64,000 nucleotides of DNA from an uncultured Actinomycetota bacterium (GTDB lineage Bacteria; Actinomycetota; Actinomycetes; JAHEKZ01), in NCBI GenBank assembly GCA_963829525.1, contig CAWHIJ010000003.1:2304001-2368000 (forward strand). Direction: 5' to 3'. How positions within the stretch are numbered: the stretch's first letter is position 1; each line of letters opens with the position of its first letter. Positions 1 to 64,000 of this stretch are shown one piece after another. The translations under genes were made by a program, and so were the position numbers. The notes beneath the pieces are model-generated. The model was not told where the DNA came from. It did not search any database and worked only from the letters and a program-made list of their open reading frames with translations.

Positions 1-162
<162 letters not shown>

Positions 163-687
163 TCAGGCGGGTCGGTCGGCCACACGCATGGTGCGGTCGG
201 TGATGGAGCGCGGGCCACGGCCGACCGCCACCATGCCGGACTGGACAAGCTCCTTGACGCCGAACGGCTCCAAAACCCTCAGCAATGCTTCGAGCTTGTC
301 GGCGTTACCCGTGGCCTCGATCACCACCGCGTCGGGCGACACATCGACGACCTTGGCCCGGAAGAGCTGAACAGTCTCAAGCACCCGCGATCGAGTCTGG
401 GAGTCGGCCTTGACCTTGACCAGGATCAGTTCACGCTGGATCGCGGTGGAAGCGTCGAGCTCGACGATCTTCAGGACGTTGACCAGCTTGTTCAACTGCT
501 TGGTGACCTGCTCGAGGGGAAGGTCATCGACATTGACCGCGATGGTCATACGCGACATGCCTTGATGTTCGGTGGGGCCGACCGCAAGTGACTCGATGTT
601 GAAGCCGCGGCGCGAGAAGAGCGACGCGATGCGCGCAAGCACACCTGGTTGGTCCTCCACCAAGACGGAGAGAGTGTGGCGCGTCAT
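163..687 (-). CDS. ilvN: Acetolactate synthase small (regulatory, ACT) subunit
   Basis: HTLSVLVEDQPGVLARIASLFSRRGFNIESLAVG; lies between ilvB and ilvC. Confidence 0.97.
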   Translation of the reverse strand: MTRHTLSVLVEDQPGVLARIASLFSRRGFNIESLAVGPTEHQGMSRMTIAVNVDDLPLEQVTKQLNKLVNVLKIVELDASTAIQRELILVKVKADSQTRSRVLETVQLFRAKVVDVSPDAVVIEATGNADKLEALLRVLEPFGVKELVQSGMVAVGRGPRSITDRTMRVADRPA

Positions 688-2442
688 CAGAGTTCGTCCT
701 TGTCCCAGTCAGGCGCCATGTCGCGCGCATACTTGATGTCGTCGTTACTCGTGCCGGCAGCAACCATCGGCCAGACCATCGCGTCCTTGTGGACGACGAA
801 ATCGATCACGACGGGACGGTCGTTGATCGCCATCGCCTTGTCGATCGTGGCGTCAACGTCCTCGGCGTTTTCGCACCGCAGCCCTTCGCATCCATATGCC
901 TGAGCCAACGTGACGAAGTCGGGGATGCGAACCGAGTGGAGATCGGTGTTGGAGTAGCGCTCGTTGTAGAACAGCGTCTGCCACTGACGCACCATGCCAA
1001 GGCTGCTGTTGTTGATGATGGCCACTTTGATGGGGATGTCGTTGATCGCACACGTGGCCAACTCTTGGTTGGTCATCTGGAAGCATCCATCGCCGTCAAT
1101 TGCCCAGACCGTGGCCTCAGGACGCCCAACCTTGGCTCCCATGGCAGCCGGGACAGCGAAACCCATCGTGCCTAAGCCGCCAGAGTTCAACCAAGTTCCC
1201 GGGCGCTCATACTTGACGAACTGCGCAGCCCACATCTGGTGCTGACCAACGCCCGCCGTATAGAGAGCTTCTGGTCCGGCTATGGCGCCGAGTCGTTCGA
1301 TGACGTACTGCGGTGCGAGCATTCCGTCGGGGGCCGGGCTGAAGCCGAGTGGGTACGTGTCACGCATGCGCTCGAGGGTGTCGCGCCACGCATCGAAGTC
1401 TCCGACGCGACCGGCTTCATGCTCAGCCTCGACCGCCGCGATCAGCTCGACGATGACCTCTTTGGCATCACCGACGATGGGAACGTCGGCAACGCGGTTC
1501 TTCGAGATCTCAGCTGGGTCGATGTCAGCGTGGATGATGACAGCATCGGGGGCAAAGGTATCCAGACGTCCAGTGACCCTGTCGTCGAAGCGGGCGCCCA
1601 GAGCAACGATCAAGTCGGACTTCTGCAAGGCCCCGACAGAAGAAACGGTTCCGTGCATCCCGGGCATCCCCATATGCAGCGGGTGGCTGTCGGGGAAGGC
1701 GCCGCGGGCCATGAGTGTGGTCACCACCGGGATTCCGGTGAGCTCGGCGAGGCGCATGAGGTCGGCCCCAGCCCCGGCCGCGTGCACGCCCCCACCCACG
1801 TACAGAACGGGTCGCCTGGCCTCGACGATCAGCCGGGCAGCCTCACGCACCTGCTTGGTGTGCGGCTTCAGGACGGGTCGGTAGCCGGGAAGGTCGATCG
1901 ATGTTGGCCAGTCGTAGGTCGACATCGCCTGCAGCGCATCCTTGGAGATGTCGACGAGGACTGGGCCCTTGCGGCCGGTTCCGGCGATGTGGAACGCCTC
2001 GGCGATCGTCTTGGGGATCAGAGCAGCGTCGGTCACGAGGAAGTTGTGCTTGGTGATCGGCATCGTGATGCCGCGGATGTCGGCCTCTTGGAATGCGTCA
2101 GTCCCGATGGCAGCGCTCGGCACCTGTCCGGTGATGGCCACGATGGGGGTGGAGTCCATGTAGGCGTTGGCGATCGGTGTAACCAGGTTCGTAGCACCCG
2201 GGCCACTCGTTGCCATGCAGACCCCGACGCGTCCGGTTGCCATCGCGTAGCCCTCGGCTGCATGGCCGGCGCCCTGCTCGTGGCGCACAAGTATGTGGCG
2301 CACTGTTCGAGTCAAAGAGCGGGTCGTAGGCGGGAAGAATGGCACCACCGGGAATGCCAAAGACGGTGTCGGCGCCGACATCCTCAAGCGCCTTGACCAG
2401 GCTCTCCGCGCCCGACAGCTGGGGGCCGGCCGACTCGCTCAT
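687..2442 (-). CDS. ilvB: Acetolactate synthase large subunit (one frameshift near 2305)
   Basis: N-terminus [16 protein letters not shown]...[15 protein letters not shown] in ORF 2098..2442 joins [14 protein letters not shown]...GDGCFQMT (ThDP motif) in ORF 687..2387. Confidence 0.95.
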
Positions 2443-2494
2443 CGATCTCTCCTTCTTCGGGTCCTACCAAGTGCCAACACCGTGCTGATCCAAC

Positions 2495-2529
2495 AAAAAA
2501 CCCCTCCGACCCGGGTGGGTGTGAGGGGT
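2495..2529 (-). terminator. Attenuator terminator hairpin of the ilvB leader
   Basis: Minus-strand ACCCCUC...GAGGGGU stem followed by a U-run (A-run at 2495-2500 on + strand), between the leader ORF and the ilvB start. Confidence 0.85.
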
Positions 2530-2552
2530 GCGCGCGGCTCGAGCGGTGCGGG

Positions 2553-2591
2553 TTAGGCCGCGCGCCACCGAACTACAACAATGAACTGCAT
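2553..2591 (-). CDS. ilvL: ilvB operon leader peptide MQFIVVVRWRAA
   Basis: 12-codon ORF with an Ile-Val-Val-Val run directly upstream of a U-tailed terminator; classic actinobacterial ilvB attenuator layout. Confidence 0.85.
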   Translation of the reverse strand: MQFIVVVRWRAA

Positions 2592-2701
2592 GCCCCAAGG
2601 TTGGAGCCTGGCAGGCCATTGGTCAAGTGGTGACCCGGAGCATCTCAGCATACGGACACGGCCTTGCCTCAACACCAGCCCAGCGGAACTAGCCTTGGCT
2701 G

Positions 2702-3298
2702 GTGCAGAGTTACGACGAACTACCCGAGGACTTGCCCGTCCCCCTGGACGACGGTGCCGCCGAACACCTCATGGGAGTCCGGCTTCCGGACAGATCTCTC
2801 CCCAGTACGACGAACCGGAGAGTGAACCCATCGGCACTCCCCGGCCGCATCGTGATCTACATCTATCCGATGACCGGACGCCCGGGCGTTGCCCTCCCCG
2901 AGGGCTGGGATGCCATCCCCGGCGCTCGGGGCTGCACACCTGAGTCGTGTGGGTTCCGCGATCACTTCGCTGAACTGCTCGACGCTGGGGCTGCGTCCGT
3001 CGTCGGACTATCCAGTCAGCCCACTGACTACCAACAGGAAGTCGTTGATCGTCTGCGGCTTCCGTATGAACTGCTGTCAGACGGGGACTTCGAGTGGGCA
3101 AAGGTTCTACGTCTCCCGACGTTCCGAGCAGCGGGTCAGCGGTTCCACTGTCGCCTCACGCTGATCGTGAAGGACGGCGTCATCGAGCACGTCTTCTACC
3201 CCGTGTTCCCACCCGACTCTCATGCCGTCGGCGTCCTCACCTGGCTGCGAGACAACGCCGACGGACGGTCAGCCGCAAACGGCACCTTGAGCGGCTGA
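2702..3298 (+). CDS. Peroxiredoxin (BCP/AhpC-TSA-like redoxin)
   Basis: YIYPMTG...[15 protein letters not shown] peroxidatic-Cys motif; [21 protein letters not shown]; TAGCCT -10 six nt before GTG. Confidence 0.88.
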
Positions 3299-4951
3299 CC
3301 CCACCAACCGGGCGTACTTGCCGAGGACGCCCTTGGTGTAGCGGGGCTCCTTCGGAATCCAGCCGTTGCGTCGCGCGTCCAGCTCACCGGCGTCCACAAG
3401 CAGGTCGAGCGTTCGCTCCGACATGTCGAGCCTGATCCGGTCACCGTCTTGCACGAAGGCGATCGGCCCGCCATGTGGGGCTTCGGGGGCGACGTGACCG
3501 ATGCAGAACCCGGCCGTCGCTCCGGAGAACCGGCCGTCGGTGACGAGCATGACGTCCTTGCCGAGCCCAGCACCCTTGATGGCTGCGGTGACCGCGAGCA
3601 TCTCGCGCATGCCGGGGCCGCCCTTCGGCCCTTCGTACCGGATCACGACGACGTCACCGGCGACGACGTGGCCGTGGGTGACGGCGCTCATCGCGTCCTT
3701 CTCGTCGTCGAAGACCTTGGCGGTGCCCTCGAAGACTGGCTTGTCGATGCTGGCCGCCTTGATCACTGAGCCTTCTGGCGCCAGTGATCCTTTGAGGATC
3801 ATCAGCCCACCGGTCGGGTGGATCGGGGCGGATACCGGGTGCAGAATCTCTCCATCCGGCTCCGGCGGGGCGAGTTGGGCCAGGTTCTCGGCCACCGTCT
3901 GGCCGGTGACTGTTAGTGCGTCGCCATGCAACAACCCGGCCTCCAGCAGCTCGCGCATGACGACGGGGACTCCCCCGATGCGGTCAATGTCGTTCATCAC
4001 GTAGCGACCGAACGGCTTCACGTCGGCCAGGTGCGGTGTGCGGTCACCGACGCGGTTGAAGTCGTCGATGGAAAGCTCGACCTCGGCCTCATGGGCGATG
4101 GCGAGCAGATGCAGTACCGCGTTGGTCGAACCGCCGAGCGCCATCACCACGGCGATCGCGTTCTCGAATGCGTGCTTGGTCATGATGTCCCGCGCTGTGA
4201 TTCCCTGGCGGAGCAACTCGACAACGGCCTCGCCGGATCGGAACGAGTACTCGTCACGACGCCGGTCGACGGCAGCTGGTGCCGCACTGCCCGGCAGCGA
4301 CATCCCCAGGGCCTCGCCGACGCTGGCCATCGTGTTGGCGGTGAACATGCCTCCGCAAGCACCCTCACCCGGACAGGCCTGCCGCTCGATCTCGTCCAGC
4401 TCGGCGCGGGTGATACGGCCGAGTGCGCAGGCCCCGACCCCCTCGAACGCATCCTGGATGGTGACGTCGTGGTCACCGACGCGTCCGGGAAGGATCGACC
4501 CCGCATAGACGAAAACGTTGGCGAGGTCGAGCCGAGCCGCCGCCATCAACATGCCTGGAAGCGACTTGTCGCAACCGGCAAACGTGACCGAACCGTCAAG
4601 CCGCTCCGCGTGCATCACCGTCTCGACCGAGTCCGCGATCACCTCACGGCTGACCAACGACGCACGCATGCCCTCGTGACCCATCGAGATGCCGTCAGAG
4701 ACCGAGATCGTGCCGAACTCCATGGGAAACCCACCCGCGGCGAAGACGCCTTCCTTCGCCTTGAGGGCCAGGCGCTTCAGAGACATGTTGCAAGGGGTGA
4801 TCTCGTTCCAGCTCGAAGCGATCCCGATCTGTGGCTTCTCCCAGTCGTCATCGGTCATGCCCACGGCGCGCAGCATGGCCCGGTTGGGCGCACGCTCCAT
4901 GCCGTCGGTGACGTCGCGACTGCGCGGCTTGAGGTCGGGCTCTTCGCTCAT
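3269..4951 (-). CDS. ilvD: Dihydroxy-acid dehydratase
   Basis: [52 protein letters not shown] motifs. Confidence 0.97.
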
Positions 4952-5646
4952 GTCGGAAGCCTACGGGTGACCCAGACGTCCCGGACCGGGTGCCCTAGCC
5001 GTCTGGCCCGGCGCTCGTACTTGGTCACCGGGCGGTCCAGGACCCCAGGGATCGAGCGTGGTGCGAACCCGTCGAACGGGTTGTGCAGCCGAGGTTCGGC
5101 GCCGAGGACGGCCAACATTTGGTCCGCGTACTCCATGTCATCGGTCGCGCAATGGACGAAGGCATCAGGAGCGAGTTTGTCGACCATCATCGCCGCGAAG
5201 TCCGGCTGGACGAGCCGACGTTTTCGGTGCCGCGCCTTGGGCCATGGGTCGGGGAAGAAGATCCTGGCGCCAGCCAAGGCGCCATCGCTGATCCGCTGAT
5301 CCAGGAACTCCACCGCGTCCCCGAGCACGACGCGCACGTTCGTGAGGCCGTCGCGCTCGACCTGTCGGAGCAGGGTCGCGATCCCCCTGGTGTGCACGTC
5401 GATCGCGATGATGTCGGCGTCCGGGGCTCCGGCCGCCTGCGCTCGGGTGCTCTCTCCCATCCCGCAGCCGATATCGACCACAACCGGAGCCACCCTGCCA
5501 AATGTCTCGCTGAGGTCGAGCCGCTCCCCGGCAGGCTCCAGGCCCCACCGCCCGACAAGGGTGGCGAGTGCCTCACGGTGGGCGTCGCCGAGTCGCCCTC
5601 GCCTCGCGTGGAAGGTGCGGACGCGGTGCGACGGGGCGTCAGCCAC
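4948..5646 (-). CDS. trmB: tRNA (guanine-N7)-methyltransferase
   Basis: [11 protein letters not shown] motif, [30 protein letters not shown]; start set at GTG 5646 overlapping the upstream stop. Confidence 0.93.
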
Positions 5647-5932
5647 CGGCGACGGAAGGAAGAACGAGCACCACGGCATCCTGTCCGAGGACGGTCGCCG
5701 TGCCATTCGCGCCCCGAACGTCGGCCCCATCGGCGTAGACGTTGACATGGCGGCGAAGCTGGCCAGACTCGGTGCGCAGCCGCCGCACCAGATGCGGATG
5801 CACACCAGCTACAAGGTCGAGCAGGTCGCCGACCGTTGGGTCGGGGCGGTCCATCTCTACCGCTAGCGTGCGCCGACCACCGGCCACGTCGGCGAGCACT
5901 GAGGGCAGTTCGAGCGTGACGCGAACGGTCAT
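5639..5932 (-). CDS. MoaD/ThiS-family ubiquitin-like protein
   Basis: 97 aa, LRRHVNVYADGADVR, C-terminal LPSVAGG; ATGA overlap with upstream gene. Confidence 0.9.
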   Translation of the reverse strand: MTVRVTLELPSVLADVAGGRRTLAVEMDRPDPTVGDLLDLVAGVHPHLVRRLRTESGQLRRHVNVYADGADVRGANGTATVLGQDAVVLVLPSVAGG

Positions 5933-7021
5933 GGCAGGAGGGCCGCGCGAACGCAAAGAACGTCAGGCAGATGGCTCACCAGCTGGTTCCAGCTCGTCCC
6001 GCCGTCGGAGCTGCCCCAGACCTCACCCGAGCGGGTCCCTAGGTAGATGCCAGCCGGATCGGCGGCGTCCGTGGTGAGTGCATCGCGCAGCACAATCGTG
6101 TGGAAACCAGACTCTGGAAGACCGGTCGAGGAGTCGATCCAGGCACGCCCGCCGTCAACGCTGCGGTACACGCCGGCTCGGCCGCCGACCGGGAACCGGT
6201 TCATGTCGGCCGAGAGCGGGAAGAGGAAGAAGGCGCCATCTGGACCAGGGGTTCGCGTCAGACCGAACCCGAAGATGGCCGGTAGTCCCTCCTGAGCCTC
6301 TTGCCAGAGACTTGCCTCCGTCTTCGCTGCGGAAGACACCGCCGTGGTTCTGCAGCATGAGCAGGTCTGGGTCCTCAGAGTCGCGCACCACTTTGTGCAC
6401 GCATTGGCCGTACTCCACTTCCTGCCTCGGGCAGGAAAGGGGCACCCACCCCGCGGTTCGAGGGGTTCCAGCTCGCCCCGGCGTCCTCGGTGACGTACAC
6501 CCCTCCGGTCGACATCGCCACCATTACGCGCGATGGATCGGACGGGTGCGGCAACACCGTGTGGAGGCACTGTCCGCCCGCGCCGGGCTGCCAGTCTGGG
6601 CGATGTGGGTGGTCCCACAGACTTCGCACCAAGGCGAAGGTGCGGCCGCCGTCGCTCGGATCGGAAGAGCGCAGAAGGCTCGACTCCTGCCCATACCTCG
6701 TGGGGGCGGCTCTCCGGTCCGGGCTGCAGCTGCCAGATCTGCTCGACGTCGGCGCCGGCGTCCGGCTGGAAACGAATCGACCCACCGGGCTCCTCGGCCC
6801 ATGTATCGACCACGATCGTCGGAGGTGAACACCGCTGGTCCCCAGTGCTCGTTGCGGCCTCCGGCCATCAGCCGGGCCGGACTGCGCCGCGTGTCGATCG
6901 CGACAGCGGCGACGGCAGCCATTGAGTGGTGCGGCCCCTCCCACTCCCAGGAGTCCCGGTCAGAAGACCATCCGAGGAAGAGCCCCTTCTTGGTCCCAAC
7001 CGCAAGCATCACCTGCGTCAC
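5929..7021 (-). CDS. BNR/Asp-box beta-propeller ('exo-alpha-sialidase'/WD40-YVTN-like) protein; several frameshifts
   Basis: MLAVGTKKGLFLG N-terminus and repeated SxDGGxxW boxes spread over ORFs 6524..7090, 5929..6813, 6375..6944 and 6155..6445; GGAGG SD before GTG 7021. Confidence 0.82.
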
Positions 7022-7114
7022 ACGAACCTCCCGAAGAGGGTCGAGGCGGCCCCCGCCTCGGCCAGTCTGGCCGTTGGCGGTCACCGGCACACAAGCCCTT
7101 CCAAAGTGCAGATG

Positions 7115-8023
7115 TCAGTCGACACGCACGACGTTGGCAAGCGTCTGTCCTGCCGCGAACCGATCGAGCTGCTCCTGCAGCAACCGCCACGCACGCGGAA
7201 GAAACGCCGACGTGTCACCACCAACATGGGGGGTAATCAACACATTAGGTGCGAGCCACAGGGGATGGTCGGGCGGGAGCGGCTCGGGATCGGTGACGTC
7301 GAGGGCGGCACGCAGACGTCCAGCCGTGAGTTCAGCGACCAGAGCATCGGTGTCGACGACCGGTCCCCTTGCAACGTTGACGACCAAAGCTCCATCGGGC
7401 AGCGCAGCGAGGAATCCACGATCTGCCAGATGATGAGTTTCTGGGCCGTAAGGGATTGCGAGGATGACAACGTCGGCCGTCGGAAGCAGATCTCTTAGTT
7501 CATCGGCGCCACGGACTCCGTCGCGCGCCGTCCTCGCCACAACCTGCAGGTCTACCTCAAAGGGACCTAGCCGAGCCGCGATCGCCGAACCAACCGAGCC
7601 AGCACCGACGAGTACGACGCGACGGTCGGCGAGGGCATCGTGGCGTGCGTGCAACCAGGTGCCTTCATCCTGCGCGCGCAAGAAGTTGGGAAACCCTCGC
7701 AGACTCGCGATGGCAAGGCCGACGGCCAGCTCTGCGGTGCTCGCATCGTGGACTCCTGCGGCATTGCAGAGGATGACGCCCGACGGAAGGTGGGCCAGAA
7801 CGTCGTCCACGCCCGCCGTCAGGGTCTGCACAACCTTCAGCGACCCCATCGCATCCATGACCTCAAAGGCCTGGTCCGGTCCCATGTACTCGGGAACATA
7901 GAGGGCGACGTCGCCAACCGATCCTGGAACGGGCTGGCCACTTCGCCACACCTCGACGCTCAACTCCGGTGCCACGCTCAGGTGCTCCGACCAGTCATCG
8001 TCGGGGAGCCATACCAGCGTCAT
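7115..8023 (-). CDS. D-isomer-specific 2-hydroxyacid dehydrogenase
   Basis: VGAGSVG Rossmann motif, VNVARGPVVD, AALDVTDPEPLP, ITPHVGG. Confidence 0.92.
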   Translation of the reverse strand: MTLVWLPDDDWSEHLSVAPELSVEVWRSGQPVPGSVGDVALYVPEYMGPDQAFEVMDAMGSLKVVQTLTAGVDDVLAHLPSGVILCNAAGVHDASTAELAVGLAIASLRGFPNFLRAQDEGTWLHARHDALADRRVVLVGAGSVGSAIAARLGPFEVDLQVVARTARDGVRGADELRDLLPTADVVILAIPYGPETHHLADRGFLAALPDGALVVNVARGPVVDTDALVAELTAGRLRAALDVTDPEPLPPDHPLWLAPNVLITPHVGGDTSAFLPRAWRLLQEQLDRFAAGQTLANVVRVD

Positions 8024-8075
8024 GGCTGTCCACGGTATCCGTCGCGCCTGCCGCAGCAAGAGGCCCCATCATGGA

Positions 8076-9264
8076 GTGGTGGGCATCAAACTCGAGTCGA
8101 GCGGCGGCGTTGGATCAAACGGCGGCGCCACGTCCCGATCGCGGACTGTTGTACTGGTGGTCGCGGTTGTGCTCGTGGTCGCGGCGGTCGCTGTCATCGG
8201 CACTCAGTGGAAGGTGCTGCCGTGGGTACCCGACGCGGCAACCTTCGGGACGGCAAGTCCGCCCGACGCCTCCTCGACCCCGCCCGATGTGGGCGAGCCC
8301 ATCGACCTGGCCACCGACCTTGCCGTGCCATGGGGGCTGACGTTCTTGCCCGACGGACGTGCGTTGGTCGGCGAGCGAACCACCGGTGAAGTCAGCGTGA
8401 TTGTCCCCGGAGAGGCTCGCCGCGCCGATCGGCACCGTTCCCGACGTTGCCGACAATGGTGAGGGTGGTCTGCTCGGCATCGTCGCCTCGCCCACGTTCG
8501 AGGACGACCAACTCATCTACGCCTACGTGACGACGAACATCGACAACCGCGTGATCACGATGGAGCTCGGCGACGACGTACTGCGTAATCCGATGCCGAT
8601 ACTGACCGGCATCCCCGACGAGTCCTACCACGACGGTGGTCGTCTGCTGTTTGGGCCAGATGGAATGCTCTACGTCACCACGGGGGATGCTGGTGTGCCC
8701 GAGAACGCCCAGGACCTTTCGTCGTTGTCAGGGAAGATCCTTCGCGTGAATGCGGACGGCTCAGTCCCCGACGACAACCCATTCGCTGGCTCACCTGTGT
8801 GGAGCTATGGACATCGCAACGTCCAAGGCCTGGCCTTCGACGACGACGGACGGCTCTGGGCGTCGGAGTTCGGCTCGTCCGCCTACGACGAGCTCAATCT
8901 GATCGAACCAGGAGCGAACTACGGGTGGCCGGAGGTCGAGGGCGTCGGCGGTGAGGTGTCCGAGACGAGCGGGTTCGTCGACCCGCAAGTCACCTGGCCG
9001 ACCAGTGAGGCCTCCCCCAGCGGACTGGCATGGCTCGGCGGCGTGCTCTACATGGGCGCGCTCCGTGGCGAGCGTCTCTGGGAGATACCCGTCAGCGGTG
9101 ATACGGCCCAGGAGCCGACTGCTGCCCTTGAAGGGGAGCTAGGGCGCATCCGCACCGTCGTGGTGGCACCCGACGGCGACCTGTGGCTGACCACGAGCAA
9201 TACCGACGGGCGCGGGGACCCGCGCGATGGTGACGACCGTGTGGTTCGCGTCAGCCTCAGCTGA
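8076..9264 (+). CDS. PQQ-dependent sugar (glucose/sorbosone) dehydrogenase, membrane-anchored; frameshift near 8410
   Basis: N-terminal TM segment and LAVPWGLTFLPDG in ORF 8022..8462; GEGGLLG, HDGGRLLFGPDG, YGHRNVQG, NYGWP in ORF 8401..9264; start approximate. Confidence 0.85.
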
Positions 9265-9362
9265 CACACGGTTAGCCGAGGTGGTAGCCCTCCTGGGGCC
9301 GGAGCAGTAGGTGCGTGTGTCTGGTTGCTCGCAGAACGCGTCGGAATTTCAGCCTGGGTGTC

Positions 9363-9385
9363 TTGTCGGTGGGTTGGTTTAGCGT
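9363..9385 (+). promoter_or_regulatory. RecA-NDp / PafBC-type DNA-damage-inducible promoter
   Basis: TTGTCGGTG-ggttggtt-TAGCGT matches the mycobacterial consensus tTGTCRgtg-N8-TAnnnT exactly. Confidence 0.75.
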
Positions 9386-9537
9386 GGGTGTTGTTGGTAG
9401 CGGTAGTGAGATGAAGGTGATGGAACCCCCGTCGTACTGGTGTGCTGGTGGTACTGGTGCTACCGGTAGCGCGGGGTTCGATGAGACCAGGTGATGGCCG
9501 CTGCTGGTCCTGGTTGTCGTCGGAAGGTCGCTGGTCG

Positions 9538-10821
9538 ATGTTTACCCCTGAGGTGTTGCCGGAGCCGTTGCTTGCGGTGCTTGGTCAGGTGCGGGCTTGG
9601 TCCGGTGCCGATGCCCGGCAGGCTTTGGTGGGCGCTGACGCTCAGACCCGTGCGGGCTGGGTGGTGGGGTTGCAGCAGCTTGCTGATGCGGTCGCGGTGG
9701 CGAACCTGGCGGCGGTGGCGGCGTTCGACGCTGCGGGTGACGGCCAGGTGCTGCATGGTGCGGCGTCGACGCAGGCGTGGATCCGGGGTGCGTGCCGGGT
9801 GAGCGGTGCGGAGGCCGCTGAGCGGGTCAGGATCGCCCGGGCCGCTCGCGGGTTCCTCGGCGGCGCGGTCAGCAAGGTGGGTGAAGGCTTGTTGACCTAT
9901 GACCACCTACGCGCGGTCGAACGCGGCGTGCGGCACATTCCGCAGTCCCGGCAACCGGCGGCGGTGACCGTGCTGACCGACCTGGCCGAGGTCGGGTCGG
10001 TCACCGATGTGCGGACCGCCGGCAAGCACCTGCAGTTCGTGGTCGACCCCGACGGGTCTCTGGCCGACAGCTGTCAGCAGTTCGACCGCCGGTATCTGAC
10101 CCTGGCTCCGTTGCTGGATGGGATGACCTCCCTGGGCGGCCTCCTCGACGCTGAATCAGCCGCCCTGTTGACCGCGGCCCTAGAGCCGTTCCTGGTCCCT
10201 GCCGACGCCGCTGACACCCGCACCGCCGCGCAACGCCGCGCCGACGGGCTGGTCCAGATCGTCGCCTCCGCCGCCGACCAGGCGCTGCTCCCGGTCATCG
10301 GGGGTGAACGCCCCCACCTGCACGTGATCATCGACCCGCGCAGGCCTGCTTCAGATGTCCCCGGCGACACCGATCCAGCGACGCTGCCGCCGGGGCGGCT
10401 CCCGCAAGCACCCGGCGGTTCGGCGTTCCTGCACCCGGTGGCGGTGGCCCGGATCGGCTGCGACGCGCAGCTGACCGCGCTGCTCCTCGACGACCACGGC
10501 GTCGTGGTCGACCTCGGCCGCACCCGGCGGCTGTTCTCCCCGCAGCAGCGACGATTGCTCGCCGCCCGCGACGGCGGCTGCCGCTTCCCCGGCTGCGACC
10601 GGCCACCGGCCCACACCGACGCCCACCACCTGGTCCCCTGGCACGAAGGAGGCACCACCGACCTCGCCAACGCCCTACTGCTGTGCCGCCACCACCACAG
10701 AGCCGTCCACGAAGGCAAATGGACCCTGAACACGGCAAACCCCGAACGGGGAACCCACGGACCCATCACAGTCACCAGCCCCACCGGCCAACAACTCACC
10801 ACCCACCCCCGCGCACCCTGA
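9538..10821 (+). CDS. DUF222 + HNH endonuclease (13E12/REP13E12-like repeat family)
   Basis: RTAAQRRADGL, DLGRTRRLFSPQQRRLLAARDGGCRFPGC, DAHHLVPWHEGGTTDLANALLLCRHHHRAVH; start ATG 9538 (ORF track opens at 9442). Confidence 0.92.
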   Translation: MFTPEVLPEPLLAVLGQVRAWSGADARQALVGADAQTRAGWVVGLQQLADAVAVANLAAVAAFDAAGDGQVLHGAASTQAWIRGACRVSGAEAAERVRIARAARGFLGGAVSKVGEGLLTYDHLRAVERGVRHIPQSRQPAAVTVLTDLAEVGSVTDVRTAGKHLQFVVDPDGSLADSCQQFDRRYLTLAPLLDGMTSLGGLLDAESAALLTAALEPFLVPADAADTRTAAQRRADGLVQIVASAADQALLPVIGGERPHLHVIIDPRRPASDVPGDTDPATLPPGRLPQAPGGSAFLHPVAVARIGCDAQLTALLLDDHGVVVDLGRTRRLFSPQQRRLLAARDGGCRFPGCDRPPAHTDAHHLVPWHEGGTTDLANALLLCRHHHRAVHEGKWTLNTANPERGTHGPITVTSPTGQQLTTHPRAP

Positions 10822-10849
10822 CCGAATCCGGTACTGACGCGACCTCCGC

Positions 10850-12379
10850 TCAGCTCGGTGGCACGCCGACCCTCTCGAGGATGAGCTCGCGGACGCGTCC
10901 TGCATCCGCCTTGCCGGCGGTCGCCTTCATCACCGCACCGACGATTGCTCCTGCGGCCTGCACTTTGCCGTCGCGAATCTTGGCGGCGATATCCGGTTGC
11001 GCTGCGAGTGCGGCGTCGACAGCCTCGAGCAGGGCACCGTCGTCGGAGACGATGGCGAGCCCGCGCGCAAGAACGACTTCATCTGGACTGCCCTCACCGG
11101 CGAGCACTCCCTCGATCACCTGGCGAGCGAGTTTGTCGTTGAGCGAGCCTTCTGATGTGAGCACAATGATTCGATGAACGTCTGAAGGGGTGATCGGCAG
11201 CTCCGCCACGTCGAGTCCCCGCTCGTTGGAAATGCGGGAGATCTCACCCGTCCACCACTTGCGGGCATCTGCGGAGTCGGCTCCGAGAGCCACCGTCTGC
11301 TCCACCAGTTCGAGGGCCCCGGCGTTGATCAGTGACTGCATGTCGTGCTCGGAGATCCCCCACTCCTCACGCAGTCGCGCCCTGCGCTGAAGCGGCGGTT
11401 CGGGCAAGGTAGAACGCAGCGCCTCGATCCACTCTGCATCCGGCGCTACTGGCGTGAGATCGGGCTCTGGGAAGTAGCGGTAGTCCTCAGCCTCCTCCTT
11501 GACCCGCCCAGACGTGGTCGACCCGTCGTTCTCGTGAAAGTGACGAGTCTCTTGAATGATCGTTCCACCGGACTGCAGCACCGCCGCCTGCCGCTGGATC
11601 TCGAAGCGAACAGCGCGTTCGACCGAACGGATTGAGTTGACGTTCTTCGTCTCGGTACGGGTTCCGAACTCAGTCCGGCCCCGCGGCTTCAACGACAGGT
11701 TGGCATCTACCCGCATCGAACCCTGGTGCATGTGCGCATCAGAGACCCCAAGTGCAACGATCAGCTCACGGAGCTCCGTGACGTACGCCCTGGCGACGGA
11801 CGGCGCCAAAGCGGGCTCGACCTCGATCGGCTTCGTGACGATCTCGATGAGTGGAACACCAGCTCGGTTGTAGTCGATCAGCGAGTAGTCGGCGCCGTGG
11901 ATACGACCGGTTGCGCCGCCGACGTGCAAGATCTTGCCAGTGTCCTCTTCCATGTGCGCCCGCTCGATTCCCACCGTCAGGGGGCGGGGGCCGTCATCGG
12001 TTTCGACCAAGATCTCGAGCGCTCCGTTGAACGCGATCGGTTCGTCGTACTGCGACGTCTGGAAGTCCTTGGGCATGTCCGGGTAGAAGTAGTTCTTGCG
12101 CGCAAACCGCGACCAGTCAGCGATCGAGCAGCCCAAAGCGAGCCCGATCCGGACGGCCGACTCAACCGCCTTCTCGTTGACGACAGGGAGCGCTCCGGGG
12201 AGTCCAAGGCACACGGGGCAGACCTGCGTGTTCGGTGGCGCACCGAACACGGTTGGGCACCCGCAGAACATCTTGGTCAGCGTATTGAGCTCGACATGCA
12301 CCTCAAGACCCATGACTGGGTCGAAGGTGGCGATGGCGTCCTCGAACGACATCAGCGGCTCTGTCGTGTCAGCGGTCAT
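10850..12379 (-). CDS. gatB: Asp-tRNA(Asn)/Glu-tRNA(Gln) amidotransferase subunit B
   Basis: [43 protein letters not shown]. Confidence 0.97.
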
Positions 12380-13892
12380 GTCACACCGCCCATCGCGAGC
12401 TCGGGGATTCGATCAAGCAACGGCCCACCCCAGCGCTCCCGAAGAGCGGCTTCAAGGACAGCACCCACCCGATACACCTGCTCGTCGCGCTGAACGGCGG
12501 CCATCACCTGGACGCCGACGGGTAGATCGTCATCACCAAGGCCGGCCGGGAGGCTCATCGCCGGCCCGCCGTAGAGGCTGGACGGAAGGGTTGCCAGGTC
12601 TGCCTTGTACATGGCGATCGGGATCGTCGGCGCGCTCGCCGATCGGGAAGGCTACGGTGGGTGTTGTCGGCGAGATCAGAACGTCCACCTTTTTGTATGC
12701 CGCATCGAAGTCGCGTCGGATGAGCGTGCGAACCTTCTGCGCCTGTCCGTAGTAGGCGTCGTAGTAGCCAGCCGACAGCGCATATGTGCCAAGCATGATG
12801 CGGCGCTTGACCTCCGGACCGAAGCCCTGGGCCCGCGTCATGGACATAACCTGCTCGACGCCGTGTTCCCCATCATCGCCTGCACGGAGTCCGTATCGCA
12901 TTCCATCAAAGCGGGCGAGGTTGCTCGAGCACTCACTGGGCGCGATGAGGTAGTAGGCAGGCAACGCGTATTCAAAGGATGGGCAGGAGACCTCGATCAC
13001 CTCAGCTCCCAGTCCTGTCAGCAGCTCGACCGTCTCATCGAACCTTGCTTGCACTCCGGATTGATAGCCCTCTCCCTGCAGTTGGGAGACGACGCCCACC
13101 TTCATGCCGGACGACACCACCGAGTTCACCGCGCGCAGCCGCGACGATCGGCGGAACTGGCGCCTCGATTGACGTGGCATCCCTCCGGTCGTGACCGGCG
13201 ATGACCTCATGAAGCAGCGCTGCGTCCAGAACCGAGCGGGCGAATGGTCCGCCCTGGTCCAGCGATGACGAGAAGGCCACGAGTCCGTATCGAGAGACGC
13301 CGCCGTAGGTCGGCTTGACACCCACGATTCCGGTGACGGCGGCCGGCTGCCGGATCGAGCCACCGGTGTCGGTGCCGATGGCGAGCGGCGCCTGTCGGGC
13401 CGCCACTGCCGCACTAGACCCTCCTGAGGATCCGCCCGGGATCCGGTTGAGGTTCCACGGGTTGCGCGTGACGCCGTAGGCGGAGTTCTCGGTGGACGAT
13501 CCCATCGCAAACTCATCCATGTTCGTCTTGCCGAGCACGACTACTCCGCCGGCTTTGAGTCGCTCGACCACCGTGGCGTCATACGGCGGGTGCCACCCCT
13601 CAAGGATCTTGGACCCGCACGTGGTTGGAGCACCTCGCATCGTGAAGACGTCCTTCAGCGCAAGCGGCACTCCGGCAAGGGGACCCAGCGCTGCGCCTTC
13701 AGCGCGGGCGCGGTCCACCCCATCTGCCTGGGCGAGCGCGAGGCCACGGTCGACGTGCAGGAAGGCATGGATCGCTTCGTCGGTCTGTTCGATCCGGTCC
13801 AGGTGTCCGGCCGTGACCTCATGGGCTGAGACGTCACCTCGCGCAACGAGCGCAGCTGTCTCGGCGGCTCCGAGAAGCGTCAGGTCGCTCAC
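12376..13892 (-). CDS. gatA: Glu-tRNA amidotransferase subunit A (frameshifts near 13130 and 12615)
   Basis: [45 protein letters not shown] across ORFs 13035..13982, 12533..13516 and 12376..12612; GTG start overlaps gatC stop. Confidence 0.94.
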
Positions 13893-14191
13893 TGCTCTTC
13901 CTCGTCCAGGATGCGCGGGACGCGGAAACGGTCGCCCTCTGCGGCGGGGGCAGCCGCCAGAACATCTTCGCGGGACAGACATGGGACGATGACGTCCGGA
14001 CGCACCACGTTGACCACGGGCACGGCGTGCGTTGTCGGAGGAACATTCTCTGCAGCCACCTCGGCAACCCGAGCGACCGCGCCCAAGATCACGTCGAGCT
14101 GCTCGCCGTAGTGATCGAGCTCGGAGTCGGTGAGTTGGAGGCGGGACAGGCGCGCCAGATGGGCGACGTCGTCACGGTCGAGCGCAGGCAT
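13889..14191 (-). CDS. gatC: Glu-tRNA amidotransferase subunit C
   Basis: [18 protein letters not shown]...FRVPRIL; AGGAG SD before ATG 14191. Confidence 0.95.
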
Positions 14192-14255
14192 GGGACTCCT
14201 GGCGTCAGTGGCTATCGCGGATGCGTCGTGTGCACCGGTCATCTTACGGATGACG

Positions 14256-16415
14256 TCAGGCAGAACCGCCGACCCCTTCGGCTCCGCCACGCAGGACGCG
14301 CAGTTCGCGCTGCTGCGATGGGTGGCGCATGAGCCAGGCCGTTGCATTCTCGGCGTCGAGCGGACGACTTACGTACCAACCCTGGCAGGCATCGCAGCCC
14401 AAGCCCCGCAACAGATCCCACACCTCCTCTGACTCCACCCCTTCGGCGACCGCCGTCATCCCCAGACCATGGGCCAAATCGACGATCGAGGCCACGATGG
14501 TCACGTCCCCTGGGTCGGCGGTGAGCCGCGAGACGAATGACCGGTCGATCTTGATCTCAGCGATTGGCAACTTCTTGAGCAAGACCATTGATGAGTACCC
14601 GGTCCCGAAGTCGTCCAATGACGCCGCGACTCCAAGGCGACGAAGTGAGTTGAGGGTGGCATTTACCTCGCCGGAGTCGCGGGTCAAGACCCGCTCAGTG
14701 AGCTCGAGCACCAGCATTGACGCCGGAAGATCATGTCGTTCGAGGGCGCTCGCCACCACTGCAACAAGATCGCGCCCGTGCAGGTCACGCATCGATACGT
14801 TCACTGCAACTGGAACTTGCAGACCACCCATTCTCCACTTGGAGACCTGGGACAACGACTCATCGATGACATGTTCTGTGAGGGGAGCCATGAGTCCGGA
14901 GTGCTCGGCCATGGGGATGAACTCATCGGGCATGACCAGCCCACGCTGAGGGTGATGCCAGCGGACTAGCGCCTCGACCCCTACGACGTCACCGGAGCTC
15001 AGCGACACCTTCGGCTGGTAGTGCACACGCAGCTCACCGTTCTCCAGCGCATTGCGAAGGCCACCCAGCAGGGCTAGCCGGCTTGCCGAGTTCCGGTCCC
15101 GGTCGGCTACGTAGACTTCGACTCCGGTGCGCTCCTCCTTCGCCAGGTACATCGCGACGTCAGCGCGACGCACGATCGGGTCAACATCCTCGCCGTGCTC
15201 GGGAGAGACGGCCACCCCAATACTTGCCTCGAGCTCGAAGAGCATCCCCTCGACATGAAATGGGCGAGTGAGTGCCTGACGAACTCGCTGGGCGACCTCC
15301 ACTGCCGCCTCAGAGTTGCGCACGGGGTCGAGCAGAATCGCGTACTCGTCGCCACCGAGCCTGGCGACCATGTCACTGGGTCGCAGGGCACCTTGGATCC
15401 GCTGCGCAACCACCGCGAGCAGGCGATCACCCACCTGGTGCCCCAAGGTGTCGTTGACCTCCTTGAATCGATCGAGATCGAGCAGGCAGAAGGCGATGTT
15501 GACCTGCCGTCGCCTAGCCTCATCGAGCCGCGTGGCCAGCTCGGTGAGAATCATCTTGCGGTTGGGCAGACCCGTGAGCGAGTCGTGCAGTGCTTGGTGC
15601 TCTTTCTCCCGCGAGATGGATGCGGTCTTACGCACAGCAAAGAGAGGGAGTAGCAGGAGTGGGAGGAAGGCCGGTACGTCTGACACGAAGACCACGATCG
15701 GCGAGACGGCCAGCACCGCCATCGTGGTGAAGAAGTAGTAGCCAAAGTCTTCGAAGAAGTCGTCGGCAAATGTGCGACCCGGATCGGCGAGCAGCGAGAA
15801 GAGCGTGTTGTTGACGAAGAAGAAGGCGAGCCAACCCGCAACGATCCAGGTGAGGTCAATGGCCTCGAGCCCAGATAGTGGCTCCGAGAGTGTCGGAATG
15901 GGTTCGCCCCTCGCGCTCTGCCAGAGCTCCATGATGAGAGCGGCAGACCCAAGGCTCAGCGCAAACTGCCCAATGTTGTAAGGGACCTTCCACAGGGGCT
16001 TGTGCTTGACGATCTCAGAGACCAGCGAGGCGCACGAAATCAGCGCGATGGCCGGCCATGGGCCGTACAGGTAGAGGATGGCAAAGGTGAACGCGTCGCT
16101 GGTCGCCACGCCCTGGCTGTCATACCCGCTTCCCACGATGACTGGACTGAGCTCGAAGAGCAGCAGCAGGCTCGCGATGACCCAGAAGGTGGGTGTGGCT
16201 CCGCTGAGGGCCGGCACTGTCTGCAGGAGCGCGTAGCCAAGGAGCGTAAGGCCCCCGACGACCGATACCCACCACCCCAGAACGAACATCGATGGTCTGA
16301 GCAGGCTGGGATGGTCGGGCGGTCCGGGAGCATCGGCGAGCAGGTCAGCGTCACTCATCGCCCACCTCCCGATCCTGACCCTGGTCCTGATCCCGGTCGC
16401 AGTCGCAGTCGCCAT
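14256..16415 (-). CDS. Membrane-bound diguanylate cyclase/phosphodiesterase (TM sensor-GGDEF-EAL)
   Basis: Several TM segments, [15 protein letters not shown]-site plus [21 protein letters not shown]. Confidence 0.93.
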
Positions 16416-16478
16416 GCCTCTCGATGGTACCGACCCGGTGACAATCTGTAATCAGTCAACTACCTACTGTTCACCCAT

Positions 16479-19715
<3,237 letters not shown>

Positions 19716-19719
<4 letters not shown>

Positions 19720-20795
19720 AACGTGGCGGTGATGGTCGCCGAGCCGCGCACCCGTGTGCCTTCGTACAGCACCAGAGTCTGCCCGGGAGCCACTCCTGAC
19801 GCTGGCTCATCGAGCGTCGCACGAAGCAGTCCGGCGGACTCAACATGCACGGTTGCGGTCACCGTCTCGCCGTGGGCGCGGTACTGCACGGCGAACGCCT
19901 CACCGTCGGCCACCGGCTGTGCGCCACACCAGAGCGGTCGCTCGGCGACGATCTCGTTGAACCGCGAGGGCCTCTCGGGGCCGACGGTGACGGTGTTGGT
20001 GGTCGGCTCGATCGAGAGCACGTAGCGCGGCTGGCGATCAGCGGTGGCCACGGTCAGACCCAGACCCTTCCGCTGACCCACGGTGAAGGCGTAGGCACCG
20101 TCGTGGTCGCCGAGCACGACGCCATCGCTGTCGACCACGTGTCCCGGACGCTCGCCCAGATGCGACGTAAGGAACGCCTTGGTGTCACCGTCGGCGATGA
20201 AGCAGATGTCGTGGCTGTCGGGCTTGTCGGCGACGAGGATGCCGCGAGCTGCTGCCTCCCGGCGCACCTCCGCCTTCAGGGAGTCGCCGAGCGGGAACAT
20301 CGACCTGCCGATCTGGTCGCGGTCGAGGACAGCCAAGCACGTACGACTGGTCCTTGTCCGGATCGACTGCTCGATGCAGCTCTGGCCCATCGGGACCGTC
20401 GACGATCTGCGCGTAGTGGCCGGTGCACACCGCGTCGAAACCCAACCCGACGGCGCGGTCGAGAACCGCGGCAAACTTGATTCGCTCGTTGCAGCGCAGG
20501 CACGGGTTGGGCGTGCGTCCCGCTGCGTACTCGGACAGGAAGTCGTCGACCACCTCGGCTCGGAACTGCTCGGCGAGGTCCCACACGTAGTAGGGCAGCC
20601 CCAGGACGTCGGCAACCCGTCTGCGCATCCCTGGAGTCCTCCAGGCTGCAACATCCGCGTGACGCCAGAGCGAAAGGTCTGCGGATTGCTGCTCAGTGCC
20701 AGATGGACAGCCGTGACGTCGTGCCCAGCATCACGCACCCGAGCTGCAGCCACCGCGGAGTCGACTCCGCCGGAGAGTGCTGCCAGGACGCGCAT
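19716..20795 (-). CDS. mnmA: tRNA-specific 2-thiouridylase (three compensating +1 indels at ~20664, ~20623, ~20335)
   Basis: [48 protein letters not shown]. Confidence 0.94.
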
Positions 20796-20808
20796 CAGTA
20801 CCCGCCCG

Positions 20809-21996
20809 TCAGACCTGGGCGGCGGTCGACGCTCGGGATGCCCTAGCCCGCTCGACGACGGGCCCGATAACGGCCACCAGCTCATCGACATCAGTCCGGG
20901 TCGAGGTGTGCCCTAGCGAGAACCGTAGAGACGAGCGCGCCTCTGCTGGCGAAGATCCCATCGCCAGCAGCACATGGCTTGGCTCAGCAACGCCAGCAGA
21001 GCAGGCAGATCCTGTGGAGCAGTGCACGCCGCGAGCGTCCAGCAACATCAGCAAAGAGTCACCTTCACATCCGGGGAAAGACATGTGCGCATTGCCCGGC
21101 AGGCGGTGGGCCTCGTCGAGGCGTGGGTCCCCGTTCAATCGAGCATCGGGTACCTGTTCGACGACTCCGGCGATCAGCTCGTCCCGAAGTACTGCAACGG
21201 TCGCCTCACGCGGGGCGCGAGTGTCGATCGCCTCGGTCACGGCGGCGGCAAAGCCCACGATCGACGGAGTGTCCAGGGTGCCGGACCGGACGTCGCGCTC
21301 CTGACCACCGCCGTGAATCAACGGTGCGGGAGTTGCTGACCGCCCGAGGAGAAGGGCACCAACGCCGACGGGGCCGCCGAGCTTGTGCCCACTCAGGGTG
21401 ACGGCGTCCAAGCCGGACGCGGCGAAGTCGAGCGGGAGATGCCCGGCGACCTGAACAGCGTCGGAGTGAATGGGCACCCCGAAGGCAGCGGCCGCGGCCG
21501 CGCACTGGCGGACCGGCTGCACGGTTCCAACCTCATTGTTGGCCCACATCACAGTCACCAGCGCCACTGAATCGGGATCACGGGCGATCTCGTCATGGAT
21601 CTGCTGGGCGTCGACCCGACCTACCGAGTCGACCTCGAGCCAGACGACCTCGGCCCCTTGTTGTTCGACGAGCCAGCGCACTGGGTCGAGAACAGCGTGA
21701 TGCTCGATGCTGCTGGCGAGAACGCGCGGGCGTCGGCGCTCCTGTTGCCGGCTCCAGTACAGCCCCTTGACCGCGAGGTTGTCGGCCTCTGTGCCGCCCG
21801 CGGTGAAGACCACCTCACTGGGACGCGCACCAAAGGCAGCGGCTATAGCCTCACGACTCTCCTCGACCGCGCGGCGCGCCCGGCGCCCAGCGGCGTGTAG
21901 TGACGAGGGGTTGCCGACCTCGCCGAGCTCCTTGGTGAGAGCCGCCATCGCGGCCGGGAGCATCGGCGTCGTCGCAGCGTGATCCAGATAGGCCAT
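20809..21996 (-). CDS. iscS: Cysteine desulfurase (IscS/NifS family)
   Basis: YLDHAATT, NPSSLH, SGHKLGG PLP lysine, STGSACS catalytic Cys; adjacent to mnmA. Confidence 0.93.
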   Translation of the reverse strand: MAYLDHAATTPMLPAAMAALTKELGEVGNPSSLHAAGRRARRAVEESREAIAAAFGARPSEVVFTAGGTEADNLAVKGLYWSRQQERRRPRVLASSIEHHAVLDPVRWLVEQQGAEVVWLEVDSVGRVDAQQIHDEIARDPDSVALVTVMWANNEVGTVQPVRQCAAAAAAFGVPIHSDAVQVAGHLPLDFAASGLDAVTLSGHKLGGPVGVGALLLGRSATPAPLIHGGGQERDVRSGTLDTPSIVGFAAAVTEAIDTRAPREATVAVLRDELIAGVVEQVPDARLNGDPRLDEAHRLPGNAHMSFPGCEGDSLLMLLDARGVHCSTGSACSAGVAEPSHVLLAMGSSPAEARSSLRFSLGHTSTRTDVDELVAVIGPVVERARASRASTAAQV

Positions 21997-22023
21997 CGCC
22001 GAACCAGTCTAGGCGAGCCGAAG

Positions 22024-22977
22024 TCAGGCCTTCCGCCGAGTGACTTCCTCGGTCAGCTGTGGAAGGACGGTGTGCAGGTCACCAACGACTCCGAAGTCAG
22101 CCAGGTCGAAGATCGGCGCCTCGGAGTCCTTGTTGACGGCGATGATCGTCTTGGAGGTCTGCATACCGGCGCGGTGCTGGATCGCCCCTGAGATGCCGTT
22201 GGCTATGTACAGCTGGGGTGAGACGGTCTTGCCCGTCTGACCGACCTGGAACTGGTGCGGGTACCACCCCGCGTCGGTCGCAGCCCGCGAGGCTCCAACG
22301 GCTGCACCCAGCGAGTCGGCCAGGGACTCGATGACGGCAAAGCCCTCAGGTGACCCGACCCCTCGCCCACCCGAGACAACGATCGCCGCCTCGGTGAGTT
22401 CAGGACGCCCAGCCCGCTCCTGGGCCACCCGATCGGTGACTCTTGCGGCCTGGTCGGTGTCGGCAACAGTGACATCGAGGTCGACACGGCGCCCCGTGCC
22501 TGGAGAGTGCTCAGCGGCAACGCTGTTGGGGCGCACCGCGATGATCGGGGTACCGGTCGTGACGACGGAGTGCACCAGCGTCGAGCCACCGAACACCGAC
22601 TGCTGGGCGACGAAGCCTGCGTCGACGCCCACGGCGTCGGTAATGATCCCGCAACCGGAACGGACGGCCAACCGCGCGGCGATTTCCTTGCCTTCGGCAT
22701 TGGCCGGCACCAGCACGCCCGCTGCGCTGGACGCTGCAAGCGCAGCCTGTAGCGCCGAAACCTTGGGCGCCACAACGTGGTCGGCGTACTCAGCACCGGT
22801 GGCGACATAAATGGTGTCGGCGCCACCTGCGGCCAGGCTTGCGACGACGTCTTCGGAGACCTCACCGATCACTACCGCCGCGGGCTCACCGAGAGTGCGG
22901 GCGAGAGTAATGAGCTCGAAGGTGACCTTCTTGACGTCACCGCCGGCGTGCTCGACAAGCACGAGTACTTCAGCCAT
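22024..22977 (-). CDS. etfA: Electron transfer flavoprotein alpha subunit
   Basis: [36 protein letters not shown]. Confidence 0.96.
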
Positions 22978-23007
22978 GGGGTCCTCCCGGACGTGGATTC
23001 CTGCAGG

Positions 23008-23799
23008 TCAGATGAACTTCTGGGCGCTGAGGAAGTCAGCCACCTTGGTGCCGCCATCACCTTCGTCGATGACAACCGTGCCAGCAGCGCGCGGTGGACG
23101 GGCAGCGAAGTTCTGGACCGCGCTCCATGACCCAGCGAGGCCGACGGCTCCGCCTTCGACTCCGAGGTCGGCAAGGGAAAGTGTTTCCACCGGCTTCTTC
23201 TTGGCAGCCATGATCCCCTTGAACGACGGATAGCGGGGTTCGTTGATCTTCTCAACCACGCTCACGAGCGCGGGAAGCTGCGCCTCGACGACGTCGTATC
23301 CGTAGTCCGTCACGCGCTGGATCCGCACCGTCGCACCATCGAGCTCGACCTTGCCTGCGAAAGTCAGCTGTGGGCGTCCGGTTCGCTCGGCCAGCATCGC
23401 CGGGACGACGGACATACGAGCGTCGGTGCTCTCCGAACCCATCAAGACGAGGTCGGGCGCAAGTCGGTCGATGGCAGCAGCCAAAACCGCTGACGTAGCC
23501 AGGGCGTCACTGCCGTGGAGCGCATCGTCGACAACGTGAACTCCGTCATCGGCACCCATCTGCAGCCCCTTGCGAACGCTTTCGACAGCCTTCTCCGGCC
23601 CGACGGTCAGCACCGTCACGGTGCAGGCATCTGCACCGCCGAGTCGCTCCTGGATCTGGAGGGCCTCCTCGACGGCGTACTCGTCGAGCTCGTTGACGAC
23701 TGCGTCGGCGGCTTCACGATCGAGGGTGTTGTCGGCCGGGTTGAGCTTCTTCTCTGCCCAGGAATCGGGCACCTGCTTGACGCACACGACGATTTTCAC
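23008..23799 (-). CDS. etfB: Electron transfer flavoprotein beta subunit
   Basis: KIVVCVKQVPD, NELDEYAVE, NEPRYPSFKGIMAAKKK; GGAGG SD before GTG 23799. Confidence 0.96.
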   Translation of the reverse strand: MKIVVCVKQVPDSWAEKKLNPADNTLDREAADAVVNELDEYAVEEALQIQERLGGADACTVTVLTVGPEKAVESVRKGLQMGADDGVHVVDDALHGSDALATSAVLAAAIDRLAPDLVLMGSESTDARMSVVPAMLAERTGRPQLTFAGKVELDGATVRIQRVTDYGYDVVEAQLPALVSVVEKINEPRYPSFKGIMAAKKKPVETLSLADLGVEGGAVGLAGSWSAVQNFAARPPRAAGTVVIDEGDGGTKVADFLSAQKFI

Positions 23800-24025
23800 A
23801 GCGACGAACGCACCTCCTGCTGCCGACCTCCGTGCCCGCCTTGAGGTCGGGCCGGTAGTGGATTCTGCCGACCCGAGCGGGCCAGTCACTGACTCGCGAA
23901 CCAGTCTGCCAGACGCATTGGATCCAATCGTCTCCAGGGCGGCAGTGGAACAGCGAGTCCCATCAGGTTCGGGTATTTCGGCGGGCGCCAACGAACCGGA
24001 CAAGCCCTCGCCTACGCTCGCACCC

Positions 24026-25532
24026 ATGAATGCCCGACTGCGACGCAGTTATCGACCTCTCGGTGGCTGAGGCGCGCGAGGGAACCGGACGCCACGAGTT
24101 CGATGGCCAGATCCAGGACCTGTCACCAGCAGGTGTTGACAGCGCCCTTGCCCGACTCGGGGGACCGCCGCTACCGGACCCGCACGACGAGGCACACCTC
24201 CTGGCGTTCGAGAACTCAGCTCGCGTCAACTTTGGTGCCCTCCAGATGCACCGGCGCAATCCGCTCATCCATCTGGAGAACCTCGAGCTCGCCTGCTACG
24301 ACCGCGCCTACGCTCCTGACGCGGAGCGCGACGCCGCTCGCTCCCGCCACCTGGCCCAGTGGCCGGAGGCCGTCGACATGGCGATCGAGTCGCTCGACCG
24401 GGTGCCTGCTCCCGTCGCCCAAGCGTTGCTCCCCGCGGTGACCGGGCTCGCGGACGGTCTTCCGCCTGCCGACCCTGGCATCGATGCCGCCGTCGCGGCA
24501 CATCGACGCCTCGTCGAGCACCTTCTGGGTTTGGCAGCCAACGGCACACCCGAGACCGCACTGGGTAGAGCATCGCTCGAGGAGCTCATGGGGGCTGAGG
24601 AGGCCGTTGCCAGTGTCGAGTTGACCTCGCTGGCCGAAAGAGCCATGCGCGAACGCGACCGCCTGCGCGTGATGATAGCCGAAGGATGCCGGCAACTTGT
24701 GCCCCGAGAGCCCGTCGAGCAGACGGTAGCCGCGCTTCTGGCTGACCACCCCTCCGCCGCCGATGTCGTCGCAACCGCAGCTGGCGTCAGCGATGAGACG
24801 ATCGCCTTCTGTCGCGAGCGCGAGTTCCTCACCCACCTCGACGGCGAGTGCCGCGTTGGCGTGGCACCGCCATCGCGAAGGTGGGCAACGGCGATGCTCT
24901 CGTGGTCTGGGCCATACGAGACCGATGGCCCCTCGCACTACGACATCACACCGCCGGATCCGAGCTGGCCAGAGTCGGAGCAGGCTGAGTGGCTCACCAT
25001 GTTCAGCGAGACTGCCCTAGCCGCGGTCACCGCACACGAGGTGGCACCTGGCCACTTCGCGCACGGTCGAGCGATGCGACATGCGGCAGGCGATGTGCGG
25101 CGATCGCTCATCGGAGCCGGCTTTGCCGAAGGGTGGGCACACTACGGCGAAGAGCTCATGCTCGAAGAGGGCTTCCGCTCCGACGACCCGCGCTTCCAGG
25201 TCGGCGTCGCTCTGGAAGCTCTTGTTCGCTTGACGCGGTTGTCGTGCGCCATTGGACTGCACACCGGAGCGATGGACGTGGGGGACGCCACCGCGGCCTT
25301 CGTCAATGACGCCTTCATGCCAGAGGCGACGGCTCGAGCTGAGGCACGTAGGGGCACGTTCGATCCGACATACGGGGTCTACACGTGGGGGAAGTGGATG
25401 ATTCTCGATGCAAGGGACGACGCCCGGCGCCGATGGGGAAGCGACTTCACGCTGCGACGGTTCCATGACGCTCTCATGCAGCTCGGCTCACCACCGCTCG
25501 GGCTGATGGGTGAAGCCGTCAGATCCGGCTGA
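24026..25532 (+). CDS. DUF885 family protein (metallopeptidase-like); probable indel near 24045
   Basis: AHEVAPGH, FAEGWAHYGE, YTWGK, FHDALM; ATG 24026 (MNARLR) follows a TACGCT -10 but is out of frame with the 24030 ORF. Confidence 0.85.
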
Positions 25533-25534
25533 GC

Positions 25535-26329
25535 CTAGATCTGCGGCCACATGTTGGAGGCGCCGGGAATGCAGCCCAAAGACCTGCCCACCAGGTGGAG
25601 GCCGGTGCGGTCGCCGTCCTTGTACCTGCTGGATCCACGGTCGAGCATCGTCGGGTACATGATCTCGCTGGTGGTCCCGACGTGACTGAGCCCAACCGCG
25701 TGGCCGATCTCGTGCAGTAACAGGGCGCCACGCGTCACGCCTGGTCCGAACCCGGCTTTGTACAAGCTGTTGTGCCCCGAGTTGATCACGACGAACCCGC
25801 GACCAATCGCCCCCTGCGAGTGACCGGCGGCGTCGGTCCACGTCCTCAACATCCAGCCGCCGACTCCGGATGGGTAACTACCTCCGCTGCTCGTCATCAG
25901 GTTGGACTGGTACTTGGCGCGAGACTGGTCGACCCAGGCGACCACAATCTCAGCCGACTTCAGTCGGGTTGACCATGAGTCCACCTTGCCGTTCCGCGGG
26001 ATTTCGTCAGTGCGCCCTGCGAACTTAAAGGGGATGCCCGTGCGGTTGGACACGCGCTGGAAGGCAGTTCGAGCATCTGCAACGGCCGCGTCGCGAGCTG
26101 ACGCGGTTTGCCCGGCAAGCTGGGCGTTGACCGCGTAAGTCACCTCTGCCTGGCAGGGATTCCATCGGATCCGATGGTTTTTGCCATCGGATCCGGTCCA
26201 GTTGCCGACCTTGAAGTCATCACCAGAAGCATCAGCTGCATTGTTGGCGGTGATGGGCGCAGATAGACCGATGGTGATGGCAGTTGCCATCACCATCAAG
26301 GCAATCGGTCGCAACGCGCGCGAAACCAT
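25535..26329 (-). CDS. Secreted matrixin-like (metzincin) metalloprotease
   Basis: Signal peptide; HEIGHAVGLSH (HEXXHXXGXXH) and Met-turn EIMYP. Confidence 0.88.
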   Translation of the reverse strand: MVSRALRPIALMVMATAITIGLSAPITANNAADASGDDFKVGNWTGSDGKNHRIRWNPCQAEVTYAVNAQLAGQTASARDAAVADARTAFQRVSNRTGIPFKFAGRTDEIPRNGKVDSWSTRLKSAEIVVAWVDQSRAKYQSNLMTSSGGSYPSGVGGWMLRTWTDAAGHSQGAIGRGFVVINSGHNSLYKAGFGPGVTRGALLLHEIGHAVGLSHVGTTSEIMYPTMLDRGSSRYKDGDRTGLHLVGRSLGCIPGASNMWPQI

Positions 26330-26457
26330 CAGCGTCCTCCTCGACGAAACCTGTATTCCGGTCTTCGGCGGGGAGGGTGGGGTCGCTGACTACTCCGCAC
26401 GGGGGACGAAGAGGTCCAAATGGGTGAATCGTCGGTCGGGCAGCGATGTTCGGAGCG

Positions 26458-27420
26458 CTAGAACAGGGCGTTCGCCAGCGCTCGACGGGCGCTGAGTACG
26501 CGTGGGTCTTCGTTACCCACCAGGTCAAGCAGCTCGAGCAGGTGATCCTTGGCGGCATCGCGCTCGGCGCCACTGGTGCGTCGGACAAGTGCGATGAGCC
26601 GGTCGAAGCTCTCAGTCACCTGACCGGCCAGCAGCTCGAGGTCGGCAGCAACGGTGTTCACCGTGACGTCGTCACTTCCCTCAGCCGAGGTGCACGCCGT
26701 CTCGAGGTCCACACCCGCAGTACGCCGAAGGAGAGTCACGCTTGCAAGTCCCTGCCTGGCCTCCGGGTGGTCGGGCCGATTCACCAAGATCGAGCGATAC
26801 GCCGCCTCGGCCGCCTCGAGGTCATCACGTGCCAGAGCCTCATCGGCGGTAAGCAGTTCTGGATCGTCGGAGGCAGCATCGGCCTCCGGTCCACCAGTCG
26901 GAGCTGCCCCGGCAAGCGCCACAACCTGGTCAAGGAAGTCGCGCACCTGAGCCTCCGGAAGCGCTCCGGTGAAGCCCGGAATCACCTGGCCCTGCCACAC
27001 CACGAGCGTCGTCGGGATGCTTTGCACCTGCGCTGCGGCCGAGAGCTGGGGGTTGGCGTCGACGTCCACCTTGGCGAGTACCCACGCACCCGCATCGTCT
27101 GCGGCCAGTCGCTCAAGAATGGGGGACAACTGCTTACACGGGCCGCACCACTCAGCCCAGAAGTCGATGACGACCGGGACCGACATCGACCGCTCGAGCA
27201 CTTCAGTCTGAAATGTTGCGTCGGTGACATCGACAACCGACATGGAAGCCTCAGCCTTCGGGCCATCGGGTCCAGCCACCCGCTGCGCCCGGGCCGCCTC
27301 GGCTTTCTCGCGAGCCTGACGCTGCTGAGCGAGAGCGGCGAGATCGATGGCCCCATAGGGGTTGAAGCCAGCCGCGGCGCGAGGGGCGGGGGGTACAGAG
27401 GGCACAGGCGGCACAGTCAT
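26458..27420 (-). CDS. Thioredoxin-TPR co-chaperone (YbbN/CnoX-like)
   Basis: DFWAEWCGPCKQLSP followed by TPR helices; C-terminal RRALANALF. Confidence 0.92.
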   Translation of the reverse strand: MTVPPVPSVPPAPRAAAGFNPYGAIDLAALAQQRQAREKAEAARAQRVAGPDGPKAEASMSVVDVTDATFQTEVLERSMSVPVVIDFWAEWCGPCKQLSPILERLAADDAGAWVLAKVDVDANPQLSAAAQVQSIPTTLVVWQGQVIPGFTGALPEAQVRDFLDQVVALAGAAPTGGPEADAASDDPELLTADEALARDDLEAAEAAYRSILVNRPDHPEARQGLASVTLLRRTAGVDLETACTSAEGSDDVTVNTVAADLELLAGQVTESFDRLIALVRRTSGAERDAAKDHLLELLDLVGNEDPRVLSARRALANALF

Positions 27421-27441
27421 GGCCCCATTCTGTCGCACCGC

Positions 27442-29130
27442 TCAGAAGTCGGGAGGCTCGGTGTACCCACCGAAGACTTCGCGCAGACTCGCACAGAGCT
27501 CTCCCACCGTGGCCTCCACGCGAACAGCGTCCAACATGGGTTCGACCACGTTGGTGTTGCTTCTTGCGGCATCTGCGAGATTGCGCAGACGCTCTTGCAC
27601 GACGCGTTCGTCCCTCGCTGATCGTCTGCTTCGAAGGCGCTCGACCTGGTCGGTCTCCACCTCGCCAGGGATCTGCAGAACCTCCAGCGGCTCAGCCACC
27701 GAGTCGGTGTGGGCATTGACACCTACCACGCGACGCTCACCGCTCTCGATGCTGCGTTGGTACCCGTCCGCAGCGTCAGCGATCCCGCGGGTGAACCAAC
27801 CCGACTCGATGCCGGCAATGATCCCCCGGGTCATCGACCCGTTGTCCCCGAGCCCCTCAATTTGGGCAAGGAGTGACTCGACCTCAGCCTCGACCCGATC
27901 GGTGGACGCCTCCACGAACCATGAGCCGCCCAGCGGGTCGATCACGGAAGCGACGCCGGTCTCCTCCAGCAAGACGTGCTGCGTCCGCAAGGCCACCTCG
28001 GCCGTCGCCTCAGTCGGGAGACCCAAGACCTCGTCGTGGGCGTTGGTGTGCAGAGAGTTGGTTCCACCGAGAACTGCGGCGAGCGCTTCGACCGCCGTGC
28101 GCACGACGTTGTTCTCCGGTTGCTGCGCGGTGAGCGAGACCCCGGCAGTCTGAGCATGGAAGCGCAGCCACTGTGCACGCTCGGTGGTGGCACCGTAGCG
28201 GTCGCGCATCCACCTGGCCCAGATCCTGCGGCCCGCACGAAACTTGGCGATCTCCTCGAAGAAATCGATGTGCGCGTCGAAGAAGAAGCTGAGGCGAGCG
28301 GCACAGTCGTCCACCGACAGGCCGCGGGCCAGTCCAAGCTCGACGTAGCCGAACCCATCGGCAAGCGTGAAGGCGAGCTCTTGGGCGGCGGTCGCCCCCG
28401 CCTCCCGTATGTGGTACCCGCTGATGCTGATCGGGTGGTAGCGCGGCATGTGCTGCTGCGTCCACTCGAGCAGGTCGCCGATGAGGCGCAGGTGTGGTGC
28501 AGGCGGGAAGATCCACTCCTTCTGGGCGATGTACTCCTTGAAGATGTCGGTCTGCAGAGTTCCGCCGAGTGCAGATGGCGAGATCCCCGCGCGCTCTGCT
28601 GCGACGACGTAGATGCAGAAGAGCGGAAGGGCCGGTCCACTGATCGTCATCGACGTCGTCACCGACTCGAGCGGGATATCGCGCAGCAGTCGTTCCATGT
28701 CTTGTGCCGAGTCGATGGCCACACCACAGTGCCCGACCTCGCCAGCGGCCCTCGGGTCATCGGAGTCCAGGCCCATGAGCGTCGGCAGGTCGAAGGCGAC
28801 GCTGATGCCGTCACCTCCGCTGGCCAGTAGCCGGTGAAAGCGGGTATTAGTGTCCGCTGCCGTTCCAAATCCGGCGAACTGCCGCACCGTCCAGGGCTTA
28901 CCCAGGTAGCCAGTCGTGTAGATGCCGCGGGTGAACGGGTACTCCCCTGGCCAGCCGATGCGCTCGAAGCCAGGGGTGCCATCGGCGCCGAGGTCGTCTG
29001 GGCCATAGACCGGCTTGAGCGGGGAGCCGGAGAGCGTCGACCGGCCAGCTGCATCGGCCGAGGACCCAAGTTGCTTGGCCCAGCGATCCGCAAACCGCGC
29101 ACGACCACGAGTGAGGTCGTCAGACTCCAT
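27442..29130 (-). CDS. icmA: Isobutyryl-CoA mutase large subunit (methylmalonyl-CoA mutase family, no B12-binding domain)
   Basis: WTVRQFAGFG (Phe where MCM has Tyr) and KEYIAQKEW (Gln where MCM has Arg), SISGYHIREAG; AGGAG SD. Confidence 0.85.
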   Translation of the reverse strand: MESDDLTRGRARFADRWAKQLGSSADAAGRSTLSGSPLKPVYGPDDLGADGTPGFERIGWPGEYPFTRGIYTTGYLGKPWTVRQFAGFGTAADTNTRFHRLLASGGDGISVAFDLPTLMGLDSDDPRAAGEVGHCGVAIDSAQDMERLLRDIPLESVTTSMTISGPALPLFCIYVVAAERAGISPSALGGTLQTDIFKEYIAQKEWIFPPAPHLRLIGDLLEWTQQHMPRYHPISISGYHIREAGATAAQELAFTLADGFGYVELGLARGLSVDDCAARLSFFFDAHIDFFEEIAKFRAGRRIWARWMRDRYGATTERAQWLRFHAQTAGVSLTAQQPENNVVRTAVEALAAVLGGTNSLHTNAHDEVLGLPTEATAEVALRTQHVLLEETGVASVIDPLGGSWFVEASTDRVEAEVESLLAQIEGLGDNGSMTRGIIAGIESGWFTRGIADAADGYQRSIESGERRVVGVNAHTDSVAEPLEVLQIPGEVETDQVERLRSRRSARDERVVQERLRNLADAARSNTNVVEPMLDAVRVEATVGELCASLREVFGGYTEPPDF

Positions 29131-29235
29131 CGCGCTCCTCTCGTGTCGAGGCCGCTCGGTGGCCAAACGTGTGGCAATCCGGCGTCCCCAGGCTATCGGT
29201 CGTACGGCACGCCCAGCCCGACTGGACAATCCTTC

Positions 29236-29270
29236 CCTACATTGTCTATCGTATCGATCGGCAATGTAGG
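29236..29270. promoter_or_regulatory. Inverted-repeat operator between divergent icmA and the ssuA-like gene
   Basis: CCTACATTGTCTATCG-tat-CGATCGGCAATGTAGG, arms 14/16 complementary, AT-rich relative to flanks. Confidence 0.65.
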
Positions 29271-29291
29271 AAATATCGAGAGGAATCGTTG

Positions 29292-30404
29292 ATGCTTGGG
29301 ATCAGGACCCGAACTCGCACCGCCCGATTGGCCGTCGGTATCGGCGCCATCGTCGCTGCAGTGACCATGACTGCATGCTCGAGTGACAGCGGGGGCGATA
29401 CGAACGCATCTGACAGCGCATCTCCCGGTGCTGCCGAGCCCATCACCACGCTCCGTCTGGGGTACTTCCCCAACTTCACCCACGCGCCCGCTCTGATCGG
29501 TGTCCAAGAAGGCTTCTTCAAGGACTCCCTGGCCGAGCAGGACGTCACGGTGACTCCGACGATCTTCAACGCCGGCCCCGACGCCGTCACCGCGCTGCTG
29601 AGTAACTCGCTCGACATCGCCTACATCGGCCCCAACCCCACGGTGGCCGCTTACGTGCAGTCGCAAGGTGACGCGGTGCGCGTCATCGCTGGGGCTGCGT
29701 CGGGTGGAGCCGCCCTGGTCGTCAACAAAGACATCACGTCACCGGCCGACCTCAGCGGCAAGACCCTCGCCACCCCACAGCTCGGCAACACCCAGGACGT
29801 CGCTCTCCGCTACTGGCTGAAGCAGAATGACCTGGCCTCCAGCGAGGAAGGCGGCGACGTCACCATCGCGCCGCAGTCGAACTCCGAGGGCCTCACCGCC
29901 TTCGCCTCCGGGCAGATCGACGGCGCTTGGGTGCCAGAACCCTTCGTCTCGCAGTACGTCGCCGCAGGCGCAACGGTGCTGGTGAACGAGAAGGAGCTGT
30001 GGCCGAAGGGCCAGTTCGTCACGACCAACGTCATCGTGCGCACCCAGTTCCTCGAGCAGTACCCGGACGTGGTCGACGCCTTCCTGGCCGCCCATGTGCA
30101 GGCGCTCGAGCTGATCAAGAAGGATCCCGAGACTGCCAAGCAGGACGTCAACACCGCCCTCCAGGCGCTGACCGGGTCTCCCCTGGACACCAACATCCTC
30201 AACTCGGCGTGGAGCCAGGTCGAGTTCACCGCCGACCCGCTCAAGGCCACCCTGGTCGAGAGTGCGGCCCACGCGGTCGACGTCGGCCTCCTCGAGCAGA
30301 GCGCCATCGACGAGGCGGGCGGCAACTTCGACGGCCTCTACGACCTCGACCCGCTCAACGCCGCGCTCAAGAAGGCCGGACTGGACCAGGTGTCGACCTC
30401 ATGA
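29292..30404 (+). CDS. Aliphatic-sulfonate/NitT-TauT ABC substrate-binding lipoprotein (SsuA-like)
   Basis: Lipobox MTAC; LRLGYFPNFTHAPA, YIGPNP, ATPQLGNTQD, AWVPEP. Confidence 0.9.
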   Translation: MLGIRTRTRTARLAVGIGAIVAAVTMTACSSDSGGDTNASDSASPGAAEPITTLRLGYFPNFTHAPALIGVQEGFFKDSLAEQDVTVTPTIFNAGPDAVTALLSNSLDIAYIGPNPTVAAYVQSQGDAVRVIAGAASGGAALVVNKDITSPADLSGKTLATPQLGNTQDVALRYWLKQNDLASSEEGGDVTIAPQSNSEGLTAFASGQIDGAWVPEPFVSQYVAAGATVLVNEKELWPKGQFVTTNVIVRTQFLEQYPDVVDAFLAAHVQALELIKKDPETAKQDVNTALQALTGSPLDTNILNSAWSQVEFTADPLKATLVESAAHAVDVGLLEQSAIDEAGGNFDGLYDLDPLNAALKKAGLDQVSTS

Positions 30405-31192
30405 GTGAGTCCCTCACTGCTGCGAGAGGGTCCCAGGTCCCTGGGGCCCTCTCGCCGACCCTTCGGGTGAAGGGTGTGAACAAGGTCTTCGGCCAGAACA
30501 ACACCCGCACGGTCGCCCTGCAGGATGTCAACCTCGACGTCTACCCCGGTGAGTTCGTGACCGTCGTCGGCGCTTCCGGCTGCGGCAAGAGCACGCTGCT
30601 CAACCTCGTGGCGGGTCTCGAGAAGCCGACCTCCGGCGAGCTCGAGGTGGGCGGACGTGTCGCCTTCATGTTTCAGGAGGCCACGTTGCTGCCATGGCTG
30701 ACCGCGAAGAAGAACGTAGAACTCGCGCTGCGGCTGCACGGCGTCCCCAGGTCAGAGCGAGGCGATCGGGCACAAGAACTGCTCGAAACCGTTCGACTCG
30801 GTGACAAGGCCGATAAGCGTCCGCATGAGCTCTCCGGTGGGATGCGGCAGCGCGTCGCACTTGCCCGAGTTCTCGCGCAGGAGACCCGGATCGTGCTGAT
30901 GGACGAGCCGCTCGGGGCACTCGATGCCATGACTCGCGACCACATGCACGACGAGATCGAGCGGGTCTGGGAGAAGCACAAGTTCTGCGTGCTCTTCGTC
31001 ACCCACAACATGCGCGAGGCCGTTCGTTTGGCCGATCGGGTGGTGCTCATGAGCAGCTCACCCGGTCGCGTCAAGTTGGACGAACGCATCACCATCCCGC
31101 GCCCGCGCCGGATCGACTCCGCCGAGGTGGCCCAACTCGCTGGCGAGCTCACCGAGGCGCTCAGAGAGGAAGTGGCAGCGCATGTCGCTTGA
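30401..31192 (+). CDS. NitT/TauT ABC ATP-binding protein (SsuB-like)
   Basis: GASGCGKST, LSGGMRQR, LMDEP; ATGA overlap with upstream gene. Confidence 0.93.
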   Translation: MSESLTAARGSQVPGALSPTLRVKGVNKVFGQNNTRTVALQDVNLDVYPGEFVTVVGASGCGKSTLLNLVAGLEKPTSGELEVGGRVAFMFQEATLLPWLTAKKNVELALRLHGVPRSERGDRAQELLETVRLGDKADKRPHELSGGMRQRVALARVLAQETRIVLMDEPLGALDAMTRDHMHDEIERVWEKHKFCVLFVTHNMREAVRLADRVVLMSSSPGRVKLDERITIPRPRRIDSAEVAQLAGELTEALREEVAAHVA

Positions 31193-32048
31193 TGTCGCAG
31201 AACGTCCGGCCACGGGAGAGTCCGGACGTGAAAGCATGATCCCTCACCGACCTTCACCACTAGCCGCTGTCAGTCGCATCTGGTCGTGGACCTGGCCGAA
31301 GCTGATCGCGCTCGGCATCGTCCTTGGCGTCTGGGAGTTCCTGGTTCGGCTTGGCTGGAGAGCGGATTACATCTTCCCGCCGCCCACAACGGTGTTTCAG
31401 ACTCTCGGCGACCTCATGGGCACCGAGCGCTTCTGGGACAGCGTCTCCACCACGATCCAGCGGGCGGCCATCGGTTACCTCTCAGCCCTCGTGATTGGTT
31501 CACTGATCGGCATCGCCGTGTCGCGCATTCGAACTCTGCGATTGGGCGTTGGCTCACTGATTACTGGACTGCAGACGATGCCGTCGATCGCGTGGTTCCC
31601 GTTCGCCATCATCGTGTTTGGCGTCAACGAGACGGCAATCTTCTTCGTCGTCGTCCTTGGGGCTGCACCGAGCATCGCCAACGGCATCATCTCCGGCATC
31701 GACCACGTCCCGCCGACCTTCGTCAGGCTCGGAAAGGTCATGGGAGCGAACAGCTTCACGCTCTATCGCCACATCGTGCTTCCCGCTGCGCTGCCGTCCT
31801 ACGTTGCCGGGCTCAGCCAGGGATGGGCGTTCGCGTGGCGGTCGCTGATGGCCGGTGAGCTGCTCGTGTTCGCGGCGACGTCCGGGGCAATCGGCCAGAA
31901 CCTCCAAGCCGCACGCGAGCTGATCAAGATGGATGAGGTGATGGCCTGGATGATCGTCATCTTGGTGATCGGAATGGTCGCTGACACCATCTTCACCTCG
32001 ATGTCGCGCAGCCTGAGGAGACGCCGTGGCCTCGCCATCGATGACTAG
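31182..32048 (+). CDS. NitT/TauT ABC permease (SsuC-like)
   Basis: FPPP, LQTMPSIAW, AWRSLMAGEL, multiple TM helices. Confidence 0.92.
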   Translation: MSLDVAERPATGESGRESMIPHRPSPLAAVSRIWSWTWPKLIALGIVLGVWEFLVRLGWRADYIFPPPTTVFQTLGDLMGTERFWDSVSTTIQRAAIGYLSALVIGSLIGIAVSRIRTLRLGVGSLITGLQTMPSIAWFPFAIIVFGVNETAIFFVVVLGAAPSIANGIISGIDHVPPTFVRLGKVMGANSFTLYRHIVLPAALPSYVAGLSQGWAFAWRSLMAGELLVFAATSGAIGQNLQAARELIKMDEVMAWMIVILVIGMVADTIFTSMSRSLRRRRGLAIDD

Positions 32049-32091
32049 AACCACGCGCTCGACGCCCACTCAACGCCAACCGGCAAAGACG

Positions 32092-32129
32092 CCCGCCCGG
32101 TCCACGTCCGACCCCGTGGACCGGGCGGG
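32092..32129 (+). terminator. GC-rich hairpin after the ABC operon
   Basis: Perfect 15-bp stem CCCGCCCGGTCCACG / CGTGGACCGGGCGGG with 8-nt loop; no U-tail. Confidence 0.65.
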
Positions 32130-32211
32130 GGGTCGTCGTAGCCAATCGGCAGGAGCCACCTCAAAGGGGGGCTCCTCGCGCCGACGCCGCCGAAGCGGCA
32201 AGAATGGCACC

Positions 32212-32670
32212 ATGCACGTGTCCGCGAAGGTCGACTACGCCATGAGGGCCCTGCTTGTCATTGCCCGCGAGTCCGGCCAGGACGGAACCCTCATCAAGGG
32301 CGAACACCTCGCGGCCCAACAAGACATCCCCGCCCGGTTCCTCGAAGGGATCCTCCGACAGCTGAGGCAGGCTGGGATCGTAGCGAGCCAGCGAGGTGCT
32401 GACGGCGGGTACCGGCTGGCTAGGTCGGCGTCGGCCATCACGGTCGCTGACGTGGTCCGAGCGCTCGACGGTCCCCTCGCAGACGTGCGCGGAGACCGTC
32501 CCGAGAACGCCGACTATGAAGGAGCCGCCGAGCATCTTCGCGATGTGTGGGTGGCAACGCGAGCTGCGTTGCGAGGCGTGCTCGAGCACGTGACGCTGCA
32601 AGACATCGCCAGCGGCCAGCTGCCCGCACCGGTGACTGACCTGACCACCGACCCCTCGGCCTGGTCGTAG
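32212..32670 (+). CDS. Rrf2 family transcriptional regulator (cysteine-free, CymR-like)
   Basis: MHVSAKVDYAMRAL, SQRGADGGYRL, ITVADVVRALDGP. Confidence 0.92.
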   Translation: MHVSAKVDYAMRALLVIARESGQDGTLIKGEHLAAQQDIPARFLEGILRQLRQAGIVASQRGADGGYRLARSASAITVADVVRALDGPLADVRGDRPENADYEGAAEHLRDVWVATRAALRGVLEHVTLQDIASGQLPAPVTDLTTDPSAWS

Positions 32671-32708
32671 CCGGTCATCTGAGGCAGGCCTCACCTAGCA
32701 CTCAATCC

Positions 32709-33488
32709 ATGTCTCTCACCGAAGGCAGCCTTGCCTTCCTGCTCGCCATGGGTATCTCAGCGCTGACAGTTCCGGCTGGCGTGTCCGGCGCCGTCTTCCT
32801 CCTTCCGGCGCAACTGTCGCTCCTCGGCATGCCGAGTCCGGCTGTTACGCCCACGAACCTGCTCTACAACGTCATCGCCACACCGGCAGCCATTCTGCGG
32901 ATGCGCCGCCATGGGCACACCTCGAGCGAGTTAGTGCGGCCGGTGCTGTACGGGGCCCTGCCCGGTGTCGCAGTTGGTGCGGTCCTTCGTACGACGGTGG
33001 CGTCCGGCGCTGGCGTGTTCCGCATGCTGGTGGGTCTGATGCTCGTCCTTCTCGGCACCCATCTGCTTCGGCGCGCCAGCCACGCCGACAGCCGACGCAG
33101 CCGCCACCCTTCGTCGCGAAGTCTGGTTCTCCTGGGGCTCGCGACGGGAACGATCGGTGGCCTCTACGGGATCGGCGGTGGGTCGATCCTCGCTCCCCTG
33201 CTCGCATTCATGGGGTTTGCCCTCGCCGATGTCGCGGTGGCGGCCCTGACGGTCACCTTCGCCACCTCGGTGGCCGGGGTGCTCGCCTTCACCCTGCTGG
33301 CACTGCTCGGTCGAACCGAAGCGGCTCCTGACTGGGCCATCGGGACCATCCTCGGTCTCGGTGGGCTCGTCGGGGGCTACCTCGGAGCGATCTGCCAGCC
33401 CTACTTGCGAGAAACGACCCTCCGCAAAATGCTCGGCGGTCTCGCCCTGGCGGTGGGTGCGACCTATCTCGTCGTAGCGCTGACCTAG
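32709..33488 (+). CDS. Sulfite exporter TauE/SafE (TSUP) family membrane protein
   Basis: GVSGAVFLLP, TPTNLLYN, GLYGIGGGSILAP; highly hydrophobic. Confidence 0.88.
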   Translation: MSLTEGSLAFLLAMGISALTVPAGVSGAVFLLPAQLSLLGMPSPAVTPTNLLYNVIATPAAILRMRRHGHTSSELVRPVLYGALPGVAVGAVLRTTVASGAGVFRMLVGLMLVLLGTHLLRRASHADSRRSRHPSSRSLVLLGLATGTIGGLYGIGGGSILAPLLAFMGFALADVAVAALTVTFATSVAGVLAFTLLALLGRTEAAPDWAIGTILGLGGLVGGYLGAICQPYLRETTLRKMLGGLALAVGATYLVVALT

Positions 33489-34459
33489 CGCTCCGTGGGT
33501 GCGAGCGTAGCTGCGGCGGTGTACGGATCGGTCTCCCCTGAGACAACGTCAGCAGCGAGGCGGTCCAGTTGTTGAGCAGCATCGCTGTTGTTCAGGCCAG
33601 ACCGCACTGCGGCAACAACCAGCGCCTCGATCTCGGCCCTGGCACGGAACTGGCGGCGCACCCGCAGCTCGTCGTGGTCGACGAGATGGGCCCGGTGCCG
33701 GTCGATCTCATCAAGGAGCTCGTCGATCCCCTCTCCGCGCGAGGCGACCGTCTTGAGGATCGGCGGACGCCACTCGGGTGCATCTGCCCCCTCGACGTTG
33801 CGACCAATGGCCAGCATGGAGCGCAGCTCACGCGCGGTGACGTCAGCACCGTCACGGTCAGCCTTGTTGACGCAGTACACGTTGCCGATCTCAAGGATGC
33901 CGGCCTTTGCGGCCTGGATGGCGTCGCCCATGCCTGGGGCGAGCAGAACCACCGTGGTGTCGGCCAAACCTGCAACCTCGACCTCAGATTGTCCGACACC
34001 CACCGTCTCGATCAGGACGACGTCACATCCCGCAGCGTCGAGGACGCGCACCGCTTGAGGTGCAGCCGCAGCGAGGCCACCGAGATGACCGCGGGTGGCC
34101 ATCGACCGGATGAAGACTCCCGGATCGGTGGCGTGCTCCTGCATGCGCACGCGGTCACCGAGCAACGCCCCACCGGTGAACGGCGAGGAGGGGTCGACCG
34201 CCAGCACTCCGACGCGGCGTCCGGATAGGCGCAGCGCCGTCACCAGTGCTGACGTCGTCGTCGACTTCCCAACGCCCGGCGCACCCGTCAGCCCCACCAC
34301 GTGCGCACGCCCGGTGAGCGGCGCCAACAGGCGAGCCAACTCGACCAACAGCGGCGACTGGTCCTCAACCAGCGAGATCAGTCGCGCCACCGCCCGCGCA
34401 TCACCCTCGGTGGCCCTGGTGACGAGCTCGGTCGGGTCACCCGCGGGCGACCGGCTCAG
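33485..34459 (-). CDS. meaB: Acyl-CoA mutase-associated GTPase chaperone
   Basis: [44 protein letters not shown]; start uncertain (CTG 34459 or GTG 34390). Confidence 0.93.
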
Positions 34460-35640
34460 GCCGGCACCCGAAGGATGAGGGCGTCGCCTTGCCCGCCGCC
34501 GCCGCAGAGCGCCGCCGCACCAACGCCACCACCACGTCGCTTTAACTCCAGCGCAAGCGTCAGCGCCAACCGGGCCCCACTCATGCCGATGGGGTGGCCG
34601 AGAGCGATGGCACCCCCGTTGGGGTTCACCTTCTCTTCAGAGATGCCCAGCACCCGAGCAGACACGATGCCGACAGCGGCGAACGCCTCATTGATCTCGA
34701 GAACGTCTAGGTCGTCGACCGACAACCCCTCACGATCCAGCGCCTTCTTGATCGCGTTCGCTGGTTGCTCGTGAAGCGATGTGTCAGGTCCCGCCACGAT
34801 GCCGTGCGCTCCGATCTCGGCCAGCCAGTTCAGGCCCAGCTGCTCGGCCTTCGCCTTGCTCATCACCACGACCGCTGCGGCTCCGTCAGAGATCTGCGAT
34901 GCCGAACCGGCGGTGATCGTGCCATCCTTGCGGAACGCCGGACGCAGGCGTCCCAACGACTCGACCGTGGTGTCAGCGCGGATGCCCTCATCCTCGGCGA
35001 AGACAATCGGGTCACCACGACGCTGGGGGATTTCGACCGGAACGATCTCTTCGGCGAAGATGCCGTTCTTCTGGGCCACAGCCGCCCGCTGATGCGAGCG
35101 AGCGGAGAAGGCGTCCTGCTCCTGACGGGTCAACGAGTAGCGCTCGTTGTAGCCGTCGGTGGACGATCCCATGGGCTCGCCGTCAAACGCATCGGTCAGG
35201 CCATCGAAGGCCATCGCGTCGACCAGCTGGGTGTTGCCGTACTTGAATCCCTCGCGGGACTTCGGCAAGACGTGCGGGGCGTTGGTCATCGACTCCATGC
35301 CACCAGCCACCACGATCTGAACCTCCCCGGCGCGTATCAGCTGGTCGGCGAGGGCGATTGCGTCCAGGCCGCTGAGACACACCTTGTTTATGAGGATCGA
35401 GGGCACCGTCATGGGGATCCCGGCATCGGCGGCTGCCTTGCGCACCGGCAGCTGGCCGGCACCGGCCTGCAGAACCTGGCCCATGATCACGTAGTCAACC
35501 TGGTCGCCGCCCACCCCCGAACGTTCAAGGGCCGCCTTGATGGCCACCGACCCCAGCTCCGCGGCAGTGAAGCCCTTGAGTGATCCCAGCAGGCGCCCCA
35601 TTGGGGTACGCGCGCCGGTAACGATGACAGACGAGGTCAT
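34456..35640 (-). CDS. Acetyl-CoA C-acetyltransferase (thiolase)
   Basis: [30 protein letters not shown]. Confidence 0.96.
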
Positions 35641-35849
35641 GGACTGACCCTCCCATCCGAGACACGGAAATCTTAGGTACGGGTGATCGCTGCCCAGCCT
35701 AGGGCAGCATGGCGACAGCCCAGGCGACAACCCAGGCGATGGTCCTCGGATCAGTTGTCCGGGGTGAGATAGACCCCCGGCACGCTTCCGCAGCCGTGCC
35801 CTGCCACGATGTCATCCGGACCTCGACTCCACCGAGAGGGGATCTGGAG

Positions 35850-36293
35850 ATGGCATCAGCCACCCTGACCAACCTGTTCACCGCGATCGACCACGTCGGC
35901 GTCGCCGTCAGCGACCTCGACGAGGCCATCGCCTACTACCGCGACGTCTTCGGCATGCAGCTGGCGCATGAGGAAAGCAACCCCGATCAAGGGGTGCGCG
36001 AGGCGATGATGAGCGTCGGTGACTCCGGCTCCTATGTGCAGCTGCTCGCGCCACTGTCGCCAGACTCACCGATCGGCAAGTTCCTCGACCGCAGTGGCCC
36101 GGGGCTGCAGCAGGTGGCCTATCGCGTCGATGACATCGCGGCTGTCAGCGCGATCCTCCGTGAACGCGGTTGCCGGCTGCTCTACGACGAACCGCGTCCA
36201 GGCACGGCCGGCGCTGTGATCAACTTCGTCCATCCCAAGGACGCCGGTGGCGTCCTGCTCGAACTCGTGCAGCCGCCGAAGTCGGCCCACTAG
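35850..36293 (+). CDS. mce: Methylmalonyl/ethylmalonyl-CoA epimerase
   Basis: IDHVGVAV, QGVREAM, FVHPKDAGGVLLELV. Confidence 0.94.
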   Translation: MASATLTNLFTAIDHVGVAVSDLDEAIAYYRDVFGMQLAHEESNPDQGVREAMMSVGDSGSYVQLLAPLSPDSPIGKFLDRSGPGLQQVAYRVDDIAAVSAILRERGCRLLYDEPRPGTAGAVINFVHPKDAGGVLLELVQPPKSAH

Positions 36294-36330
36294 AGTCCTG
36301 ACCCTGCGACCATCCGTCCCGGAGGCCGAC

Positions 36331-37677
36331 GTGCAGCCCATGCAGCAGATCATTGACGCCATCACCTCAAGCGAGGCGTCGTCTGACGACTTCGCGGCTC
36401 TCGAGGTTCCCGAGTCGTACACCGGGGCGCTTCTCCGCCAGGAGGACGAGAAGATGTTCGAGGGCGTGCCAACCTTCGACCGCGACCCGCGCAAGTCGCT
36501 GCGTATCGAGGACGTTCCGGTCCCCGAGGTCGGACCCGGCGAGGCCCTCATCGCGGTCATGGCCTCGTCGATCAACTACAACACCGTCTGGTCGAGCATC
36601 TTCGAACCCGTGTCTACCTTCGGATTCCTGCGCCGCTACGGACGCACGTCTCCCCTGGCCAAGCGTCATGACCTGCCCTACCACGTCATCGGGTCCGACC
36701 TGTCCGGCGTTGTTCTGCGCACCGGTCCAGGCGTCCACGTCTGGCACCCAGGCGACGAAGTCGTCGCACACTGCCAGTCGGTCGAGCTGGAGAGCCCGCT
36801 CGGTCACAACGACACCATGCTCGACCCCGAGCAGCGGATCTGGGGCTTTGAGACAAACTTCGGTGGGCTTGCGCAGCTGGCTTTGGTCAAGTCGAACCAG
36901 CTGCTCGAAAAGCCGGCCCACCTCAACTGGGAGGAAGCCGCGTCGCCCGGTCTGGTCAACAGCACCGCTTACCGCCAGCTGGTCAGTCGCAATGGCGCGG
37001 GCATGAAGCAGGGGGACATCGTCCTGATCTGGGGAGCGAGCGGTGGCCTCGGCTCCTACGCCACTCAGATGGCGCTCAACGGAGGAGCCACGCCTGTCTG
37101 CATCGTGTCGTCCCCTGAGAAGGCCGAGATCGTCCGCAGCATGGGCGCCGATCTCATCATCGACCGCAGCGCAGAGAGCTACCGGTTCTGGAAGGACGAG
37201 TCCACCCAGGATCCGTCGGAGTGGAAAAGATTCGGTAGCAAGATTCGCGAGCTCACCGGTGGCGACGACGTCGACATCGTCTTCGAACACCCTGGACGGG
37301 AGACCTTTGGCGCGAGCGTCTACGTCGCGCGCAAGGGCGGGACGATCGTCACGTGCGCGTCGACCTCCGGTTACATGCACGAGTACGACAACAGGTACTT
37401 CTGGATGAACCTTAAGCGCATTGTCGGATCACACTTTGCCAACTACCGCGAGGCATGGGAGGCCAACCGCCTCATCCAGCGTGGCAAGATCCACCCGACG
37501 CTGTCGAAGTCCTACCCCCTCGTCGAGACCGGTCAGGCCGCCTTCGAGGTGCACCGCAACATGCACCAGGGAAAGGTCGGCGTGCTGTGCCTGGCGCCTG
37601 AAGAAGGGCTCGGAGTCCGTGACCCCGAACTTCGTGCCAAGCACCTGGACGCGATCAACCGCTTCCGCGAGAAGTAG
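36331..37677 (+). CDS. ccrA: Crotonyl-CoA carboxylase/reductase
   Basis: VMASSINYNTVW, QRIWGFETNFG, WGASGGLG, FEHPGRETF, GSHFANY; GGAGG SD. Confidence 0.96.
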   Translation: MQPMQQIIDAITSSEASSDDFAALEVPESYTGALLRQEDEKMFEGVPTFDRDPRKSLRIEDVPVPEVGPGEALIAVMASSINYNTVWSSIFEPVSTFGFLRRYGRTSPLAKRHDLPYHVIGSDLSGVVLRTGPGVHVWHPGDEVVAHCQSVELESPLGHNDTMLDPEQRIWGFETNFGGLAQLALVKSNQLLEKPAHLNWEEAASPGLVNSTAYRQLVSRNGAGMKQGDIVLIWGASGGLGSYATQMALNGGATPVCIVSSPEKAEIVRSMGADLIIDRSAESYRFWKDESTQDPSEWKRFGSKIRELTGGDDVDIVFEHPGRETFGASVYVARKGGTIVTCASTSGYMHEYDNRYFWMNLKRIVGSHFANYREAWEANRLIQRGKIHPTLSKSYPLVETGQAAFEVHRNMHQGKVGVLCLAPEEGLGVRDPELRAKHLDAINRFREK

Positions 37678-37683
37678 GTCGGC

Positions 37684-38424
37684 TCACCCGTCCACGCGGC
37701 GCATCAGGCGTCGCAGTGCCGACGCCACCTCAGCAGGGGCCTCGAGCGGAGTGAGGTGTCCAGCATTGGCGACGACGACGAGTTCACCGTCGGACAGAAC
37801 CGCGGCCATCGCCTCCGCGTCAGAAGGTGGCGAAAGGACGTCTTCAGCGCCCACTGCGACGAGTGCGGGAACATCGATCGCGGCGAGAGTCGGCACCGAG
37901 TCGGGCCGCACCGCCATGGCCAACTGCGCCCAGGCGGCTGCGGCAGGGGGTGCAGCACTCACCGATGCTCGTACGGACGCAGCAAGCTCTGGCCGCTGCG
38001 CGTGCGTCGTGGCCCCCAGCAACTTTGGGTAGACGTTCTCGAGCAGCGGCACAGTAGTCGCTTGGTCGCGCATGACACGTGCCATGGCGCGGCGTCCCGC
38101 TGCCGCCGACTCAGCGTCGGCCGACGCCTTGGTATCGATCAGCGCCAGCCCGGCGACTCGTTCGCGATAGCGGCGACAGAAGGCCATTGCGGTGTAGCCA
38201 CCCATCGACGTGCCGCCGATGACGACGCGGTCAAGAGCTGCTGCATCGAGTTCTCGCGCAACGTGGTCGGCATAGACATCGAGACTCGGCTCGAGATCAG
38301 GCACGCTCGAGCCACCAAACCCTGGCAGGTTCGGTGTGAGCAGTCTCCCGTTGAAAGCTGCTGCCACGTCGGCGTACATCGCGGCGTTCAACGGGAAGGC
38401 GTGCAGCAAGACCAATGGTGTCAT
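37684..38424 (-). CDS. Alpha/beta hydrolase
   Basis: LLHAFPL, GTSMGG nucleophile elbow, AGHLTPLE. Confidence 0.9.
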   Translation of the reverse strand: MTPLVLLHAFPLNAAMYADVAAAFNGRLLTPNLPGFGGSSVPDLEPSLDVYADHVARELDAAALDRVVIGGTSMGGYTAMAFCRRYRERVAGLALIDTKASADAESAAAGRRAMARVMRDQATTVPLLENVYPKLLGATTHAQRPELAASVRASVSAAPPAAAAWAQLAMAVRPDSVPTLAAIDVPALVAVGAEDVLSPPSDAEAMAAVLSDGELVVVANAGHLTPLEAPAEVASALRRLMRRVDG

Positions 38425-38439
38425 GGTGTTGAGGACCTC

Positions 38440-39516
38440 TCAGGGACTGGCTGACAGGACGACGAACCCTGCGAAGAGCACCAGGTGCACGCCGCCCTGC
38501 ATCACGGTGGACCTGCCCGGAGTAATGGTCAAGGCTGCCACGAACATCGTGATCGCGAGTAGCACGACCTGAACAGGCGCAAGACCGAGGAGCAGCGGGG
38601 TATCGATGATCTCTGACAACACCGCGATCACGGGAATCGTCAGCCCGATACTCGCCATTGCCGAGCCCAGCGCGAGATTCAGGCTGGCCTGCATCTGGTT
38701 GCCCCACGCCGCGCGAACAGCCGCTGCTCCCTCGGGAAGCAGGATCAAGAAGGCGATCACCACACCGACGAAGGATGCAGGGAGTCCGGCGGCATCGATC
38801 CCTTCCTCGATGTTGGGCGAGACGGTCTTTGCCAACCCCACGACGGCGACCAGTGCCACCACGAGCAACACCAGACTTGTCACGGCTTCCCTTGCACCGG
38901 GCGAGCTGGCGACGAGGGCATCATCTCGATCATCGGTGGCATCGTCCGATACGAAGTAGTCGCGATGGCGGATCGCTTGCACGAAGACGAAGAGCCCGTA
39001 GAGGGAGAGCGACGCCAAGGATGCGTAGGCGAGCTGTCCACCGCTCAGCGTCGGCCCCGAAGTCGTTGTCGTGTAGGCAGGAACCACAAGAGTCAAGGTG
39101 GCCAGGGCAGCTACTGTCGCGAGCGCTGCGCCAGAGCCTTCTGCGTTGAACGTGGGGATGTGGTGTCGAAACGCCGCCGTCAGAAGCGCCACTCCGATGA
39201 TCCCGTTGCAGGTGATCATGACGGCCGAGAAGACGGTGTCCCGAGCCAAGGATGAAGGCTCAGGCCCAGCCGAGACCATCACTGCGACGATGAGGGCCAC
39301 CTCGATCACGGTGACGGCCACCGCAAGGATCAACGTCCCGAACGGTTCGCCGACACGGTGGGCGACGATCTCGGCGTGGTACACGGCAGCGACGATCGTT
39401 ACCGCAAGCAGCGCGACATCGACGCCAAGGGTCAACCCGTTGAGCGGACGGTCCCACGACACGACGAGGGCGACCAACGCCGCCCAAGGCGCCACAAAGG
39501 CAAGGCGCCGGATCAC
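38440..39516 (-). CDS. Ca2+/H+ (CaCA family, ChaA/Y4hA-like) antiporter
   Basis: HAEIVAHRVGEPFGTLILAVAVTVIEV, LLPEG, SLNLALGSAMASIGLTIP; GTGA overlap. Confidence 0.9.
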   Translation of the reverse strand: MIRRLAFVAPWAALVALVVSWDRPLNGLTLGVDVALLAVTIVAAVYHAEIVAHRVGEPFGTLILAVAVTVIEVALIVAVMVSAGPEPSSLARDTVFSAVMITCNGIIGVALLTAAFRHHIPTFNAEGSGAALATVAALATLTLVVPAYTTTTSGPTLSGGQLAYASLASLSLYGLFVFVQAIRHRDYFVSDDATDDRDDALVASSPGAREAVTSLVLLVVALVAVVGLAKTVSPNIEEGIDAAGLPASFVGVVIAFLILLPEGAAAVRAAWGNQMQASLNLALGSAMASIGLTIPVIAVLSEIIDTPLLLGLAPVQVVLLAITMFVAALTITPGRSTVMQGGVHLVLFAGFVVLSASP

Positions 39517-40241
39517 GGGGCATCCTCCTCGCGCCACTCGGTGGGCAGCTTGACCGGACGTCCCAACGCGACGGACGCGACGACGTTGAGCACCTGGCTG
39601 ACGTAGTTCTCCCCCACCCAGAGGTGCTTGGCCCCTTCGACGCCGATCACCGTGGCCGTCGGCACCACCGCAAATCGCTGGCGGGCCTCGTCCGGGCGCA
39701 AGTAGTCGTCGAGCTCGGGAACCAGGACTGTCATGGGGATGCGGCTGTCCGCCCAAGCTGCAAGCTCAACCTCGGAGGTGTAGCGAAGGGCCGGCGACAA
39801 CAGCACCACCGAATCCACGCCGGTCTGACGCCCGTACTTGAGCACGAGGTCGGTCCCAAACGACCAGCCGAGAAGTACGACGGGAGGTGCACCCAGATCG
39901 AGCCCGGCCGCCATCGCGGCATCGACATCGAACCGCTCACCACGAGCCTCGTCGAAGATGCCTTCGCTCGTGCCGTGGGGCGAGGTCGTCCCACGCGTGT
40001 TGAAGCGCAGCACGGCGATGTCGGCCAGGGCCGGTAGCCGGAGGGATGCCTTCCGGATCACGTGCGAGTCCATGAACCCCCCAGCCGTCGGCAGCGGATG
40101 AAACGTCACGAGCGTTGCAGCGGGAGCAGCGTCCAGGGGAATCGACCACTCCGCAACGAGATCAAGACCATCGCCTGTGTGCAGGGTGAACACGTCACGA
40201 CGAGCCGGAAGCTCAGTGTTGGATCGGATTTCGACCGTCAT
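39513..40241 (-). CDS. Alpha/beta hydrolase (conserved actinobacterial)
   Basis: HPLPTAGGFMD, RFNTRG, GWSFG, AKHLWVG. Confidence 0.88.
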   Translation of the reverse strand: MTVEIRSNTELPARRDVFTLHTGDGLDLVAEWSIPLDAAPAATLVTFHPLPTAGGFMDSHVIRKASLRLPALADIAVLRFNTRGTTSPHGTSEGIFDEARGERFDVDAAMAAGLDLGAPPVVLLGWSFGTDLVLKYGRQTGVDSVVLLSPALRYTSEVELAAWADSRIPMTVLVPELDDYLRPDEARQRFAVVPTATVIGVEGAKHLWVGENYVSQVLNVVASVALGRPVKLPTEWREEDAP

Positions 40242-40513
40242 CGCGGACCGCGACGATCGCGCGCGTTCCAGCACGTCGTGTGCCAGTGACGGCGCCGGTC
40301 GATTCCGTCACCGACGATGGCGGTCTCGGGCCAGACCACCATGTGCGGTGTGGCAGGAGGGATCAGCTGGTCGCAGCCAGGGCACCGGTAAGGCTTGGTC
40401 GACGACGAACCGCGAATCGGCCGGACCACCCAGGGCTCCCCCTGCCAGTCGACTGTCGTCTCGACGGCCGACACCGGTTTGGTCGGTCGCGACTTCGGCC
40501 GGCGCTTACTCAT
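40238..40513 (-). CDS. Small conserved CxxC zinc-ribbon-like protein
   Basis: KPYRCPGCDQ...PHMVVWP...RRHWHTTCW; ATGA overlap with downstream hydrolase. Confidence 0.8.
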   Translation of the reverse strand: MSKRRPKSRPTKPVSAVETTVDWQGEPWVVRPIRGSSSTKPYRCPGCDQLIPPATPHMVVWPETAIVGDGIDRRRHWHTTCWNARDRRGPR

Positions 40514-40516
40514 GGA

Positions 40517-42294
40517 TCAGGCGTAGACGCGGAACCCGCGCGTCGACTTCCGGCCGAGGTACCCGGCGGTGACGAGGTGTTCGAGCAAAGGCGCGGGAGC
40601 GTACCCAGGCTCACGGAACTCGAGGTAAAGCGTCCGCTGAATGGCCAGTGCGACGTCTAGCCCCACGACATCGAGCAGCTCGAACGGCCCCATCGGATAT
40701 CCGCAGCCGACCTTCATCGCATTGTCGATGTCGTCAGCGGTCGCGTAGTGCGCCTCAAGCATCCGCACTGCATCATTCAAGTACGGGAAGAGCAGAGCGT
40801 TGACGATGAACCCGGCACGGTCGCCACACGTGACCGGATGCTTGCCGACCCGCTCGCAGACCTGGCGGACCGTCTCGACCACCTCGGGGCCGGTGTTGAT
40901 GGTGTGCACCACCTCGACCAGCTTCATCACCGGCGCCGGGTTGAAGAAATGCATACCGACGACGTCCCTCATCCGGGCTGTCGACGCCGCGATCTCGACG
41001 ATGGGCAGACTCGAGGTGGTGGTTGCCAAGATCGCGCCGGGCTTGGCTAGCTCGTCCAGCGTGGCGAAGATCGCCTGCTTGACCGAAAGCTCCTCAACTG
41101 TCGCCTCCAGGAAGAGGTCGCAGTCAGCGAGGTCATCGAAGGAGGTACTGCCGCTGAAACGTCCGAGTGCGGCATCGCGCTCCTCCTCGGTGATCTTCCC
41201 TCTGACGACGGCTTTCTCCAGGGATTTGCCTATAGAGAGCCGCGCCTTGTCGATCTGCTCCGTACCGCGCGCGCGAAGCACCACGTCGTACCCGGCCTTG
41301 CAGAAAACCTCAGCGATCCCCACGGCCATCGTTCCTGAGCCAACAACTCCGACCCGTTGGATGGGACGCGGCCTCTGAGCCATCGCCATTCGGCACCGGT
41401 GTCTGTGCATCGGCGACGAAAGCCGGTGACCCCGGTGCCTCGTAGGTGTAGAAGCCGCGTCCGGTCTTGCGACCCTTCACGCCGGCCGTCACCATCTGCT
41501 TGATGATCGGAGCAGGGGCGTGGAGGCGGTCACGCGTCTGCTTGTACATCGTGTCGAGGATCTCGTAGGCGGTATCGAGCCCGATCAGGTCGAGCAGCGC
41601 GAGGGGTCCCATCGGAAGGCCGCAGCCCAGCTTCATCGCGGCATCGATGTCTTCACGCGTCGCGTAGCGCTGCTCATACATCGCAGCGGCATGGTTGAGG
41701 TAGCCGAAGAGAAGCGCGTTGGCGATGAAGCCTGCCTTGTCGCCCACGACGACGGGAACCTTGCCGAGTCGCTCGCTGAGCGCTTTGACGTCGTCGATCA
41801 CCTGGGCGTCAGTGACGACGGTGCGGATGACCTCGACGAGCTTCAGAACCGGAGCCGGGTTGAAGAAGTGCATGCCGACCACCTGGGCCGGCCGATGCGT
41901 CGCCACCGAGATCTCGGTGACCGACAACGACGAGGTGTTTGTGGCGAGGATCGCGTCGGGGGCCGTGATCCGGTCGAGCTCGGCGAAGATCTGCTGCTTG
42001 AGCTCAAGCTTCTCTGGTACTGCCTCGACCACCAGGTGGCAGTCCGCCAGGTCCTCCAGCGACGAGGTAAAGGTGATCCGGTCAAAGATCGCCTGCTTCT
42101 CCTCTTCCGAGAGCTTGCCGCGCTTGACCGCTCGCGAGGTGGACGTCTCGACGTGCTCGATGCCACTGGGCAATGCGCGACTCGTCACGCTCGACGGCGA
42201 CGACCTCGAGGCCGTTGCGTGCGAACACTTCCGAGATGCCCGCTCCCATGGTGCCGAGGCCGACAACCCCGACCCGGGTGAACTCACGTGCCAT
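40517..42294 (-). CDS. Tandem-domain 3-hydroxyacyl-CoA dehydrogenase (frameshifts near 42170 and 41390)
   Basis: MAREFTRVGVVGLGTMG; two HFFNPAPV domains across ORFs 42082..42294, 41310..42365 and 40517..41410. Confidence 0.9.
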
Positions 42295-42419
42295 GACCTA
42301 CTCCTGTGCTGCAACCTGCCGGGACTGGGCCCGGAGCGAGAGCGCGTCAGGCATGACGCCGCCACGACGATCCTCCCACCCCCACGTCAGGTTGGCTGGA
42401 CCCCGGGTAGCGTGATGGC

Positions 42420-43098
42420 GTGCGCCTGGTCATTGCCCTTTGCAGCGTGGATTACGTGGGCCGACTCAACGCCCATCTGCCCATGGCAATGCGTCTCATT
42501 CTGGTCAAGTCCGACGGATCGGTGTCGATCCACGCCGACGACCGGGCGTACAAGCCGCTCAACTGGATGAGCCCCCCGTGCCGCACGACCTTTGACGTTG
42601 ACGACGCCGGGATCGGCACCTGGGTAGTCAGCCATACCAAGACGGGTGACCAGCTGACGATCACGATCGAAGAGGTCCTCCACGACAGCGAGCACGAGCT
42701 CGGCATCGATCCCGGTCTGCAGAAGGACGGGGTCGAAGCCCACCTGCAGGCGCTCCTCGCTGAGCACATCGAGTCGATCGGCAAGGGGTGGACGCTCATC
42801 CGGCGCGAGTACGGAACGGCCATCGGACCGGTGGACATCATGGCGCGTGACGCCGATGGCGCGTCCGTTGCCATCGAGATCAAGCGGCGCGGCGACATCG
42901 ACGGCGTTGAACAGCTCACCCGGTACCTCGAACTCCTCAACCGCGATCCGCTCTTGGCTCCGGTTCGTGGAGTGTTCGCCGCTCAGGAGATCAAGCCACA
43001 GGCCAAGGTCTTGGCTAACGACCGCGGAATTCGAGTGCTTCACCCTCGACTACGACGCCCTCCGCGGCCGTGACAAGCCCGAGGATCGGCTCTTCTGA
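42420..43098 (+). CDS. nucS: Mismatch-specific endonuclease NucS/EndoMS (frameshift near 43040)
   Basis: [40 protein letters not shown]; typical tail TLDYDALRG...DRLF lies in the alternative frame ending 43098. Confidence 0.95.
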
Positions 43099-43162
43099 CT
43101 TCTCCGCAGACGGCTGGCCACTCACGAGCAGCAGCCGGTCAGCACGCCCTACATTGGCCGAT

Positions 43163-43327
43163 ATGCCAAACGACCCGAATCTCGAACGCAGGATGAACCG
43201 GCTCGAGAACGAGACCGTCGCGATCTACGAACTGATCGACGACTTCCGCAGCGAAACACGGACCCGCTTCGACCGGATAGAGACCACCCTGGGTGAGGTA
43301 CTACAACGACTCCCCGAACCAACCTGA
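43163..43327 (+). CDS. Small hypothetical coiled-coil protein (54 aa)
   Basis: MPNDPNLERRMNRLENETVAIYELIDDFRSETRTRFDRIETTLGEVLQRLPEPT; TACATT -10 seven nt before ATG. Confidence 0.6.
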   Translation: MPNDPNLERRMNRLENETVAIYELIDDFRSETRTRFDRIETTLGEVLQRLPEPT

Positions 43328-43366
43328 CAGGCCAACCCCAGAACGCGACAGTCAGATCGCGGCCAG

Positions 43367-43401
43367 ACCCGGCACCTCGAGCTCCTCAACCGCCATCTGC
43401 T
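43367..43401 (+). repeat. Degenerate copy of a nucS internal segment (42918..42952)
   Basis: 31/35 nt identical by manual alignment. Confidence 0.75.
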
Positions 43402-43470
43402 GCCGAGCAGACGCTCTGCTCCCTGCCGAACGGCTCTTGCGCAGCCCAGGAGGATCCGTAGGCTGAGCGC

Positions 43471-43863
43471 ATGGCTGGATTCCTGGACAAGGCGAAGCAA
43501 GTTGCACAGCAGGCGCTCGACGAGGCGAAGAAGGGCGTTGAGACCGGTCAGGCCAAGTTGGATGACGTGCAGGCGAAGAAGGAAGCCGGCCGCGTCCTCA
43601 CAGCCCTCGGTGCCGCGTTTTACGCCGAGCAGCGCACGGGTGGACCGCGCAGCGACGTCGATTCGGCACTGAAGGCGGTCGATGAGTATGTGACGGTGAA
43701 CGGCACAAGCGGTTTCCCGAATGACGAGGAGTCGGCACCGCCTCCCCCGCCACCAGCTCCCGCACCGATGCCTGCCCCCACTCCTCCGCCGACGCCCCCC
43801 GCATCACCGCCGCCTCCGACGCCCGCTGGCGGTTCGGCCTACGATCTTCCCCCTAGCCCCTAG
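43471..43863 (+). CDS. Hypothetical protein with Pro-rich C-terminus
   Basis: MAGFLDKAKQVAQQALD amphipathic helices; TAGGCT -10 six nt before ATG. Confidence 0.78.
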   Translation: MAGFLDKAKQVAQQALDEAKKGVETGQAKLDDVQAKKEAGRVLTALGAAFYAEQRTGGPRSDVDSALKAVDEYVTVNGTSGFPNDEESAPPPPPPAPAPMPAPTPPPTPPASPPPPTPAGGSAYDLPPSP

Positions 43864-43884
43864 CCCCAGCCCCTGCCCGAAGCG

Positions 43885-44511
43885 TCAGCCGACGCCATTC
43901 CGTTCGGCCCAGACGGCAGCTTGGGTCCGGTCGAGCACCCCGATCCGTTGAAAGCACGACGTCAGGTGGGCCTTGACCGTCCGCTCGGTTATCCCCAGGC
44001 GTCGGGCGATCTGCTTGTTCGACAGTCCCTGCCTCACGAGCCCAAGCACCTCGGTCTCGCGGGCAGTGAGTTCGACCCTGACCCGTGATGGCTTCTCTGC
44101 GCGTGCCGATAGAAGCTCGCGGGCCGCGCGCGGATGCAGCGGCGACTCCCCTCTGGCAGCAGCCCTGACTCCCGCAAGAATCTCGTCAGGGGAGGCGTCC
44201 TTGAGCAGGTAGCCGACGGCCCCGGCGTCGATCGCTCCTACGATCCGGTCACGGTCGGAGAACGAGGTGACGATCACCACTGCAATCTCGGGGTGGGCCT
44301 CACCGAGTGCCGCAGTCGCCGCGACGCCGTCCATCACCGGCATCTGCAAGTCCATCAGAATCACATCAGGGTTCATGAGTTCAGCCAGCTCGATGGCTTC
44401 CGCTCCGTTGACGGCGAGCCCCACGACTTCGATATCGGAGGTGCTAGCCAGCAGCTGCTGCAGGCCAGCGCGCAGCATCGAGTGGTCGTCGACAACCAGG
44501 ACCGAGATCAC
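43885..44511 (-). CDS. NarL/LuxR family response regulator
   Basis: VVDDH, DVILMDLQMPVMDG, LTARETEVL...SNKQIA...TVKAH. Confidence 0.95.
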   Translation of the reverse strand: MISVLVVDDHSMLRAGLQQLLASTSDIEVVGLAVNGAEAIELAELMNPDVILMDLQMPVMDGVAATAALGEAHPEIAVVIVTSFSDRDRIVGAIDAGAVGYLLKDASPDEILAGVRAAARGESPLHPRAARELLSARAEKPSRVRVELTARETEVLGLVRQGLSNKQIARRLGITERTVKAHLTSCFQRIGVLDRTQAAVWAERNGVG

Positions 44512-45839
44512 CTCGCCGGCACCTCCAGCGTCACACGGGTGCCCTCCCCTACCGCCGACTCAACCGCCAACCTGCCGCCCGCCTCCGCGGCGAGGTCGCG
44601 GAGACCACGAAGCCCGAAACTCTCCGGTACAACAGCGGCGTTTGGGTCGAAGCCTTGACCGTCATCGGTGACGACGAGCTTTGCGACCGCAGGCGTCCCC
44701 TCGATGACGACGCAAACGTCGAGCCGCTCCGGAGACGCGTGACGCAGCGAGTTTCGAACGCATTCCTGGGCGGTTCGCCATATCAGCGCAGTCGCATTGT
44801 CCGAGAGCTGATCGGTGCCCCGGATGCCGACATGCACGTCGACGTCAGCTTGCTCAGCTTGTGCCACGAGATCCTGCAGGGCCGCCCCGAGACCGGCGGC
44901 TTGAAGCTGTGGCGGGTAGATCTCGACCAGAAGAGAACGGAGCGCGAGCAGACTACGGCGCACCGCTGAAGCTAGCCGCTCAAGGTCGGCTTGTAGGCGA
45001 GTGCGGTCAAGATCGATGTCCGGGGAGGCGTCTCTGGCGATCCCGGCAAGGGCGAAGGACGTGCCGGCAAGATCCTGCACAACACCGTCATGGAGGTCGC
45101 GTGCAACCCGCCGACGCTCGGCGTCCGAGGCGTCGGCTGCCATGACCAGGAGCCGCTCACGGTCGGCAGCCGCCGCGTCGGCTCGACGGGAAAGAAGCCA
45201 GACGAGGGGGGTGGTCACCAGGAGGAAGATCAGCAAGCCACCCACCGTGAGCGGTCGAAAGAGTCCGAAGAGCTCGTCGGTGCGCGCCTGGAGGTTGTCG
45301 TCGGTCAGGTAGAGCTCGAAGAGCAACGGTTGGCCGCCAGGGGCCGATACCTTCGTGTACACCTCGAGCACTCGTCCAAGCTGTTGGTCGTAGGAGTTCT
45401 CGGACCTACTGAGGTCGGAGACCTCGGCATCCGAGCCGCCATTGTCGAGCACCGCCCGTTCGTCATCGCCAAGCGGAAACGATTCGTCAATCAACCTGGG
45501 CTCATCGGAGTAGACAATTCGTCCATCTGCGTCCCAGACCTTGACGCGTACCACGTCCCCACCCATGACCCTGCCCCGAATAAGCCGGTCAAAACGGTCG
45601 AGGCCGCCTGCCTCCGTGTCGAGCAGCCCCGAGGAGAGCGCCGGCTCAACGACCGTGTCAGCTAGGAGCTCGGTTGTCGCACGTGCGTCCTCGATCGCCT
45701 GTTGTTGTGCTAGCCGTTCGCCCATCACGCCCGTAAGCCAAGCCAGGAACACCGCAACGACCAGTCCAACCACGACGAACTGCACGACCGGCCGTTGCCA
45801 GACCGGTCGTGCAGCTCGCTTGGTTGATGCAGTGCCCAC
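44508..45839 (-). CDS. Sensor histidine kinase (HisKA_3)
   Basis: Two TM helices around an extracellular domain, ERRRVARDLHDG, DDGQGF, FGLRGL; start uncertain (ORF opens at 45953). Confidence 0.92.
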   Translation of the reverse strand: MGTASTKRAARPVWQRPVVQFVVVGLVVAVFLAWLTGVMGERLAQQQAIEDARATTELLADTVVEPALSSGLLDTEAGGLDRFDRLIRGRVMGGDVVRVKVWDADGRIVYSDEPRLIDESFPLGDDERAVLDNGGSDAEVSDLSRSENSYDQQLGRVLEVYTKVSAPGGQPLLFELYLTDDNLQARTDELFGLFRPLTVGGLLIFLLVTTPLVWLLSRRADAAAADRERLLVMAADASDAERRRVARDLHDGVVQDLAGTSFALAGIARDASPDIDLDRTRLQADLERLASAVRRSLLALRSLLVEIYPPQLQAAGLGAALQDLVAQAEQADVDVHVGIRGTDQLSDNATALIWRTAQECVRNSLRHASPERLDVCVVIEGTPAVAKLVVTDDGQGFDPNAAVVPESFGLRGLRDLAAEAGGRLAVESAVGEGTRVTLEVPAR

Positions 45840-45867
45840 GGGGGCGGCCTCCGAAAGGGAATGCTGG

Positions 45868-46269
45868 CTAGAACCCGAGGCTACCTCTGCAGGTCTCACC
45901 GGTCGCCGGGTTAGTAGCGCGCCAGCCAATACGGTCAGTGCCCGAGAGATCAACCATCAGCCGCCGTACGCTGAACGACCCGCTCGGGCCGCTCGTTGTG
46001 GCGTTTCCCCTCGCCGACACGGTGCCGTTGTGCAACATCCTCCACTTCCAGTTCTGGTTGTTGACATTGCTGTCGACCTCGCCCTCGACCTCAATCCGGC
46101 CATTCTGAGGGCTGGCCTTGAGCTTCCAGTCGCTGTGGCCCGAACACGAACCGCGGCTTATCACGTCGCCGTCTGCCGCTAGGGCGGGGGCGGCAAAGCC
46201 GACGAGAACGGCTCCCGAGAGGGCAACCGCGCCGATCCGGGTAAGCGAAGTCTTCGAGGTGTTGAACAT
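45868..46269 (-). CDS. Small secreted protein (two Cys) upstream of the two-component system
   Basis: GGAGG SD, signal peptide ...FAAPALA, RGSCSG...ETCRG. Confidence 0.8.
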   Translation of the reverse strand: MFNTSKTSLTRIGAVALSGAVLVGFAAPALAADGDVISRGSCSGHSDWKLKASPQNGRIEVEGEVDSNVNNQNWKWRMLHNGTVSARGNATTSGPSGSFSVRRLMVDLSGTDRIGWRATNPATGETCRGSLGF

Positions 46270-46384
46270 GGTGTCCTCCAGGGATCGAGATGGGGGCTTG
46301 GTCAGAGACATGCCGTTTCCGAACACCCTTAGCGTCAGCCACGCGTAGTGCAGTTCGCCATTGTCCCGTAGTACTAGGACCTCT

Positions 46385-46415
46385 GCATGAGCCAGTGATC
46401 GGTTTGGGCTCATGC
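46385..46415 (-). terminator. Hairpin downstream of meaA
   Basis: GCATGAGCC / GGCTCATGC 9-bp stem. Confidence 0.4.
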
Positions 46416-46461
46416 CTTCGATCACAGGAGCGGACGGGCGCGACTGGCGCGGGAGGGATGA

Positions 46462-48496
46462 CTAGAGGTCGGCCACGACAAGGCCGTGTGCCCGACGGAT
46501 CTCTGCCACGATACGCAGCATGATGTCGTCGATCGTGTAGTCCTTCGGTGTAAAGACAGCAGCAACGCCCAGAGCTTCGAGAGCCGCGGAGTCGGACTCA
46601 GGAATGATGCCGCCAACGACAAGAGGCACATCGCTCATGCCCGCGGCCCTGATCCGAGACAGCACCTCCGGCACAAGTTCCATGTGTGAGCCCGAGAGCA
46701 CCGACAAGCCAACAACGTGGACGTCTTCCTCCACCGCCGCGGCGGCGATCTGCTCTGGTGTCAGCCGGATCCCCTGGTAGACCACCTCGAACCCTGCATC
46801 ACGTGCACGCACCGCGATCTGCTCGGCTCCGTTGGAGTGCCCGTCGAGTCCGGGCTTGCCGACGAGAAACCTCAGCCGGCCCCCGAGTTCAGCCGCCGTC
46901 TTCTCGACGGCCGCCCTAACCGCCTCGCCGGATACGGAGTCCCCAACGGACGCGGTCTGCGACGAGACTCCTGTTGGCGCGCGGTACTCGCCAAACACGC
47001 CCCGCAGCGCGTCCGCCCATTCGCCTGTCGTCACGCCGGTCCTGGCACATGCCAAGCTCGCCGGCATCAAGTTCTCACCCGAAGCCGCATCCTTGCTCAG
47101 TTTCTCCAAGGCAACGGCTACCGCAACGTCGTCCCGTTCGGCTCGCCAACTGGCGAGAGCCTCGACTGCACGCTCCTCGACGTCGGCAGCGACGCGTCAG
47201 GACCGCGCTGTCGAGGTCGGACAGCAACGGGTTCGGCTCGGTCGTCGTGAACCGGTTGAGTCCGACAACGACAGCATCTCCCGACTCGATGGCACGACGC
47301 CGCTCGGCGTGGGACTGCACGAGGGCTGTCTTCATGTAGCCGGACTCAACAGCAGCCAGGGCACCGCCGAGCCGCTCGATTCGCGCCATCTCGTCTCGCG
47401 CGCCCACCACAAGCTCGCCGACCTTGGCGGCCACGACCGGGGAGCCATCGAAGAGGTCGCCGTACTCCAACAGGTCGGATTCAAAGGCCAGCACCTGCTG
47501 CATGCGGAGCGACCATTGCTGGTCCCAGGGCCGAGGCAGGCCGAGAGCTTCGTTCCAGGCAGGCAGTTGAATGGCTCGAGCCCTGGCATCCTTGGACAGT
47601 GTGACCGCCAGCATCTCGAGCATGATGCGCGGCACGTTGTTCTCTGGTTGAGCCTCCGTAAGCCCGAGAGAATTGACCTGCACGCCGTACCGGAACCGCC
47701 GCTGCTTCGCGTCCGTGATGCCATAGCGATCTGCGGTGATCTCGTCCCACAGCTCCACGAAGGCACGCATCTTGCACATCTCCTCGACGAAACGCACCCC
47801 AGCGTTGACGAAGAACGAGATGCGCTGGACCACTTCGCCGAAGCGTTCTGGCGGCACCTGGCCGGAATCGCGAACGGCGTCGAGCACGGCAATCGCTGTA
47901 CTCAGGGAGAACGCCAGCTCTTGGACCGGGGTGGCACCGGCCTCCTGCAGGTGATAGCTGCAGATATTCGTCGGGTTCCATTGGGGAACGTTTGCCACCG
48001 TGTAGGTCACCATGTCGGTGATCAGCCGCAGCGATGGGCCGGGCGGGAAGACATACGTCCCGCGCGACAGGTACTCCTTGATGATGTCGTTCTGTGTCGT
48101 TCCCTGAAGTGCGGCTGGATCGACGCCCTGTTCCTCGGCCACCGCGATGTAGAGGGACAACAGCCACATAGCCGTGGCGTTGATCGTCATCGACGTATTC
48201 ATCTCGTCAAGCGGGATGCCCTCCATCAGCGAGCGCAGGTCGCCGAGGTGGGTGACCGGAACGCCGACCTTGCCGACCTCTCCGCGCGCCAGCTCGTCGT
48301 CGGGATCGTAGCCGGTCTGCGTCGGCAGGTCGAAAGCGATCGAGAGCCCCGTCTGCCCCTTGGCCAAGTTCTTGCGAAAGAGCGCGTTCGACGCAGCAGC
48401 AGAGGAGTGTCCGGCGTACGTGCGCATAACCCAGGGTCGGGTCGTGCTCCCGTCCGCTGACTCACTGCGAGTAGGGGTCGATGGGTCGTTCGCCAT
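46462..48496 (-). CDS. meaA: Ethylmalonyl-CoA mutase (MeaA/Ecm), B12-dependent; frameshift near 47190
   Basis: PWVMRTYAGHS, NICSYHLQEAG, QLPAWNEALGLPRPWDQQWSLR; B12 domain GKPGLDGHSNGAEQ in ORF 46462..47109. Confidence 0.93.
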
Positions 48497-48545
48497 CCAA
48501 GCCTCCGTGAGGTCCCGGTGGATTCGACCCTCAGCCTAGCCGAGC

Positions 48546-48848
48546 CTAGCTAGCTTCCGCGGCGACCCGATCCAAGTTCAGCACGCGGTGCAGACGGGTG
48601 ACAGCGAGGATTCGCAGCATTCGCGGCTGCGGGTCGCAGAGCACCAGCCGGACACCGCACTGACGAGCTCGGCGATGCGCAGCGACCAGCACACCGAGCC
48701 CGGCGACGTCGAGACTGACAACTGCGGACGCATCCACTGACAGGTCACCTTCGGGGATCGAGTCGAGCGCAACCTGTAGTGCGTAGCGGACATCTCCGGA
48801 CGTCGTCGCGTCCACACGGGATGGCAACGTCACGTCGCATGGGCGCAT
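48546..48848 (-). CDS. STAS domain (anti-sigma factor antagonist-like) protein
   Basis: VDASAVVSLDVAGLGVLVAAHRRA...RILAVTRLHRVL. Confidence 0.85.
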   Translation of the reverse strand: MRPCDVTLPSRVDATTSGDVRYALQVALDSIPEGDLSVDASAVVSLDVAGLGVLVAAHRRARQCGVRLVLCDPQPRMLRILAVTRLHRVLNLDRVAAEAS

Positions 48849-49002
48849 GAAACCCTCCGAGCCCGGGTCAGTCGACGCCCGCAGCAGGTTTGCAGCGGGA
48901 GGGAAGTCGCCGACGAACTCCAAGGCCCGCACGCTAGCGCCGCTCAGACCCCGCAATGGTGAGACACGCCGCACAGCCCCCTGAGTGGTCGCGTGACTAC
49001 CA

Positions 49003-49848
49003 TCAGTAACGGTAAAACCCCTGGCCGGTCTTTCGACCGAGGGCGCCCCGAGCGACCATCTGCCGCAGCAACGCGGGCGCTGCGAAGGTCTCCCCCGGGG
49101 TCTCGGCCGCGATGTTGTCCGCAGCGCTGACCATGACGTCGATCCCCACGAGGTCGATCGTTTCCAGCGGCCCCATTGCGTGTCCGAACCCGAGTCGGCA
49201 AGCGGTGTCGACGTCCTCGGCGGTGGCCACCCCGGACTCGACCAAGCGCGCGGCCTCGACGATGAGAGTCGTGATGAGGCGGGTCGTCACGAATCCGGCA
49301 ATGTCGCGGTTGACAACTACACAGGTCTTCCCGACCCGCTCAGCGAACCCGCGCGCAATTTCCAGCGTTTCGTCACTGGTCTCGACTCCACGTACCAGTT
49401 CGCAGAGTGACATGACAGGGACTGGGGAGAAGAAGTGAGTGCCGACCACCTGCTGCGGTCGCCGCGTCACCTCCGCCAGCTGGGTAATGGGCAGTGCTGA
49501 CGTATTGGTGGCGAGCACGGCGTGGGGTCCGAGAATCGGCTCCAGCGCACGGAAGACCTCTTGCTTGACCTCGAGGCGCTCGAAGACCGCCTCGATGGCG
49601 ATCGAGGCTGGGGCGAGGTCTCCGAGCGACGTCGTCGGTGTGATGCGTGCCATCACGACCGCCTCCTCTTCACTGGACGTCCCCTTGGCGGCGAACTTGG
49701 CCAGCGACGTCGAGATGCCCTGGATCCCCCGCTCCAGGGAGGTGCCGTCAACGTCATACAGGTACACCTTGTACCCGGCCTGCGCCGCTACCTGAGCAAT
49801 CCCGGCCCCCATGAGACCTGCTCCGACGACTCCGATCACGTCTTCCAC
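49003..49848 (-). CDS. 3-hydroxybutyryl-CoA dehydrogenase
   Basis: GVVGAGLMGAGIAQ, ATNTS, HFFSPVP, GRKTGQGFY; AAGGAG SD. Confidence 0.93.
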   Translation of the reverse strand: MEDVIGVVGAGLMGAGIAQVAAQAGYKVYLYDVDGTSLERGIQGISTSLAKFAAKGTSSEEEAVVMARITPTTSLGDLAPASIAIEAVFERLEVKQEVFRALEPILGPHAVLATNTSALPITQLAEVTRRPQQVVGTHFFSPVPVMSLCELVRGVETSDETLEIARGFAERVGKTCVVVNRDIAGFVTTRLITTLIVEAARLVESGVATAEDVDTACRLGFGHAMGPLETIDLVGIDVMVSAADNIAAETPGETFAAPALLRQMVARGALGRKTGQGFYRY

Positions 49849-49940
49849 TGCCAGCTCCTTCCGTTTCCTCGTTCCCTGAAGGCTAGAGGGAACCGTCACC
49901 ACAGGTGGCGCCGCCGAGCGGGTGAGCGCAGAATCGACGC

Positions 49941-50260
49941 ATGCCGACCTGGGGCAGCTATTCCTACGTGTACGGACCGCTCATGGCGCTGGTCGCCATC
50001 GGTGTCTTCGTGCTCGTTCTTCGTTGGGCCTTCGGTCGAGGCAGCTCGGTCGTGGAACGCCCGCCTCTGAGCGGCAACCCCGACCAGTACGGGCTGCTCG
50101 ACTCCGTCGCATCACCGGGCACTTACATCGAGGCCGAGATCCTGAGGAGCGACTGGACGCCAGTGGGATCAAGGCGACCGTTGCGATGACCAATGACGGA
50201 CCGCGGCTCATGGTCTGGCCCGAAGACCGAAGCAGGGCAGAGTCCATCGTCGGCAGTTGA
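49941..50260 (+). CDS. Small membrane hypothetical protein (frameshift near 50148)
   Basis: MPTWGSYSY...[11 protein letters not shown]...YGLL joins [26 protein letters not shown] in the alternative frame. Confidence 0.65.
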
Positions 50261-51591
50261 CAGCGTCTGCCGGTGGGCGGGGTCAGCCGAAACGCTCCGG
50301 CCGGGTCGTCCTCTCGGACGATCTTGGCGCCGAGCACTCGGAGTTGCTCGTCGAACTTGGGGTATCCACGGTCGATGTGGTGGATCTCGCTGACGATGGT
50401 CTCGCCCTCGGCCACCAAGCCAGCGATCACGAGCCCGGCACCAGCGCGAATATCGGGGGTCGTGACCGGCGCACCCGAAAGCAGGGGACGCCCACGCACG
50501 ACCGCGTGGTGGCCGTCGGTGCGGATATCAGCACCAAGTCGGGCAAGCTCGTTGACAAACGAGAACCGGGATTCATAGACGTTCTCCGTCACCATCGCAG
50601 TGCCGGAGGCCACAGCGTTGAGGGCCAGGGCCATGGGAAGCAGGTCCGTCGGAAATCCAGGGAATGGCAGCGTCACTGCATCTACAGCCGTGGGACGGCG
50701 ATCCATCATGACTCGGAATCCATCGTGAACTCGGTCGACAGTGGCGCCTGCCGTCACCAGTTTGTCGAGGGCAATCTCAAGGTGTGCCGGATTCGCGTTG
50801 TGCACTGTCACATCACCGAGCGTCATCGCCGCAGCCATCGCCCACGTACCGGCCACGATGCGGTCCGCGACGGTCGCGTGAGAGACCGGTTGCAACGAGT
50901 CGACGCCGACGATGACGAGCGTCGAAGTTCCGGCACCTTCAATCTGGGCTCCCATGTGGCCCAGCATCACGCAGAGGTCGACGATCTCTGGCTCGCGAGC
51001 CGCATTGTCGATCTCGGTACAGCCGTCTGCCAGGACCGCAGCCATCACGAGGTTCTCGGTCGCCCCAACACTAGGAAAATCAAGCCATATCGTGGCACCG
51101 GTCAGCTGCTTGGCCTTAGCCACGATGAAACCGTGCTCGTTCTCAACCGTCGCGCCCATCTTGAGCAGACCGGCGATGTGGAAGTCGAGAGGACGTGAGC
51201 CGATGGCGTCGCCACCCGGTAGTGCAACGTCAGCTTCGCCGGTACGGGCCAACAGTGGGCCCAGAACCGCAATGGACGCTCGCATCCGCCGCACGAGGTC
51301 GTAGTCAGCACGGTGCTCAACCTTTTGCGGGACATCGATCGTGACGGTTGCCGCATCGCGGTCACGGTGCACACCGCATCCGAGTCGTCGAAGAAGCTCG
51401 GACATGATGGTGACGTCGAGGATGTCGGGCACCTCGCTCAGTGTCGTTACGCCGGGAGCAAGCAGTGCCGCGGCCATCAGCTTGAGGACCGAGTTCTTGG
51501 CCCCGGTGACCTGTACGTCACCTGCGAGGCGAGCGCCACCGGTCACCCGAAACCGCTGCGGGCGCGCGATGGCTGCATTGGCGGTCTCCAC
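49981..51591 (-). CDS. murA: UDP-N-acetylglucosamine 1-carboxyvinyltransferase (true stop probably ~50283; tail extended by an indel)
   Basis: [22 protein letters not shown] (Asp at the fosfomycin-target Cys position), FPTD, PDIRAG, HIDRGY. Confidence 0.95.
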
Positions 51592-51627
51592 GCGCCCATC
51601 GTAGGCGGTCCCCTTAGGGTGGCCGAC

Positions 51628-52212
51628 ATGGTGAATCTCACGCGCATCTACACCCGGACCGGCGACGACGGCACGACCGCCCTAGGCGACATGACCCGGG
51701 TCAGCAAGAACGACCAACGCTTGGTGGCCTACGCCGACGTCGACGAGGCAAACTCGGCGATCGGAGTGGTGGTGGCCACTCCGGGGCTCGACTCCCAGAT
51801 TGCCGCCCTGCTGACCCGCATCCAGAACGACCTCTTCGACGTTGGGGCAGACCTCTGCACCCCCGTCATCGAGGACCCTGAGTTCCCCCCGCTGCGAGTT
51901 GAGCATGAGTACATCGAGCGGCTTGAGGCCGCCTGCGACCAGTACAACGACCTCCTCGAGCCACTTCGATCCTTCGTCCTGCCCGGGGGAACCATGGCCT
52001 CGGCGCACCTTCACGTAGCCCGCACCGTTGTTCGTCGTGCGGAGCGCAGCACCTGGGCTGCGCTGGCCGAGCACAGCGACACGATGGGGCCGCTAGCAGC
52101 TACCTATCTGAACCGGCTCAGCGACCTGCTCTTCATCTTGGGCCGCGTGGCCAACTTGCCAGCACACGGTGGCGGCGGCGACCTGCTGTGGAAGCCGGGC
52201 GGGGAGCGCTAG
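51628..52212 (+). CDS. ATP:cob(I)alamin adenosyltransferase (PduO type)
   Basis: [41 protein letters not shown]. Confidence 0.95.
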
Positions 52213-52217
52213 GGCGT

Positions 52218-53333
52218 CTAGGAGGCGCTCGCGGCGTTCTGCAGCATTCGGATGCGACTCTCGAAGTCCTCGTGGTTCAGGTACGCACCACACAGCTTCC
52301 GCCCGCCAGAGTACGACGCGCGGCCATGCATGGCATGCCAGTTGTCGAACAACATCGCCTCACCGGGCGCCAGGGTGTGTCGCCACTGCAGACTGTGGTC
52401 ATTCGCGAGATTGTCGAAGGCCCTGATGGCGTCGTAGAAGGCAACCATCTCGTCAGCTGGCAGCAAGAACGGGGCGCGGTCGGCATTGTTGAACGAGACC
52501 TGCACAAGGTTGCCGTGATGGTCGTGCCGCAGAACGGGGCGGGCCGACATCAGGTGTGACCCGTCACCGATGTACTGCCCGGGGACCATGACCGTTGACA
52601 GGGTCTCGTAGTGCTGGGGCTGGTGCTGCTTGAGCTCCCAGGCGACCCGGAAGCCATCGGCCATCGTCGACTCGCCACCGGTCCCCTCGAAGAACAAGCA
52701 GTGCAGCAGCTGAACAGGGGCGTCGTTGGAGTAAGTAGCATCGGTGTGCGAGAGCAGCTCGACGTTGGTGTAGGCGGTGTCGGCTTTGCTCATGTCGGCT
52801 TCGAACTCCCAGAAGCCTCCGAAGATCGATTTCCGGATGTAGGCGACTCGCTCAAGCAGCTCTTTGGTTGCCTCGCCTGTTGCTGGCACACCGGTCGCCA
52901 GCGCGAAGCCGTACTGGGCCACTTTCGTGAGCCAGTCGAGCAGCCCCTCGTCGGTGTTCATGATGGCGTCGTAGGGCGTGGTCGGCGTTGGATTGATGAT
53001 CTCGGCATCCCACAGGATCGGCTCGATACCTAGGGAGGTCGATGCCGTGTGCGGTGAGCGAAAGCGCGCGAGGAAGCCGACGGGGATGGTCGAACGATCT
53101 TTGTCGCTCCACGTGATCGTGAGGTCGTCGTTGACCACGTCGACGGCGGTACCGGTCAGATTCGGATCAATCGACGCCGTATGGATGTTTCGCTGCATCG
53201 TGATGGGATGAAAGGTCGCCTCATCGTGGGCATGGTCACGCAGCCAGATCCACGGATAGGTCGTGGCAGCGCCGTCGTCCCAGGTCACTGTGAGGGCAGC
53301 GGGCTCGGTCTTGTAGTCGGTGATGGTCGCCAT
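52218..53333 (-). CDS. Fe(II)/2-oxoglutarate dioxygenase, gamma-butyrobetaine/trimethyllysine hydroxylase-like (TauD/TfdA superfamily)
   Basis: N-terminal WLRDH motif, AYT...HTD, FDNWHAMHGR, RKLCGAY. Confidence 0.88.
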   Translation of the reverse strand: MATITDYKTEPAALTVTWDDGAATTYPWIWLRDHAHDEATFHPITMQRNIHTASIDPNLTGTAVDVVNDDLTITWSDKDRSTIPVGFLARFRSPHTASTSLGIEPILWDAEIINPTPTTPYDAIMNTDEGLLDWLTKVAQYGFALATGVPATGEATKELLERVAYIRKSIFGGFWEFEADMSKADTAYTNVELLSHTDATYSNDAPVQLLHCLFFEGTGGESTMADGFRVAWELKQHQPQHYETLSTVMVPGQYIGDGSHLMSARPVLRHDHHGNLVQVSFNNADRAPFLLPADEMVAFYDAIRAFDNLANDHSLQWRHTLAPGEAMLFDNWHAMHGRASYSGGRKLCGAYLNHEDFESRIRMLQNAASAS

Positions 53334-53421
53334 AGTCGGATGCTAGCCATCGGGCTGGCCACGCGAAAGTGATTCTCGCCTCTTGCGCCAGGACGAAACA
53401 GCGTGTTCCGTCTCCGGCCGC

Positions 53422-53808
53422 CTAGATACGGGCCTCCGCCGCTCGCAGGCGAGTCTCGGCCCGAACCTGCGCCGCGCTTAGCGCCTCTTCGCCTCCGCCA
53501 CCGTTGCTCGCCCTTTCCAGGGCGGCACGGGCACGTTGCACATCGATCTCGTGTGCAAGCTCGGCTACCTCAGCCAGCAGCGACACAGTGTCGCTCTCGA
53601 CCGAGATGAACCCACCATGCACCGCGGCGGCAACCACATCGCCTTCAGTGGTCTTGATCAGGACGACACCGTCGGCCAACTCACCGAGTACCGGCACGTG
53701 ACCGGTGAGGATCCCGAGATCACCATCGAGCGTGCGCGCAATGACCATCGTTGCCTCACCGGACCACACAGAACGATCGGCTGCGACCATCTGTACCTGC
53801 AGTGTCAC
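53422..53808 (-). CDS. atpC: ATP synthase epsilon subunit
   Basis: [23 protein letters not shown]; operon position. Confidence 0.95.
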
Positions 53809-53844
53809 TGCACCGTCTCCTTCACGATCGTCTGGAGCCGCCGG

Positions 53845-56222
<2,378 letters not shown>

Positions 56223-56255
56223 GTCAGATAGCCTCTTCCCCGTTCATCAACAGGG

Positions 56256-57890
56256 TCACTTGACCTTCTTGGTGATCTGGGTCGGGTCGATCTCTTGCTC
56301 TTCGAGCGACTCCACAGGAACATCCTTCACGAGCAGTTCACCGGATGTGGTCGTGAACTGGGACTTGAAGGCGTCGATCGCTTTCTCCAGCTCAGCCACC
56401 GTGTCGTCACCCAACACCTTGGTCTCACGAATGACGTCGAATACTCCGGCGTGGCTTCCGTGGACGTAGTCGAGGAACTCCGCATCGAAACGTTTGATGT
56501 CCTCAACGGGAACCTCGTCCAACTTACCGGTTGTTCCGCTCCAGATCGAAACGACCTGACGCTCGACCGACTGGGGTTGGTATTGCGGCTGCTTCAGCAA
56601 CTCGACGAGCCGTGCACCTCGCTCAAGAGATGCCTTCGAAGCCTTGTCGAGGTCGGAACCGAACGCCGCGAACGCCTCAAGCTCACGGAACTGTGCCAAG
56701 CTGAGTCGCAGGTTTCCGGCCACCGATCGCATGGCCTTGACCTGGGCGGAGCCACCGACGCGGGACACCGAGATTCCGACGTTGATCGCTGGGCGGACAC
56801 CAGAGTTGAACAGGTCCGTCTCAAGGAAGATCTGGCCGTCGGTGATAGAGATGACGTTGGTCGGGATGTAGGCCGACACGTCATTGCCCTTGGTCTCGAT
56901 GATCGGTAGGCCAGTCATCGAACCCGCACCGAGCTCGTCAGAGAGCTTCGCGCACCGCTCCAGGAGCCGCGAGTGCAGGTAGAAGACGTCGCCGGGATAT
57001 GCCTCGCGGCCCGGCGGCCGGCGGAGGAGGAGCGAAACCGTGCGGTACGCCTCGGCCTGCTTGGAAAGGTCATCGAACACGATCAGAACGTGCTTCCCCT
57101 GGTACATCCAGTGCTGACCGATGGCAGAACCCGTGTACGGGGCGATGTACTTAAAGCCTGCCGGGTCAGATGCCGGGGCGGCGACGATGGTCGTGTATTC
57201 AAGCGCGCCGGCCTCTTCGAGGGCACCACGCACACCCGCGATGGTCGAGCCCTTCTGACCGACGGCGACATAGATGCAACGCACCTGCTGGTCGGGGTCG
57301 CCAGATGCCCAGTTCTCGCGCTGGTTGATGATCGTGTCGATGGCCACGGCGGTCTTGCCGGTCTGGCGGTCACCAATGATCAGCTGGCGCTGACCGCGAC
57401 CGATGGGGGTCATCGCGTCGACGGACTTCAGGCCTGTCTGCAGCGGTTCCTTGACCGGCTGGCGCTGCACCACACTGGGAGCCTGCAGCTCAAGGGTGCG
57501 TCGCCCCTCAGCCTCGACGGGGCCAAGACCATCGATGGGGTTACCCAGCGCGTCAACGACCCGGCCGAGGAACGCATCGCCGACGGGGGCGGAGAGGATC
57601 TCGCCGGTCCGGCGGACGTCCTGGCCCTCAGCGATATGGCTGAACTCTCCGAGAAGTACCGTGCCGATCTCGCGCAAGTCGAGGTTGAGCGCGATCCCAC
57701 GCAGCCCACCCTCGAACTCGAGGATCTCGTTCGTCATCGTCGAGGGGAGCCCCTCCACGCGCGCGATGCCGTCACCGCACTCAAGTACCCGACCGACCTC
57801 GGTACGAGAGGCAGCCTCCGGGGTGTACGACGAGACGAAGCGCGACAACGCGTCCTTGATCTCTTCGGGCCGGATCGTGAGTTCCGCCAT
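56256..57890 (-). CDS. atpA: ATP synthase alpha subunit
   Basis: [23 protein letters not shown]. Confidence 0.98.
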
Positions 57891-57947
57891 GTCCTGCTCT
57901 CCTCGTTCTTTTCGACGCTTGCGCGCCGGTAGGTCGAAAGGTGGTGC

Positions 57948-58856
57948 TCAGCTGGCGATGCGCCGTTGCGCGTCGCCAACTCGGGATGACAGCGTGCCGT
58001 CGATCAGTTCGCCGCCGAGGCTGATCCGCAGCCCGCCGACGACTTCTGGGTCAATCACTACGTTGATTTGGACATCGAACCCAAGCTGCGCAGACAGTGC
58101 ACCGGCAAGCCGGTCACGCTGCTGTTCAGTGAGCGCTACGGCGGCAGTCACGGTCGCGACCTGTCGCTGGCGCCGGGCCGCCGCAGCACCAGCGAGGGAG
58201 TCCAGATTGGCCTCCAACGACCGACCCCGCGGTTCGGTGACTACGTGATCGATCAACCGCGCCGACTCCACCGTTGTCTTCTCCTTGAGAAGCTCGGTGA
58301 CGAGGTCGGACTTGCGCTCGACAGGCAGTGCCCGGTCGGTCAAGGCCAGTCGCAGCTCAGGCTGAGCCACGACGATGCGAGCGAATCGGAAGAGCTCGTC
58401 CTGCACCTCGGCGAGCCGGTCGTGCCGTTGCGCCGAGACAAGAACTGCCTCGATCCCGAGCTGGGTGACCGCCTCAGCCAGGTCGCGCGGCTTGGACCAG
58501 CGTGACCGAGTCATTCCGGAGACCAGGTCAACGACCTGGTCAGGGACCTTCCCCCCGAACAGTCCCTGAACCAGGGCCGCCTTGTCGTCACCGCTGCGGG
58601 CCGGGTCAGTCAACGCACTGCGCAGTGATGGCTGGGCGTCGAGGAGCGTCGCGACCGCGAACAGGGCGTCCCCGATCCCGAGCGGGCCGGCTACTGGCAG
58701 CACCGACTCGACGCGCTGGGCGACCGACGGCATGAACCGCCCCACCCAGTGGGTCGCTCGCTCGGCAACGTCTCCGGCCTCGGTGATGGGGGACACGAGA
58801 AGTCCGTCCAACCGCTCAGTGGCGGCGGACAACGACTCGCGGCTCGCTCCTTGCAT
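57948..58856 (-). CDS. atpH: ATP synthase delta subunit (with N-terminal insertion)
   Basis: MQGASRES, RSALTDP, RWS, DPEVVGGLRI...IDGT. Confidence 0.93.
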   Translation of the reverse strand: MQGASRESLSAATERLDGLLVSPITEAGDVAERATHWVGRFMPSVAQRVESVLPVAGPLGIGDALFAVATLLDAQPSLRSALTDPARSGDDKAALVQGLFGGKVPDQVVDLVSGMTRSRWSKPRDLAEAVTQLGIEAVLVSAQRHDRLAEVQDELFRFARIVVAQPELRLALTDRALPVERKSDLVTELLKEKTTVESARLIDHVVTEPRGRSLEANLDSLAGAAAARRQRQVATVTAAVALTEQQRDRLAGALSAQLGFDVQINVVIDPEVVGGLRISLGGELIDGTLSSRVGDAQRRIAS

Positions 58857-59395
58857 CAGTTGGACCGTCCCGATGGCTGGCTCTCGAGATCGGCCAGAAA
58901 GCGGTCGATGACACGCTGCTGGCGCTCGTCGTCGTCGAGGGACTCGCCGACGATCTTGGCGGCCAGCTGACTGGCAAGCGTGCCCACCTCTGCGTGCAGT
59001 GAGGCGACCGCCGACGAGCGCTCGGCCTCGATCTGGGCCTGGGCATTGGCGACCAAACGGTCGGCCTCAGCCTGCGCCTGCTGCCGCATCTCCACGAGGA
59101 TCGCTGCGCCTTGCGTGCGGGCTTCCTCGCGAATCTGACCTGCCTCACCGCGGGCATCGGCCAACTGTGCTTGGTACTGCTCAAGGGCGGCAGCGGCGCT
59201 CGCCTGCGCCTCTTCTGCCTTCGCGAGCCCGCCTTCGATGGCCTCGGTCCGCTCCGCATAGGCCTTCTCGAATCGTGGCACGACGACCTTCGCCACGAAC
59301 CAGAAGAGAATGCCGAACGTGAGCAACGCGACCACGATCTCCGCGGTCTTCGGCACGAGAGGGTTGATCTCTGCAACCAGCACGGTCATGAGCAT
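58856..59395 (-). CDS. atpF: ATP synthase b subunit
   Basis: NPLVP, TM helix, ERTEAIEGG coiled coil, KIVGESL. Confidence 0.95.
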   Translation of the reverse strand: MLMTVLVAEINPLVPKTAEIVVALLTFGILFWFVAKVVVPRFEKAYAERTEAIEGGLAKAEEAQASAAAALEQYQAQLADARGEAGQIREEARTQGAAILVEMRQQAQAEADRLVANAQAQIEAERSSAVASLHAEVGTLASQLAAKIVGESLDDDERQQRVIDRFLADLESQPSGRSN

Positions 59396-59429
59396 GTCCC
59401 CAGGTAGTTTCGATCGTCGGCCAGAAGGG

Positions 59430-59663
59430 TTACTTCAAGAAGAACGGAGCAACCAGACCGATCAGGGCCAGCGCCTCGATCAGCGCGAATGCGGTGAACG
59501 CCCAGGTGCGGAGAATGTTCAGCGCCTCCGGCTGGCGAGCAATGCCGCTGATGAAGGCAGCAAAGACCAGTCCCGCACCGATACCAGAACCGATGGCGGC
59601 GAGACCAAAGGTGACCGGAGTCAGGTTGCCTGAGAGCGCCAGGACGTTGGATGAGAAATCCAT
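59430..59663 (-). CDS. atpE: ATP synthase c subunit
   Basis: GxGxG motif, ARQPE loop, FALIEAL carboxylate. Confidence 0.96.
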   Translation of the reverse strand: MDFSSNVLALSGNLTPVTFGLAAIGSGIGAGLVFAAFISGIARQPEALNILRTWAFTAFALIEALALIGLVAPFFLK

Positions 59664-59708
59664 TGGGTGTTCCCTTTCGGTTCGTGACGCGCCAGTTGCG
59701 TCATCGGT

Positions 59709-60494
59709 CTAGTGACCCTCGTTCACGGCGCCGCTGATGTACAGCGCCGTGAGGAGAGCGAAAATGTAGGCTTGGAAGAGTTCGATAAAGAGCTCGAAAA
59801 GACTCATGACGATGGCCACCCCGCCGGTGAGCAGCCCAGCGGCCTTCAGCGCTGGATTGGCTGCCTCAAAGATCATGTACTCGGCCCCGGTGACGAACAC
59901 CAGAAGCAGCATGTGCCCGGCGAACATGTTGGCGAAGAGTCGCAGGGTCAGCGTGAAGGGCCGGATGAACAGAATCGTCAGCAGCTCGATCGGTGCGAGG
60001 ATCGGATAGACAAACCAAGGGACCCCTGGGATGAACATGACGTCTTTGAAGTAGCGGACGAAACCCTGACGCCGGATTCCAGCGACGTTGTAGACCACCA
60101 GAACGATGATGGCCAGCACCATCGGGAACGCGATGTGTGCCATCGGGGGAAATGAGACGAACGGCGTCACACCGAACACGTTGTTCACCATGATGAAGGT
60201 GAACAACGTGAAGAGGAGCGGCACGAAGTTCATGAACTCCTTCGAACCGATGATGTCGCGGCCAATCCCGTTGCGAACGAAGTTGTACAGCAGCTCGCCA
60301 GTGAACTGCATGCGCCCTGGCACCATTGCCGGACGACGCACAGCAGCCCACAGGAACGCACTGATGATGAAGACGCTGACAATCACCAGCAGAATGGCTT
60401 TGTCGAACCATGCCACTTGCCCAAAGATTTCTGGTGGGAAGACCTCTTCAGCACCGGGAGGGACGTAGCCGTCGGCGACGAACGAACCGATCAC
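59709..60494 (-). CDS. atpB: ATP synthase a subunit
   Basis: RPFTLTLRLFANMFAGH, FQAYIFALL. Confidence 0.96.
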   Translation of the reverse strand: MIGSFVADGYVPPGAEEVFPPEIFGQVAWFDKAILLVIVSVFIISAFLWAAVRRPAMVPGRMQFTGELLYNFVRNGIGRDIIGSKEFMNFVPLLFTLFTFIMVNNVFGVTPFVSFPPMAHIAFPMVLAIIVLVVYNVAGIRRQGFVRYFKDVMFIPGVPWFVYPILAPIELLTILFIRPFTLTLRLFANMFAGHMLLLVFVTGAEYMIFEAANPALKAAGLLTGGVAIVMSLFELFIELFQAYIFALLTALYISGAVNEGH

Positions 60495-60799
60495 CGACTA
60501 TCTCCTTCAGCCATGGGGGGACTGCTCCCGTTCTGCTCTTCGACCAACACGTCGGACGGCACACGCACGACTCTCAGATACACCAGGTACCCACCCGCTA
60601 GGCACCCCACGACGATGCCGAGTGGTGTCAGCACGCCCGTATGGAGCGAGCGGTCCAGCCAAACACCAACCCCACCAAAAATGAGAAGCCCGGCAAGGAT
60701 GTATCCGCCAGCCGCCTCCGCACTAGCTGAGGTTGACCCTGATCTCATACCCCCTGATGCACTGCCAGGAGTACGTCCAGGAAGGTCTGCCTGATCCAT
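60491..60799 (-). CDS. AtpZ/AtpI-family small membrane protein
   Basis: GYILAGLLIFGGVGVWLDR...GGYLVYLR; directly upstream of atpB. Confidence 0.78.
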   Translation of the reverse strand: MDQADLPGRTPGSASGGMRSGSTSASAEAAGGYILAGLLIFGGVGVWLDRSLHTGVLTPLGIVVGCLAGGYLVYLRVVRVPSDVLVEEQNGSSPPMAEGDSR

Positions 60800-60869
60800 G
60801 GTGTGAGGAATGTAGCAGCCGGGACATGAGGGCCACAAAGCGAGTCCGGGCCCATCGCTGTGAGACCTA

Positions 60870-61346
60870 TCACGCTGCCGGCGGGTCATCCTCCTGGGTA
60901 GTTCTTGGTGCGTCCGCGGCAGGTAGGTCGAAGTAGAAGGAACGGGTGCGTATGGATGCCACCGTCAATGCCACAACCCCGGTCACTGTGGTGACGACCA
61001 CCGTCACAGCCGAGGCATGCAGGTCAAGGGTCGTCCAGCGGGAAAGGGCCCACAGCGCAGCCGCGATGAACAGGACCTTGAACACATACTCAGTCAGGAG
61101 CGCCAAGGCGGTGAAGGCTGGCGGCATGTGGCGGATGGCCCGTAGCACCAGGACGTCGACACCGAAGAAGAAGACCACGAGTCCGAGCCCAGCCAGGGCA
61201 GCCAGGGCGGCCCCGACGCCGTCGGCCAGCAGAAAGAACATGATGGAGATGACCCCGGCCGCCAGAGCCCAGGGGGCCGACTGACGCAGCAACGCACCGG
61301 CCAGATGCTCCGATCTCAATCCGCTGGACGACGCATTCGACATCAC
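60870..61346 (-). CDS. ATP synthase protein I-like membrane protein
   Basis: Four TM helices, YVFK motif; usual position between wecA and the atp operon. Confidence 0.7.
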   Translation of the reverse strand: MMSNASSSGLRSEHLAGALLRQSAPWALAAGVISIMFFLLADGVGAALAALAGLGLVVFFFGVDVLVLRAIRHMPPAFTALALLTEYVFKVLFIAAALWALSRWTTLDLHASAVTVVVTTVTGVVALTVASIRTRSFYFDLPAADAPRTTQEDDPPAA

Positions 61347-62425
61347 CGATCACTCCTCACTGGGCGGCGGGTCAAGACGATGGCGAAGAGCAGAATGCCG
61401 AGGCCAACGAGGAGACCGACTTCAACGCCGGCGAAAGCCGCAGTGGCTGCCCCAACGGCGAGGGCGCTGGCCCAGAGGTACATGACCAGGACCGCCTGCC
61501 GCTGGCTGTGCCCGATCTCGAGCAGGCGGTGATGCAGGTGCTGCTTGTCCGGCGCAAACGGCGAGCGTCTCGCTCTCGTTCGCCGCACCACCGCGAGAAG
61601 CAGGTCCACGAGAGGAACTGCGAGCACGGCGAATGGCAGGAGCAGAGGCATCAGCGCTGGGAGCAGTGTCGCGTCAACGGAGTAGGGGTCGATCTTGCCG
61701 GTCAAGGTGATCACCGACGCTGACAAGAGCAGGCCAGCCAGCATCGAGCCCGAGTCACCCATGAAAATCCGAGCCGGGTTGAAGTTGTGGGGCAAGAAGC
61801 CGGCGCAGATCCCCGCCAGAACGCTGGAGAGGAGGGCGGCGGTCGTCGCCCTGTCGATTCCTTGGTCTACCGAAAGCAGGTAGGCGAAGGCGAAGAAGGC
61901 CAGCGAGCCGATGCCGATGATACCGGCGGCGAGGCCGTCGAGTCCGTCGACGAAGTTGATTGCATTCACCGTCACGACAACGAGCAGCACCGTCAGAATG
62001 ACGCTGGCGTTGTATGGAAGAACTGTGACGCCGTTGAACGGCAGCCAGAGCAGCTGAACTCCGAGCAGCACCATCACACCGGCCGCAATGATCTGGCCCG
62101 CTGCCTTGGTGAGGGCGTCCAGGCCCCAGATGTCGTCGATGACTCCGACCAGGAAGATCAAGGTCCCTCCGGCGATCACCGCCCAAGCGTCTCGAGATTC
62201 GGTGAAGACGGCCGAGACGAACCCGAGCTGGCTGGCCACGAGCATCCCGGCCAGGAACCCGAGGTACATCGCGACACCACCCAGTCGCGGGATCGGAACA
62301 TCGTGCACGTCGCGGTCGCGGATCTCGGCCATGACGTGCCACCTGACTGCGTACCAGCGGACCACCGGCACCGTGACGTAGGTGATCGCAGCTGATGCGA
62401 GCAGAACCAGGAGGTACTCGCGCAC
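61343..62425 (-). CDS. Polyprenyl-phosphate GlcNAc-1-phosphate transferase (WecA/MraY family)
   Basis: RDVHDVPIPRLGG, GVIDD, NAINFVDGLDGL, IFMGDSG, HLHHRL; GTG start 62425. Confidence 0.93.
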   Translation of the reverse strand: MREYLLVLLASAAITYVTVPVVRWYAVRWHVMAEIRDRDVHDVPIPRLGGVAMYLGFLAGMLVASQLGFVSAVFTESRDAWAVIAGGTLIFLVGVIDDIWGLDALTKAAGQIIAAGVMVLLGVQLLWLPFNGVTVLPYNASVILTVLLVVVTVNAINFVDGLDGLAAGIIGIGSLAFFAFAYLLSVDQGIDRATTAALLSSVLAGICAGFLPHNFNPARIFMGDSGSMLAGLLLSASVITLTGKIDPYSVDATLLPALMPLLLPFAVLAVPLVDLLLAVVRRTRARRSPFAPDKQHLHHRLLEIGHSQRQAVLVMYLWASALAVGAATAAFAGVEVGLLVGLGILLFAIVLTRRPVRSDR

Positions 62426-62477
62426 GCCGCTTCCTTGTCCTTCCGGTGAACCCGGGACAGTCCCGCTGCTCGGCAGG

Positions 62478-63767
62478 CTACGCCGAAGGCTCCGGGTACG
62501 CGGGGAACTTCTCGACGAGTGCTTTGACCTGCTCGGCGACGGCTGCCGCCTCGACGCGCCCCGACTCGGTCTCGATGTCGGCCTTGATCGCCCGGCCAAT
62601 TAGCGAGGCGACCTCCTTCATCTCCGACGTGCCCATGCCTTGGGTGGTCACCGAAGGGGTTCCCACCCGGATCCCCGAGGCCACCATCGGCTTGGCCGGG
62701 TCAAAGGGGATCGAGTTCTTGTTCAAGGTGATCCGAGCGGCATCGCAGCGCGTCTCGGCGTCGCGTCCGGTGACGTCAACGCCACGCAGGTCGATGAGTG
62801 CCAGGTGGGTGTCGGTTCCCCCCGACACCGGCCGCATGCCCTCCGCCTCAAGCTCGGCGGCCAACGACTGGGCGTTTGCGATGACCTGCTTGGCGTACTG
62901 CCGGTAGGCAGGGGACGCGGCCTCCTTCAGCGCCACGGCCTTGGCGGCCACGACGTGCATGAGCGGACCTCCCTGAAGGAAGGGGAAGACGGCCTTGTCA
63001 ATCTTGGTGGCCAGTTCCTCACGGCAGAGGATCATTCCCCCCCGGGGCCCGCGTAGCACCTTGTGCGTGGTGAAGGAGACGACGTCGGCGTAGGGAACCG
63101 GCGAGGGTATGGCCTTGCCTGCCACCAACCCGATGAAGTGCGCGGCGTCCACCATGAGGTAGGCACCCACCTCGTCGGCGATCTCCCGGAAGGCGGCGAA
63201 GTCGATCAAGCGCGGGTACGCGGTGGCACCCGCAATGATCATCTTGGGCCGGTGTTCGCGGGCCTGGGCACGCACGTGGTCGTAGTCGATCGTCTCGCTG
63301 CCCTCGAGAACGCCGTATGAGACGTTGTTGAACCACTGACCCGAGAAGTTGACCGGCGATCCGTGCGTCAAGTGGCCACCATGCTTGAGATCCATGGCAA
63401 GCACCGTGTCGCCCGGTTTGCACAGTGCCGCGTAGACAGCGAGGTTGGCGGAGGCACCCGAGTGGGGCTGGAGGTTGGCATGGTCGGCCCCAAAGAGCTC
63501 CTTGGCCCTGGCGATGCCGATCTCCTCCGCGACGTCGACATCTGCGCAGCCACCGTAGTAGCGACGTCCGGGGTATCCCTCGGCGTACTTGTTCGACAGC
63601 GTCGACCCGGTGGCAGCCAACACAGCGGGTGACGTGAAATTCTCGCTGGCGATCAGCTGAAGCCCACCACGGAGACGATCAAGCTCATCGAGAACAACCC
63701 CAGCAATCTCAGGATCCGACTGCTGTAGTGCGACGAAGTCTGGGCCCCAGTACGGCGTGCTACTCAT
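62478..63767 (-). CDS. glyA: Serine hydroxymethyltransferase
   Basis: LIASENF, NKYAEGYPGRRYYGG, TTHKVLRGPRGG. Confidence 0.97.
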   Translation of the reverse strand: MSSTPYWGPDFVALQQSDPEIAGVVLDELDRLRGGLQLIASENFTSPAVLAATGSTLSNKYAEGYPGRRYYGGCADVDVAEEIGIARAKELFGADHANLQPHSGASANLAVYAALCKPGDTVLAMDLKHGGHLTHGSPVNFSGQWFNNVSYGVLEGSETIDYDHVRAQAREHRPKMIIAGATAYPRLIDFAAFREIADEVGAYLMVDAAHFIGLVAGKAIPSPVPYADVVSFTTHKVLRGPRGGMILCREELATKIDKAVFPFLQGGPLMHVVAAKAVALKEAASPAYRQYAKQVIANAQSLAAELEAEGMRPVSGGTDTHLALIDLRGVDVTGRDAETRCDAARITLNKNSIPFDPAKPMVASGIRVGTPSVTTQGMGTSEMKEVASLIGRAIKADIETESGRVEAAAVAEQVKALVEKFPAYPEPSA

Positions 63768-63815
63768 GCTGATCTCCTGCGGACGGCCGGCGTGCGAACA
63801 ACAACGCCCTTCACT

Positions 63816-64000
63816 CTAGCCAGCCGGGGTATCGCGCGGCTCCCCGATCAGGAAGGGAACAATTTGCTCCACGGCACTCGCGATTGCTTCGGCGCGCTCG
63901 TGGTAGACCGCCAAGGGGGCGCCCAGCGGGTCATCGAGATCGTCAACTTCGTCTTCACTTCGAGAGACTGTGCCGCGCATTTGGGCCGCCCATGCCACGA
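63816..64000 (-). CDS. C-terminal fragment, probably low-molecular-weight phosphatase/arsenate-reductase family
   Basis: DDLDDPLGAPLAVYHERAEAIASAV (DP motif); usual position upstream of glyA; 5' end outside window. Confidence 0.55.
   Translation of the reverse strand, partial: VAWAAQMRGTVSRSEDEVDDLDDPLGAPLAVYHERAEAIASAVEQIVPFLIGEPRDTPAG

Follow-up and report, generated by a model that had tools for sequence, protein, structure and literature searches.

Structured leaders that mask the ribosome-binding site are known from the homing endonuclease genes of T-even phages (e.g. I-TevI), and the rpsO/S15 operator and SAM-II represent a translational operator pseudoknot and a riboswitch expression platform, respectively. 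Among bacterial genes, the 13E12 genes of Mycobacterium tuberculosis are described as induced by DNA damage and LexA and as driving large inversions (PMC13157036), and as gene-conversion hotspots without defined function (PMC13061034). The association of an HNH-containing nuclease with an adjacent RNA is represented by IscB and its omegaRNA, also named HEARO (PMC9755519 and bioRxiv 10.1101/2023.03.14.532601).

The window analysed here is a stretch of 64,000 nucleotides of DNA from an uncultured actinomycete. It contains a 5' leader of ~146 nt (9392–9537, plus strand), which scores 115.7 bits with the covariance model R1 described below, and directly after it a DUF222-HNH gene of 427 aa (9538–10821, plus strand), which belongs to the REP13E12/13E12 family. 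The leader resembles those of the T-even phages in being promoter-proximal and folded, in directly adjoining the translation start of a nuclease gene that is self-contained and multi-copy, and in possessing a conserved complementarity that covers the start region, the presumed purpose being a low nuclease output. In contrast to the phage leaders, it is found on a bacterial chromosome behind a damage-type promoter, and its consensus helix H2 abuts the ribosome-binding site but does not contain it; masking would need a predicted alternative fold. With the REP13E12 family of M. tuberculosis the gene has in common the same two Pfam domains, the many copies per genome and the damage-type promoter motifs, whereas the literature on DUF222/REP13E12/13E12, as represented by parts of the main texts, titles and abstracts, describes no RNA leader. 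As in IscB-omegaRNA (HEARO, Rfam RF02033), a structured RNA lies directly 5' of the gene for an HNH nuclease, within a unit that is mobile or repeated; unlike that system, the present locus shows neither a detectable RuvC or PLMP domain nor a HEARO match, nor does it have a variable 5' segment of the guide type or an IS200/IS605 context. The rpsO/S15 and SAM-II elements are comparable in their pseudoknot-type core adjoining the ribosome-binding site and in their mutually exclusive pairings, both of which are predicted here, but the core conserved in the present leaders is small and so far confined to one genus. No Rfam family matches the leader motif and a literature search on DUF222/13E12 found no description of it in the parts of the texts covered. 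The leader may be considered as a new RNA motif of a familiar kind, the mechanism of which we infer.

The DUF222-HNH unit and its promoter

A Pfam search with the frame 9442–10821 returned DUF222 (PF02720; 1e-27) and HNH (PF01844; 3.9e-6) and no other domain, and the columns of the HNH residues His, Asn and Cys are invariant across 30 sequences. The gene is flanked by a glucose/sorbosone dehydrogenase gene (8401–9264, plus strand) and by gatB (10850–12379, minus strand). It is a multi-copy gene, with 27 matching stretches in the 2.96-Mb genome and matches in all 20 genomes of the bacterial family.

Three codons on the plus strand are candidates for its start, namely GTG 9442, ATG 9481 and ATG 9538. 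Homology to the genome's own paralogues begins at residues 31–35 of the 9442 frame, which corresponds to ATG 9538, and a start codon is exactly aligned with ATG 9538 in 21 of 33 paralogue loci. A purine-rich ribosome-binding site is located 7–10 nt 5' of the start in all 13 related leaders; in the window copy it is the Shine-Dalgarno sequence GGAAGG (9522–9527, plus strand), which immediately follows H2 and is spaced 10 nt from the start codon. GTG 9442 sits in a tandem repeat specific to this copy. In 4 of 14 leaders the codon at the 9481 position shares the reading frame of the gene, and it is an open ATG in the window copy alone; of the other three in-frame positions, one belongs to a copy interrupted by an in-frame stop and two read GCG and ACG. 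Because of the onset of paralogue homology, the aligned starts, the conserved ribosome-binding site and the lack of a conserved in-frame start at 9442 or 9481, the translation start is assigned to ATG 9538 on comparative grounds. Initiation at 9442 or 9481, which according to the earlier note would speak against a leader, is thus contradicted by both the paralogue alignment and the comparison of leaders.

Upstream of the leader, TGTCGGTG (9364–9371), a spacing of 8 nt and TAGCGT (9380–9385) match a promoter of the RecA-NDp/PafBC type (9364–9385, plus strand), the RecA-NDp consensus being reportedly due to Gamulin in 2004. Judged from this motif, transcription likely starts near 9391–9393 (~9392). 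The strict pattern TGTCGGTG-N8-TAGCGT is present in six copies in the 2.96-Mb genome, two of which belong to the two copies of the nuclease unit, whereas three precede uvrA, uvrB and a DnaQ-type exonuclease/GIY-YIG gene. The sharing of the motif with these three genes argues for the DNA-damage promoter that had been proposed from the window sequence. Such a motif is described as PafBC-dependent and as the element by which PafBC activates DNA-damage genes in Actinobacteria (PMC6789036 and PMC8223512). Scans of the stretch 9200–11000 returned neither a terminator nor a sigma-70 promoter. In the upstream regions of paralogues within the family, a regex scan found a RecA-NDp-like or LexA-box-like motif in 21 of 22 distinct regions, and the leaders deduced from these motifs would be 21–192 nt long.

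The four strict motifs outside the nuclease units are located at G000:C3:1512887(-), 1513200(+), 1872937(-) and 1879102(-), in front of the DnaQ-type exonuclease/GIY-YIG gene, an unassigned 125-aa frame, uvrA and uvrB, respectively. At uvrA, a GTG is found ~11 nt past the -10 box, and therefore the uvrA mRNA would be nearly leaderless. A LexA-box-like palindrome of the TCGAAC-N4-GTTCGA type was seen at the promoter, instead of or beside the RecA-NDp motif, upstream of the DUF222-HNH paralogues L052, L053, L054, L056, L057, L066, L034/L060, L065 and L068. Of the paralogues found in other genera of the family, many have this palindrome.

Promoter, leader, gene and a 31-nt tail form a duplicated unit (9351–10852, plus strand), as revealed by a second genomic copy at G000:C3 ~220227–221665 (minus strand), which is frameshifted by two 1-nt insertions. 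Identity between the two copies amounts to 98.5% (1368/1389) over 9472–10852 and to 86% over the promoter block 9351–9394; between the matching blocks the copies are unalignable, the segment being 77 nt long in the window and 40 nt in the second copy. Since upstream flanks vary between copies and the similarity starts at the promoter, promoter, leader and gene move as one unit, for which no terminal inverted repeats were found. The two copies are in opposite orientation, ~2.09 Mb apart, and have swapped flanks. An orthologous gene adjoins gatB in G008, G013, G001 and G006, as in the window, and the upstream flank in G003, G006, G007, G008, G009 and G013 is the one found beside the frameshifted copy. 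A large inversion by recombination between the two copies fits this arrangement; inversions of this kind are described for the 13E12 genes of M. tuberculosis (PMC13157036).

A DNA search identified related leaders in 8 of 61 genomes of relatives, that of the window (G000) included, and in 6 of the 13 other genomes of the genus. The covariance model R1, built from nine leaders, gave 16 strong matches in the loci examined; after 13 of them a DUF222-HNH frame comes immediately next on the same contig, and the remaining three reach the contig end at the start codon. Applied to whole genomes, R1 matched in 10 of the family's 20 genomes, the same 20 making up the whole sample of the order, and all ten with a match belong to genus g1, with one to four copies each. 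The motif is so far limited, among these 20 genomes, to one genus of uncultured bacteria. In metagenomes, a 14-mer of block c (see below) was present in at least 118 stretches, which are regarded as chance occurrences because R1 gave no match at E ≤ 0.001 among the 80 loci listed. A second group of leaders, class II, is represented by six copies (L101–L106; e.g. G009:C168:13230–13380) of ~95–100 nt, the proteins of which are ~58–60% identical; R1 touches these leaders at the right place, with E values of just 0.05–0.1.

Two side observations concern the sequence of the unit. The two leaders of G006 (L023:329–489 on C57 and L016:1534–1685 on C56) are distinguished by additional GTCCTTGTCCTGGTC-type units within the 3' portion of the H2 loop, L023 being 9 nt longer overall, and by unrelated sequence upstream of the -10 box, which indicates slippage and mosaic promoters in the family. 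Furthermore, a stretch of the H1 3' arm, GCGCGGGG (9469–9476), has its perfect complement, CCCCGCGC (10807–10814), just before the stop codon, as part of a 15-nt, 80% inverted pair. The unit exhibits a steep strand gradient between 9300 and 10850: the GC skew declines from +0.39 within the leader to a 3'-terminal value of -0.35, and the AT skew rises from -0.55 to +0.57, with the zero crossing near 9900–10000. The many imperfect inverted pairs between the halves of the unit result from this gradient in strand composition, and given the gradient the complementarity of GCGCGGGG and CCCCGCGC may be due to chance. The gradient itself may, as a matter of speculation, reflect strand-specific deamination around recurrent breaks.

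Conserved helices of the leader

The earlier note had drawn attention to a long hairpin with the outer stem arms GAACCCC (9423–9429) and GGGGTTC (9473–9479) and the inner arms TACTGGT (9435–9441) and ACCGGTA (9462–9468; seven pairs, one of them G-U), to a direct repeat GTACTGGTG (at 9434 and 9451), to a palindrome GCTACCGGTAGC (9459–9470) and to a second stem ACCAGG (9486–9491) / CCTGGT (9509–9514), all on the plus strand. Each of these motifs was found at the position claimed for it, the 12 strings checked in the leader and at the start codons being all present at exactly the coordinates given. The inner stem, the direct repeat and the palindrome, however, are one and the same 9-nt tandem repeat (GTACTGGTG, 3.9 copies according to Tandem Repeats Finder; 9434–9467, plus strand) inside the loop of hairpin H1. 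It is absent from all 13 other leaders in the alignment and represents an expansion of the H1 loop in the window copy alone. Of the structure described, the outer hairpin and the second stem stand, being accompanied by compensatory changes in the 13 other leaders, whereas the three inner elements are specific to this copy.

Folded alone, the plus strand of 9392–9537 reaches -58.5 kcal/mol (z = -2.08; 7 of 200 shuffles equally stable), compared with z = -0.97 for the minus strand. Over 20 leaders of all classes the mean z is ~ -1.3, with values of -2 or below in seven, and three close relatives gave +0.52, +0.93 and -0.32. The fold of the single copy is only modestly above chance, and the comparative data are the stronger evidence for structure. 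In 25 of 28 pairs from eight copies, the leader without its H1 loop shows stronger conservation than fourfold-degenerate codon sites in the gene that follows it, these pairs being not independent and the alignment favouring the leader somewhat. In a metatranscriptome, one run with a small share of the sequence yielded a single 173-nt contig, on 9540–9712 within the gene, and no sequence from the leader.

The structure model consists of hairpin H1, the base and the top of helix H2, and P1, in which the 5' end pairs with the H2 loop. In H1 (9423–9479, plus strand) the stem is formed by 9423–9429 with 9473–9479 and encloses the loop 9430–9472. H2 (9480–9521, plus strand) has 12 bp, divided into a base (9480–9484/9517–9521) and a top (9485–9491/9509–9515) with G9516 bulged; the stem ACCAGG/CCTGGT is a part of it, and its loop (9492–9508) holds the segment a' (9497–9507). 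H1 abuts H2, and H2 ends 1 nt 5' of the ribosome-binding site.

This model was compared with two alignments, A2 being a plain MAFFT alignment of nine leaders and A4 an alignment of 14 distinct leaders to R1, which encodes P1 and H1 and not H2. In A2, 89.5% of the cells in P1, H1 and H2 are paired, compared with 27–53% when the 3' partners are slid by 1–3 columns. The corresponding values for A4, the sequences of which are close kin with many G-U pairs in an alignment fitted to P1 and H1, are 87.9% and 29–52%. Seven pairs in A4 changed on both sides, a number reached by 17 of 500 shuffles, and 12 cells did so (0/500 shuffles); the covariation score is 0.266 as against 0.191 (0/500 shuffles). 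When given A4, RNAalifold returned H1 and both parts of H2 unprompted.

Most two-sided changes are found in H1, where they affect four of six pairs: GAACCCC/GGGGUUC of the window is represented by GUCUCC/GGAGAC and ACCUCC/GGGGGU in G001 and by GCCCG/CGGGC in G013. In H2, 94.1% of the A4 cells of the base and 87.4% of those of the top are paired, and in L025 the base GAUGA/UCGUC is changed in a compensatory manner to GGUGA/UCACC. The class II leaders, which are devoid of H1 and of block b, have kept H2 adjoining an AAAGG ribosome-binding site, its base being GAUGAC/GUCAUC, GAUGAC/GUCGUC or GACGAC/GUCGUC, i.e. with U-A, U-G and C-G in the variable pair. Enforcing H1 and H2 together costs 3–33 kcal/mol relative to the unconstrained optimum in the 14 leaders. 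The recurrence of H1 and H2 with compensatory changes in A2, A4 and the RNAalifold consensus answers positively the question, raised along with the first description, of whether homologues conserve a structure, and the observation of a conserved folded leader before the DUF222-HNH gene is confirmed.

Candidate pseudoknot and competing pairings

The 5' strand of the candidate pseudoknot P1 is segment a (9394–9404, plus strand), which pairs with 9497–9507. Its core 9397–9403 is complementary to the core of the H2 loop (9498–9504), and helices of 5–11 bp are present in all of the 20 leaders examined. On A4, 86.6% of the P1 cells are paired and one pair changed on both sides. Within class I, GGAAGCG/CGCUUCC (L046, L058) corresponds to GGCAGCG/CGCUGCC in other copies, and in class II the complement between loop and 5' end reads AGGCGG/CCGCCU, compared with GGYAGCGG/CCGCUGCY in class I. 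The duplex energies of cognate and non-cognate combinations do not differ (-13.81 vs -13.21 kcal/mol), and no more than 8 of the 20 copies beat 95% of loop shuffles. On account of these two results P1, which is weak taken alone, is kept as a candidate that is likely but unproven. By eye, the AGGCGG 5' segment of class II is also complementary over 5–8 bp to the spacer before the start in all six copies.

The same strands have further possible partners. Block b (9405–9422, plus strand, from the alignment) is a repeat of block c, AGGTGATGG being present at both 9414–9422 and 9489–9497. In relatives, block b reads GAGACGACGGTGATGG / GACGACGG and can pair with GTCGTC in place of block c; the window copy has a 5-nt deletion in this block. 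GCTGGTC is repeated at 9503–9509 and 9530–9536, and two purine-rich blocks, GAGACGACGGUGAUGG and GAUGAGAUCAGGUGA, are conserved and unpaired. The translation start region (9526–9548, plus strand) is complementary to 9473–9499, a pairing designated ALT, in which the 3' arm of H1 and block c are combined with a stretch that runs from the final GG of the ribosome-binding site through the spacer and the start codon to codons 2–4. ALT, and not H1/H2, was the RNAalifold result for the first raw MAFFT alignment, at just -7.3 kcal/mol. On A4, 91.2% of its cells are paired, compared with 37–59% in slid controls, and three pairs changed on both sides. The helix S1 (block b with GTCGTC) has 85.4% of its cells paired. 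Another helix, S0 (segment a with the spacer), was rejected, its share of paired cells being just 69.4%.

When enforced as a whole, ALT is less stable than H1 and H2 in 10 of 14 leaders, both being above the unconstrained optimum. The consensus H2 excludes the ribosome-binding site, ending 1 nt before it, while the conserved ALT covers 9526–9548 but is energetically poor when enforced. The predicted unpaired probability varies between copies from 0.17 to 0.99 for the ribosome-binding site and from 0.00 to 0.90 for the start codon, with no consistent pattern of accessibility across the copies. Two sets of partners that compete for the same strands, one of them over the start region, look like the layout of a translational switch; short repeats in GT-rich sequence can alone produce the same layout.

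The stretch is best explained as the untranslated 5' leader in the mRNA of a DUF222-HNH (REP13E12-type) nuclease, which would be transcribed from a damage promoter of the PafBC/RecA-NDp type. In the cell, H1 would be stacked on the 12-bp H2, which would end 1 nt before the ribosome-binding site, and the extreme 5' end would probably pair with the H2 loop as pseudoknot P1. As alternatives, GTCGTC would be paired by either block b or block c, and the spacer and start codon by either block c or segment a. Because the same segments keep complementarity to other partners, the leader is probably, though by no means certainly, a cis-acting switchable brake on the translation, and perhaps on the mRNA stability, of a potentially harmful nuclease, by which its output after DNA damage would be limited.

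It is unlikely, by comparison, that the pairing is functionless, having arisen merely from GT-rich composition, from slippage during replication and from gene conversion among the members of a repeat family. A steep strand gradient in GC and AT skew together with internal short repeats would create complementarity without selection, and the tandem and direct repeats in the leader, the many alternative pairings that all score well and the weak fold z-scores of several copies are in keeping with such an origin. Yet pairing falls to 27–59% in the slid controls, H1 and H2 carry compensatory two-sided changes, the C-runs of H1 persist despite a C-poor background, the leader surpasses synonymous sites in conservation (25 of 28 pairs), and class II retains the architecture with different sequences.

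Pseudoknot operators that give feedback are found in ribosomal-protein mRNAs and in the T4 gene 32 mRNA. The present leader could similarly be an operator bound by a protein, either the DUF222-HNH nuclease itself, with its helical, weakly ParB-like domain, or a damage-response factor, which would be a special case of cis regulation providing feedback. The pseudoknot-like core directly at the ribosome-binding site, the conserved unpaired purine-rich blocks GAGACGACGGUGAUGG and GAUGAGAUCAGGUGA and the specificity of the leader for the DUF222-HNH gene family would suit an operator, but the N-terminal likeness is to the DNA-binding domains of ParB/KorB, with Z scores of just 5.5–6.4, and the class II leaders lack H1 and block b; binding of this kind appears quite unlikely.

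The nuclease protein and the guide-RNA reading

The AF2 model of the protein has a mean pLDDT of 80.6. In this model, the HNH part (about 311–427) best matches TagI (Z 8.1) and McrA (Z 7.1), the HNH domains of IscB and Cas9 scoring Z 4.6–6.1, whereas residues 1–172 are only weakly similar to the DNA-binding domains of ParB/Spo0J/KorB (Z 5.5–6.4), a level that is common for helical proteins. A Foldseek search of the PDB gave no match at E ≤ 0.001, and neither Pfam nor the comparisons of structure models detected a RuvC or PLMP domain. That the pseudoknotted leader is a dedicated RNA partner of this protein, bound by the weakly ParB-like domain and licensing or restraining cutting after damage, would be a long shot. 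If true, it would for the first time open the unexplained 13E12/REP13E12 family to functional study, and it would define a new type of RNA-associated HNH enzyme.

More improbable still is the reading put forward in the earlier note, i.e. that the leader is a guide or scaffold RNA of the nuclease, as the omegaRNA (HEARO) is for IscB. A conserved structured RNA does lie directly 5' of an HNH nuclease gene, and its conserved scaffold surrounds a fast-changing H1 loop, which is wholly different between two copies that are otherwise 98.5% identical. The expected combination of a scaffold with a variable segment was found in part, as a conserved scaffold with one variable internal loop, but the 5' end is conserved and the loop of the window copy has no target elsewhere in the genome. 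The H1 loop is the sole fast-changing segment; its length is 6–43 nt and in several copies 6–9 nt, which is too short for a guide. In the window copy it is a self-pairing tandem repeat, for which a blastn-short search of the genome gave a best other match of 19 nt (E 0.08). The conserved 5' end is located inside the duplicated unit, and a terminator before the gene, by which a small RNA could be released, was not detected in the scanned stretch. An Rfam cmscan of 8800–11200 with E up to 10 gave no HEARO match and a single unrelated one on the other strand (E = 1). Together with the undetected RuvC domain and the lack of a guide-like segment, these results argue against a guide or scaffold RNA. 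A DNA recognition end, which had been suggested as another possibility, does not fit either, the palindrome being copy-specific and the 5' limits of the duplicated units differing between copies.

Translation of the leader is scarcely credible, be it into an N-terminal extension that begins at GTG 9442 or ATG 9481 or into a leader peptide. In its favour, the frame from 9442 is open into the gene and an ATG occupies the 9481 position in 8 of 14 leaders. Against it, GTG 9442 lies inside the copy-specific repeat, 10 of 14 leaders have the 9481 position out of frame and three have no start codon there (GCG, ACG, ACG), paralogue homology begins at 9538, and the indels of the leader are not multiples of three.

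The preferred reading is thus a fold-switching leader acting in cis on its own nuclease gene. Few genes of Actinomycetota are repeated as often as those of the DUF222-HNH ("13E12") type. If the preferred reading is true, these nucleases would be held in check post-transcriptionally as well as by the damage promoter, and the leader would offer a simple experimental handle on the 13E12-type nucleases.
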